Assembly: GCA_946965045.2 (NCBI GenBank)
Contig: OX337235.1
Coordinates: 868,001-932,000 of the forward strand
DNA length: 64,000 nt
Reading direction: 5' to 3'
Source: Epithemia pelagica
Taxonomy: Eukaryota > Protista > Bacillariophyta
Positions 1 through 64,000 of this stretch are shown one piece after another. The position numbers and the translations under genes are program-made. Position 1 is the first letter of the stretch, and the number at the start of each line of letters is the position of its first letter. The notes beneath the pieces were generated by a model. That model worked only from the letters and a program-made list of their open reading frames with translations, had not been told where the DNA came from and did not search any database.

Positions 1-385
1 GCAAAATCCCACTATCGTAACAACATTCTTACCGATAACAAGAATTATACTACGTTCAAAGCAGAGACAAGAAAAGTAACCATGTAAGCGGTAACATCAG
101 CTTCTGTGGGTCTTGGATGTTCGTGATCGAGCTATCAGCCGGAATAAGACAGTTGATCATAGAACGGTCAATTTGTGATCGGTGACGTTAGAAAGCGCGA
201 CCACCGCTACACAACTTTGAGCAAGATCGAACACAAAAGGCCAGTCCGGCCGGCGCATTTGGCCCAAGCCGAAGGATCAAAATCAAACCTCTTGCCAGTC
301 TCACAAAACCAAAAATCATCAAAACATCTTCCCCACAACAGCAAAACCAAAAGCATCAGCAACCAGCAAACCAACATTTACGAAA

Positions 386-1147
386 ATGTCTCCCTCATCG
401 GTAACTCTTGAAAATCAAGTCGCCTTTGTCACAGGTACAAACAAGAAGAATGGAATTGGACGCGCCATTGTTCATGCGCTTCTGAAAGAGGGTGTCAAAA
501 AGATCTATGCCACAGCACGAGATACTAAAGAGCTTGAAGACCTCGCTGCGGAACAGAGTGGGAAGGTTGCCCCCGTTGCATTGGATGTTACTGACTTGCA
601 CGCAATAAAGAAACTTTCGGAACAATATCCCGATGTGACCTTGGTCATTAACAATGCTGGTTACTTGTCGGGTGGGAGTGGTAGCTCTTTGGAGACTGAG
701 ATTGCCAAAGTTCAGCAAGAGATGAAAGTCAATTACCTTGCGCCCTTGGCCATTGTGAGTAGCTTTGCTCCCCTTCTCAAGGCTTCGACCGAAAGTGCTG
801 TCGTGAACATCAACTCGATTGCTTCATTGGTCAACTTTCCAGTCGCGGGAACCTACTCGGCATTCAAAGCCGCTGCTCACTCTTTGACTCAAGCCCAGCG
901 TCGTGACTTGCCCAACAGTTTGGTGGTCGGCGTTTATCCAGGTCCGATTGATACAGCCATGGCGGAAGAACTTCCCTTTGACAAGACGCCACCGAGTGCT
1001 GTGGCCGAGGCTGTGATTACAGCCTTGAAGAAGGGTGAAGAGGATGTCTTTCCCGATGGCATGGCCAATCATTTGTTTGACAACTGGAAGACGGATGCCA
1101 AGTCGGTCGAACGCGAAATGGCCAAATCTGTGGAAGTTGCGCAGTGA
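386..1147 (+). CDS. Short-chain dehydrogenase/reductase (SDR), 253 aa, single exon
   Basis: Rossmann motif VAFVTGTNKKNGIG, NNAG, catalytic YSAFK (YxxxK), downstream PGPIDT. Confidence 0.93.
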   Translation: MSPSSVTLENQVAFVTGTNKKNGIGRAIVHALLKEGVKKIYATARDTKELEDLAAEQSGKVAPVALDVTDLHAIKKLSEQYPDVTLVINNAGYLSGGSGSSLETEIAKVQQEMKVNYLAPLAIVSSFAPLLKASTESAVVNINSIASLVNFPVAGTYSAFKAAAHSLTQAQRRDLPNSLVVGVYPGPIDTAMAEELPFDKTPPSAVAEAVITALKKGEEDVFPDGMANHLFDNWKTDAKSVEREMAKSVEVAQ

Positions 1148-1580
1148 GCTTCCTATCGTTTGTTTTATACTCATAAAATTTAGAATCGCCAACTAGAAAC
1201 TACACAAATGACTCATCGTCTAGGTTGTTCCTATTGCGTGTAGTAAACGTCAGACACGAGGATGCGAATATGCTTATGACAACCTGTGTACGTTTCTTTG
1301 TCTAACAACCAAGACGACTTCTTCACTTGAAGAGACCGTCCTTGTGTAGGAGTATAGTTGGTGACCAACGAAGCGTGTGCCTTTGACATGGATTTTCATG
1401 TCCAAACTTGTCTTCTCATTGAACGCAATATGACATGATAGGTATGTTGACTGAAGATTGTGTCTTTTAGCATAGCGCTTGCTCTACCGATTCCCAGTTT
1501 CAGCCGCGTTCCGACTCAACTTGCTTCAAACTGCTTTCAGTATAGTGTTTCCGTGTCCACTGTTGACGCACAGAGGTGAC

Positions 1581-4500
1581 TCAAACATATTGGATTTGAT
1601 ACATGCGAATGTGCTTGCGCATGGCCCATCCAAAGCGTAACGCACTAAACGCATAGAGCATCAAAATGGCTGCCAAAGACGCACTGCTCTTGGCTTGTGT
1701 TTGAATCACTTTGGTGACATCGGATACGGTCCACTCCGGACAGCGATTCGGATCTCCTTGCGGCAAATCGCAATTTGTACAACTTGCCGCTTGATCGAGA
1801 AAGCAAGCCAAGTCACCTCGTTGAGAATCCGTCAAGGGAATGTCGACAAAGGACGAGGAAAAGGCAACACTGGCCGCAAACAGGGCAATCAACGAGGCCA
1901 CAATCAACGTCATGAGAATGATAAAGCAGACGATACAAATTAGTTTGTTGCGTTTGTGTCGCGTATTGGTAATGGAACTAACAGAAATGTACCATCCCAA
2001 CAAGGCCGCCATCAAAAACAAACCCGCCGTGGCCATGTATAGAGGTCCAATCCAGTTCCCATCCGTGTCCGATCGAGCACTCAAACCGGAGGTTTCGGCA
2101 TAGGTGTAAACCAATCCGAAAATGATACAGGAGACGATGGGCAAACTCAACCAGGCTGGAACGTTGGACTGACGAGATTTTCGTACCAGTGGTTTCGAGA
2201 TGATTCCCTCCAACGTGTTAACCACCAGAAACAGCTACAAATGACAAAGAAACATATACCGAAAGGACGTTGAGTGGGCAATCCTCAACTGGTAGCTCTA
2301 GACTCAAGCCAGTAATGACGCTCATCGTCTTTCACCATCACACTTTCGATACGTACCAGACAAATGAGAACTAGACCCCAAGACGCGTTGGTGTAATAAA
2401 ATACGAGCAAAAATGATTCCGTGTCCTGTTTTCCAGACATTAATTTGCCCAAACATGGTTAGAGTGCACGAGTCGAGTCAAGCTGGTGGTGAAGCAAGAT
2501 GTTTGTGTGTACTTGTTGCGCCTTGTTTCGAATTGCCGAGCAGCTACACGAACCATTCGTCATACAAGGCACCCGGGGGTACAGGCGGATGGTAAGAACA
2601 TACACAAGATGAGACAAGACCGAAAAATGGATGGATAATTTGTGCAAGATACGTACCTTGTCGCATTGTAGTAGGTCAAGCACCATTCGGTTTCATTGAC
2701 GCCCAATGGAACGGTGCAAAGTGTATTGGCTGTAAAGGCCGGTTTGCAATACTTTTCGCGGAACCAACTACATCATCATCCAGTGGAAGGTATACAAGCA
2801 GGGCAAGCAAGGCACAACAAGAGACAAATAAGACGAAATGACAGTTTGGCATGTTTCATACGTCCCACCACCAAATGGCGACACCTACCCCATGGTCTCG
2901 TCCCGCCAATAATGTCGTACCCAGACGTCCGTGACCTGACAATCCATGAACCAAAGTTTAAATATAATATGTGAGTCAACCACGTTCTTGTGTTGGATGC
3001 CACAAGCTCAATAGGATACGTACCCGAAAGTAATCGTACAAGCCAATATTGAAAAATATTTGAAAGGGAAGGATCCATCTGCCGCCAGAAACAAAAACAC
3101 AAAAAACCGACTGTGAGAAGATCACTGCACCAACCATTGACACTCGGTATGCACATGTCGGTTCGACAGTGACGACGACTCGTGTGGCCCACGGTTACAC
3201 GTCTACTCTATTGGATACGTACAAGAGGACCCAGAGGTACCGAATGGCCCCGACCAAATTGACATTGCGTACTACCCGGACAGTCATGAGGGCTGCCATG
3301 ACCAAAATAAAGGCTTCGACACCCAAGAGTGTCACGTGAATGCCAATGTTCCAAATATTGACATTTTTGCTCCCCCCTCCCAACCACCCTCGTCGTTGTT
3401 CTTCCTGTTCTTCACTGAATACGACCAGTGTGTCATTGGTATCGTCTAAGAAGTCGTCCGTGTCGTCCGTTTCGGTTGTCGTGGTGGTCGTCATTGGCAT
3501 GATGGCCACCGTCTCGTCGTCCACGACCAGTGTCGTGTTGGAGCTACCGGTTTGGACGACGCGTGTATTGGGTGTCAAGGTGACAATGGTAAAAAAGAGC
3601 GCCGCGGCAATTTGCATCAAGGCAAAGACTCCCACCAAGACATTGAGACGAGCCAAAATGGCTCGATCCGTTGGTCGTCGTCGTCGCATCGCCCATTGGT
3701 TGCTCCGTTCACTGGCTCGAAGACCGCGTGTATTGGTATTATTGGCATTGGCGTTATTGTGATGCCCCCCTCCCTTGGTTTGAGAGCTACTGCTTTGGGC
3801 GGTGCAAAAGCAGAGGACATCCCCCAGACTGGTCAAGCCATACCAGACCCAAAAACAAGGAGCATAAATCACAACAAAGGTACTGATTTGATGCATGGTG
3901 AGACGACATTTCTTGCGTTTGGTACCCTTGTGATAATAGGAGGACGACTCATTATCATCATCGTCGTCGTCGTCGGGTCCAGGACCGTCCTCCTCTTCCT
4001 CATCATCATCGTGTTCGTCCCAACTCTCATTGGCCACGGAATCGTCCAGTCCTGTAGCATGAGGTGTCACACCTGGTGCTAGAATACGACTGGGGGGAGC
4101 ACCCAATTGGTCCAGGTCCTCGTCGTCATCATCATCATAATTCGCCATGGCCGAGTCGGGGGTGGGCAATCCACCAAAGTCCAAGGAAGAATCCTCGTCG
4201 TCGTTGGTGTCTTGCGTATTGTCCTCCTTGTCATCCGGCAAGCTATTGTACGATTCAATATTGAAAATCATGGGGTCATCGTCTGGATCGTCGTCCATGA
4301 TTCGAGGAGTAGGAGTTGTGGTGGTTGGTTCCTCGGAACCCGACTGCAACCATCGCGCCATGGTCATGGCCGTGACAGCGGTGGGTGCCACGGCTGATAC
4401 TACTACAGTGTCTTGTTCATCCTTTTTTTCATCTCTGGTCAATTGGTCGTCGTCATGGTGCGATTCGTCTTTGACAGGACCAGGAAGATGCTCCTCGACA

Positions 4501-5621
4501 GGTTGTTCTTGTTGTTCGTCATTTTGCGAATGGTGTGGATTGGGCCGTGTCGTTTCCGACCCGTCCGGATTCTGTTGTGATTCTGTTTCGGGTTTGGGTT
4601 GCGGTCGAGGAGACAAGAGTGCCGAAGTCGTCATTGTTGTAGGATCCATGGTACTGGCTCGTGGTCGAGGTGGATCGGGCAATAGGCACGACGATGCTGA
4701 TGTCGTTGTCAAATTGGGCAGTTGCAAGACATTGTGAAAACTCGAGGAACGAGGAGACGCCACCGTTTCCAAACTAGGTCGCAATCGTACAGGTGTGTGG
4801 GTAGTGGAACCAGGAGTGGTGATGGTTGCCTTGTTGTTGTTGTGAGAAGAAGGAGGAGGAGTTGGATTCGATACCACCAGCAAGGAATGGCTGGCACTTC
4901 GACCATGACGAAAGGGACGACGAGAAACAGGTGTTGTTGTATTAGTTGTGATTAGTGGATTGGCACTTGTTGTGGTCGGAGTATTGGTGGTGGTGGCTGG
5001 TAGGATTGATGGCCCAGCATCCTCCCATGCTGGGTGTGTGGGAGGTAATTCGGGTAAGGAGGCTCGTCGGTGTGAGGAAAGGGCCTTATTCGTGGCATTG
5101 AATTGAGGTTTCACCGCAGACGACGACGAGATATTGTCCCCTGCAGAGGCGAGGGGTGGATGAGGACTTTGACTCCGACTGGGTGTTCCAGGTGCCGACC
5201 AAATGCGATCGCGCATTCCAATGCGATTGTTGGTGGTGGTTCGAGGACCTTGATTTTGGCTGTGACTGCTACTCGACAGTGCATCTCCACTGGAAGAAGC
5301 CACCGTGGCGGCTCGATTTCGTTGGGGTGGTGGACCATTGGACGAGAGGAACAATCGTTGTTGTTGCTTGGTCGATGAAGGAGGAGGAAGGACCAACGGA
5401 TTGGAAGGTGTTGGTCGAGGAGACGCCATGAGAGGATGAGGATACGATTTGGTCGTCAAGGACAATCGACGACTTGTCGTCGTTGTCTTGGAAGACGGTG
5501 GTTCTGGAGCATGATCCAAATTTCGAATCGAATAGGAATTGTCATCATCATCGTCGTCGTCGTCATTGCGATGATTGTTTGTCATTGTTGTTCTTCTTCT
5601 TTGCTTCTGTGTTGGTCGCAA
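1581..5621 (-). CDS. Multi-pass membrane protein, copy A: long disordered N-terminus plus about 8 TM helices with two Cys-rich loops; 7 exons
   Basis: Model complement(join(1581..2234,2357..2425,2513..2543,2657..2767,2889..2935,3024..3078,3223..5621)). All introns GT..AG, phases consistent. Exons align with the paralog at 14385-17623. Alternative ATG at 5585. Confidence 0.85.
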
Positions 5622-6125
5622 AACGTCGCATCCACACTGTCGTCGTCGCTGCTCGTCCCACGGGTAGGTTCATCCAACACGAGACCTTTGGCGTATCTCT
5701 TGGTTCCTTTGGTTCCAGACGACAACAACCCTCACACAATCAACGACAACAAAAACCAAAGAGAAGGCAATCACCAAAGGTACAAATACACATTCAACGA
5801 CAAGACTCTGCCAACTCGTGCCGTCTTCCTTTTCAGCATTGCCACACCCACAAAGAATCTTGTCACGCCTCTCACCCCCAAGTCGATGCAAGATTCGCCC
5901 TGCGCGCCGATTATACCCCCAAATCCCACAGAGGAATGGGGGGGCGACGCCTCCCCCACCTCATCATATTGGACCGTCCACGCTATCATGGCTATGCATC
6001 TGTTCTGCACAACAACAAACTACTTCTACTTCTAGGAGAGTAAAGCTCAAGAAGGGGTTGCTTATATGAATCACACCTTTTTCACCTTTCTCTCTAGATG
6101 TGGTCTTTGAAAGCTTTGTGAGAAA

Positions 6126-7709
6126 TCAAGACTTTATTTCCCAGTCACCAGCAAGCCATTCAGGCCCGCTTAACGGACGTAGTTCTTCTAAAGAGGCACC
6201 ATACTTTACAACTTTCGTTCCACCAAAATCCTGACGAATCTTGATGAGGGTGGGTTGATCAGCGCCAAGAAGTGGCTTGCCTTCTACACTAAATTCTAGG
6301 TTCTTGCCGGGTTCAAACGCAAGGACAATGGAGGATCCTCCGTAGGCAAAGTGTCCCATGTACTGACCCTTTTCGAGCTTGTCTCCAACTCTAGCAACTG
6401 GAATAATAGAGCCAACACCCCAGAATCCAATGGCAATCATAGCAACCAAGCCTAGATCTGGTGTCCTGATAATCCATGCATACCGTTTGTGTTTGGCCAG
6501 GTTCTGATACCAACCCACCTTGTCGCTCACATCCGACGGAGGAGGAGCGTACGGATCATCTGGATTGTAGTCGTCAAAGTCGTAGTTGTAAGACCCTTTG
6601 TACTCCGATGCATGAATCACTTCTCCTGCGACAGGGGAATTGAAATGATGGTAGTCTGTAAACCACAAGAGAATGTCCAATAGTGGACCACCCACAAATG
6701 CATCACCATATCCGGGAAGGGCATCGGCAAGGTCAAAGGGATCGTTTGACTTGCCTGGCAAGATGATTGGTTTCTTCTTTGCGCTACCATTGTCTTCACC
6801 AAATGGGACCTTTATCTCCCTTTCAAGGTAAAATGCACCACCATCGCAGGGCGCTACAATTGTGCCGTTGCCAAGTGGTCGGACGCTCTGTTTGATTCGA
6901 CGCAAAAAGAACTGGTTAAACGACTTGAAGCCTCCATCAGGAGCCTCTGCATCGGGAACAACATAGTCGGAAATATTGAATGGGTGTCCGTCTTCGCCTT
7001 GGTACACCATCCATTGCCCAAGGAAGGTTGAGGAGAGATTCGAATCAATCCATTTGCCACGAAGATCCAAAAAGTCGACAAACCACTTTTTGAACGGCTC
7101 GTTTTCATTAGTGAGTTTCAGACCTTCCTTGGTATTGGCCAGGTAATCCCATTCTTCAATATAGTAACCAGGATTTTTGTTTCCGTCTGGTTCGGGGGCG
7201 TAATAAAGCCATTCTTGAAAGAATTGGGAAATGTCCTTTTCGGCATTTCAGAATGGCAGCCAAAATGTGGCTCGATTTTCGCCGTCTTTGACAGGAGTTA
7301 GAATAGGATTGCATACCTCCGTTAAGCATCCGACAAGCGATGCCTCCGTTTGAGTCATATCGTTTTCGTTAATAGGTGTTCGAAGAGCATTCAACTGGGC
7401 AAAGAGAAGCCGTGCTTGTCGAGGATTCCATCGATGAACGGGAGGCACAACTGGCCCCGGAAGTGGAGCGTCGGGATCATCATTGTCAATCTTAGCAGAC
7501 GAGCTGCTCAGAGTACGTTTACTGTGTTTCACGGATCCATGATAAACATTCTCAAGTCCAAATGATACAGGAGAAGAATAAAAATCTGGCTGCGAAATTC
7601 CAAATGGTCCTTTGAGAGCACAGCAGCGGCGAATGGCAAAGGCATTCACTTCCACAACCAAAGATCGGGTGGCGCAAGCAATCAGAAACACAAAGAAAGT
7701 TAGCTTCAT
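6126..7709 (-). CDS. Phosphatidylserine-decarboxylase-family (pyruvoyl) proenzyme with N-terminal signal peptide; 2 exons
   Basis: Model complement(join(6126..7235,7317..7709)). The 81-nt phase-0 intron (GTATGC..CTAAC..AAG) removes the in-frame TGA at 7248-7250. Motifs FKSFNQFFLRRIK, APCDG, DYHHFNSPV and cleavage-site-like GHFAYGGSSIVL. Leader MKLTFFVFLIACATRSLVVEVNA-FA. Confidence 0.85.
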
Positions 7710-7899
7710 TGAAAGATTCTCATACACCTTCTTGGGGCAGACACGAGTTTATATCAGTGTGTGACAGGCAGCAACTCGTGGATCTTTTTTTTGGCGTAAT
7801 GGATCCCACAATCACGATTTCGCGCCGAATCACGATTTTCATGTGAGCGACTCAAAAGCGACATCGGTACATTGATAGGTGGTACCAGCTTATATATCT

Positions 7900-10800
7900 A
7901 AAGACCAATCAACGAACTCTACATCCAATGCAGTTTGGTGGAGTACCAGGCAGAGACGCTGTTATCCCGACTTTATGCGAAGAACTCCAATACGAAATAT
8001 CAAGAGCTAGCAAGCGGCCACTTGTCCATCTGGACTATGATGCCACCGCTTGCTACGACCGGATCGTCTTATCCTTTGGCAGCCTTGCGTCTAGAAGCTT
8101 TGGTCAACACAGATCAATCGTCTTTATCAACGCATAGACACTTGAAGAAGCAAAGTATTACTTAAAGACACAACTCAGAGTGTCCGAACGGCATTATCAA
8201 CACTGCCAGTTGTACCCTATATACGGCTCAGGACAAGGCGCAGGCAACTCACCTGCAATTTGGTGTGTCATATCAACAATTCTTTTTGACACATACGAAG
8301 ATAAAGCACATGGTGCTACATTCAGCAGCCCTGATGGCTCTGTGAAAACTGCCGTGCACATGATCGGTTTTGTGGATGACACTAGCGGTAGTATCAACGA
8401 CTTCTCGCGAGATCACCCCGCATCGCCTGAACACTATATCGCCAAGGCACAGGAAGATGCACAACGATGGAATGACCTGCTTAGTCTGTCTGGTGGGGCG
8501 CTCAATGTTGAGAAATGCTCCTATCACTTTCTCTACTACACGTTCAATGTGGATGGACTCGCATCTTTGCAATCCGGTTCGTTTGGCCCCCAGATCACAA
8601 TCCACTTTCATGATACAGAACATTCAACACCAATAAAACAGCTTTCCTCTTATCGGAGTCACAAAACGCTGGGCGTGCAGAAATCACCACACCGTACAGA
8701 CAAAGGATTGTACATTGCTCTTGCGAAGAAGAATGCTGCTCATACCTCGGTCATGGCTACTAGTCCTTTCTCAAGAACAGATGCGTGGGCCTACTACCAT
8801 GCTATCTATCTCCCTAGCATATGCTACCCGTTACCGTCATCCACTCTCTCCGACGCTCACTGCAATGCTCTACAGATCCAGTTCAAGAAGGCATTTCTAC
8901 CAAAGTATGGCTTCAATCGCCACATGCCAAACGCAGTTGTTTACGGTCCGACTGAATTAGGGGGGATTGGACTACGCACACTCTCAGTGGAGCGCGGCAT
9001 CTCCCAGACTTACTTACTAATGGCATGTCTCCGATCTCCGGGAGTTCCAGCACAACTTGCTCAGATTGCCATCTCTTGGGCCCAGTTTCTCGCCGGAACC
9101 AGTATCTCAATTTTCGAAGACGTTTCGACGCCTCTACCACATTTGGTTCCAATGCAATGGATCCCCCAAGTTCGAAATTTCCTTAAAACAACAGACTGCA
9201 GATTAGAACTGGAAACAAAGTTTCTTCCTACACCTCAACGTGACAATGATCGGTGTCTCATGGACATTGCGGTTGAATCTACCCAATTCACTCCAACCGA
9301 ACTGGTTCTACTCAACGCATGTCGCATATACCTCGGAGTTACACTGCTCAGCGATATTTCAACCCCAGACGGCACGAACCTCTCCTTATTCGCAATCAAC
9401 CATTGCCACGACGATTTTTCAACTCACCGCGGTCTTATCCCATACCAAGATCGACCAGGCTCCCGTGCTTGGAACCAATGGAACAAATTCCTCGACCTCG
9501 TTCGACAGACAGGAGTTACCCGCTTGCTGATTACACCTCTTGGGTCATGGACTGTCCAAGGGCACAAATTACACCGTTGTTGGAAATATCTTGTTGACTG
9601 CCCGAGCTCGAAGCTTTATGTGTATGAACCCACTGGCAACTTTCGTCATTACTGGTACCAACACCCACTGTTTCTACCGACGTCCCAACTCTCTTCATGT
9701 GTGCCACCCACAGCAGTGCCTGTTCATGTTAATCAGTCTGGACCTGCATTTTTCATCCTACCTTGCCGTCCTCAAGTACTCACTCCGGAATCACCTCAAC
9801 CACAGACTTTCACCGACTACGTTGCCACTCTCGCACAATGGGATCAACATCTTGTATCCAAGCTTGTACTCTCCTGCTCGCCAGCACAGATTCAATCTAC
9901 TTTCACTACACCGACTGTTCGCCTCTTCTTGTGCAGTGATGGTTCAGCAGCTATGTTCACCGGCAAATTTGGTTGTGTTTGTAGTACCGATTCAGGAGAA
10001 TGACTTTTTCATCTTCATGGACCCGCTCCCGGCTACCGTACTTCTTCATTCCGATCAGAGAGTTATGGAATGCTTGCTTTGCTCCGTGCAGTAATCCATA
10101 TCACGACATCGTATGGTTTCAGTCTGCCTACTCAGCTGATTTTCTATACGGATTCCAAAAGTTTGATCAATACTGTGGAAAAACGACTAGACTGGTCCTA
10201 TGACTTCCCGTACTCAACTATGGAAGCTGATTGGGATATCCAGCAAGGCATAAGCACATCCCTCCGCCAATTCCCTGAGATCCCCAGATTTCTACATGTC
10301 CGAGGCCACCAAGACCGCTTGCGACCATATGCTACACTACCCCTTGCCGCTCAGCTTAACGTTGACGCCGACCGACTAGCTGACTCATATGAGTATCCTT
10401 CTTCCATCTCATCGACACATGCCCCCCTCATCACCGGTGGCCAAGCTCTACTTCATTCCCCCAAAGGAACTATCAATTCCAATTATCGGTCCAATCTACG
10501 ATATCTAGCAACCTGGAAAACTCTACGGCAGTATCTATGCAACCGAAACGAGTGGTCATTCGAAACCTTCGAGTCGATCGACTGGACATCCCATGGCCGT
10601 GCCATCAAGGCCATTTTCACCCGCCGACAATTCTACATTAAATTTCTCCATGATTGGCTCCCTCTTGGTTATCTCCGTTCCCGTTATGCAACCTATTACA
10701 CGGAAACATGCCCCCTTTGCAACCCACCAGTTATTGAGACTCGTACTCATTTCCTTTGTTGTCCACACCGCCACTGGAAAGGACCCTTACTCGAAGAATT

Positions 10801-11575
10801 ACAGCAGTTTTGGCGCAAACAACACTTGGATCCTACTTTGAATTTACTTCTCACTGAGATGATTCACTCCTGGCTCGCCAATGTGCCACCATCTTTTCCT
10901 ACTGTGTCACTCCCATACCAATCTTTAATCACACAACAGCAATGTATTGGCTTCGCCCATATCTTTTTCGGCCGTTTCACTACCCAATGGCGCACTCTAC
11001 AAGACCTTTACCTGTCTACAACTGACTATCAGTCTCGGTCCGTCTCTGGTACTCACTTCGTCACTGGTACAATCAAACTTATGTGGAACCACATTCATGC
11101 ATTGTGGCTTACTCGAAATCATAACCTTCATGGCGATTCCCCTCAAACAATTGAAGCCGCCTCTTACGCCCAAGCCCAACGCGAAGTCTTGGCTTTATAT
11201 GACCTCTGTACCCGCCTCCCGCCATCCGAACGAGATATTTTCTACTCATCCCCTGAGACACACTTTGCAGCGGAAACCACTGCTGTTTCCCTGCGTTCCT
11301 GGCTCAACACATGGCGCCCTGTTATTCTCAGGGATGCCATTCCACCTTGATCACTGATTTTCACACCTTGTCCCGTTCCCACTACATGTCCTGTCTCTTT
11401 AGTCCTCGCTCTTCATTTTGTGTGGAGCCGGGCGCGTCGGTCGACGTCACCCTAGCGGGTGCGCGCGGCAGCGTTAAAATAGACTGTATCTTTTTTTTTA
11501 TATCCTGGCTACCCACCCGTCGGTCTCTAGCAAGAAAGTTCATCTCATTCGAGAGTCTCCATGAATAAATTAAAT
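7900..11575 (+). mobile_element. 5'-truncated non-LTR retrotransposon (RT, RNase H, C-terminal Cys/His finger) with two nonsense codons
   Basis: One frame 7928-11350 broken only by TAG 8135-8137 and TGA 10001-10003. RT: QFGGVPGR, DYDATACYDR, GSGQGAGNSP, GFVDDT. RNase H: LCSDGS, RSESYG, YTDSKS, HVRGHQD, NVDADRLA. CPLC..ETRTHFLCC and LWLTRNHNLHG. AATAAA at 11564. Ends approximate; no TSD found. Confidence 0.9.
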
Positions 11576-11848
11576 GACTTTCGAGGCCAAACACAAGGTA
11601 GAATGAGTTTCTGCAAAAGCAAGAGTCATGTTGGAGAGGAGTTTCAGAATCTCAAAGCAAAATTATGCATAGTACACATGATATTATCTAAACTTTGTGG
11701 AGTGCCAGGCCCAAACCCCTGGTACTCCATACTGGAATCCCAAAGATTCCACACAGAACAAAACAACAACATAAAAGGATTGAAATTGGATGGTTATGGA
11801 CCGTTTCATGATCCGTCTATTCCATCATTGTCGCCGCCACGCTCCATT

Positions 11849-12838
11849 CTAGTAGTGCTCCTCGATGCTACTACCACCATCACTTCCACCACTCAGGCTA
11901 CTCATGTCACCAGGAGCATCCAACCAAACCTCGCTTTCTCTCATTAACAATTGGTCCATCCACGCATCGTTGTTGTCGTGGTGGTCTTCCAGTATTATGG
12001 GATCCATGGGTATGTGAAACAAGGAAGGAGGATCCCCCTCCTCCTCGTGGAACAGTGTCGAGGGAGTGGTCGTAGACGAACTCTCGTCGGCTTCTTCTTG
12101 AGGGTTCAAGGACGGCAACAAGGGCCCATTGTGGAATGATGACAAGGGATGACGGCGCTCTTGTTCCATCGTCGTCGTCGGAGACACCTGGCGTACCATG
12201 GGGGTGGGTGGACGAGGGGATGGTGACACGAACGACTCTGGTTCCAGCACCAAAACAGTGTCGTTTTCTTGTTCTTGGCGATGCTCCGAACCAGTCGTCG
12301 CGACGGCGGTGGCTGCATCCGCGGCCTTGGTCATGGGGACTCGTGGTGGTGTGCTTCTGACTGGTCGCTGGGGCACTACCATTTTCCGGGCGGCTCGAAA
12401 GGCCCCTCGAAGCGGTGCTTCCAGATGCTTTTTCAACAACCCCAAGTTGTCTGTGATATCTTCAAAGAGTGTCTCGGCCCACGTGGATTCCTTGAATCGC
12501 ACATTGGCTTTCCACACACAAAAGCGTGCGCGAGGATTCCCCGTCACTTGTTGAGCGTGTGTGTGGGCCAACCGCAGAATCGCCGCAACTTCCTGGCGGA
12601 CCATGCACTTGCCTTGCAAATAGGCAGCGCCTTTCTTCACAAAGTAGGCTTGTGCCAACGCTCGAAGCCGGTAATTGCATCGATAGGGATCAAAATTGGA
12701 ACAACCCGCCAAGAAAGGGAAATCTTGTGGAAACGTCGAACGAATGGCACTTCCCACCAATCGACGAGATCGAGCGATACTACTTGGGGTTCTTGCCGGT
12801 GTTCGGACGCTTGGATTGGGACGAGAATGAACTTGCAT
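11849..12838 (-). CDS. Hypothetical protein, 329 aa (basic helical N-terminal half, Pro/Ser/acidic tail)
   Basis: ATG-initiated ORF with low-complexity tracts like those of the neighbouring host genes; no recognised motif. Confidence 0.5.
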   Translation of the reverse strand: MQVHSRPNPSVRTPARTPSSIARSRRLVGSAIRSTFPQDFPFLAGCSNFDPYRCNYRLRALAQAYFVKKGAAYLQGKCMVRQEVAAILRLAHTHAQQVTGNPRARFCVWKANVRFKESTWAETLFEDITDNLGLLKKHLEAPLRGAFRAARKMVVPQRPVRSTPPRVPMTKAADAATAVATTGSEHRQEQENDTVLVLEPESFVSPSPRPPTPMVRQVSPTTTMEQERRHPLSSFHNGPLLPSLNPQEEADESSSTTTPSTLFHEEEGDPPSLFHIPMDPIILEDHHDNNDAWMDQLLMRESEVWLDAPGDMSSLSGGSDGGSSIEEHY

Positions 12839-13238
12839 GGTGGAAGCAGCAGATCGATCGTTGGATTACTTGCTTGTTTCGTCAAGGTCAAAGCAGTCGA
12901 GGTTTCTCTTGCCGGCAAGGAACGAAGGGTTAATGGAATCTGTATGGAATGCGTTTGAGGAGGTGACAAGAAAGGTTGTGGTTGTTTTATGGAAGGAATG
13001 GCGGTGCACACAAGAGGATCTTGGAATTATGTGTTGTGAATGTGGGCATCGTCATCTAAAATGGCGCAAGATTTGAACGTTGATTTTTCTGTGATTCTGA
13101 AAAGGCTTACTACCTAGAAGACGATGTTCATAGTCGCATTTCTTGTTTGTAAGCAAATATGTTCCGAATCTCCCAGTTGTCAAATTTCTCAGCGGGAGTC
13201 CATCTTTGTTCCGGATTCTCGGGTCGTTGATCCGGTGG

Positions 13239-13333
13239 GATAATTCGTTGATCTTTGAGTCACGAGTGTGTCGGGATTCAGCATGTCGGTGATAATTCGA
13301 TGATCTTTGAGTCATGAGTCTTTCGGGATTCAG
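13239..13333. repeat. Imperfect tandem duplication, 52-bp period
   Basis: GATAATTCGTTGATCTTTGAGTCACGAGTGTGTCGGGATTCAG at 13239 versus GATAATTCGATGATCTTTGAGTCATGAGTCTTTCGGGATTCAG at 13291. Confidence 0.8.
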
Positions 13334-14384
13334 GACTACCCTTCTTCAAAAGAAAAGACCACACAGTGGCACACAGTTGACCACATCATGCTGAGAAAGA
13401 GATTTAGATCGCAGTCAGTGCCAGTCGATGGCCAAGGACGTGTGATTGGAACAAGGCAAACCTATGGCTTGTCGTTGGTCCTATCCATTCATCATCTTGT
13501 TGGATCTTCTGGGTCGTGTAGAGGAGACCCGTAAAGAAGAAACGGAGAATGCCTCGTCATGAGTCTCCATGGTCCGCGATATATTTTGACCGATCCACTG
13601 CAATTCGACGATATTCGATTGGAGTTGTCGGCTCGCTAGCTACCGTTCGCACTTGCTTCGTGGCGCGATCTTTCCTTATGTGTACACGAACGAGCGCTAT
13701 ACAGTAGATCGATTGTTTGACCAAATAATCATCGTGTACTTCAACCTATTGCTCACTTTCGTCAGCCGTCGAGAGTCGCATGACACAAAAGTCCATTCCA
13801 TCAACAGAACATGTCTCGTTTCTCTCATCTCCTCCACCACACAAGATCATCCACCCAAGAGCCCAGCACCGGAAGACGTGTTGGACGAGTCGCCAGGCGT
13901 TTGGGGGATTTCAACGCCGGCTCGTTGGTGGACATTTCCCCCAAAAATTTGGGTCATGCCCCTTTTCATGCGCCCCTGGGCGCCCAGAGAAGAGTCACAT
14001 ATCTCGAAGACGAACCCCATTTTTGTGTGTTCCAATCCAAAGGCCTTATCCCTTTTGTGGTGTTATCGAAGGATTGTTCGATTCTATATCCACCTGTCTC
14101 CATCACTGACGACGGTGCTTTTGCTACTCTCCTTTCCTACTTTCTCCCATTGAAGTCCCATTTCTTGCAGAGCGAATTGGCTCATTTGTCAGAAACGTTT
14201 CTGGTACCAGAAGAAGAGCGGACGTTGATCGATACAGAACTCGATCGTGTTTTTTCGTTTGACGGAAGCAAGACCTCCCTTTTTTTGGACCTTTTTTGCC
14301 ACCAAGTGACACCGACAACAAGACTCGTCTTCTTGTCCAAGAACTCTACCTAGACCCATACACACACAAGGTTGCAGAATCACC

Positions 14385-17300
14385 ATGGACGATGAAAATT
14401 CGTGGTCCATTCATGATTTGGACAATGCCCCGGAACCTCCCATGCATCCTGGATCTGCCTCCGCCAGTGGCGGTCTCATGATGTCTCCACGGGTCAGCTT
14501 GATGCGCACCACGACAGCGACAGGGACAATCACTCCCAGCAGTGGTGGTATGATGAAAGGAGGAGGAGATTCCAGTAACAACACTAACAATAACAATCGG
14601 ACGGCACGTCGTCGACATTCCGTGTCCAACCTGTCTCCGGCCGCGGCTACACCTTCCACCTTGTCACGGCCCAAATCGATTGCCCTGCGAGATCGAACCT
14701 GGTCGGCTCCCGGATATCCGCAACACAATCATTACAGTGTTCCCAATTTTCCTCCACCCTCTCAATTTTTGGTATCGTCCCCACCCCCTCAACCACCCAC
14801 CCAACCCACCATTCCGTCGTCGGCCGAATCGCCGCTCCGGTCACGAGCCAACAGCAACAACAATACTATTGGAGGTAGGTTGGCCGACATTCCCTCCTCC
14901 ACATCCTTATTGTTTCACAGCAGTAGTAGCAGTCTGCCGCCCTACTTGCCTCCTCGATCGACGACCGCACCACACGATCCACCAAGCTTGCATCGACATC
15001 GATATGGTGGACGACGATCGACCAATGGCGCATCTTCTCCAGAAAAATCCAATTTGCACTTGCCCGAATTGTTGTCGGGAGGGAACAGTCTCAGTCCCAG
15101 TCGCATTCGTAGCAAGAGTCTGGATGATTATTATGGATACAAGGAAGGCCACACCAACAACAACAATATTCAGGAAACCAATGTGCGTCCATGGAAGGAC
15201 GACGATGAGGATGACGATGACGATTCCCTGATTCGGTTGGAACCCGGTGGCTATCCACACGAATATTTGGGTGATGTCGCTGTGGGTATGGAGCAAGCGG
15301 CCCTGGCGGCACCTCTCCGGTCCGCCCTCAAACAATCCTCGTCGTGGGGGATGGACAGTGACTTTTCCAACACGAATATTGAAGCCAATCCCCCCAAAAC
15401 CTCGCCACCCTCCCTGGTGGGTGGCATGGCGGCCAAGTTGAGTCGCACGCATTCTCTTTCCAGCAATACGAGTGGATCGATGCCTTCCGTCGGACACGCC
15501 GGTGGTGGTCCTCCCAATCCACCACCCTGGGACGATCCCTTGGAAGATTCTAGTCACAATCACAGTGCCGGAAATGGCAATGATGACGACGATGATGATG
15601 ACGACGATGATCTTTCGCAAACGGGCTCCATGACCCAACAACACCTGCAAAGTAAACCCGGTCGATGGAAACGTCCGACCCTTCATCAAATTTCCACCTG
15701 TGTAGTGATGCATGTGTATGCACCCTTTTTTTGGATTTGGTATGGCTGGGCCTACTTTTTCCCCTATTGTTGCAAACCTCCTCCGGCCACTCGAAGTATG
15801 CGGCAACCGACCGATCGGGCCATTTTGGCCCGTCTCAATGTACTCGTGGGATGTTTTGGCTTGTTGCAAATTGCCTCGGCCCTCTTTTATTGCATTGTCA
15901 CCATTGCCGCCAATTTGACTGACCGTGTCGTGGAAACCCGGACCGAAACGGAACGTCAAGCCCAAGAATCACGATTGCGGAGTTCGACCAATATTTGGAA
16001 TGTGGCGTTGAACCTCTATCTCTTGGGCGTAGAAGCCTTTGTCTTGGTGGTGGCCGCCGTCTTGACCGTCCGTGTCGTGCGCAATGTCAATTTGGTCGGT
16101 GCCATTCGCTATTTGTGGGTTCTCTTGTACGTATATCGATCGATATAGCCTGGACTAAATGGCTCTCCTTGTCTTTGGTTGTTTACTCACACATACATTT
16201 CACCCTTGATGTACCCTGTTTGCTTGTTCCGTTTCCTTTCAATGACTCCAATCTCTCTCCTCGCGCGCTCATGGATGCAGGTGGATTCTTCCCTTTGAGA
16301 TCTACTTTAACATTGGATTGTATGACTATTTCCGAGTTACGGATGTATGGGTACGACAATATTGGAGAGATCCATCCTTGGGGTACGTAGTGTTGTATGA
16401 ATTTTTCCATCGGGACAACTTGCAGTCACGACATTGTCGACTCACACACACAACAACTTTTGTCCATCCTTGCTGCACTTTCTGGATGTATAACACCACA
16501 CAGCTGGTTTCGGGAAAAGTTTTGCGAGCCCTCCGAGACGGCAAATACGCTTTGTGCCGTCCCATTGGGTATCAATGAAACCGAATGGTGTTTGGACGAA
16601 TACAATTCGACCAGGTATGTGGCTCCACATGTCGTCGGTATACATCTAGATCCTACCGTTGCTTAGCCTTGTCAATGTTCCTCGCCTTTAGTTGTGCTTC
16701 GATTCGGAACAGTGCTCAAAAGGTAAGGTTTCGAAATGTACTGAACAAGAGAACTAACAACAACAAAACACCACGCTGACATTGCTGGATTTTCTCTCAT
16801 GACAGAACACGGAAAAGTGGTTGCTCAGTTTTTATTACCTGAATGCTTCGTTGGGACTGGTTCTGATTTGCTTGGTACGTTTCAATGAGTCTGAATGTGT
16901 GTCGCCTTGTGTCAAGATCCAATTTACCATGTAGAACCCTGTCTTACGGTCTTGGTCGTTGGTTTCCAGCTGTTTCTAGTGGTCAACACACTGGAAGGGA
17001 TCATCTCCAAACCCTTGGTTCGCAAGTCACGGCAATCCAACATTCCGGCGTGGCTCAGTCTACCAATCGTTTCATGCTTCTTGTTTGGTATCGTCTTTAC
17101 CTTTGCTCAAACATCGGTCTTGAATACGCGGTCCGATACGGATGCCAATTGGATTGGACCCTTATACATGGCCACGGCGGGGTTGTTTTTCATGGCTGCC
17201 CTATTGGGATGGTACATATCTGTTAGTTCCATCACCAATACGCGACACAAACGCAACAAAATGATTTCTATATCCACGTTTATAATTCTCATGGTGGTAA

Positions 17301-17623
17301 TCGGTGGCCTATTGATTTCCCTTTTTGCCGCCAGTATTACCTTCTCCTCGTCCTTTGTCGAAATTCCCTTGACGGATTCACAACGAGGAGATTTGGCGTG
17401 CATCATTGATCAGGCAGGAAGCTGTACCAATTGCGATTTGCCGCATGGAGATCCGAATCGCTGTCCGGAGTGGAGCGTATCGGATGTCACCAAAGTGATT
17501 CAAACACAAGCCAAATCCAGTGCGGCTCTGGCTGCTATTTTGATGCTGTATTCCTTTGGTGCCTTGCGGTTTGGCTTTGGAATGCGCAAACACATTCGAA
17601 TGTATCAGATTCAGTACATATGA
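14385..17623 (+). CDS. Multi-pass membrane protein, copy B (paralog of 1581-5621); 6 exons
   Basis: Model join(14385..16126,16281..16382,16504..16614,16692..16722,16806..16874,16970..17623). Internal exons of 111, 31 and 69 nt and the 654-nt last exon match copy A in length. Shared LD.APEPP, RDR.WSAPG, PTDRAILARLNVLVG, NVNLVGAIRYLWVLL, RCPEW. Confidence 0.87.
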
Positions 17624-17901
17624 CCGTACCTCAATGTCTTTGGGTGTTTTGGGCCCTCCAACTACCTACCTAGTTGCCGTAATCTGACGGTTTCAGTGAG
17701 ATCTAATCCGCTGAGAGTAACAGAGAAGTGGGTCAAAACCCGCACAAGTATCCCGTCTTTTCAAACCTGTGTGGTCCATGCTGAATCTCCTGTCCACGGC
17801 AGAAGTGGACATCGTGAAAGTCAACGGGACACAAAGTATATTGGCAGGATGGGATTACATCAGCGACTGACATGCGACTGATACAATTTGGGCTTAGTCG
17901 A

Positions 17902-18833
17902 CCAATCAGGAACGCAATATGCGGGAACACATATGCGGGAACACCGATATCCGTAGCTTCATCGACACACAGAAACTAGGAGTAGATCACATCAATCAAA
18001 TAATCAACCAATATCAATTTGTGACTTGCGTCCTTTTCACAAACCAAGGAAAAACGAGGCCAACGTAGTACACCAATCAGGGCAAGCAAAATTGCAGAGC
18101 ATGCTCGTAAAGATCTCGATACATAATCTTTTCAAACTTGATCCCACCTCTTCTAACGTCGCAGAACTAAAGTGGAACAGAATTTCCTTTTCATTTTTGT
18201 GGTCCCACGGAAGAGATTGAACTTATTAGTTGTGTTTTACGAATGGGTACTACAAACAGTACAGCGAATCAAAAGACACTCGTTTGCTGGAAGAGCACGT
18301 ATAGTTATCCCATCACTCACTAGTCGTATGGGTAGGTGTGACCACCACCGCGGGAACAAACACAAGAACCCATTCGAAGATGTATCATTTGAGTAATCGC
18401 CCAATCGGAAAACACACACACGGGTTATCGACCAATCGAAACTGGAGCAAGTTCCCTACATTAGTGCCGCAGATAAAGTCAGACCTCGGATGTTCCACCA
18501 ATCCAAACGAAAGAAAATAGCAGACATTTGTGCATGGTAGAGTACAAATCTATTCCCATTACCAGAGAGAACCGATGTACCTCCTCTGTAAAGCCCGTTC
18601 ACCTCGTGGTCTCACCCACATGTCTTAAAATATGGTCCTGTCCAATCAGAGAGGGATCTCATACGCAGAAACGAGGTCCGTATAAACTTCTAGACTTGGT
18701 ACTGCGCTTCGTAGATACGTGTAGACTTGGAACTAGACCCAAAACCCAAACGGTGAAACACTCAATGTCGGATTTTCAAACACTTCATGCTCACAATTTC
18801 TCAAACTTGAAAACTATCAAGCATCCAGCCAAT
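17902..18833 (+). promoter_or_regulatory. Cluster of CCAAT boxes upstream of the secreted-protein gene
   Basis: CCAAT on + at 17902, 18008, 18073, 18401, 18432, 18498, 18642 and 18829; seven are CCAATC. Confidence 0.45.
17917..17944. repeat. Perfect 14-bp tandem duplication
   Basis: ATATGCGGGAACAC twice, at 17917-17930 and 17931-17944. Confidence 0.9.
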
Positions 18834-18859
18834 CCAGCAAACCTTGCATCATCGATACA

Positions 18860-19882
18860 ATGAAGATTTCTTTGCTCACTTTTGCCTCTTTCGTGTCCTC
18901 TGCCACTGCCGCTAAGTTCAGCTTGCGTTCCGCCTTTGGTAGCTTCCTTGATTCTGCTGCCACCGAAACCTACGATGCCCGTATTGTCATAGGTGGTCTT
19001 CACGATGTGGTCAGCCCCGAAGAAGTCAAGTACGTGTCCAAGCAAGCCGTCGCCGCGTACAACCACGCCTTGGGATTTGACAAGGCTGGACAGAAAATTG
19101 CCAACTTGGAAGCTCGTGGATTTTCCACCATTCCAGCCGATTCCTTCTGGTGGACTACTGCCAACAAACAAGACAACGAAGAAGCGGCCTTTATCAACGC
19201 TCAAGTCGAAGTCCAATACTACAAGGATGGATTTGGAGCCGCCGAGGCCGCCAACTTTGCAAGCCTTCACCAAGCGTTTGAAAACGATTTGTGTGAGCGT
19301 CTTCGCAAGTCTGGCTATGCCAACTTTGCCCGTGCCAAGGATTGCTCCTTTTCTTTCGTGGAACACAGTGGATTGAACAGCCAAGGCCCGGTCGAAACTG
19401 CCTATGCCAACGAAGCCATCACGGAAGCGCAACTCTCCTTACTTGGCCTTGCAAACGAAATGTCCCCTGTCGACAGCGAGCTCCTCAACAAGATTGTCAC
19501 GGAATCTCACAGTGAAGCCTTCTCCAAGTCTGGTCTTGCCATTACGTCCTTTGAAACCATTGCCGATATTCCGGTTGGCGGTGATCACCAAGGTTGGTTG
19601 CAACGCAGTTGTGGATTGTGCTGCCCCTACGACGACGATGATCCACGATGCTGCTGTAACGCCAATGCCGATGCCGTAACCATTGTGGTTGGTCGTGTTG
19701 GCGCCACTGGTCCTGTCGAAAAGGTGACCTTTAAGAATGCCAAGATTTCTCATGCCGACTTTGAAAACTTTTTGTGCTTCAAACTCCGCACCAGTGGCAA
19801 TCCCACCTTTGCCAACGTCCATGACTGCAGTTTCAACTTTGTGTACAACCCCGTCCAATCGGCCGTGGTATCCGAAAGCTAA
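18860..19882 (+). CDS. Secreted protein with two internal repeats, 340 aa
   Basis: Signal peptide MKISLLTFASFVSSATA. Repeat ends FENDLCERLRKSGYANFARAKDCSFSF and FENFLCFKLRTSGNPTFANVHDCSFNF. Cys/Asp insert CGLCCPYDDDDPRCCC. Confidence 0.85.
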   Translation: MKISLLTFASFVSSATAAKFSLRSAFGSFLDSAATETYDARIVIGGLHDVVSPEEVKYVSKQAVAAYNHALGFDKAGQKIANLEARGFSTIPADSFWWTTANKQDNEEAAFINAQVEVQYYKDGFGAAEAANFASLHQAFENDLCERLRKSGYANFARAKDCSFSFVEHSGLNSQGPVETAYANEAITEAQLSLLGLANEMSPVDSELLNKIVTESHSEAFSKSGLAITSFETIADIPVGGDHQGWLQRSCGLCCPYDDDDPRCCCNANADAVTIVVGRVGATGPVEKVTFKNAKISHADFENFLCFKLRTSGNPTFANVHDCSFNFVYNPVQSAVVSES

Positions 19883-21059
19883 ACGGCACCACTTTTTCGG
19901 CCCCTTTATTACTTGTCTTGGGACGTTGAGCTTGTTTGAGCTCCGTTTCGATTAGAATTCCTTAAAAGTTAATATTTGTTTCTGACACGAATGTACGTCT
20001 GCTTCTTAACCAAGTTCTTTTAGGGTTTTCGATACTCGATACTCGAACCAGTCCATATGCCTCGCGTCAATCATTTTTAGGTGTCTTTTCGCCCTATTCT
20101 TTCCTCTTCACCGCAGCATTCTTCGTCACGATTCTTTTGTCCTTGTTGTTGGTACCGCGACTTTCGCCATATCTTGTGAATTGACGAGCAGGGAATACCA
20201 CGATTGCTTTTTCGGTTGCCGTGCGATGGCCGTGAAGCAATCGTATTATTTCTGAATCGTTTTTTATCGTCAGGGCTTGCGCCGACTTTGATGATAGCGA
20301 CTCATGGCCTGACCAGAAACATAAGGGGACTTTCAGCCCGTGAATGATATCGTTCTAAGAAGTTGTTCAGATATTCCAAAGGCGTTGTGGTTCTTGTTGG
20401 CCGTGCATTCAACAAAAGGACTACGATGACAATCCGTCATTTGTAGGTCACTCGTTGCTCAAAACCAACCATCTTGTTTCACCGCCTTCTTCCTCTCTAT
20501 TGCCATTACTGTAAAGCAACGATGATCAAAAGACTTGGGCCTTCCCTCGACACAGAAACATCGACCACATAGGACCTAGCATACACTTGAACAACGAGTA
20601 ATGAATTTTGGGACGCCGTCTCTTTTGTGATTATGCGTTGACTCCACCAGTTGTTGTCAAGCGCAGACACATCGAACTTCTACCATTGCTTCACATTCAA
20701 AGCAAACCAAAACAATCTTCATCCAAATCTCCCCAGAAGGGAAAAATACACATTGATCCTTCTGCTGTTTCTGCTCAAGATTGTGTTGTTGGTGATGACT
20801 ACAGAGGTAAATCATTGATTGAAATCGTGATCCCTGTCACCAGAATAGATACGATTTTCCCGTGCCTGCAACAAAAAGAGATCCAAAACAAGGGCATCTG
20901 TTGAAACAGCGGCATGGACTAGGATAAACAGGGGCTCTGATCTCTGATGATAGTGTCGTCGGATGGAACAAAAAACCACGAAGGGAACAGTACCCTTCGG
21001 GATGGAACGGCTGAGTTCAGTGATCACGCAAAACGCAACCAGAGTGTTGAGTGTTGAAG

Positions 21060-22092
21060 TTCTACTTGACTGTTTTACACTTTTAAGCTTAAATTAACAA
21101 CTTTTAACTTTTTTCATGAAAGTCCAGTCAATTTCCAGCCGAGATCCCATGACTTTTCTCTTTTCTCAGTGAAATCAAGTTGGACAGCACCACATTTTCA
21201 ACTTTGACTTAACGTTTTCCATGAAGTCAAGTTCTGAACTAGGAGTATGACCTTCCAACGTCAGCGTGAGCTGCGACTTCTACCATTACTCGTATCTCGA
21301 ATCGTGGAAGTCAATAATATCTTAGTTTCTGACTTCTGACTTTAAGTCGACTTTTCTTTCTGAAAAAGTAAAAAGTCAATTTGCAGAACTTTTGTGGCAA
21401 TTGAATTGGAACTCCATTGTTCATTGTTCCTTTTTCAAGAATTTGTTGAGTTTGTGTGTTCCAAGATCTCTAGAGCTAGAGTAGAGGTCGGTCCCGCAAC
21501 AGCTCATCTCTGCTAGAGTGCGCTGGAGAGGTCTCTGCTGGAACTAGGTATGCGCATCCGCTGGAGATAAGACTACCTGTGCTACCTTGATAAAAATGCC
21601 TAGCTAGGGGAGTACTCCTAGTAACTAAAGCACTTATCTTGGTGAGAGCTTTCCTTTCCAGTGGTGGAATAGTTGCTTGGTCTCCAGCAGAATCTTTTTG
21701 TTTTGTTGCCATGTCAATATTATCTCCTTTCAAGAATACACTGATAGGTGTCCTCTTACAGAACCTTCATTTTGGGGGTGTGCTTCGGACTGCTATCCAT
21801 ATTGCACTCTTCCACAGTCGAAGAGTCATCATTGTTATTGCAATCAGACACTTTGGAAGGCTGTGTGGAGCAAATGAATGACACAGAGTGACCAGTATGA
21901 AACAAACAAATGAGAAAGGATAAAAGTGACCAGTGCAGAGAAAAGAGTACGGTGACTAACGTATACACGCAACAGAAAATCTTTGCTGGGGATTCTCTAG
22001 CGCTGGATCTCCAGCGCTGAAGATGCGTGACTGCTTACTGCTTACCGCAGAACCAAGAACTGACTTCAAAGTTAAAAGCTGAGTTGACTTCA
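21060..22092. repeat. Non-coding tract rich in TGACTT/AAGTCA-type motifs, possibly a transposon relic
   Basis: Many GACTT/AAGTC copies in both orientations at 21060-21380, and two more at 22060-22092; no long ORF. Confidence 0.4.
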
Positions 22093-22483
22093 TTTATGGG
22101 CTGCCAACCCGTAATTTGCAAATTCCTGACCCCCCATAGCCCTGGACCCCCCATTTAACTTCAGCGTACATCGCTCCCTCAATTTTTATCTGTAGGCTCT
22201 TGACCAACTATAGGGTTACCCCCACATTCCTCACTCCTCACGTTCAAGCCTTTCTATCGCAATGGCTCACATCTCACATAAGACGGGAGAGAATCAAAGA
22301 GGAGAAACAAGAGATACCACATGATGGGTATTGTAATTAGGGTTAAGGCTGCGCTTCGAAGCATAGCCTTTCTGGATTCTAGTTCATCCAACCCTTCTTT
22401 ACACCCCCGATGCTGAACATGAGCGTTACTATGAAATTTAATGATTGAAAATTGCCGGCCCCCAAAGTCGATTCATTTGCTTT

Positions 22484-23051
22484 GGATGATGGGCAGACGA
22501 CTATGTCATTCATGACTGAATCCAAGACTCAGATCCAATTTGCGATGGATACTCCAATGGAGTCGACTTGGACTCCAGAGATACTAGGGGTAGCTATGAT
22601 GGCAACCAAACTGGAGTCGACATGGATTATACTTGATGCAATCAAGTACTCCTAGGAACCTAATAGATGCGTGGGACCTATTGTACTCAATCCTAGCTAC
22701 CAAGAGATTGCTGCTTTCCTACCAAAACCAATTGGTGACAGAATCACCAGCATTTAGGTCCGGATCTACTCCTACCTCCTCTGAGTGTAGCTATCGGTCT
22801 ACTAGATAGCATAGCTACTCACTACTCATACAACAACCCGGATGTGATTCGGATGATGGGCAGACGACTATGTCATTCATGACTGAATCCAAGACTCAGA
22901 TCCAATTTGCGATGGATACTCCAATGGAGCTCCAGAGATACTAGGGGTAGCTATGATGGCAACCAAACTGGCGTCGACATGGAATATACTTGATGCAATC
23001 AAGTAAGAACCTAATAGATGCGTGGTCCCTATTGTACTCAATCCTAGCTAC
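22484..23051. repeat. Direct repeat of about 200-215 bp (22484-22700 and 22851-23051)
   Basis: Both start GGATGATGGGCAGACGACTATGTCATTCATGACTGAATCC. The second copy lacks TCGACTTGGA and a few bases near AAGTA..GAACC. Confidence 0.9.
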
Positions 23052-24009
23052 TGAGAGATAGCACAACTATGTTTGGCTAGGTGTTAGTGACATAGTTGCT
23101 ACTCTCACTAGAGGACGTGGGGAGATGTTTCGTGGGTTGGTTCGTTGGGCGTGATTCTGACGTGGAACAGCGTGGTGAAATGGTTTTTATTTAATGGACT
23201 GATAATACAATGGATGACCGTTCTTCGATCATTGTTTTTCTTCGGGGCTGAATGGTTTTGAATAGGGGTTGGCCCGGCGTTTTTTGCCTAACATGGGAAG
23301 GTTTTGGAGTAAAGTACTGAATTTCGACTCTTGAGCTAAAAAAGTTTTTTCTAGTCTTTGATGTTTTTCCACCCCCAGACCCCCTTAGCCTGCCGGCTTA
23401 CCCGACACGTTCATTCTGAACAAAAACCAAAGGGTCTGGCCGTTAAACGTTGTACTGTTACACGTAGCAAAAATCCAAAATACGGAGCACGATTAGAACT
23501 ACACTGCACTCTCTAGGTAGTAAGACTAGGTACTTCCGAGTCCTTTAGAGAACGGTCGCCCGGCGCGGAAGGTAGCATGACGAGGAGGGCATATGTTCAA
23601 AAAGGGCAGACCATGCTCCATTGGCCGTTGGCCATGCCTCATGAGAAAAGCCCCCAGTTTCAAAATAGAATCGAGCAATTGGAGGGGTGAATCCCTCCTC
23701 CATCAAGATGCTGACTTTCAAAATATCTGGCGTATGTGGGGTCAATAGGACAGCGGACAAACATAAAGTAAGGACCACCGCCCATGATTGTATTTTTTGG
23801 ATTGAGTTTCAGATTTTCGGGCAAAACGGAACAGGATCGACCTCTCAAAAATAATTTTCGTACGATAGGACAAAGGACGGAGAACAAAGAAAGTCCCCAA
23901 GAAGACCACAACATAAACAACCTCTCCTTTGGTTGTCGAGAGGTCTATACAGAAACAGCAAATCACAAACAGTTCGTGCCGACAGTTCCACCCAAGGAAA
24001 CTTACAAGC

Positions 24010-26971
24010 ATGACGCTGACAATTGTTGTTGGAAGCTCCGGATCTGGGAAGACAACGTTCTTGAACGAGATTCACAAAAGGCACAACTGTATCTATATTC
24101 GCCAATTCCATTCTATCCGTAGTTACATTCCAGTGTCGAAAGTTCCCAACTTTGATCCAACACAGTTGCCCTTTTGGGACATTTATGTTCAAGAAGAGAA
24201 AGATGCCACCATCAAGGTGGGTGGAACCATGGCTGGTCACTTCACACCTGGTTTGTCTGGAGGCCAACGCAAGCTCTTTCTTTTTGAACTAATCTACCAA
24301 CGCGCATTAGATCATTCAGGACTCTTGATCGCCCTTGACGAACCGTTTGCCGGTGTAACAGATGACTTCCTGCCATACATCAAGAAGCGATTGCAACAAC
24401 TAAAGGAGCGGCACGCTGTGATTGTGGTCACAAGTGACCACATTGACGCACTGAAAGGCATGGCAAATCATTGCATTGCTGTATCGGCACAAGATAGAAG
24501 TGTTGTTGAAATCAACAAACTGGTTACATTTGATCGAGAACAAGTGATACGAGCATTACACGCTGGAAATGAGTTTCGCTACAGGACAGGCTATGAGGAT
24601 TTCAAGTTCTTTTTTGTCTTGGAGGTGTTGTCTCATCGAATCTTTCCTTTTGTACTGATTTATGCTGCTGTGACTCACGCCCTGACTATCCTCACGTTCT
24701 GGGACTCGAACGATAACCTTGCACCGCTGGTTCTTTCGGGTTCAGGTATTGGTGGATTCTTCTGTCTCAATGTGTACTATACATCTTTAGTATCATGGCG
24801 AACAGCAATGGAACAAGAAAGAGATGCCTTGCTGCACGACAGCAAATCTTTTAATCGCATTCTCAAGACAATATTGGCCGTAGCACTACTGCTTGTTGTG
24901 ACAGTGGCACAGTATGCAACGGCCAATATCGTGCTGGGAGACGTCAACTCAGGATTCACAATGTTCGTGGGCACTCTGACAGCGTTCTTCGACGTAGTTT
25001 GCCTTAACATTGTCTTGGGAGTATACACATCCTACAGCTTTGAAACGGTGCAAATCTATGCTGCCCTCCCATTTCTTCTTTCAAACTTTCTCAGTACTAC
25101 CATGAGTCCTGGTGGTGGTCTTCCCATTGTCAAAGAGCTCCGTTACCTGTTTCCTCGTTTCTATATGTGGTGCATGTTACCAGGTGTTGAAAATTTTATG
25201 GAGGGGTGTCCCGAAAACGAAGATTTTATTGCTTGGTATATGATATTGTCGTCGCTCACAGGACTGGTGTTGTTCATCTTGGGTCAATGCATTTTTGCAG
25301 TTGTTCCCAGAACCATCACGAAAAGAACAGGCGGACAAAACCGGAAACCTCTTGAGCACGCGTCACATGAAAGCGAAGAATGCAAAACACTCCAGGAGAT
25401 ATTGTATGGTGATAACGACATGACAGGTTCAACATACCACGGACATAGCTTCTCCTCAAGTGAGGAATTAGTATCCTTTTATCATGGGACGGTGCAGGAA
25501 AGCAAGACAATGACAGTGATTGTTGGGAGTTCCGGTTCGGGTAAAACGACGTTCCTTGAAGATGTTCACAGACAAAACAAGTGCGTTTACATTCGTCAAT
25601 TCCATTCCATGAGGCCCTATATTCCAGTTACCAAGATTCCAAATTTTGATCCCACAAGACTTCCATTCTGGGAAATCTACGCCAGCGATGAAAAAGATCC
25701 ATCAATCCAGGTTGGAGGAATAATTGCCGGTGTTTTCACTCCTGGTTTATCGGGAGGACAACGCAAATTGTTGCTTTTTGAATTGGTGTGTCAACGCATC
25801 GAAGCATATTCTGGGCTGTTGATTGCACTTGATGAGCCGTTTGCGGGTGTGACAGAAGATTTCTTACCCTATATCATGAAGCGTCTAAATGAAATGCGCC
25901 AAAAGCACAACGTCATCCTTGTCACCAATGATCATGTAACACATTTGACCAAGCTCGCCAACTGCACTGTATCTCTTTCTGCCAAGAACAGGGAAATGGT
26001 AAATGTCAATGACGTTGAGGATGTTGATCGTGAGGTAGCGATCTTGGCCACTTCTATGGGACAACCCTTTGCTATGACAGCAACTGATCATGACCTCAAG
26101 TTTTTCTTGGATGTTGAAAGTTGAAATCTATTCGAATCAATCCTTGCGAAATCTTTTGATTATGATGCTTGTATTCTTTGGTCTATTCGTTGTGTCCTTT
26201 TGGGATTCCAAGCAAGAATTTGCTGCTCTTCTTCTGGCATCTGGCAGTATGGTTGTCTTTTTCACAGCTTATCCCTATCTGATGTCGAGTATTGATTGGC
26301 GTGATGCAATGGACGAAGAAGCTGAAGCGTTGATGCACTCGTCGAGAAACTTGAATCGAAATCTCAGATTAGTGCTTGCGTTGCTTCTTTTGTTGGTTCT
26401 TTCTGTGGTTGAGTTTGGTGTCCTGAATGTTGTCACCAACGGATTGTCCGGTTGGGATATCTTCGTAGGGATCTTCACAGATGGTCTATCACTTTGTCTT
26501 CCGATGCTCTGCGCATTTTTGTTCACTCAATCCACCGTTGAGGTGGGACAAATGATTGGATATATACCTTTTTTGTCCATGGTCTTTTTCAGCACGACTT
26601 TCAGTCTTGGATCTGGGATGCCAGGTTTAAAGGGCCTCAGATACCTATTTCCGCGGTACTATCTTTGGTGCATTGTGCCGGGTGTCGAAGATGCTATGGA
26701 AGGTTGTCCCGAGAATCGAGCTATCAATGCGATTCTCATGGTCTTGACTTCGTTGGTGGGACTTCTCGTTTTTCTAGTTTTCAAGGCATTCTCATTGTCT
26801 CGCAAGAGAAAACAGAAAAACAAGCTTTTGGAAAGGCAACAATGCTCCGAAATGAAGTCAAAGGTTGACACTTTGAGAAGCACAATAATACTTGGTGATA
26901 AGGATGGAACAACCTCCACAGCTGACGGGTCAACTTCCAGCAATGACTCTTTGCCGGATGAGATTCCATAA
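24010..26971 (+). CDS. ABCG-like transporter made of two tandem NBD-TMD halves, frameshifted at 26113-26126
   Basis: Two copies each of Walker A GSSGSGKTT, signature LSGGQRK, Walker B LIALDEPFAG and an H-loop, each followed by about 6 TM segments with YLFPR.Y.WC..GCP. Removing one GTTGAAA joins ORFs 23929..26124 and 26090..26971. Confidence 0.85.
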
Positions 26972-27431
26972 TAAACTTTCGAGTACGCAAAGTGGCTTTG
27001 ATACCGACGGACCTTTGTGGTCTCCATGTTAGGATTTCCCTTGTCGCTGCTTCTTTATAGCTAATACGGTGTTGTTGTCTGCAATCCCAGCTCTTGATTT
27101 GCCACTGTCTTCATGATTCTTGTCTTTCTTGCTTTCGTGCGATTTGAAAGCGTTGCTTCAAGAGACGAAATTCGTCTCGACAGGCATTGTAATCTATTGT
27201 GATGTCGGGGCTTGTTATCTATCCTCGGCTCGATGGATGGATCGTCGGAAGTGTCTTGTTGACGGAGCAGACATCCTACATAAGATTCACCTCGAACATG
27301 CTTCCTTCATGCATCCCGCATACCACTAGGCTGTTGAGCTCGTGCCAATGTTAGTGATAGAGACGCTTCAACTCTCGACTGTTGTCGTGGCATTGGTGAT
27401 TACGGTGGTGCGGAAGCGCTTCCGATGGTAA

Positions 27432-27914
27432 CCATTTCACGCACGGAGAGCAAAGCTACATGTGCGGGGAACACCTTTGGTAGCAGATGAACAAGGATCC
27501 AACTCTTGCTGCCGGTACCTTACTCATCTCTCCGATTTGCACCACTTTTGTTGATCATGGTACCTGACGATTTTGCAACACGACGCAGATCTAGTAGGAG
27601 AGTTTGGAGAACAAACAAGGGATGTTTTGTGAGCTGGGAAAGTTCTGCCACGAGAGATTATTCTTGTCATTGATTTGGGGGAATGTTCAGGCAAAGGCAT
27701 TGAGAAGGTCATATGTCCAAATCCTCTTCTTCCGTTCATAGTTGTCCGTGAATTGGATACCGCAGGCGTTTTCCAATTGCCGAAGCTAAGTCCATTAATG
27801 AATTTGAATCCCAGCTGCGCGTATGTGATTCCATGTGACGGCCACAGCCAAGCTGAGGGAAAGTATGCGACATGCGACAAACCCCGCAACAATTCGCCGT
27901 ACCCCTATGAGTAA
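27432..27914 (+). pseudogene. Possible decayed reading frame
   Basis: A frame of about 160 codons interrupted only by TGA at 27552 and 27630; protein-like text (WYLTILQHDADLVGEFGEQTRDVL*AGKVLPREIILVIDLGECSG); no family recognised. Confidence 0.25.
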
Positions 27915-27978
27915 TTTGACATCATTCCGGGTACCAGTGCACCTTTTCTTATATTTGGACAACGAATGTGTCTTCGTC

Positions 27979-30444
27979 CTAATCATTCTCTTCATCATTT
28001 TCTTCTTCGTCGTCGTCGTCGTCTTCTTCTTCAAATAAAGAGTCTCGAAAGCACTGAGGTGCTCCCTTGACAAAAAATCGATGGTCAATGGCATGTGGAA
28101 TTCCCAGAAACTCACGATTTGCTTGGTTTTCGTTCGTGGCGTTGTCCTTTTCACGATTTTGCTCGTGTGTGTCGCCACTCGTGGTGGACGGGATTTCTTC
28201 CCAAACAGGAGCAATACTCGGCACCGGCAGGGCCACGATCGGTGATTTGTCGGTTGGAGGGGGTTCTTGTTTGCTGCTCGTGGAATTGCGCGTGCCCTGA
28301 ACCGGACTGGGATACCCCCGACGCATTTCTTGGACCCATTCGGTTTCGGGCGACGAAGGTATGGGTCCACAGGGACCGTACAAGGTTTGCTCTTTCATGG
28401 AATCAGGTACACGTCGTGTCCAAAATCCCACCATAAAGGTTAGGCGATGAGTGTCGGGAGGAGAAGGAGTACTGCCCTTTGTACTCTGCTCCATGTCGCC
28501 GTCCGTGTTGGTTTTGCCGGTACTATCGTTGCCATTCAAAGGCGGCAATGTGGGAAACAATTCTTGCACATTGGGTGTCGCTGACAACCAATCCTGTCCA
28601 CCACTGTTGGCTTGGTTTCCAATGGTTTTATCCAGTGGATGATCATCATCTACAGATGGTTGACTGTGACAGGGTAGTACGCCATGCAAGAGGTTGCCGG
28701 GGAAAATCAAAAAGGTATTGTTGCTGTTGGGAATGCATTTCCATGCTCGTGAGGCCACCGTCGTGGCTTGAGGTGTTTGGTCCAGAATGACCGTGGCACC
28801 ACCGTGGCCTTGACCGGTCGTCAGATAGAGAACAGTGGAATATTTGGGATGTGTAATGGTCCCCGTTTGTTCCAACAAGGATTCGTCCGTATCAAAGTGT
28901 AAATTGTGCCCCAAATTGTGATTCATGGGACGATGGTGAACCCACCATTCGTAGCCAACAATTTCTTCGTCTTCCTCCTCCTTCTCGTCAGTGTTGTCGA
29001 GGTGGTTCTTATTGTTGCGTCGTTTGTCTTTTTCATTTTGGTGTCGTTGCAGTACCAATGGTAACAAATACTCTTCAATGACGTGGTAAATGAGATGTTC
29101 ATGCTTCCGACTGGTGGATGTGGAAGTACTTTTTCGATCCATGAAGAAAGAATAGTATCCTCGTGTTTCATAGCTGCTTTCGGTCCAGTACTTGGCCGTG
29201 GGGGCAAACAATTGACACAATTGTTGATACAAGGCAGGAGGCAAAATTCCACCTCCATGTTCCGTGCTCGAATCGACGCGTTGATGCAAGGTCACGACCG
29301 GCTCATTGCTGCTGGGCATGTTTTTTGTTGACGCGGAAGTGGGTGTCAGTGTACTCTTCCAAATTTCCGGAGCCAACCGATGCGTCAAATCAAAGTGTTG
29401 CAATTGAATCAAGGCATCCTCGTGTCGACCCAAAATCGACAGCTGAGTGGCAGCCATGAACCGAGCCGTGGCTTCGACGGACGATGGGGACCAATATCCG
29501 TTCTTGTCAGACTCCTCCTTCGTGGTTTTCTTGTTGTTGTTCTCCTCCTCCTCCTCGTCGTCTTCGCCGTCAGGATTGTCGTCCAGAATCTCCCATTCCA
29601 CACCGACGACATGATGCAGCAAGAGAGTTTCAATCCATTCCAACAGCTTTTCGTGTTCCGATGGCTCCTCCTCGTCGTCGTTGTCGTCCTGGTCCTTATC
29701 CTCCAATCGTTGCAACAAGGCCAAGCTTTCGTGTCGTACCTGTTGCGCGCAAACAATCGCTTGATGATACCATTGTGTCACTAGTTTTGTGCGTTTGTGT
29801 ACAGAACCTTTCTGCTGCGCATGGCCGCCGTTGTCATGATTATGATAATTGGAACGCGCATGATTGGCTGCCATGGACCAAGTGGCGGCATTCCAGGGAA
29901 AGGCAGTGAGAGCCTGTTGCACATGATTGGCAATGGTAGCTGCATGGTCCTCGGTTCCCGTTTCTTCTTTGGTCATGATTGGTTGCGGATCCAAAACGTG
30001 TTGCACTTGCTCTTCCATGGCCACATGAGCTAGTAAATGACTGGCCACACTGTACAAAATGGGAATCAGATCGGTGCGACTGTGAATGCTGGACAGGGAC
30101 AAGGATGGTTGGTGTGTCGTCGTGTTGTTGCTTTGTGCTAATTTGCCAAGACTATGGCTGTAGTGGCCATGGTTTTGAATGAGTGATGTGAGTTCTTCTA
30201 GCTCATCGATATCGCCATGAGCATCGTCGTTACTACAGGAATCCATGTAATTGGTAAAATGCACCCACAAGAGATTGCAAAACTCGAGCAAGTCAGGTTC
30301 CTCGGATGCATGGTCCACCCCGGAGAGATCATCATCCTTATCCACTCGAGCCCTTTTGGTCTGTGGCAGATCGTCCAGGGCTGTCATGTTCCTGCGTTGG
30401 GTTGATTTCTTGCTCGTTTTGTGGTTTGTCGTCGTCGTCGTCAT
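27979..30444 (-). CDS. 2OG-Fe(II) dioxygenase-like protein with long N-terminal helical region
   Basis: GYEWWVH..GHNLHFDTDE (HxD), STVLYL..GGATVILDQ, FPGNLLHGVLP (distal His), RLTFMVGFW. First in-frame ATG taken at 30444. Confidence 0.8.
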   Translation of the reverse strand: MTTTTTNHKTSKKSTQRRNMTALDDLPQTKRARVDKDDDLSGVDHASEEPDLLEFCNLLWVHFTNYMDSCSNDDAHGDIDELEELTSLIQNHGHYSHSLGKLAQSNNTTTHQPSLSLSSIHSRTDLIPILYSVASHLLAHVAMEEQVQHVLDPQPIMTKEETGTEDHAATIANHVQQALTAFPWNAATWSMAANHARSNYHNHDNGGHAQQKGSVHKRTKLVTQWYHQAIVCAQQVRHESLALLQRLEDKDQDDNDDEEEPSEHEKLLEWIETLLLHHVVGVEWEILDDNPDGEDDEEEEENNNKKTTKEESDKNGYWSPSSVEATARFMAATQLSILGRHEDALIQLQHFDLTHRLAPEIWKSTLTPTSASTKNMPSSNEPVVTLHQRVDSSTEHGGGILPPALYQQLCQLFAPTAKYWTESSYETRGYYSFFMDRKSTSTSTSRKHEHLIYHVIEEYLLPLVLQRHQNEKDKRRNNKNHLDNTDEKEEEDEEIVGYEWWVHHRPMNHNLGHNLHFDTDESLLEQTGTITHPKYSTVLYLTTGQGHGGATVILDQTPQATTVASRAWKCIPNSNNTFLIFPGNLLHGVLPCHSQPSVDDDHPLDKTIGNQANSGGQDWLSATPNVQELFPTLPPLNGNDSTGKTNTDGDMEQSTKGSTPSPPDTHRLTFMVGFWTRRVPDSMKEQTLYGPCGPIPSSPETEWVQEMRRGYPSPVQGTRNSTSSKQEPPPTDKSPIVALPVPSIAPVWEEIPSTTSGDTHEQNREKDNATNENQANREFLGIPHAIDHRFFVKGAPQCFRDSLFEEEDDDDDEEENDEEND

Positions 30445-31487
30445 GGTCAGTTGGATAGTCTTGTCTTCCTCTCGAGAAGTGTATGGTTCTTGCTTCGTTC
30501 TGGTTCGAAGTGGTATCGCAGAACGTCTGTCGAATCCTTCGAGAAGAAGAAGAGCGTATTCGAGAAATAGATATCGACGATCAGTTTGGTTTGAATGCTC
30601 TCTCTCTCTCTCTCTTCTTCTTGTCTTGTTCCTCAATGGGAATCCAAAAAATGAATGGAGCGTTGAAGATCTCTTGAAAGATCCATCGCGTATGGAACGC
30701 GTTTCAAACGCACTTGTATTTACATGGTAATTAATCCGAACTCCCGAATACGAATAGGACCGTTGACGGTCCGATTCCCCGTTTTCGGTTAATTGGAAAA
30801 CCGGTTCTGATTCAAGGGGTCACCCTCAAACAAAGACTCAAACGTTCGGTTGTAATGTCAAGACATGTCCGGTTCACAAAAGTTTATAGGTTGGAATGAC
30901 ATTAGAACGACACTACTGAGCGCGATAATCCCAAACGAAATGATGACATGTTTTTGGGTGCGTGTTGGTGCACTTGGGTTTCTGAGTTTCTGAGGTATTC
31001 CATAGCTTCAGTTATAGAAGCGGCAGCAGTTGATCTGCAATCGGCATTCAGAATTCAAAGACATCATGAAACTAACAGCAAAAAAGGCTCCAATCAAAAT
31101 TTCTCTGTGTCGTTGCTTTTGATGGGTTGTTGATGGGGGTACTTGTGTGGTGAATATAACCTCTCTCAATAATTCCTTGTGTTGTCTCCAGTTCCCCTAT
31201 TCCGTCATTCACCGACCACGAAACGAATACGAACGAGCACAATCACACTCTATCAAGTCGGAAGACCGAAGGCGAAGGGGCAGAACCACAGGGGAATAGC
31301 AATTCCTGTCGTTTGAAAGGGATCACCTTTGTTGTTGTCAACCAACACTCAGTAGACATTCGGTAGGTGGAACTAAGAAGAGACTCATTGATGCCTTGGT
31401 CCAGCGCTCACATACCTAGATCGTTTCAAAGCCTCCAAGTCTACAAGGTTTGTGTGAGAGACACGAGAAAGGCAATCCATAAATACC

Positions 31488-32962
31488 ATGGCTCTGTGGA
31501 GAAAACTCTTGTTGTCCTTTTGGATTGTGTCGTCCGTTGTACGGGCCTCCAACAAGGAAAGGATTCTGACGCAAGAACAGGTGGACTTTTTTCAACGAGA
31601 AGGCTACCTTCACGTATCGGGTTTGTTGGACTCCACCTTGCTCCATGACTTGGCTCTGGCAGCGGCTCACACGGTCCAAACCGCTCCCAAATTTCCCTTT
31701 TTTTATTCTGTTAGTCAATCGGGCCTCATGTTTGGTAGTACCACCACGACCACGGTACAATCTCAACCGCAAGAGGACGACAGCAACAACAACCACCACA
31801 AGCGACAACAACATCGTCATGCACAAAAAAATGTCACGGCAGCCGTCACCAAAGCCTATCAACAAGCAGCCTTGTATTCCAAGTTTCCTCAGGCAGTAGC
31901 GGAACTCATGCAATTGGATCCCCAACAACACAATCTTCGAGTATTGCGGTACGTCCGTGCGTTGTTTTGGCTGGTTGTTCTTGCGCAGGAATCTTGTGGT
32001 ACTCACATTCGAAGAATGACCCGGTCCATCCATTCCTTCTCTACATGTCTTTTTTGCGATTGATTCAGTGACGTGTTTTTGGCCAAAGCTGTGGAAGACC
32101 CCGAGTGCTGTGACTGGCATGTGGACGATTTGGGTTTCTGGCCGGAAAGCTTTGTCTACTCGCAAAAAGGAATGGACGGTGTCAATGTCTGGATCGCCCT
32201 CGATGACGTCAGTGTTGTGTGGCCAAAAAGCCATTGCTTTCGTTCGACCTCGGAGCTTATTGTATACTCATTGTTGTATGTTTTCTGTTTCTCTGGTTTC
32301 AGATGCCGGCGGAATTCCAAGGATCCATGGCGGTGGCGGCAAGGTCCCATTCCGCCGAGTGGCGCCATCGAGGTTACCTCGCACTGGGCCAAAACCGATC
32401 ACAAGATGGTGGAAGGACCAAGCAAGAAGTGATTCACAAGATTCAAAGTCAACGACAACAAACAAGGCAAAACATGCCCAAAAGTGGCAAGTATCCCACG
32501 TGTGACATACGGTTGGCCGATCCAGAAATCGCTCAAGTGCTAGATGCCTCGGGAAAAGTGTTGGATTTGAAGAGAGGCGATGTAATATTTGCAACTCGAT
32601 TGCTGTTTCATCGGACGGTACCCGTAACAGTGTCTGGTCTCGAATATTATCGAGAACAAGGTCAAAAACATTTGAGTCGATATTCGATTCGGTACGTACC
32701 AGGAACGGCCAGATTACCTCAAGGATGGTCCGTAGAATGGAGTATCGTGGACGACAACTCCCATGCTGGACTGGACCTTGACAGCGTGGTGGACCACAGT
32801 GATAAACTCTTTTACCCCATGGTATGGCCTACACTCGAACATGGTCTCAAGTCCCAGTTACAAACAATGGAGACGGCGCTTCCTACATTGTCAGAACGAG
32901 CACAAGCAGAGTATTCGTCCACGATTTATGGAATGAGTACAGAACCGGTATCCGAGCTGTGA
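31488..32962 (+). CDS. PhyH-like 2OG-Fe(II) dioxygenase with signal peptide; 3 exons
   Basis: Model join(31488..31948,32069..32207,32303..32962). LTQEQVDFFQREGYL, WHVD (HxD), NVWIALDD, LKRGDVIFATRLLFHRT, RYSIRY. Confidence 0.85.
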
Positions 32963-33371
32963 TGCCAGCTGCGCAGCATGAATATCCTATTCGTGTAAGC
33001 CGCAACCACGAACACTGTTCATCTGTATCTTGTACATTAACTTATTTTTTGCACAAAGAGAACTGATTCCAATACTTGAATATAGGAGAAGCACATCTAC
33101 ATTTCATCGATATTCATAAGGCAACATCCAATATAAATAAAAGATTTATGAAACATAGAGCTATCACCATGCAATCTGTGATGATGGATTCTTTCTTGCA
33201 CATGGTAAAGGAAGAGCGATTTGAACGAATTTGTTTCAACTCCTTCACATAGATAACAGATAATGCACATCAATGTTTGGTTGCTGAGCTTCAACAGAAA
33301 GTCGTATTCTAAAAGCTAGGAGAACAAGCTACTCTAAAGAGTCCAAAAGTGTGGTACGAGAAAATTCTCCT

Positions 33372-36300
33372 CTAAACTTGTGCTTGAAGTCTCTTCTTGA
33401 GCAAATTCACGAGACTGTTTGCTGCCAACGCATTTTCGGAACAAACAGCAATCTGACAATTGGCACCTCCCCGTTCTGGCATCACTTTGACATACACGAG
33501 GTCCGCCGATGCCGGCAAGACACCCACAAACCGCAACGCTCCATCGTTATTTGGTGCCATGGCATTTGCCGCAACACGAGTCAGAGCCGCCGACTTTTGA
33601 ATCGATCGCTCCAGGTCCTTCGCTGCGGCACTTCCATTGTTGGGCATGGCGAACTTTGTCTCGACCCGCTGAAAGCCCTGGAGACGTTTCATTTCCTGAT
33701 CGAATTCACTTTCGGATCGTGACTCTTTGCATGGTTGCAACAAATCTCCCAGGTTTGGTTTCAGCTCCACAGGAATGCTGCCACTGCCAAATCGAAAATC
33801 AAACTTGGCCACCAACGCGCCATCGCGGTCCGACAGACTCGCAAACTCCATTCCTAAAACGTATTCAGTACGTTGTCCAGGTTTGAGCTGGTCAATTTCG
33901 GGAGGAAAGAAGTGCTTCTTGGGACCTTGAAGGGACGACCCGACTCCAAGTGGACGTGGGAGCCATTTGATTCGACGAAAGATCTGCGAACTCGAGGCTT
34001 GGCTTTCCAAGACTATTTGAAGAACCACAAGAGTTGGTTTGGGCTTTAAACCCAGAAGTTCAAGTTCCTTGTCTTTGTTTGCGCCGCGTAGGTAGCGTGC
34101 CATGACGGATAATCCGCTCGCATGTTCCGATCGAACCAACTTGATCCAATCGCTCGAGTTCTCTTCCACGTCTGTACTCCCCGATAATAGACTAGAGTTA
34201 GTGACAACCGGTGCCAGCACAAGTCCCTGCATATCGTCCGCAGCCGATGGTGTGGCCGATGCTCCAAATCCGTTTTGTTGGTGAGTCTGGCTCGAGACAG
34301 CAGGACCCCCCAATGGTACAAGATTGGTGCTGGTTATTACAGCTGGGCTAACTGCAGGAGGCGACGCATAATCGTTGGTATCTTCGTCATCCGAGCTTTC
34401 GTCATCATCGTCGTCGTCATCACCTGTACTGTCTTCATCATTGACAACGACTTGTACCTTTGGTGGCGAAGCAGAACCTGCGGATATAGACTGCATTGTA
34501 TTCACTCCTTGAGGATTAGAAACGGACGACGAGACTACATTATCATCATCATCTGAGCTATCGTCGTCCGAGCTGCTATCATCGTCGTCCGAACTTTCAT
34601 CGTCGTCCGAACTTTCGTCATCATCGTCCGAGGAAGACGACGATGATTCGTAAAACCCACCCGTCTTGGTGTTGTTTGTGTTGTTCGTGGTGGGTCCTGA
34701 ACTTGTTCCAGAGGCAGCAGCGCCTTCCTTGGGTTTTCGTTCGGATGGAGCATTCCGCAAGGAACTAGGACTATCCTTATCGGCCCATGGCGGAAGGGGA
34801 ATGTAGGCACTTCGTGCTTGATGTCCCAGCAAACTGCTCAGTGTGCCGAATCGAAAGCCGGCATCACTTTCCAAGGCATGAGAATTGGAAAACTTTTCCA
34901 CGGGTAAGGAGGAACCGGCTGGTTTGGACCCCAGGAGGATTTGTTGTACATGGTCCAAGGTCAAATGGTTGTTGTTGTCTGGAAGATTCGGGACGTCGTC
35001 CATGGCATCCAAGTCATGTTGGAGTACTGACGCAGACCGCAACAATGCACTTTCCAATCTTGCCCGATCGCGAACATTTGTATTGACATCAACACGACCC
35101 ATGGCCAACAATTGTTCGCACAAGGCATCTTCTCCGGGCTGAGTTTGATCCGAGGCGAGTCGTTTTCGTGACACTAGGAACTTACTGGCCAAATGAATTC
35201 CTTGTTCCTTCTCCATGACGGACAAATTGGGAAAGACTCGAATCAACAAACGAATCACTTCCAATCGTATTCTAGGTCGATCCAACACTGTCGGCACTGG
35301 TTCTGAGTGCGATGCATTTGTACTGACCAAATATTCTCCCACCATCCACGTTGCGGCCGCTGCCGCATCTTGCGGTAAATCAAAGCTCACCACAGCATTC
35401 AATGCTGTCGTGGCCGATTCCTCGTCGTCGTCATCGTCGTCATCATCGTCCTCCTCCGGATCATGGTCCGGGTCGTTGGCGTCCTCTTGTTTGGAATGGG
35501 CAATGCGAGCTTCCCAGGTTTGCAAGAGCAACAACAAGATGCGGGTTCGACACCGTTCCTGTACATGATTGGGATCATGAACGGGTATTGTGTGACGGTC
35601 GTCTTGCAGCAATTGCAAAATCAATCGCATGACGAGAACCGCTTGGCCGGCCACGGCCCGATTGTTTCGTTGGGGTACTTGTGTCAGCGTAACCAATCCA
35701 TGCAAGGCATTCAAGGCAATGGTATTGGCCCGTGTTCGTTGTTCTGTTTGGTATTCGGCATCCTTCGCCTTTTCGGTATTATTACTGCGAGCCGCATGTC
35801 GATCGTAGACAATTCGGGCCAATTCCACCACCCGTCCAACGGCGCAGAGCGCCGCCTTGGCAAATCGGACATCGGCATGTCGGACATAGGTTCGCATTTC
35901 CTGCAAGACAGCATCAATGGCCGCAGGTTCCAGGGCCAAGGAGGTTAAGATATCCAATTTGATGAGACGAGTAAAGGGTGGATCCAAGGACGATTGGACA
36001 AAAAAATCCGACAAAAAGGGTGTAAAGGCCGAGGGACATTCGGACGCCAAGGTTCGAATACAAGCCAAGACCACGTATTGGATTTCTCGCAAATCGCGAT
36101 GGATGCGGACCAAGGCCTTGCCCATGGCCACGCGTACTTGAATGCTGGAAACACCACAATAATATTGCAAGGAACAAACGGCCAAGACGACACCGGCATT
36201 GCGACTTTTGAGCAAATGCATGGCCGCGTTGAGAAACAAGCGATGATCTTCGGCCAAATCCAAATCCTCCGGATCGTGATTCGGTAGTACGGACGATGCA

Positions 36301-37775
36301 GTATTATTATTGCTGTGCAGTGGTGAGGCAGAGGAGGAATCAATGGCTCCCGAAACAAAGGGACTTTGTTCATGGTTCGAGGTTGGAGAGGAGGAGGACA
36401 TGGTGGTGGTGCCGCCCATGACATGGCGTGCTTGTGGAGGTGGTTGCAAGGCTGGTAACGTCGTTGTGGTGGTCGAAGTTGTGGTCATGAGCGTCTCCTG
36501 GTCATCATCATCATCTTCTTCGTCATCGGAATAAAAGCCTTTGCGAACGACTGGGAGACTTGGTATGCCACGAGGGTTTGGCTGGTGAATATGGTTGTGG
36601 TTCTTATTATTGGTACTCGAATGGTGATTGCGGGGTGGCAAGGCGACACCAGCCAAGGCCGCTTGTTCGGCCGTGGACAGTGGTAAGGCGGTTGTGGTGG
36701 TCGACGAATCCTTGTAGGGGTTGGCCGAATGACTGGTGGTAGTAGTAGTATTCGTGTAGCTTTCTTCGAGTCGTCCATAGAGGGTTCGTCGCACGCGTCG
36801 TTCTCGATCAATCCGTTCGGCCGATCCATCTCTCCAGCCCGAGGGTTCGGCAAAGTATTTGCGACAATATCGGGCAAAGGTATCAATGACAACAACTTGT
36901 CCCCATTCATCCATATCGGTCAATAAATGACAAAATTTCCGAAAACACCCATGCAACAAATCCAATCGATCCGGACACAATTCTTGCCAAGCAATCAAGG
37001 CCGAGGTCAGTACCATGGTCGACTGATCGTGCAATAACAAATCGTGGCAAATATCCAACAACAAGGCTTGTTGTTCTTGACCAATATCGTCTGGATCGTC
37101 GTCGACGACCGCATGATCGGCCGAGTGACGACATCGGGGATGCAATTTGGCCAAGGCATTGGCGGCACATTTGCGGACATAGGGGGACTTGTCTTGGGCA
37201 CATTTTTGGACGCCGAGAATTTGAATTTGCAAAATATCGGGAATTTGAATCGACGTCAAGACGCGCAAGGCCAAGGCCCGAATCCATTGTTCGGGATCGG
37301 CCAATCCGCGTTGAAAGGAATTGATACTGAGCAAACTCAATTCGCGCGTGGTGGCATCGTGATTGGCGTATTGGACCAAATACATGTACACCATTTTGCG
37401 AACTTCCAAACTCACGGCACCCACCAATTTGACCACGTGCGGATAAAAATCACTCACGTTGCGACCCTTGCTAATCGAGGCCAACAACCATTTCATGCCC
37501 CGCAAGGTCGTCGGGGTCGACGATGGATTGGAAGGATCGGCTTCGGCCAAGGATTGTCGAATCGTATTGGGAGAAATGGATTCTTCCCAGTATTGAGCAT
37601 CGCCTGTCAAACTCAAGGCCGATGCCAATTGTGTATTCATCCAAAAGGTGGCTGGATCCATGCCACTGGCGGCGGCTGCTGCCGCACTGCCGTCACTGCT
37701 CATCATCATCATGCCACCGCTGCTTCCTCCACTACTACTCGTCCCTGTCATGGTTCCTTCCAAGGCATTCCACAT
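33372..37775 (-). CDS. AP3B: AP-3 adaptor complex subunit beta, 1467 aa
   Basis: Adaptin N-terminus (VSLEVRKMVYMYL, ELSLLSINSFQRGLADPEQWIRALALRVLTSI), trunk end DVNTNVRDRAR, Ser/Asp-rich hinge and C-terminal ear. Confidence 0.93.
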   Translation of the reverse strand: MWNALEGTMTGTSSSGGSSGGMMMMSSDGSAAAAAASGMDPATFWMNTQLASALSLTGDAQYWEESISPNTIRQSLAEADPSNPSSTPTTLRGMKWLLASISKGRNVSDFYPHVVKLVGAVSLEVRKMVYMYLVQYANHDATTRELSLLSINSFQRGLADPEQWIRALALRVLTSIQIPDILQIQILGVQKCAQDKSPYVRKCAANALAKLHPRCRHSADHAVVDDDPDDIGQEQQALLLDICHDLLLHDQSTMVLTSALIAWQELCPDRLDLLHGCFRKFCHLLTDMDEWGQVVVIDTFARYCRKYFAEPSGWRDGSAERIDRERRVRRTLYGRLEESYTNTTTTTSHSANPYKDSSTTTTALPLSTAEQAALAGVALPPRNHHSSTNNKNHNHIHQPNPRGIPSLPVVRKGFYSDDEEDDDDDQETLMTTTSTTTTTLPALQPPPQARHVMGGTTTMSSSSPTSNHEQSPFVSGAIDSSSASPLHSNNNTASSVLPNHDPEDLDLAEDHRLFLNAAMHLLKSRNAGVVLAVCSLQYYCGVSSIQVRVAMGKALVRIHRDLREIQYVVLACIRTLASECPSAFTPFLSDFFVQSSLDPPFTRLIKLDILTSLALEPAAIDAVLQEMRTYVRHADVRFAKAALCAVGRVVELARIVYDRHAARSNNTEKAKDAEYQTEQRTRANTIALNALHGLVTLTQVPQRNNRAVAGQAVLVMRLILQLLQDDRHTIPVHDPNHVQERCRTRILLLLLQTWEARIAHSKQEDANDPDHDPEEDDDDDDDDDEESATTALNAVVSFDLPQDAAAAATWMVGEYLVSTNASHSEPVPTVLDRPRIRLEVIRLLIRVFPNLSVMEKEQGIHLASKFLVSRKRLASDQTQPGEDALCEQLLAMGRVDVNTNVRDRARLESALLRSASVLQHDLDAMDDVPNLPDNNNHLTLDHVQQILLGSKPAGSSLPVEKFSNSHALESDAGFRFGTLSSLLGHQARSAYIPLPPWADKDSPSSLRNAPSERKPKEGAAASGTSSGPTTNNTNNTKTGGFYESSSSSSDDDDESSDDDESSDDDDSSSDDDSSDDDDNVVSSSVSNPQGVNTMQSISAGSASPPKVQVVVNDEDSTGDDDDDDDESSDDEDTNDYASPPAVSPAVITSTNLVPLGGPAVSSQTHQQNGFGASATPSAADDMQGLVLAPVVTNSSLLSGSTDVEENSSDWIKLVRSEHASGLSVMARYLRGANKDKELELLGLKPKPTLVVLQIVLESQASSSQIFRRIKWLPRPLGVGSSLQGPKKHFFPPEIDQLKPGQRTEYVLGMEFASLSDRDGALVAKFDFRFGSGSIPVELKPNLGDLLQPCKESRSESEFDQEMKRLQGFQRVETKFAMPNNGSAAAKDLERSIQKSAALTRVAANAMAPNNDGALRFVGVLPASADLVYVKVMPERGGANCQIAVCSENALAANSLVNLLKKRLQAQV

Positions 37776-38453
37776 GCTGGTACTTCCAACTCAAAAAATC
37801 AAAAGGAAGAGGAAGGAGGAGCCCAGAATTGTCACTGTTGCAATGCGATTGGAAACTTGGACCGATGAATAGGTAGATCCAGCAAAAGGATGAATGGTTT
37901 GCGATTGGTTGCAAGGAGAGGGGTCTGATGGAACGAACAGAGAACAGGTGTCCTAGATGACAACCAGAGCAAGGTTGCAGCCCACAATCGAATGGATAAA
38001 ATAGACCACCAGAAAGACCAAGTCTCCCCTATTGTGTAATGTTGTGGACGAAAAAGATGAAGACCCACACGAGACTCTCCCGGGCAGGGAGAATCAAACG
38101 TCGGCACTGTGAGTCAAACAGTAGCTCCCATTGCTACCCTTGCTATTGTCCGCCAATGATCCTCTCTCCACTCACCATGGTGAAAGAGTTTTCGTAGGAT
38201 GGCCAATCCACAAAGTCTCTCATGCCACAGCAAAACCGCATGGCTCTCTCTTTCCTACAGTTCATATGTTTCTTTCAGTTAATACTTAGAATAATATAGT
38301 TAAGAGGGTTGGCAACGAACCGCCGCCAGCGTTGGGTCCGGTGTACTCGTGTGGGTTCCGGAAACCACGGCCGCCCAAACCATCCACCAAGACGACACCC
38401 AACGATAGTACACAATAAAAGGGCAGGAAATGGTCAAAAAGATCCTTCCATTA

Positions 38454-39269
38454 TTACTGGTTGCCTTCGCAGACAAAGGAGTTCTGCGACAAAATAAGTG
38501 CCACAATCAAACCTAAATTCCACAACAACAACAATCACGTATGTGAGCCTCATTCTGGTCGGTTTCCATTTGACTCGATTCCGCCATCACTAGTCCATTT
38601 CACCCAATCACGACTTACCGTACAAACCCAAAGCTTCGGCGAAAATGAGAATCAAAATCATACCGACAAAGAGCTTTTCTTGTTGTCCCACCGCTCGGAC
38701 ACCGGCATCACCGACAATTCCAATGGCCATACCGGCGGCCAATCCGGACAATCCACAGCACAATCCGGCGGCCAAATGGGCAAAGCCCGTGTACAAGGAG
38801 TACTGCGACAAGCCATTTTGCGGCGAGACAATCGATCCTTGAATAATCACCGCCACAATCAAACCGTAAATACCCAACACACCCGCCATGACCACCGGAA
38901 TAATATTACGCATCACCAAACCGGGGTTCATCACACCCATGGACGAAATACCGACACCGGACTTGGCCGTGCCGTACGCAGCACCAATGTTGGCAAACAC
39001 CAAGGCGGAGGTCACTCCCATGAAACCAAAGCTGATAGTAGGAAAAGAGTACAGTTCATGAGAACAAAACAAACAAGAAGAATAAAACAGGGTCAGAAGA
39101 CTAGCCAAAGGGGAGATGGATGGTGGGTGGGAGGCTACAAAGGACAAACACGAGCCACGGAGCGACCGCAGCAATGCCGTTCCAGACATTTTGGGGTGTA
39201 GAGCAATTGGCTCTTGGCGTTCACTCACAATGGGGCAGAGGCGGGGCATGTTTCCATTTCAACACTCAT
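38454..39269 (-). CDS. VHA-c: V-type ATPase proteolipid subunit c, 170 aa; 3 exons
   Basis: Model complement(join(38454..38512,38619..39031,39229..39269)), 513 nt. [44 protein letters not shown] with the conserved Glu. Confidence 0.96.
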
Positions 39270-39907
39270 GATGACGATATTGTTGTTGTTTCAAAGTTGG
39301 ACTTTGGGAAGAGAGAGAGACAGAGGGAGATGGGACAAGAAGAGTCTTTGTACAAACACGGCTTGTTGTTTTGAGTTGTTGTTGCCACACCACGAACGAG
39401 AGGAGTGTGGCCAAAAGGTGTACTACCCGACGCAGTTTGTCGTGGGGAGGATGGTTCGTGTATGTGCTCGCGCGTAGAACGAAGCAAAGACTGCGATGAG
39501 CACGCGCGTCCGTTGAAGTATTCCGGGGATACGCCGGCCAAGTGACTGACAGGCTGGCATTGGGCGATACCGCTCTACTTATGGAAATGCGCCATGGTCT
39601 TGGCGTCGTGGTTCCAATAAATATTTATGGCGCGTCGGCCGGCATTCGGTATACAAGCAACGGACCGACCTTCTCTCTCCGATTGATACAATCGACCATG
39701 TATAGATATATTATGTACCCATATAGATCCAATAGGTAGGAACACATTCGAGCCATCTCCATCCGTGGATCACAACCTGGATTTTTAGAGGGAACAACGG
39801 ACGAGCGATGTTTGTGTTGCAAGTTGCAGGTATCATAATGTGGTCACTGTTGGATACAAACATTCCCCCTGTATTCTCAGCAGTCTCTCTCTCTCAGTCT
39901 CGTTCAG

Positions 39908-40183
39908 ATGGCCACCATGATATCGATTCAACTCTTATTTTTTGCTTCGGCGCGAGAAGCAGTCCATGGCCTGACGGAAACCACCTTGCAAATACCGGAG
40001 GCCTGCGATACGCACGGCTTGCGGACCCTCTTGGCCGAAACCTATCCTTCCTTGGCCTCCTTGGTGTTGAATCCCCACTATTTGACCCTGGCTGTCAATC
40101 AAGAATATGTCGTACCAGGACAAGTCGTGACCTTGCACGAAGGAGATGTTGTGGCACTCATTCCACCCATTTCCGGTGGATAA
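39908..40183 (+). CDS. MOCS2A: Molybdopterin synthase sulfur-carrier subunit (MoaD-like), 91 aa
   Basis: LLFFASARE, LAVNQEY, GDVVALIPPISGG with terminal Gly-Gly. Confidence 0.93.
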   Translation: MATMISIQLLFFASAREAVHGLTETTLQIPEACDTHGLRTLLAETYPSLASLVLNPHYLTLAVNQEYVVPGQVVTLHEGDVVALIPPISGG

Positions 40184-40803
40184 TACAGAATAGACTCTCG
40201 AGGATATGGCACACTGTCGTTGGTACCACACACACAAAAAGTCTCTCTCTCCACTGAAAACGAATGGTTTGTAATGATGAGTCTCGTAAAATCTCCTTTG
40301 TTTCCAATCCAGGACAATGGAACACGATTTCATTTCACGCGTGGGAGCCAAAGAGAGACGACGGGTGTGGTGGATCACACGTTGGGTACAATATATATAC
40401 GACTACGAATCTCTCGGTAGTGGAGACGAACTTTGGTGGTACTGGGCCCGTGTTTGTGGTGAAACGAGAAAAAACTCAACAAGTAGCAATACTCGAATGG
40501 AACACATGCATTCGTTACAGAGAGACAAACAGGAGGAAGAGGAAGAAGAAGAGAGTGCACCAGGGCGGTTGGGTGTTGTTCCAACCTAGTAGGTAGACAT
40601 GAGTCGTTGGAATCCACTCGTCCTGTCTTATTATACGGAATTGGTCATGTTGTTGGTTTGTTTCTCGTGTTTTCGGTTTCGCCAAACGCCCACGATTGTC
40701 CAATGCCTAGGTACGGTGTTGGTGGTGGACGGTTTGCTGTTCTGGTTCTACTACTTTCTACTACTATCATTATCATCATTACTACCTACTGTGTTATTCT
40801 TAT

Positions 40804-41475
40804 TTATTTCTTGACGCCTCCACACAATCGATAGCGTCCTTTGCGTCGTCGTCGATTCAAAATTTTGCGGCCCGCCTTGGTGCGATTCAAGACGAGGAAT
40901 CCCCATTTGCGTTTGCGGCGCATAATGGAGGGTTGATATTCTCGTTTAATGAGCCACGTGGTCCATTCCAAAACGCGTTGCAAGGCAGAAGTAGTAGTTG
41001 TGGAAGTAGTGGTGGTTGTCGTTGGAGACGAGACACTGGCCAGAGGAAGAGCAGTCGTAGTAATAGTAGAGGAGACTGCGGCACTGGAACTTGGGGGTGG
41101 TTCCATCATGGAGGCACCACCACCCAACCACGAGGGAATCCAAGAGGAGGGAACCCACAAGGAGGACTGGATACTACTACTGCTGTTGTTATTGCTTGGA
41201 GTTGCCCCGATTCCAGGAGCAGTAGCAGCAGCCGGAGTGGGAAACGGTTCCATGGCCGAGCCGGAAGGGGGAGTGATCCATGTAGTGGTGGTACATGGTT
41301 CGGTGGTGGCAAGGGTGGAGCACGAAGCGATCCTGGAAGAAGGACCTGTTGCGGACCGCATACCACCATTGCTGCTGTTCCTCCACACACCTCGTGGTCG
41401 CATCATGATCCGTGGGCCGAACGTTCGGCCCAGAAGGGTCGTTGTGCTGGTGGTGGTACGGAGCAATGTCGACAT
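40804..41475 (-). CDS. MRPL34: Organellar (probably mitochondrial) ribosomal protein bL34 with long presequence
   Basis: C-terminal KREYQPSIMRRKRKWGF..RTKAGRKILNRRRRKGR. ATG at 41475 opens an Arg/Thr-rich presequence. Confidence 0.88.
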   Translation of the reverse strand: MSTLLRTTTSTTTLLGRTFGPRIMMRPRGVWRNSSNGGMRSATGPSSRIASCSTLATTEPCTTTTWITPPSGSAMEPFPTPAAATAPGIGATPSNNNSSSSIQSSLWVPSSWIPSWLGGGASMMEPPPSSSAAVSSTITTTALPLASVSSPTTTTTTSTTTTSALQRVLEWTTWLIKREYQPSIMRRKRKWGFLVLNRTKAGRKILNRRRRKGRYRLCGGVKK

Positions 41476-42329
41476 GAGATTGGTGTGGGTTCTGGAGGGA
41501 GGAACGAGTTCGTAGTACCTAAAAAGAGAAGAGGGAATCTCAGACTCTGACCTCTCCACTCGAGAGAAAGAGAATACTTCGAATCCGACGACACGATGGC
41601 ACACCCTGTGGTCGCTCGCTGGCTGCCAGTGATGGTCCACAAAAAGATACCACATGTTCCGTGGCCTTGAGGCCGTTCCTTGATATTCTGCAAAAACAAA
41701 AGTTGGAGGGTGACACGTCACAAAAAACCCGGAAATATGGCGTCAAATCCGGGTTCGACGCTGTTTCAGCTTTTGAGGCTGCAAAAGTTGGGTCCAACTT
41801 TTGCAGGCCGGCAAAAGCTGAACAGACATTAGGGATAGTGCTTTCTTTTTGCTAGTGTACATTGGGCCTACAGAAACAAAAATGACGGTTTAGGATTTTT
41901 GGAACGGCGCGCGTTCGACTCCAACGGTCCCCCTAACCTCAATGAAGAGGAAGACGGAACGTCCTCCTAATGTCTTACTTTGATAATTGTAGTATTCAAA
42001 TCATCAAAGTGAATATGGGGACTATTGGGGGCCTTGGGGGAAAAAGTGCGGTTATAGGTTTTGGTTTTGTAAATGCCAAAGGACGGCGTGTCGCGCAATT
42101 GTCTACAAAAAGGTGATGTCATGTGTCGATTTTTGTTTTTGCAGAATATCAAGGAACGGCCTGAAGGGCCCCCCTCCCAAGATCTTAGAAGTGGGGCTCT
42201 GGAAGGACTATACTCTGAATAGTGTGTGCATAATGCTCTCCTCTACCCCACTCACATTTTGCCGGTGACACCACACGCACCGCCGTTGTTGCTGTGCTGC
42301 CACTCTATCATCGGCATCCAGCAGCAACA

Positions 42330-42333
<4 letters not shown>

Positions 42334-42363
<30 letters not shown>
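42334..42363. repeat. (AG)n microsatellite
   Basis: About 15 AG units. Confidence 0.95.
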
Positions 42364-42364
<1 letters not shown>

Positions 42365-42481
42365 CACCAACGACTGCAGTTGCCGTATTCCAGGAGTTGC
42401 ATAGTATTCTTTTTGCTGCCCGAACACAAGAGTGACCACCACAACGAAACCCAACCAACCACAATCACAACCACCACCACC

Positions 42482-43444
42482 ATGAGCCACCACTACTATT
42501 CAATCTTTGGTTTTTTCCTGGCGGCGACATGTCTGTGGACAAGGGTCCACGCCTGGATGCCGCCTCCCCCACCACAGTCTCGGTGCGCTCCTCCTCCGAT
42601 TGCTTCGAGTGGGAGGCGTTGCACGAACTCTCCGTGGGCGGCGGTTCTTCCATTCTCTTCTTCCCACCACCCCCGTGACTGTAGCAGGGTCGTCGTGTCG
42701 GCCCGCAAACGACGGGTCAAACGCAAATCCGTGGAGCCGCCGAGTGAGGACCCACAAGAAGAAGAAGAAGAAGAAGAAGAAGAAGAAGAATCCAAAGAGG
42801 AACCTACCGCGACCAACGAGGTGGAGGATGACGAAGACGACGATGAGGAGGAAGAGGACGATGAGGAGGATGACGATGACGACGATGACGTGTTGGTCGG
42901 GCGTGGTGATGAAGCTGTCGTGTTGACCGTACCTGACATTCGATCCGTGGTCGGAGGAGGAGGAGTGGCTCCCTCCTCCTCCATGTCGTCATCCACCACC
43001 ACTCCTGCCAGTGTCCCCAGCACAGCCACCACCAATATCAACTCGAACGATTCCTTTCAACAACTCTTGGCCGATGCCGAATCCATGCAACAACAACAAC
43101 AAGATTCGTCGTCGAGCAGCAACAGTGGCCTGGATTCGGATTCCGAATCGTCGTCGTTGGCCGCCGTGGCCCAATCGGCCATTTCCACACTGGTGACAAT
43201 CGACTTTTTTGTCGTGTGCGGATTCTTGCTCTGGTTTGTCGTGGGCATTTTTGCCTCGGCCGTTTTGGATCAAGATGCCATTCAAATTGCCTTTAATGGC
43301 ATTTTCCAACCCGTCGTGCAACCCGCCTTGGGCATTCTCATGATTGGAGCCTTGGCCGGCGCTGTCCTCAAGGACGACGACGAGGAAGGCCAAGACAATG
43401 ACAACAACAACAAGGAGGAGGATTCGGGACGGGGCGTTTGGTAA
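42482..43444 (+). CDS. Putative plastid-targeted membrane protein with two C-terminal TM helices
   Basis: Signal peptide ending VHA-W, transit-like Ser/Arg region, (GAA)11 poly-Glu at 42758-42790, TMs IDFFVVCGFLLWFVVGIF and QPALGILMIGALAG. Confidence 0.75.
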   Translation: MSHHYYSIFGFFLAATCLWTRVHAWMPPPPPQSRCAPPPIASSGRRCTNSPWAAVLPFSSSHHPRDCSRVVVSARKRRVKRKSVEPPSEDPQEEEEEEEEEEESKEEPTATNEVEDDEDDDEEEEDDEEDDDDDDDVLVGRGDEAVVLTVPDIRSVVGGGGVAPSSSMSSSTTTPASVPSTATTNINSNDSFQQLLADAESMQQQQQDSSSSSNSGLDSDSESSSLAAVAQSAISTLVTIDFFVVCGFLLWFVVGIFASAVLDQDAIQIAFNGIFQPVVQPALGILMIGALAGAVLKDDDEEGQDNDNNNKEEDSGRGVW

Positions 43445-44224
43445 CGACACACCACAAGAACCTGGTCTCTCTCTCTCTCTCTTGGAGCAACGGACTGTGC
43501 ACACCATCCGACGGACGGTTGGTTCCTCCACACACACACACTTTTGCGTGCGTGCCGTGTAGAATATAGTACCGAGCAGCAACCACCACTGACACACACG
43601 CCAGAGCGAACATGGAGAAAGAACACATCATGAAGGAACGCCCCAAACTCTCTCTCTCTCTCTCAAAGAGAGTGAATCGACTCTTAGGATAAAACATGCT
43701 ACTGACTAGGAATGTATATTGAAGATGCCGCAATGTTGGTTTCTCTCTCTCGATCTCAAATCGACAAGAAGAGAGAGAATTGCCGAGAGCGATTCATACA
43801 CTAGACGCATGCTCTATAGTATCATTGGATGCAATGATAGCGACATGAAGAACGTCGTGATAGTAGATTTCAAGGTGTTATGGTCGTGATGATCGCGACT
43901 TTCTGTATGTAGACGCGTTTGGGTCGCTTTTCAAGCCGTTTGGTTGGTCGTCGTCGATCCCAGTGTCGTCGATGGAAGAAAGGACAGCAACACGCAACAG
44001 ACTGGAGAGGGAAGAAAGAATTGCACCAGATTGCATGGCAACCGAGCGAGAGAGAAAAAAAGAGGAGCACCAGATACGACGACAAGAGAGCTCCTATTCT
44101 CGGAATAGGACATGACCCCTCCGACGAACAACAACAAGCTTCTTCTTGTGGGACTCCTCGACGGTGTCGACGACGCGACCAGAACAACGAAAACGAAGAG
44201 GCAGTTTCTTGCCAACACGACGAC

Positions 44225-45157
44225 ATGACTGGCACAACAAGCATTTCGTCCCGAACCACCAAGATTCCCAAACTCGACAGCGACAACAACAACAACAACA
44301 ACCCGAATGGATCCAACCACAACGACCCTCACGAAGATAACAAGACTGTGAAACACAACAACAACGACGAGCCTCCTTCCCAAACAGCAAGTTCCCTATC
44401 GCTGGATCCATCTCCGACAACAAGTACAACAACAACAGCAGAACAACAGCAAGAACAACCGCAACGACCAACCGAATTGCATGTTTTGGAATTCTTTTCG
44501 GGCATTGGAGGAATGCGATGTGCCTTGGAACAAGCCTTGACTCAAATGTCCTTGTCCTCCCATCCATCTTCTTCGTCGTCGTCGCCGTCCCAATCGACAC
44601 TACTTTCCTTGGCTTCGTGTCATGCCTATGACATTTCCTTGCATGCCAATCAGGTGTATCGGCAAAATTTTGACAGTGTCACATGCCACACCAAGAAACA
44701 CCACTCCAAGAAAAAATCCTCCTCGTCCTCCTCGTCCAACTTGTTTACGGTATCGACCAAATTGGTGGAACAATTGTCCGTTTCCGACCTTGCCGCTTGC
44801 CATGGTACAATGTGGACCCTGTCTCCTCCCTGTCAACCCTTTACCAATACACGATTTGCCAAACAGGCCGATGTCGACGACAAACGCAACAAGGGCTTGT
44901 GGCACTTGTTTGGTCACGTGTTGCCCCACTTGCCACCACAACACAAACCGTATTGGATTGTGTTGGAAAATGTCCAAGGCTTTGCCACCAGTCGCATGCG
45001 GCACCTCGTCTTGGACCGTTTGGCACACTGCCAATGTTATAGTTGGACCGAAGTCTTGCTGTCCCCCCACAAACATTGTGGCATTCCCAATCATCGGACA
45101 CGTTACTATCTCGTGGTGGAAGCCTCGGATCGATTTTTTGATCGAGCCGCCGCCTCG

Positions 45158-45191
<34 letters not shown>

Positions 45192-46210
45192 AACCATCCA
45201 TACCACCAACCACATTCATATCACCACCACCACTTGGACCCGCAGTGCCGGAACCAAACCACGAGAACCATGGCAACGACAAGGACGACGACCACAACAA
45301 CAAGGACTGGACCGCCACCACCACCACTCTGCACACGAGTCTTCCACCTGGTCCCTGGAACTCGCACCGCCACGAGTCCCACGGTCGTCGTCGTTGCATT
45401 GGCGAGTATTTGGATGACGTTGTGGATTGGACCGTCTTTGGCTTGTCCCACAACGTGTTGCAGCAAGACTGGGTGACACATGGCCATGGATTGCCCGTCG
45501 TGACACCCACCGATACCCAGTCGCATTGTTTTACCGCCTTTTATAGCCGACACATTCATGCCAGTACCGGAAGTGTCGTGTGGATCGGTCCCAACCACCA
45601 CAATCACCACAATACCAAGGCCGCGCCCGAGGAACACGCTCCAACCACCACAACAACGACACGCCACGCCGACCAAACCCACCACCACCAACAACAACAA
45701 CAACCACAAGGTTCCACCGACACCAATCACCACGACAATCCTCTCTGGACGAAGAAGAAGAATACCGAGCAGGACGATGATTCCCAGTCCCCCGACCGGC
45801 AACACACACCAGCTAGTACCACAACAACAACAACAACCACCACTCGATTATTGGATCGGTCCAACATGGGACACTACGAGGGACAAATTCGAAAATTTAC
45901 ACCCACTGAACTCTTGAGACTGTTTGGATTTCCATCCACGTGGTTGGATGATGATGATGATAAGGATCCAGAACTACTAAACACGACAGTGGACAAGGAC
46001 GGTACTACCCAACCAGATGCACCCAACAACAACAACAACAAGACCACAAAAGGCGCTCCTACTACTACATCCTTACGGTTGCAAACCAAATACAAGTTGA
46101 TTGGCAATTCCATTAATGTCACAGTCGTGTCCATGTTGTTTCACTTTCTCTTGTCACCCGAGGCGGCGGCACCAACAACAACAACAACATCCGTGTGTAC
46201 CACCAAGTAA
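44225..46210 (+). CDS. DNMT2: DNMT2/TRDMT1-type cytosine-C5 methyltransferase
   Basis: Motif I VLEFFSGIGG, IV SPPCQPFT, VI LENVQGF, VIII GIPNHRTRYY, DNMT2-type CFTAFYSRH, IX RKFTPTELLRLFGFP, X KLIGNSINVTVV. First in-frame ATG at 44225; the frame is open from 43919. Confidence 0.9.
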
Positions 46211-46483
46211 TAGGTGCGGAGGCTTGCGTGCCAACAGGACCAACCCAAGAGACTTGTGGTGTGTAGCCCTTGTACGGCACGGCGCCTACTACAGAAGGAG
46301 CTACAATACCGGACAGCCCGCCCGATTCCTCGACCCAACCGTCTTGCTTCCCATACCTCTTGGGTGCCCAATCTTTTGGCGATGTCTAGTGATGAAGCGG
46401 AATCCAATGGTTATTCCGCTGCAATCTCATGATTGAGATTTCCGTTCCAAGCAATTGCGAAATCATATATTCATGTCGAAACG

Positions 46484-48160
46484 TTAGACACCCAATACAC
46501 TTGTGATCGCCCGATGCCAGTCCTTGTCCTCGGGGAATGCCACAAAGATCCGTGTATTTGCCCACATTGTGCCAACTTCAGGGCCTGTCATGAGTTCATT
46601 CTTGTTGCTGTCCAAAATGGGTTTGCTTGGGTCTTCACCCTTTGCAAGATAGTTGTTTCTGGGGCGGCCTGCATACGTATCTGTATAGTTAGGATTCACA
46701 AAGCAAATGTTGAGAGTCTGTGTAATTAAGAGACCCAACATGTCCCGAAATAATCGCAAAGTGCCAAGCTTGAACGCAGGATCCCTCTGCCACGTGGTCT
46801 GAAACGCAAAGTGAACACCTTGAATTACCAAGACACAGTCCGCAAGAGGATAGCTTTTGTCGATCGGATAGTTGACCAGGGCAGGGTTAAACATGTCGTC
46901 GCGAGTGACTTTTCGCTTCGAATGTCCTGCTAGGCCCTTTAAGCTCGTATCAGGCTCGCCTGGAACTCCTTGGTACTGCCATCTCACCTTCCTTGGCCCG
47001 GCTGACAGCATGTGAACAACAGATGCTTCGAGGTCCAATCCCGAAGGATCTCCGGATTTGTTGTTTAGGACCTTTGGCAACATTCGGAGATGGTCCAAGG
47101 GAGATGCGAGGGTCATCTTTTCTGTCACTCTCTGCCGCACATGGTGGCTCGTCAAGGTAAGACTCGGTGCCTTGAAAGGCGCATCTCCATCCGTCGGAAT
47201 ATCAGTGTAACAACAGACGAAACCACTTATATTATCTTGTCTTGCATCCTGATGGTCGTCAATCTGAGCTGCAATGGAACGCAGAGTCTCCGCAGTGACA
47301 TGATTGCACTTGGCGTCCACCTCTTTCTGTTTGATTTCACGGTCCTTGTCCGTTTGAAACAACAAGGACCATTGGAAAATCCCTCCGAAAACCTCAAAAT
47401 TTCGTTCCAGAACTCCCAAATCCAACTTCTCTTCCTCCGCAATGTACTCCATTTCGTTGTATTCCCCAACAGGCATGTACAACTCATGTGGATGTGATTT
47501 CCGGTATTCGTGGATTCGGTCCTTGCGCGGTGACAGCGTGGACAAACTTGGGGCCTCTACAAACAGCGGTGGTTGGTGGACCATCGCAGCCGGCTCATAC
47601 AAGTAAAGAATGTTGCCATGGCCACTCAAGAGCATTTCGACATACGCCTTCGTACCCTTCAAAGCAAAACCCTCACACGTATCCAAGTCCAGGAGGGAGA
47701 AGTTCTCCCCAACCATGCGGATCACAAATCGGAAGATCCGCTTCTTTGTTTCCGACAAGAGGCGACGCACAAGATATACTTGAAACCAGGACTTTCCAGT
47801 ACCAGCGTTACCCGACAGAATAATCTTGGTCCTCTTGGTATTTTGTTCGTCTTGCCATATTTGAATCATCTCATCGTACAAGCGGCTGTAGAAGCCACGC
47901 TCAAAGTAAATGTTCGAAGTTCTCTTGATGAGGTTGAAAACCTTTGGTCTTGGATAGTTCTCCAGTGAGAAGAGAGTGATCCCACAGGTCGCTGGTTGCT
48001 GCTTGGGGACCAGTGTCTTCCAGAACCGCAATTCCTCAGACAGAGGCTCTGATTTATCTACCTCGAGCCTATCCAACGCCTCGGCCACATCCCCGGGGTA
48101 CTGGCAATTGGATCGCAATGCATCTCGCACCGACTTTTGGCTTGGGACATGTACATCCAT
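46484..48160 (-). CDS. Crinkler (CRN)/RHS-type P-loop NTPase plus restriction-endonuclease-fold protein
   Basis: IYFERGFYSRLY, Walker A ILSGNAGTGKS, Walker-B-like LYLYEP, SPRKDRIHEYRK, LYMPV, FEVFGG; C-terminal GLDLE..H and YPLADCVLV..FAFQTT (D..QxT). Single exon; start at 48160 or 48274. Confidence 0.75.
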   Translation of the reverse strand: MDVHVPSQKSVRDALRSNCQYPGDVAEALDRLEVDKSEPLSEELRFWKTLVPKQQPATCGITLFSLENYPRPKVFNLIKRTSNIYFERGFYSRLYDEMIQIWQDEQNTKRTKIILSGNAGTGKSWFQVYLVRRLLSETKKRIFRFVIRMVGENFSLLDLDTCEGFALKGTKAYVEMLLSGHGNILYLYEPAAMVHQPPLFVEAPSLSTLSPRKDRIHEYRKSHPHELYMPVGEYNEMEYIAEEEKLDLGVLERNFEVFGGIFQWSLLFQTDKDREIKQKEVDAKCNHVTAETLRSIAAQIDDHQDARQDNISGFVCCYTDIPTDGDAPFKAPSLTLTSHHVRQRVTEKMTLASPLDHLRMLPKVLNNKSGDPSGLDLEASVVHMLSAGPRKVRWQYQGVPGEPDTSLKGLAGHSKRKVTRDDMFNPALVNYPIDKSYPLADCVLVIQGVHFAFQTTWQRDPAFKLGTLRLFRDMLGLLITQTLNICFVNPNYTDTYAGRPRNNYLAKGEDPSKPILDSNKNELMTGPEVGTMWANTRIFVAFPEDKDWHRAITSVLGV

Positions 48161-48495
48161 GGCAGCAGCATGACCGACATGGTGGACGAGGGGCTTGTGC
48201 TTGTGCTGTTTAGATTTTCGAGTGACGAGGGCATATGTTCGAGGAATACTCCAAATGAGACGAACTACCTGCATACTCTTGTAGCTATTGGAAAATAGGT
48301 AAGCTAGCCTGATAAGTCACAGTGTTAGTCACAGGGATGTTTTAGCATTCTGAACATGAACGTCGATATTGGAAAAGGTCACGGGGAAAAATGTATCAAG
48401 TGGGAGTTAGAACGCAAATTAATACCAACCCGATACGGATGGTTCCCGGTCCAGCATCGATTCGAAGCTCGTGAGTGAAAAAAGAACTGGTACCT

Positions 48496-48810
48496 AACCA
48501 GATGCACCCAACAACAAGAAAGAAGAAAGGCATTACTACAACAACTACTACATCCTTGCAGTTGCAATCCAAAGACAAGTTGATTGGCAATTCCATTAAT
48601 GTCACAGTCGTGTCCATGTTGTTTCACTTTCTCTTGTCACCAAAGGCGGCGGCAACAACATCCATGTCCATCCAGCAACTACTTGCCAGCAGGACGAATA
48701 ACCCAAGAGACTTGTGTGTAGTGATTGTACAGCATGGCTCTTTCTTTCCCGATACAAAACGGAGCCACAATAGCGGACAGACCGATTCCTCGACCCTTCC
48801 GTCTTGCTTC
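48496..48810 (+). pseudogene. Duplicated fragment of the DNMT2 3' end and downstream flank (copy of 46011-46350)
   Basis: 67 bp identical (46092-46158 = 48575-48641, encoding KLIGNSINVTVVSMLFHFLLSP). Diverged similarity runs from AACCAGATGCACCCAAC to GATTCCTCGACCC..CCGTCTTGCTTC. Confidence 0.9.
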
Positions 48811-48892
48811 TCGCGGAAACTATATGCTGGACCAACCGTTGGTCCATCCACAAAGCAAACAAGGTCGCGTGGCTTCTCCACCCTATGGCCGT

Positions 48893-51800
48893 TTACTTGA
48901 TTTCGAGTTTCATGGCCAAATTCATGGCGGCCAGTTCGTTAACCAAGTAACGGTACACATAGGGCATGATGATTGGCTCAATGGCTTCGTCATTGCCCGT
49001 GCCAGTCACCGCCTCGGTGGCTTGCCGACAGGCCGGATCTCGACAAATCAAGCGCAATCGTGGCTTGGACATGGCCTCGGTCACACTTTGACCCGTGGTT
49101 TGAATTTGACACCGTTCCGTCGTGGGCAACAACAAGTCACCACACCGAGAACACACATGGGCCACATGCTTGTCGCTGCAATTCATTAACCGATCCATCA
49201 ATAGGTAGGCCGCACCGTGACTCAACAGACTATCTCGTTCCATTTCTCCCAATCGGATACCACCGCCCTTTTTCCGACCCTTGATGGGTTGTCGAGTCAA
49301 TTGATTGGTTGGACCCGTCGCACGAACCTGATACTTGTCCGACACCATATGACGAAGACGTTGATAGTATACGACCCCAATGTACAAATCGGCATGCATG
49401 ACACACCCCGACACTCCACTGTACAAGGGCTCACTTCCATAGTAATTGTACCCCGCCGCCTGCAATTGTTCTCCAAAGTAATCAATCGATACCTTGTCAC
49501 TCGCCGTTTCGTGAAAGGAAAAGGGCGTACCGTTCTGGAAAAACCCATGCAAAGCACCCGCCTTGGCTGCCATGCTTTCCACCAGCATACCAATCGTCAT
49601 TCGACTGGGAAAGCCTATACATCATTCGGCAATCACCGTGTGTACACAAAGATACAAGGGTTGAGAACTAGAACGAAATAGAGTGTTGCATTGGATCAAC
49701 CAAGCGGTGCATATGTTCATTGGTCACGTACCGTGGGGGTTGAACAAAATGTCGGGAATCATGCCCGATTCGGTAAAGGGCATATCCTCCTGAGGCCACA
49801 GAATACTTAGCACACCCTTTTGTCCATGCCGGCTGGAAAATTTGTCACCAATAATGGGATTGCGAGGATATCTCAAGGTCAACGAAACCTTGTCTGCATC
49901 TTCTTGCGTGTTTTCACTTCCCAGTTTGCGTACACATTGTACATAGGCCACTTCCTTATCCTTGTGTTTGCCAATGGTTTTGGTTTCATTCGTCATGGGA
50001 TCCACGACGGCGTACAATGGATCGCCCTCAGTCACATATCCACCCACGGGTCGTAATCCATCTTCATCCAAATCATCGGCCAAGGAGCGCATTTTACTCT
50101 TGCCTCGATTGGAAAAGACCAGTCGTGCATCGGGGCCCATTCCACAATGTTTGGCCACATCTTTTAAATCCACATCGACAGTCTTGTACACGGCGGCATG
50201 ACCAAAGCCCCGTTCCACCGAGGACTTGTTGAGAATCATGGCATCCTCCATATCAAAGCCTGTATAACTCATGACGGCAATCACGGCATTGGTCCCATTG
50301 GGATATTCATCCATTTTGTATTGACCGTGAATGCTCGTTTGTACCACGGGTGCCTGGGGTGTCATGAGACGATACAATTTGTTGTCGGCTCGGTAGGGCA
50401 GGGAATGAGCCGGTGTTCCCATGGTCTGTTTGCCCATTTGACATTGGTACATGTTTCGTGGCGATTGATTTTGATCCGAAAAGGGTGTCAGGTTCGCAAT
50501 CAAACTCAACATGTTGGTTGGATCCAATTCTTGATGGGTCGTAATGCCTTCTCGAATATCTTCTTCCAAACAGGCAATGTCCATAAAGCCCTGTTCCAAC
50601 GGACCAATGTACTCGACTTTTCCGGATGCACGGTGCAAGACGGGTCGAATCAACCTCGCCGAACTGGTAAAGATAAACAAGCCCGGATAGGGTGCACCCT
50701 TGTTGCCCGGTGGAATCAGTGCCACTTCGGTAGTGGCTGGAATGCGACGACGAGGAGGAGAAGGACGACGACTGATATCTGGTGGCTGCTGTTGTTGTTG
50801 TTGTTGTTGTTGTTGTACCTTCAAGTCTCGTAACATGGCCATGATGCGTTTGCAATCCAAAGGACTGGCTCCTCCCACGACACGTCCATCGACACAGACC
50901 GACAAGTGCGTGTGAGGGGAAATGGTCCGTCCTCCCAGCACCGAAGCCGCACCCGTCGGTACAACACCCAATTCGTACAAGACTTGTTCGACTCGGACGC
51001 TGCCACGATTGTTGTCAAAGGTGTCGTCATTGTCATTGTCATGATTGTGGTTCGTTGGTGGGTCGTCCCCCATTACAGTCGCTGGATAGGACAAGACGGA
51101 ACTTTTCAATGCCAAATGACTGAGCAATCCACACGGTCCTCCATCGGGTGTATGGACGGGACACAAAAATCCCCATTGATCGGGCAAGAGTTTCCGGACG
51201 GCGGTCGTTTTCATTTCCATAAAGAATTGACCGCGATGGACGGATCGGAAATGAGAACAATACCGCAAAAAGTTGAGTCGTTCCGCGACAATGGTATATC
51301 CCGACACTTGCATCAAATCCAAACCCGTCGTCGAAACGATATTGCCCGTGGACAAGAAATGGGCCACCTTTTTGCCAATTCCACCCGACGATTTGTTGGA
51401 ATAGCGATCGACCAGTTTGCCAAAATACTCGGAGGTTTGCACTTTGCGACTGGCCATTTCAAAGTCTTTGCGAAGTTCCATGAGAATGCCCACTCGAACA
51501 TTTTCCAACATTTCTTCAAACTTTTCCTTGACAAAGGTGGAAAGCAAATGTCCGGGTAGCAAAATTTCTTGATTTTGCAAGGAATCGGCATTGTCCACTC
51601 CACAATCACCGGCCGCAAAGGCATAGAGTTTTCGAATCATGTGCAGTAGACATTCCAACTTGTCTCGATAATCTTGCACATGGATCATAATGTATCGACG
51701 AATCAGGTAATGGCCAATTTCCAAATCGGTCGTGGTTTCGGCCCGTTGACTCATGCGACGGAACCGAGCGCCCATATAGGCCAAACATTCCTCCGGAGAA

Positions 51801-53170
51801 TTCAAGTGCGTGTAACGGGCTCGCGCATCTTGCAACAACAACCCGGCACGGGCCACCAAAAAGGTATTCTTGTCATCGCCTTGGACAATCCGACGATACA
51901 ATTCTTGATCGGTAATGCCCATGCCATTGACAACCGGTGCCGATCCACCCGTGTTGGTGGTTGCCGTGCTACTACTCGAGGCAGCCGGAGTGCTGCCGCC
52001 TCCTCCACTACTAAGGGCTCGAACCAAGAGCACAACGGGAATCAAAAATTCTTGTTTGCGCGCGGTAAATCGCAGCGAGGCACCGCCCGTGGTCAAGTAA
52101 TGGACCGTATTGGTCATTGTGGATTGATCGCCCGTGTGTCGAGCACATTTCATGGCCACACCCAAATCGGTATAGGTCGGACCCCGATTCTTGTAATTGG
52201 ACCGTTGAATGGCCGTGGCATAATTCCGTCGCGGCACTTGCAACAATCGGACACAGCGTTCAATGCCATTGACGATAAAATAACCACCCATTTCATTTTG
52301 CTATACACCAAAACAAATATACACGGGGGAGAAGGTCGTACAACGACAACAACAACAACAACAAGCAAGCAAGCAAGACACCAAAAGACAAGAAAATAGA
52401 ACACATCCAATTGTGAGTGAAACCAGGAACGCAGACGGCATACGCTCCATACATACACACAAAACTACTAACTAACTAGTACTCACTTCTTCCTTGTACT
52501 GGACCAATTCGGTGGGTGTCGATTGATGCAAATGACAGGATTTGGACAAGACCATGATGGGCAAATCTCCAAATTCTCGAGGAATCCGCATCGTGGAACC
52601 CGGAAACTCGACCCCATTGCGGCGCTGGACCGTGGTGACACACACCATGCCACGCATGGTACCGGCATACATGAGACGACGTTCGCGACATTCGCGAGGC
52701 AACAAGCTGTTGGAATGACTATTCAAAGAGGAGGCTGTGGCGTTCTGATACATGGGTTTGGACACTCGAACGTTTTCCATCCAAAATCGAAGCACTGTTT
52801 GATCGGCCAATTTGGTCGTTGTCGTTGTGGTTCCTCCACTGGTCGTTGTGGTCGCTGGTTTGGCCAGGACCAATTCGGCTGGTTCCATATCTTGAATACC
52901 GGCCGACAATCCATGATCCAAAAAGTAATTAAACGATTCCACATGGGGTGCCGTCAATTGACGCAATTGTTCGACATCGGTCGTCTGGGGCAAATGGCCA
53001 CTGCGAAAGGACGGACAGGTTTCGACACCACGCTGTGGTTGTTGTTGTGGTCGTCGTCTTGAGGCGGCTTTGGGATCCTTCTTTTGTTGTTGTGGTTTGC
53101 GTTTGGAGGAGGACGATGAAGAACGAGTGACGCGACGAGTCGTCGTCGTCGTCGGAAGATTGTCAATCAT
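48893..53170 (-). CDS. RPA2: RNA polymerase I second-largest subunit; 3 exons, 1324 aa
   Basis: Model complement(join(48893..49614,49732..52300,52487..53170)), 3975 nt. RECRER, NEMGGYFIVNG, NQSPRNMYQCQMGKQTMG, GDKFSSRHGQKG, NPHGFPSRMT, GGIRLGEMERD. Confidence 0.95.
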
Positions 53171-53527
53171 GGTGGATGATGGGGGTCAACACAGAACAGC
53201 GAAAATCTAAAAAATGGATGGAGGTCGGAACAACATCCGTGAATCGCGGAAAACTTTCATGACTCCATACGAGTCGCGGTTGATTCTTAGAACGGACGAT
53301 GGACAAACACGTAGTGTATGGTGACGCAAGACAATGGATACCATCGATCATTGCTTTTTGTCAACCCCGTCTTTTGTCTTGGTGATCACGAGAAGACCTC
53401 TATCCTCTATAGTTTGCAGATACCCAGGCTGTTTCTATAGATCTTCACTCGATTCATTGATTCGACGCAACGGCAGTGTTTGCGTTGTATTGTATTTGAT
53501 TGATTGGAGTGTGGTGGTGTTGTGTGC

Positions 53528-54994
53528 ATGGCAAAGGACAACCACGACACTCAAGAAGCAGAAGCAAAAGATCCTCATCATTGTCACGACGACGAAGAAT
53601 CCCAATACTTGCTGGTAGAAGACCCCGTGAGCTTGGGAACCACCTCCCAGCAAGAACCAGCATCTCCCACCCGCGATCCAACAGCAGCAGTAGTAGAGTC
53701 ACACACCGCAGCTCGTACCGAACCACCCAGTATCAGTATGAGCACCCTTTCCGATACGAGCAGCAGCGCTCCCATTTCGCAACACGATGCCCTGATGGAA
53801 CTCTTGGCACCGGATGGATATTATCGGTATTTGGGCGTGGAAAAATTGCGGGTCGACACCACTACAAATAGCAACAATAGCAATCAGCAGGGTCCAACCT
53901 TTACCGTGGACGAAGATGCCGTAAAAAAATCCTATCGCAAATTGAGTCGACGACATCATCCCGACAAGGGTGGCGATCCCAATACCTTTCGATTGTTGAA
54001 TCGTGCCCAACGAGTCCTATTGCACCCCAAATTACGAGCCCAATACGACAATTTGGGCATTGATTTGGACGATGACGATGCCACGACCGACCATGACGAC
54101 AATACTGCCACGACCAATGCCGCCGACGATCCCCCCAAGGACGAAGGCAATGGCATTTCGCAAGGGATCATCTCCGAATTGGCCAGTTTGGCCTTGACGG
54201 GTATCTTTCAATTGACAATACGCACCGGTACGTGGGTGTTTTGTCAAGGTTTGTGAAGCAAACATTGACCTTTCTCTCTCACACGCACGTCTTCTTTTTT
54301 GGCTTGTTCGTCGTCTGTCGTTGGTTTCTGTTTTCTGCCGTGTATCTGATTGTTTTTCACAGCCCTCATGGGCGTCGCGGCCGTTCTCATTGTTCGATAT
54401 CGTTGGACCTTGTTTCCTGCTCTCTTGTTTTTGCTCTATGTCATTGTTCAAATTATTGGAAAGGCATCGATACGAGGAGGGTCCGTCTATGACAGTGGAA
54501 CCACCAGTTGGACCGATGCCTTGTCTCCGGCACTCATCATGGTCGGATTGGTCTGCATGTATCTCGGACGGACCAGCAGCACTCCGGTCCCAAACAACGA
54601 CGAGGATCCCACAACACCACAATCCACAACAACAACACAGGAATGGACGTGGTTGTTTTGGTTGGGCGAAACCATGGTCTTGGCCTTGTTTTCCTACAAT
54701 AGTTTACCCACCATTTCCTGGAATGCCCTGTCATGGACCATTTTGGCCGGCGTGGCCGCGATCCTAGCACTTTGGTTTCGAGGCAAATTTTTCAATTACC
54801 TGACGGTCGTGGTCTTGGAACTCGTCCTGGCCCTGTTGGTGGCCATGGCCTTTCCCATTATCGAATTACTCTTGGAAACCATTTTGAATGAAAAGTTGCG
54901 CAAGGTGGGAGAAAAAATTCGCTCTCATCATTTGCAATTGGAAGAATACTATGCCCAGAAATATAACAATGGTGGGAGACCCAAGAATTCCTAA
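53528..54994 (+). CDS. DnaJ-domain membrane protein; 2 exons
   Basis: Model join(53528..54227,54363..54994), 1332 nt. J-domain KKSYRKLSRRHHPDKGG followed by several TM helices. Confidence 0.88.
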
Positions 54995-55829
54995 ACTAAT
55001 AGATCGTATATAGCTGTGCTACTACGGTACAGTGTGTCGTACCGATGATAGCCATAAGAAAGATCCGATCCTTTGGATAGAAACTGCTGCAAGGCCAATT
55101 GGTTTCACGAGTGAATCGTAGAGTCGTATCCTTAGAACTGGTTATACACAAAGACCGAAAAGTGCTTTGAAGTAAACCAAGTCGCCTCAATTCCACAAAG
55201 CCTCCATTGTCCTGTGAGGTTGCTGAACAGTACTTTTGATACAGAGAGCAGGCAACAAACTGGCAAACCAATATATCCTAAGTACTGTTACATCATTCTA
55301 GTTCGATCCAAGCTTGTTGTAGACCATCCAGATATTGACTTCACACCTTTCCGTCCTTCCAATCCATCACCACCATCCTTCTGTCATCATCCTTCCATCA
55401 GAGGTTTTGCCACTTTTTTGTTATAATACTAATTCTTGATTTCGTTCGTTTTCTGTCACACACAAAAAGAGACCCCCAGTGGAATCCCGTCCTGTATTCA
55501 TTGTTCCCTCACGCGTGAATTATCACGATCAGGTTCCAACGGTTTTCGAAAGTCTATCCGCCAAAATTCAGCAGACTTCAGTTCTCAGCCAGATCTATAA
55601 TCTCTCTCTCTCATATATAGTAGAGAGAGAAAGGAATTATAGAGTCAGCACCCGCAAACGAATACAGCGGTTCCCAAATGGAGTCGCTTCACACACTTTG
55701 ATAGTTCTTGTTGTTCTTGTTGGTTTCTTTTTCGGTTTTGTAGTTTTCTTGGTCGATCTTCTTCATAGTTCTTGCACATATAATAGTAGAGTTCTCATTC
55801 TCGGATACGGTTTTGCGAGTAATGGTGGT

Positions 55830-57602
55830 TTACGAGACATCCTCGGGTTCATCCTTGTTGACAATCACTTCTTGCTCCTCCTGGTCCACAGAATACTGGT
55901 CCAGGGAGACTTCCTGGAACTTGATGGGGTCACTGCCTTCTTCGGCTTCTTCCGAGGGCGGCGATTCCGTTTCCACATCATCCTTATCAAAGGCAATGGG
56001 AATGAGCGGACTGCGCGCGCGTTCTCCACGGAACATGAGATCCAAGTAGGTGGCCAGGTAGGTGACAATGACACTCATGGTCGGTGTCATGATGAAGGTA
56101 ATCATGGTTTCATTGCCACAGAGGGCACAAATCCCTTCGTTGCGGAGCCAAAAGTACTTGAGAAAGTTTCCATCCAAATCATTGATAATGCCCATGACCA
56201 CGACGGTAATAAAGCCGGCAATGCAACCCAAAAAGGCCCCCACTTCGGTCGGAGCTTTCAAAATACCATAATCCTTGGTTTGCAATCCACAAAAGACGGG
56301 AAAGACGGCCGTGGCACAGACAATATCCGCCACCAAGAACAAACTAATGACATCGTACTTGTCACTGGCCATCCAAATGGCCGGAATGTTAATGGCCGCA
56401 ATAAAGAAACGAGTTACCCAGACTGGATTCCAACCCGCCTTGACCAAATCACGAGAAAAGATGCTCGCCAATCCATTCTGTAAGGAATCAATGCTACTCG
56501 CCGACAGGGCAGTGACCAAGATGAGGGTGAGGATATGCCATCCATTCTTGAGTGACTCCAAGAGATCAAAGAAGGACAAATAGGCAAACTTTTCAAAGTT
56601 GTCGTAGGCTTCAGGATCATTGGCATAGGCAATCATACCCATGACACCAAAGAACATCATGAGAAAAAAGACCATGACGGCACCCAATCCAAAGCCTCGA
56701 CGCATGACACGGTCGTCCTTGGCCGCAAAGACTCGAATCCACGTGGCTTGGTTAAAGAGTTCGGCACTGGCAATGGCAATCACCAGAGTCAAGGCCGCCT
56801 TGGCTCCTTGTCCGGTCCAGTTGGAGGCTTGATCAAATTCTTCACGTGAGACACTGTTTTCATCCTCCAAGCTCACGGCAAAGGTGAGCAAGATGACCAA
56901 GATTGCCATAATGACACCTTGAAACTTGTCCGTGACAATCGAAGCCGGCACACCGCCCACCATGGTGTAAAAAATGGTAAAAATACCCAAGGCAACCGTA
57001 ATACCAATTCCATAACGCTTCGAGTCTTCTCCCGTCAACAAGGCATAGACATTGCTAATGGAGGTGAGTTCGGCCACAATGTAAATAAACATGTAAAATC
57101 CAGACACAATGGCAATGGCCACTTGCATACAACGGCCGTAACGAGCCCGTCCAAAATCGGTCGTACTAAAGGCCTTATCGGCCGACATGCGATTGACCAA
57201 GGGTCCGAGCCAAATTCCAATGCAAATGGCAGGAAAGGCCGAGGCAAAGGAGTATCCAATCACACCCAACCACGAAAGTTCCGGTGTGGCACCCATTTCC
57301 GTGGTTCCGTACAAGACCCAGGCGCCCATGCCCGAAGCAAAAAAGGACAAGGCCAAGGACCATACTCCAGCGGAACGGCGAGCCGTCAAAAAGTGATCCG
57401 TGTTGGACACATAGCCGCCGACACCTTTGCCATCCAGGGATGAGGACGAGGACGAAGAGGCTGGCTTGAGGGTACAAAAATCCGAAATGTGGCCGGGCAA
57501 CGCCTTGAAATATCCAGCCGCTCCAAACGCCAAGAGCGTAAAGAAGACCAAGACGGAATAGAGGACGGCATTCGCCGCCTCCTTGCTCACATCAAAACCC
57601 AT
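55830..57602 (-). CDS. Sodium:solute symporter (SSS) family transporter, 590 aa
   Basis: About 13-14 TM helices; SFFASGMGAW, GGVPASIVTDKFQ, QATWIRVFAAK, ALSASSIDS. Confidence 0.9.
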   Translation of the reverse strand: MGFDVSKEAANAVLYSVLVFFTLLAFGAAGYFKALPGHISDFCTLKPASSSSSSSLDGKGVGGYVSNTDHFLTARRSAGVWSLALSFFASGMGAWVLYGTTEMGATPELSWLGVIGYSFASAFPAICIGIWLGPLVNRMSADKAFSTTDFGRARYGRCMQVAIAIVSGFYMFIYIVAELTSISNVYALLTGEDSKRYGIGITVALGIFTIFYTMVGGVPASIVTDKFQGVIMAILVILLTFAVSLEDENSVSREEFDQASNWTGQGAKAALTLVIAIASAELFNQATWIRVFAAKDDRVMRRGFGLGAVMVFFLMMFFGVMGMIAYANDPEAYDNFEKFAYLSFFDLLESLKNGWHILTLILVTALSASSIDSLQNGLASIFSRDLVKAGWNPVWVTRFFIAAINIPAIWMASDKYDVISLFLVADIVCATAVFPVFCGLQTKDYGILKAPTEVGAFLGCIAGFITVVVMGIINDLDGNFLKYFWLRNEGICALCGNETMITFIMTPTMSVIVTYLATYLDLMFRGERARSPLIPIAFDKDDVETESPPSEEAEEGSDPIKFQEVSLDQYSVDQEEQEVIVNKDEPEDVS

Positions 57603-57918
57603 TGTGCTTGGCTACGTTTCGCCACAACAAAACGAAGATGCGTGTGTCTTGACACACTTCCTCACGCACCTCTTTTGTGGTTTGTGGGTGCAGATTGCAG
57701 ATCGGAACTTCAGTAGAGTAATTTAGTGGTGAGATGAGTGATGGGTGATGAGCCTACTCCCAAGCCGGTATGATTTTTCGGTCGCGCGTGATTTCAATGT
57801 TACAGCATTGACGAGAACACAAGACTCACCATTCCGCTAGGGCGTAGTGATGAGCCCGATCTATCTTTTTCCCTACCTTCTCTACCTACTGCTACTACTC
57901 CTGTAGATCTAAAGATGA

Positions 57919-59460
57919 TTGCACGGAACTTGCGGTCGTTTTCCCTCCAAACGTCACAGCTTGTGGTGTCCTGACGTCGACTCGAATCTTTTTTGGAAAA
58001 AAGATTTGTGCGGTCGGCATTCCATGAATCCGCGACGGAAAGGTGTGACGTACAGAAGGAGCGATCCAGTCGTTTCTCAATCGCGTTCCGCAGAACCAAT
58101 CATTTTCTTCAGTCCCATTGGGGGGAAGATCTACTTCCGAGATGGATTGGATACTTCCGAATCCGAATCGACCAAGGAGGTTCCGGTTCCGGCTTTGTCG
58201 TGCTCACAAAAATTGCAAAGCATTACACGAACGACTATGCCAGTACGAACCAACGCCCATTCTTCCTTCCACCATCACCAAACCCTTCATGATAGTTCCC
58301 TGACCATGACAACGGACCCTACGGGTCCCATCAAGAAGCCCCCCACAAGCAATGCACCATCCAACACGACAACAAAGAACGATGATGCTGCCCTCCCCCT
58401 ACCGCTGCAGTCGGACCAACTACAACGACTGGTACAGGACCATGGGTATACACCTAGTTTGGCCGAATCGCTCAATCCTACCAAGGAAACCTTTGCCCTC
58501 CGGTATTGGATTGTGGACAATTCGGGCAGTATGAAACAACCGGATGGACACCGCATCATTCAACAAAAGAAGGGAACCAGCAACGGCCAACAAGTAGTCA
58601 CTTTGGAGAATTGCACGCGCTGGCAAGAGATTTGCGATTGTGTGCAACACCACATTCAACTCGCGTCTCTCGTACAAGCTCCGACACGGTTCCGCCTATT
58701 AAACAATCAAGTCCATCCGTTGACACTGTCGATTGGAGAAGACTCATCCGAGTCCACCCCAAGCGCACAAGTCAAACAGGGCTCGCAATGGATTCGGGCC
58801 GCTCATCCAGAGGGACTCACACCCTTGACCAAGCACATTCGACAATTGCATCAAGAAATCTCCGCCATGGAACCATTGCTCCGACAACGGGGACAACGGG
58901 TTTCCATTACCATTGCCACGGACGGTCTTCCCACAAGTGCACTTCAAGCCAACGCTCGCACGGAATTTGTCGAGAGTCTCCGCATGCTGGAGGGTCTTCC
59001 CGTCTGGGTTGTCATTAGATTGTGCACCGACGAAGATGCCGTTGTGGATTTTTACAACAATTTGGATGAAATTTTGGAGTTGTCCTTGGACGTACTGGAT
59101 GACTTTGTAGGAGAAGCGAAAGAAGTCCATCAAGTCAACCCGTGGCTCAACTATACCTTGGCACTCCATCGTATGCGAGAAATGGGCTACCATGACCGCT
59201 TGTTTGATTTGATTGATGAGCGACGATTGACTTCCAATGAAATTCGAGACTTTTGTCTCCTCTTGTTCGGACCCAATGCCTTGGATGGTGCCCCCGATCC
59301 ATCGGCCGACTGGAAAGGTTTTCGTCAAGTGTTGGAGCGGGCCGTCGAGGCTACACCACAGCAATGGAATCCCATTCAAAAGAAGCACATGCCCTTGATC
59401 AATGTGAAAAAACTGAACCGCATGTACGGAGGTCGATCCATGGTGTTTTGGAATAGATAA
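57919..59460 (+). CDS. von Willebrand factor A domain protein
   Basis: MIDAS-like IVDNSGSM, GLTPL, IATDGLP. The true start is probably later (ATG 58238 or 58305). Confidence 0.8.
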   Translation: MHGTCGRFPSKRHSLWCPDVDSNLFWKKDLCGRHSMNPRRKGVTYRRSDPVVSQSRSAEPIIFFSPIGGKIYFRDGLDTSESESTKEVPVPALSCSQKLQSITRTTMPVRTNAHSSFHHHQTLHDSSLTMTTDPTGPIKKPPTSNAPSNTTTKNDDAALPLPLQSDQLQRLVQDHGYTPSLAESLNPTKETFALRYWIVDNSGSMKQPDGHRIIQQKKGTSNGQQVVTLENCTRWQEICDCVQHHIQLASLVQAPTRFRLLNNQVHPLTLSIGEDSSESTPSAQVKQGSQWIRAAHPEGLTPLTKHIRQLHQEISAMEPLLRQRGQRVSITIATDGLPTSALQANARTEFVESLRMLEGLPVWVVIRLCTDEDAVVDFYNNLDEILELSLDVLDDFVGEAKEVHQVNPWLNYTLALHRMREMGYHDRLFDLIDERRLTSNEIRDFCLLLFGPNALDGAPDPSADWKGFRQVLERAVEATPQQWNPIQKKHMPLINVKKLNRMYGGRSMVFWNR

Positions 59461-60360
59461 CGGCCAACCACCCGTATCCAAAGCCCTCTTCACTGGAACA
59501 ATTTTTTTTTGCACTATCTTCCGTGCATGGGTCTAAAAGTGCAGGAGGTATCTTTCCCTCATTGTTTATAGGAGCGCAGTAATCGTTATCCATTTGGTAA
59601 CGTTATCACGAGTTTTGCCTTAATGTAAACTTGTAGGTCCGCCTCTAGTTCATGAAATTTTTGCAGTCTAAGCTAGCTCTGAGTAACTATCCAGTAGTCT
59701 TCCTTGCTACTCCTATGCACTGAACAGTTCTTGGAGGGTTGAGAGATGGAAGTCGCGTAGAGTTAAGGTTAAAAGGGTGATATGGAACAGCACGTGGTAA
59801 ATACAAATAATAGGGGAGTATTACTATCGATACAAGTATCCGATATCCCATACTCGAATTCATATTGATCCAAATTCGTCGAGTACCGCTAACACCTACG
59901 GTAACAACTACCTCTAGTTATGCTGTTCAATGTCCCAGTTCCCAGTCCCACTTTCCACGAGCTAGAGGTCACGGTTCACGGTCGATATCCGATGATAATT
60001 GGGGCGCTGGAGGATGGACATTGGAGATGGAGGAAATGGAGGGAAATGAATGACTCTAGGGTACCAATTGTTATGGGTTTTGGGAAATAGGGTTGTCAAG
60101 AGATTTGGGTCTTAGGTCTTGGGTCAGTGACATTAGACACTACGACCTACGAGTATGACTACCAAGGTAGAGGCAAGTACGAAGCAGAGTTCACCGTTCC
60201 TTCACCTCCACGGGATCCTTCATGGCCAGCAACCAGCAACCCATGCTGGTCTTTAGGTCAAACTGGTACTTAATGTAAACAGATATCTAGGTGTTGGTAA
60301 AGACACGTGTTAGATATAGGTGAGGTAGTCAATATAGCTCGGGTAGCCAACCTACTGCAG

Positions 60361-60999
60361 TGAAACGACGATGGGGCCCTCACCTTCGAATCAGCAACTA
60401 GGTCGACTCTCTTTCACAAACAGTTTGGTTACAAACTTTTGGTTTATAAAAAGAGTGAGCTTATTCTAAGATGAAAAGTGATTTTGGAGCAGGTTTGATC
60501 TCCTCGATCCTCTAGGTATGGAACTTGTTCTATTTGTTCCATAGAGCAGTTCTTTTTGTTCTATGCACTAGTGGGAGATCTCACCTCTCCTATTGTATCT
60601 TGTTTTGGATCTTTACTCGATGGACTTACCTTTGACACTCTTCAGGTGGCCGGATGGCCTGCCTGAGATCCATTTGTTTTCTCAATATTGAGAGGAAGAT
60701 TCGGTATCCGGTGGCTCGCCCGACATGCAAATATATACGGCTGTATAGTGGGCTCGCGGTTTGGCAAGTTTTTATGTAAATAATATAGTAGGGGGTAAGT
60801 CACGTAAAGTTCCTTAGTTTTGGCGAGCAGCACGATCAGTGCTCTAAAGCAGCTGCTCGATGCGTTGAGGTTCAATTGACGTGCGTTGAGGTGCAACGCC
60901 TGCTTCTGATCGGCATGTGGCACGTCTGACCGCGTGTCACGCATATAGCTAGAGGAAATAGTCTAATGTCTAGAGAGTCGAGAGCGGTATTCTATAACT
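60361..60999 (-). repeat. Probable 3' LTR of the Copia element, with PPT at 60998-61008
   Basis: GAGAGGGAGAG (minus strand) about 45 nt after the pol stop. Possible LTR end ..CGTTTCA at 60361 (alternative ..TGTCA near 60633). The partner LTR is outside the window. Confidence 0.45.
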
Positions 61000-61051
61000 C
61001 TCCCTCTCATGGAGTGATTGGTGGAGAATCACGACGTGGTATGATGTCAGC

Positions 61052-64000
61052 TTACCAACCTTGATTCAATTTGCGGCAGCGCTCAAAGAGCTCTCGATTT
61101 TGGCACTTGGTGAGAAAGTCTGCCTTTTGATCATTGGTGCCTACCATACTGACCTTTACTCCTCCGGGATGATCACCGACATGTTCCCAGAAGAAATGTA
61201 GGTAAGTATTAAAATGTTTTGTCCGGGGTGTAAGGCGTTGCTTGGTGGCTAGGTGGAAAGCTCCGCTGTTGTCTTCAAAGACTTCAGAGAATATAGTTGG
61301 CTTTTCAAATGGGAGTTCTAGGTTCTCTAGAAGCTCTTCAATGACTCGTCTTGTTGCAATAACACTACGCATTGCTTGAGACAAAGCATGATATTCCGCT
61401 TGAAGTGTGCTTAGAGCTACTGAAGATTGAAGTTGCGATCTCCAAATTAGAGGACATCCACAGAAGGTTAGGATGTATCCCGTTCGTGACTTGGCACTAA
61501 CCGGGTTATCCTGTGGTTCACGACCATGGAGTCCCGCAAAATCAGCGTCTACATAACAATCTAGCTTGAAATCTTTAGTTGGAGTAAAGATTGTATCTTT
61601 GTCCTTGGTTCTAGATAGATAGATAACGAACAATGGTCTTGATGGCTGTTGCATGTGACTTTTTAGGTGCTGAACTGAATCTAGCGACTTGACTAACTGC
61701 GAAGGCTATATCAGGTCTGGTATTCGTGGATAAATAGAGTAGCATTCCGACTATGGAGCTATAATGCCAGCTTTCTTTCATGGGTTCACCATCGGGATCA
61801 CTGCCGAGACCTAGCTGAGTCGCTGGGGTCCAATTCGGATTGCAGTCGTGTAGTCCCGTGGCATTTATTATCTTGGCAATTAACCCCTTCTGGGTCATGG
61901 TAATAGACTTATTCTCATTTCGAATAAAGTTAATGCCCAAATAGTCGGTGAAATTGCCTTCTTTCTTAAGTGATAGGCCTTTCTTCTGTAGTCGTTCGAT
62001 TAAATCATCAATAAGTTTCATATCAGGGGCACAAACGCCACAGTCGTCAACCCATAGAAAAATGATGATGTTGGACTTGTAAAGAAGACATTCGTCATGC
62101 TTACTTGATCTTCCTTAAGCGCTTGTACTAGATGGATATACCACAATCTAGGTGCAGAAGACAGGCCATATAGACTTTTGATGAGTCTTAGGCAGGTCGT
62201 TCCGGGCTTACTAGATCGAAATCCTCTAGGTAGATGAATCCATACAGGTTCATCTAAGGTAGCCTGTACAAATGCGTTGTTGAAATCGATACACGCAAGT
62301 TCCGAACCCAAGATTAAACTAAGGGTGAGCACAATACGGATAGTACTCCAGTGAACCACTGGACTATAGTTCTCTTGTTCCATTTCTTGTAGGTCTCCTC
62401 TAACACAATATCGAGCCTTATGCTTGATAATATCTCCGTCTGGAGATCGCTTGCGTTTGAATACCCATGTCCCAGGTAAAATTCGTGTATTAGCCTGGGA
62501 TTGAGGGACTTCTTCCCAAGTTCCTTTCTCCTCTAGTTTGGTTATTTCCTTGCTAGCTGCCGCTTTCCATTTCTCTATGTCTTTATCTTGCATAGCCTCA
62601 TCGTAAGAGAGGGTGTCGGGATCAGAGAGAGAAGCTTTGTGAACTGTTAAAAAGGTCACTAGGCTCATGAGATGGTGGCATTAGAGAAGGGAGGTTTGCT
62701 AGATTGCCTTCTTCAACTAGGCGGGTAGGTCGTTTAATAGTCCTAGCAGATCTCCTAGTTGGAAGGATCGTCGGTTGGACTGTACGTGGAGGCGGTCGCG
62801 GTGGTAATCTAGCTGGAGAAGGAGAAGGGTTGTGAAGAGGGGACTCCCTCTGAGACGGCGACTCCCTCGGAGAAATGGTTACCTTGTGGGGTGACAGATG
62901 GGGAGAAGGCGAACGAGGGGTACTCGGAGCTGTGGATTCAACTCCTGATGATACGGACACCTGTCTTTGAGGTGTCTGGTTAGTTATCTCCCTCTGAGGA
63001 GGTGATTCCAACGATGTGGTCAATGGAGTTGGAGTGGGATCCTCACTGGGAGTTGGTAAAGAAGCGGAGAGTGGCACTGGGAGTGGACGTGTGTTAGGTG
63101 TAGATGATGACGTCAACGGGAGATATGGTTGGCGGGTAGCAATTCGTTGTGCAACATCTGATTGACGTCGAAGATACGTATTTTGGGTAGCTTCATCAAT
63201 ACTGGTAAGGGAGTCTAGATCGTCCGTTTCGGATGAATCATCAGTGATATATTGATATGCAGAATCTCCAAACAGGCGATACCAAGGTTCGGATGCAAAG
63301 TCCGGAAGCTGGTCGACAGACATGGCAATAGTGCTGAACCAATCGTCGAACACTACATGGAACTGGGGCGTAATATAGCCAGTTTGAGGATTTAAGACTA
63401 ATGGAACAGTACTGGCATGTCGCGTACTTAACCCCATAAGTTGGCAGCGAATAGATTTTGGCTTCCAGCGGGGTAGCTTTTTCCCGTCTGCAATGGTTTT
63501 GTGCAGAACATAGACCGGACAGCCCCACACGTGGAGATCATGAAATTTTCGTTGTTCCCATCGGACACGTGTGAAAACATCATGGGGGCTTATACCAGTC
63601 TCAGTATTGGGTACATGGTTGTGTAGGAAAACGGCATGTGAAACGGCCATGGGCCAGAGCGCCGGATCGGCCAATTCTGGCCACTGTATGGCAGAGCGTA
63701 ACATCATGGTGCGTGCAATCGACATAATTGTTTGTATTGCCCTTTCAGCTATTCCGGCATGATGATGTGCCCCGACTCCTGCGAACCGCGAAATTTGAGC
63801 AAAGTTCTCAAGCGATTGGGAGTAGGATTTTGAGGTGAAAGCAGCTCCATTGTCCGTTAGGTATTTGAGAGGAACTACACCCACTTCTCTACAAAATAGC
63901 TCAAAAGATCCTTTAACACTAAGCGTTTCGTGAGTGTTAAGGTGTGATTGAAATCCTATCCATGTATACCCCGAGGCGTGATCGACAAAGATCGCGCCGC
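61052..64000 (-). mobile_element. Ty1/copia LTR retrotransposon pol (integrase-RT-RNase H), three frameshifts, cut by the window edge
   Basis: Integrase FVDHAS / LTDNG / GIAERAIQT; RT KHKARYCVRGD, LIKSLYGL, WVDD (shifted frame), STNTRPDIAFAV; RNase H YVDADFAG, FEDNSGA, QKADFLTK. The INT-RT-RH order is diagnostic of copia. Confidence 0.95.

Follow-up and report, generated by a model that had tools for sequence, protein, structure and literature searches.

How did a gene for an NTPase with a nuclease-like domain come to lie between two direct copies of the tail of a housekeeping methyltransferase gene? In the window (the whole 64,000-nt stretch of Epithemia pelagica DNA analysed here), a first-pass annotation had placed this gene between DNMT2 and RPA2 and inside direct repeats of the DNMT2 3′ end, about 2.48 kb apart with a 67-nt identical core. 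Both descriptions hold: Pfam finds PF00145 to the left and Rpb2 domains with PF06883 to the right, and blastn recovers the repeat pair at E 2e-60 as the only two copies in the 60.5-Mb genome (genome-wide search). DNMT2 and RPA2 meet at a convergent junction, and the cassette sits there (Table 1). The DNMT2 open frame spans 43919–46210, with the first ATG upstream of motif I at 44225 and the stop codon at 46208–46210, and its C-terminal LRLQTKYKLIGNSINVTVVS motif is common to the orthologues P0173–P0175. RPA2 was read as two reading frames (48893–49600 and 49724–52291) with a presumed intron between them, and was scanned against Pfam frame by frame.

Table 1. Features at the DNMT2–RPA2 junction (window coordinates) and bracketing repeats at the seven superfamily loci that carry them.
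Feature	Positions	Strand	Description
DNMT2-type cytosine-5 methyltransferase gene	44225–46210	+	PF00145, E 1.1e-19; translation
T-left, left (putative target) copy	46006–46350	+	Functional copy; last 68 codons of DNMT2 and ~140 bp of 3′ flank
67-nt identical stretch	46092–46158	+	Equals 48575–48641; probable gene-conversion tract
Enclosed segment, presumed insert	46351–48490	−	2140 bp, by repeat boundaries
NTPase/nuclease-like gene	46484–48163	−	Intronless, 559 codons plus stop; open frame reaches 48274
T-right, right (putative target) copy	48491–48810	+	Decaying DNMT2-tail relic, without stop codon
RPA2, RNA polymerase I second-largest subunit, 3′ part	48893–52291	−	PF00562, PF04560, PF04565, PF06883, others
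Repeat, window locus			DNMT2 tail, ~345 bp; direct
Repeat, C6			58 nt, 98%, 1/58 sites differing; direct, two-copy, local
Repeat, C4			~75 nt; direct
Repeat, C16			~85 nt; direct
Repeat, C5	C5:1172927		~335 bp; direct, two-copy, local
Repeat, C11			~190 bp; direct, two-copy, local
Repeat, C18			~650 bp; direct, two-copy, local

The two copies of the DNMT2 tail lie on the same strand with their starts 2485 bp apart, and they align at 73.6% identity over 363 columns in blastn and at 82% per column in MAFFT. A core (46061–46177 and 48544–48660) is 94% identical and contains the 67-nt run, which ends at 46158 and 48641; outside this run, 15–32% of aligned sites differ. From the sequence, gene conversion between the copies is the probable source of the 67-nt identity. 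The left copy retains R, T and Y where DNMT2 orthologues are conserved, and the right copy has derived Q, S and D at DNMT2-conserved positions and has lost the stop codon. Substitutions between the copies in the core are nonsynonymous in five cases and synonymous in two, which together with the derived residues is as expected for a displaced duplicate. For these reasons and because of the lost stop codon, we rejected the idea that protein selection maintains the right copy as an alternative exon of DNMT2. The right-copy ORF, used as a query against a protein collection from which it is itself missing, returned the DNMT2 tails of the two assemblies and nothing more.

The presumed insert consists of the gene, 133 bp past its stop codon and 327 bp ahead of Met38, with nothing else coded, and its GC content (0.48–0.51) is similar to that of the flanks. 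Met38, at 48163, is the likely start codon, matching homologues. The protein carries a Walker A motif, GNAGTGKS, at ORF residues 155–162, in which G155, G158, G160, K161 and S162 are invariant among homologues. Its AlphaFold2 model (mean pLDDT 83.6) has a region of ~60–70 residues with short helices before the NTPase, and the NTPase itself matches Cdc6/Orc1, NLRs, CED-4/Apaf-1, DAP3 and TnsC at Z 8–9.3 over ~180–240 residues, with Foldseek returning NOD2 and CED-4. From this predicted structure, we confidently assign this domain as an AAA+/STAND-like P-loop NTPase. The nuclease-like domain (~425–596) has conserved D479, Q492, T494 and W495 and folds alone at pLDDT 66. Its best structural match is weak (Z 3.5), though at least 14 of the best 50 matches are REase-fold proteins, among them BglII, SdaI, Mus81-Eme1, XPF, NucS, FokI and MunI. 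The acidic-x-lysine motif is absent from the domain, the motif present being D479...Q492-x-T494 with the canonical lysine missing. The model weakly resembles restriction-endonuclease (PD-(D/E)xK) folds.

The annotation had called this a Crinkler/RHS-type NTPase-nuclease. Crinkler/RHS-type (CR) effectors are described as having a C-terminal module of NTPase, HTH and REase (Zhang et al. 2016, as reported in PMC5289972). The diatom protein has the same order, with its P-loop NTPase ahead of the nuclease-like domain, and likewise belongs to a multi-copy, fast-evolving family in a stramenopile; however, it lacks the Crinkler N-terminal header, a secretion signal and any match to PF07999 or PF20147, and its host is a free-living diatom rather than a pathogen. 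No family was matched in a Pfam search of the protein. For PF07999 (RHSP; gathering score 25 bits), the window protein has no match even at E 10, the 19 aligned homologues have none at E 1, and a six-frame search of the genome found none, as was also the case in control genomes; three of ten distant relatives score 18.5–19.2 bits (E ~1e-3), under the gathering cut-off. The Crinkler header PF20147 was likewise not found by Pfam in the protein or its 18 aligned homologues, and a profile search of PDB sequences gave no match. Protein-language-model neighbours do include clusters labelled Crinkler, RHSP and PF20147. Because no Pfam family matched, we use 'Crinkler/RHS-type' as a description of layout and not of family membership. 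Viral origin is unsupported, with no relative on IMG/VR contigs.

The ends of the insert define no element of a familiar kind, and here the annotation, which had seen no TIR, LTR or poly-A, proved accurate. The longest inverted match between the insert ends in the window is 6 nt, and no inverted bracketing pair occurs at any of the 24 superfamily loci, which rules out a transposon with terminal inverted repeats. The insert contains no poly-A, and retroposition was rejected since the insert 3′ end has none even at the youngest bracketed locus. An LTR-like reading was discarded because all repeats examined, those of the window, C6, C5, C11 and C18 loci (five of seven), are confined to their own locus. 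Four bracketed loci, together with the C7/C2 and C16/C1 units, have no terminal motif in common at their insert ends. A single simple tandem duplication at the window would leave a second copy of the gene; the gene is single copy in this genome, and the target-insert-target layout cannot come from that one event.

As a check, the annotation had proposed asking whether paralogues are each flanked by locus-specific direct repeats. They are at six further loci, spanning at least three other divergent subfamilies, but not at the remaining 17 of 24. In all, repeats bracket both sides of the gene at seven of the 24 loci, with lengths of 58–650 bp and scores of 36–446 bits, and every pair is direct; inverted pairs were found at none of the 24, with no score above 24.3 bits (hypergeometric one-sided p ~0.005). 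Besides this inverted-orientation test, the controls comprised gene-sized slots along the window: among 83 slots, the real one scores 176 bits and none of the other 82 exceeds 34.2 bits. Chance is excluded as the source of the window repeat. The recurrence of target-insert-target at six other loci, always direct, would tie the insertion mode to these genes, and the bracketing pattern points to an unusual mode of insertion. Taken as a sequence pattern, seven direct, no inverted and no control slots among 82 favours one of two routes, either insertion with a lengthy duplication of the target or a circle that integrated through homology.

The recurrence also bears on two other possible origins of the arrangement. 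In one, the annotation's own alternative, the DNMT2 3′ end was duplicated in tandem and an unrelated insertion later split or overwrote the duplication; in the other, an assembly artefact placed two haplotype tails in series. The divergence of the copies could resemble that of haplotypes, and another ENA record holds a 94%-identical version of the enclosed gene. The same layout at seven independent, unrelated loci is nevertheless left unexplained, and an insertion would have to land every time precisely where two tandem copies meet. As to an artefact, the sequence has no gaps and no N letters in the region or the window, the junction between the left DNMT2 tail and the insert cannot come from a haplotype switch, and the genome has just the one gene copy. 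An identical 596-aa ORF is present in an ENA assembly record. We regard both explanations as highly improbable.

Our preferred reading, which we hold to have an even chance of being right, is that a gene-sized insertion occurred at the DNMT2–RPA2 junction with a target duplication of ~345 bp, in a mode tied to the superfamily. The segment 46351–48490, with its one intronless gene, would have entered the convergent junction, and the ~345 bp target would have been copied in the same event through a widely staggered break with fill-in to either side of the insert. As an alternative route, a circle bearing a stretch of homology may have integrated by a single crossover. A long target duplication and circle integration had both been suggested in the annotation, and they fit the recurrence at seven of 24 loci, though they come without defined element ends. 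The DNMT2 C-terminus and stop codon would still be supplied by the left copy, and the right copy would have drifted as a relic, save for the 67-nt tract, probably kept identical by gene conversion. The event would be old. What we infer is an insertion of the gene, not its prior residence, through a staggered break or homology; on that view the superfamily genes would act as cassettes of low copy number, mobile or mobilised.

In the opposite order of events, the gene would have been a resident of the DNMT2–RPA2 interval before any duplication. An error of repair or replication at a fragile point beside it, by templated insertion or template switching, would then have pasted a 345 bp copy on its other side from 2.5 kb away, making these genes hotspots of local duplication and not mobile. 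The ages of the repeats are relevant here. At most bracketed loci the repeats appear much younger than the closest paralogue: at C6, for example, the repeats differ at 1 of 58 sites, and the gene aligns with other copies in short stretches only, where DNA identity is ~72–74%. No donor copy for the bracketed inserts is visible. Insertion at young repeats then needs cut-and-paste movement, loss of the donor or homogenisation of the repeats, and a resident gene needs no donor at all. The youngest dispersed copies also suit residence, being unbracketed. C7 and C2, the youngest inter-chromosomal pair (96.5% identity over 2.03 kb, dS 0.016, dN/dS ~2 on few changes), show no flanking duplication of at least 12 nt at either member, and C1, the partner of C16, has no flanking duplication; gene copying thus does not require duplication. 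Local duplication is real in one instance, a true tandem duplication at C5:1051339–1056483 with the layout host gene-gene-host gene-gene. Against residence, template switching yields both orientations and seven direct with no inverted pairs were seen; two precise switches would be required at each of seven unrelated loci; and without exception the copies on either side fall outside the transcription unit. We consider a resident gene possible but doubtful.

Insertion with a long target duplication, the preferred reading, could in principle be driven by the encoded protein itself. An autonomous transposon would have its own NTPase-nuclease nick positions 58–650 bp apart, paste the element in and leave very long target-site duplications of variable length. 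The recurrence is direct-only and confined to the superfamily, the insert is a single gene and nothing more, and absent donors suit cut-and-paste. The Tn7 ATPase TnsC is among the NTPase fold neighbours (Z 8.0–8.4), beside many other AAA+ proteins, and pairs of NTPase and REase are associated with transposable elements in prokaryotes, according to a review (PMC5289972). Conserved or inverted termini are missing, however, and duplications are absent at 17 of 24 loci and at the youngest copies. Copy number is low, with many copies decayed. Self-insertion by the encoded nuclease, which the annotation had put forward, is also at odds with the lack of the canonical lysine and a best fold match of Z 3.5. 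An autonomous transposon of this kind strikes us as quite improbable. Broader than this, the superfamily might represent a new type of single-gene mobile cassette that inserts, or integrates as a circle, with locus-specific flanking duplications of 58–650 bp and without terminal repeats or a transposase, integrase or reverse transcriptase of a known class; we put this forward tentatively, as rather unlikely. Stops or frame breaks were located at paralogues C4, C5:1173446 and others.

Known systems resemble the bracketed loci in part. Phages and ICEs that occupy tRNA or tmRNA genes also insert at a gene's 3′ end, where one copy of the tail keeps the gene intact, a displaced partial copy is found beyond the element and less similar arms surround an identical core. 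Such elements depend on an integrase of the tyrosine or serine type and enter at a fixed attachment site, whereas the diatom cassettes have no integrase, their targets are unrelated from locus to locus and the duplication varies between 58 and 650 bp. Eukaryotic transposons and LINE-mediated retrocopies share the local direct duplication flanking the insert. Known target-site duplications of DNA transposons have a fixed length of 2–20 bp, in contrast to the variable 58–650 bp here, and the diatom cassettes lack TIR, poly-A and reverse transcriptase or transposase domains. Templated insertions and duplications from break repair are likewise of variable length, reuse local sequence and need no specific ends. 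FoSTeS/MMBIR and paired-nick fill-in have no tie to a gene family and produce both orientations, unlike the family-specific, direct-only pattern seen in the diatom.

Descent of Crinkler/RHS-type NTPase-nuclease modules from selfish elements has been proposed on comparative grounds only. Seven loci with such a gene inside duplicated local DNA make that idea directly testable. If the repeats are target duplications, their length goes far beyond any known for eukaryotic transposons and would imply a break from two distant nicks or homology-driven integration. If the genes are instead resident duplication hotspots, they offer a model for conflict genes reshaping their neighbourhoods. One effect can be seen already: the neighbourhood retains partial duplicates of housekeeping genes, DNMT2 for example.

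Outside this genome, a relative with 32% identity lies on a 10-kb metagenome contig, the one usable contig, and has no bracket there. In the nearest relative, the DNMT2 tail (P0177) and the CR orthologue (P0001) are on one contig of 629,299 bp, and this nearest sequenced relative probably shares the insertion.

Repeat search, MAFFT and blastn agree on two direct copies enclosing the gene, and on a 67-nt identical run inside the repeat core, upholding the first-pass annotation on this point as well as on their identity with the 3′ end of the host DNMT2: the left copy forms the last part of an open frame of 763 codons that encodes a C-5 methyltransferase domain (PF00145, E 1e-19), and a DNMT2 relative is known from Epithemia. 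The copies align at 73.6% identity over 363 columns by blastn (E 2e-60) and at 82% per column by MAFFT, with identity varying along the repeat and a sharp loss of similarity at either end. They are the only two copies in the eukaryotic assembly (60.5 Mb, 23 contigs), and the window contains no N. To the right, the RNA polymerase I second-largest subunit was found as two minus-strand frames (scanned exon by exon, unjoined). Long low-complexity inserts (runs of N, T, Q, S and H; CAA-type repeats) separate the conserved methyltransferase motifs in the DNMT2 frame and swamped a word-based protein search. A 37-nt inverted repeat lies upstream of the DNMT2 region.

The sequence marks the right copy as a relic. 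Its frame can still be followed as ...KLIGNSINVTVVSMLFHFLLSP..., but without the stop codon, and comparison of the 39 codons of the core with the left copy gives five nonsynonymous and two synonymous changes. At three positions conserved among DNMT2 orthologues the left copy keeps the ancestral residue where the right copy has a derived one (R>Q, T>S, Y>D), the orthologue motif being LRLQTKY in P0173 and similar in P0174 and P0175. The 67-nt identical run would represent a gene-conversion tract, since drift would not spare 67 nt where the remaining repeat differs at about 15-30% of sites. The protein collection also contains an identical 596-aa ORF (P0169) and, on a 629,299-bp ENA contig, an orthologue 94% identical to the window protein (P0001). 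The C-terminal 114 residues of this relative's DNMT2 (P0177), identical to the window DNMT2 through the duplicated core, come from a contig of the same length, which probably means that the relative, too, has the gene linked to DNMT2. The repeat divergence suggests that the insertion or duplication event is older than the split from this relative.

The enclosed gene likely starts at Met38 (48163), as MDVD begins the homologues. A word search of the protein collection gave 26 relatives, almost all of them unnamed sequences out of ENA, JGI or Logan data (the nearest named one from a Bacillariaceae MAG), and among 1.84 billion representatives a profile search gave 2436 matches at E 1e-3 or better, pointing to a large yet unannotated superfamily. 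The Bacillariaceae match and the Epithemia DNMT2 relative together make a pennate diatom the probable source of the window. In an AlphaFold2 model from 19 sequences (mean pLDDT 83.6), residues ~64-390 resemble AAA+/STAND NTPases (Cdc6/Orc1, NLRs, CED-4/Apaf-1, DAP3, clamp loaders, TnsC) at Z 8-9.3, barely over the tool's stated noise level yet consistent across rows. The C-terminal 175 residues, modelled alone from six sequences, had pLDDT 66 and matched known structures at Z 3.5 at best; even so, of the 50 top structure rows at least 14 are restriction-endonuclease-fold proteins. Conserved residues in this domain are D479, Q492, T494 and W495; an acidic-x-lysine motif is absent, and a nuclease-like fold is plausible. 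The earlier label 'Crinkler/RHS-type' is fair as a name for the domain layout (as summarised in PMC5289972), given ESM Atlas neighbours in clusters named Crinkler, RHSP and PF20147 and sub-threshold PF07999 matches in three of ten distant relatives, but does not extend to family membership, Pfam returning only Walker-A noise for the window protein and aligned homologues.

Genome searches with the window protein, a profile and three distant members yielded ~24 usable superfamily loci in at least four subfamilies. For each, up to 2.3 kb of left flank was compared with up to 2.3 kb of right flank in direct and inverted orientation. The expectation that paralogues are flanked by locus-specific direct repeats held in part: 7 of 24 loci have a direct bracketing match well over background, and the rest, including those on C7 and C2, have none. 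The best single aligned block at the bracketed loci scores 36-446 bits, shuffled flanks reaching 28-30 bits at most, and nothing inverted exceeds 24.3 bits at any of the 24 loci (7/24 versus 0/24, one-sided hypergeometric p ~0.005). Among 83 gene-sized slots along the window, the real one alone stands out. Repeats were confined to their own locus in all five bracketed loci searched genome-wide. Upstream, 77-790 bp separate them from the start, and downstream, 133-1850 bp from the stop; between them lies essentially one transcription unit.

Coordinates of the repeats, genes and neighbouring features (window positions unless a contig, C, or excised stretch, L, is named)
Feature	Position	Length, identity	Start-to-start spacing
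Window repeat	46006-46350 / 48491-48810	345 bp	2485
First 55 bp, low-complexity CAA-rich		68%	
Core	46061-46177	94%	
Last coding bases		85%	
140 bp after stop		82%	
DNMT2 frame	44225-46210		
Enclosed ORF	46484-48274, minus strand		
Inverted repeat	41665-41701 / 42131-42167	97%, arms ~430 bp apart	
Bracketed locus	C6:1506875 / 1509409	58 nt, 57 identical, sharp edges	2534
Bracketed locus	C4:3312789 / 3315319	~75 nt	2530
Bracketed locus	C16:2355594 / 2359285	~85 nt	3691
Bracketed locus	C5:1172927 / 1175324	~335 bp, blocks at ~96%	~2400
Bracketed locus	C11:431018 / 434364	~190 bp	~3340
Bracketed locus	C18:524479 / 527594	~650 bp	~3100
Sequence in C18 left repeat	C18:524577-524640 (L059:156-219)	64 nt	
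Bracketed C5 copy	C5:1173446-1175140 (L036:1501-3195)		
Direct pair beside C16 paralogue	L014:7858-7923 / 9667-9728	66 nt, 92%	1.8 kb apart
Adjoining inverted repeat	L014:9572-9666 / 9736-9830	95 nt, 92%	
Tandem duplication	C5:1051339-1056483		
Duplicated units, host ORF plus superfamily gene	C5:1045339-1058010 (L017 + L027)		
C7 / C2 genes	L012:6001-7728 / L013:6001-7692		
C7 segment	C7:1279279-1279874 (L012:5194-5789)	596 bp	
Microbial-mat ORFs	L019:383-2107 (-) / 2634-4313 (+)		
Microbial-mat inverted repeat	L019:4743-5150	38 nt	

Three of these loci have features of their own. The 64-nt sequence in the C18 left repeat is absent from the right copy and recurs at 40 or more further genome sites (92-98% identity, both strands); its appearance is that of a tiny dispersed element, present in many copies, which inserted after the duplication. 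The in-frame stops in the bracketed C5 copy, a member of another subfamily, number four and are TGA throughout, a pattern compatible with C-to-T decay of CGA codons. The second repeat pair beside the C16 paralogue, with its adjoining inverted repeat, may mark a further small insertion.

One simple tandem duplication cannot produce a target-insert-target layout that lacks a second gene copy. Such a layout requires insertion with target duplication, integration of a circle bearing a homologous stretch, or the pasting of a target copy beyond a gene that was already resident. Because the repeats are strictly direct at all seven loci, the first two are favoured, template-switch repair being expected to yield inverted copies as well. 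We give insertion with a long target duplication, the best explanation, about an even chance. Its main rival, a resident gene acting as a hotspot of later local duplication, seems rather unlikely: the true tandem duplication on C5 shows that ordinary local duplication acts on the superfamily too, but template switching should have given both orientations, and seven direct and no inverted cases were seen. The unit duplicated there comprises a 557-codon host ORF and a superfamily gene; its first occurrence carries a truncated superfamily gene and a host ORF copy from which 1.2 kb has been deleted internally.

That the cassette moves autonomously by means of the nuclease-like domain it encodes is, in our view, improbable and a minority reading. 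Insert ends at the loci compared have nothing in common, and carry neither inverted repeats nor poly-A. The youngest dispersed pair, C7/C2 (a 2.03-kb unit, 96.5% identity, dS 0.016), lacks a flanking duplication at both loci, as does C1, the partner of C16 (dS 0.195). In most of the bracketed cases, the repeats seem much younger than the divergence of the gene from its nearest paralogue: those at C6 differ at a single site around a gene without a close copy, and the window repeat has a distance of ~0.2 versus a dS of 0.52 to C7/C2. Copy-and-paste from an extant donor is thus excluded, leaving cut-and-paste, loss of the donor, homogenisation of the repeats, or duplication next to a gene already resident as possible accounts.

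It also counts against a self-moving element that no viral contig carried a relative and that the one metagenomic relative examined has no bracket. On its microbial-mat metagenome contig (L019), this 559-codon relative and a 574-codon ORF of similar size are divergent neighbours, with an inverted-repeat pair downstream. The C7 segment, which abuts the 3′ boundary of the unit shared with C2, has 45-nt terminal inverted repeats (91% complementary) and looks like a MITE. Between the C7 and C2 genes dN is 0.033, giving a ratio of ~2 from small counts, which hints at diversifying selection like that of conflict genes.
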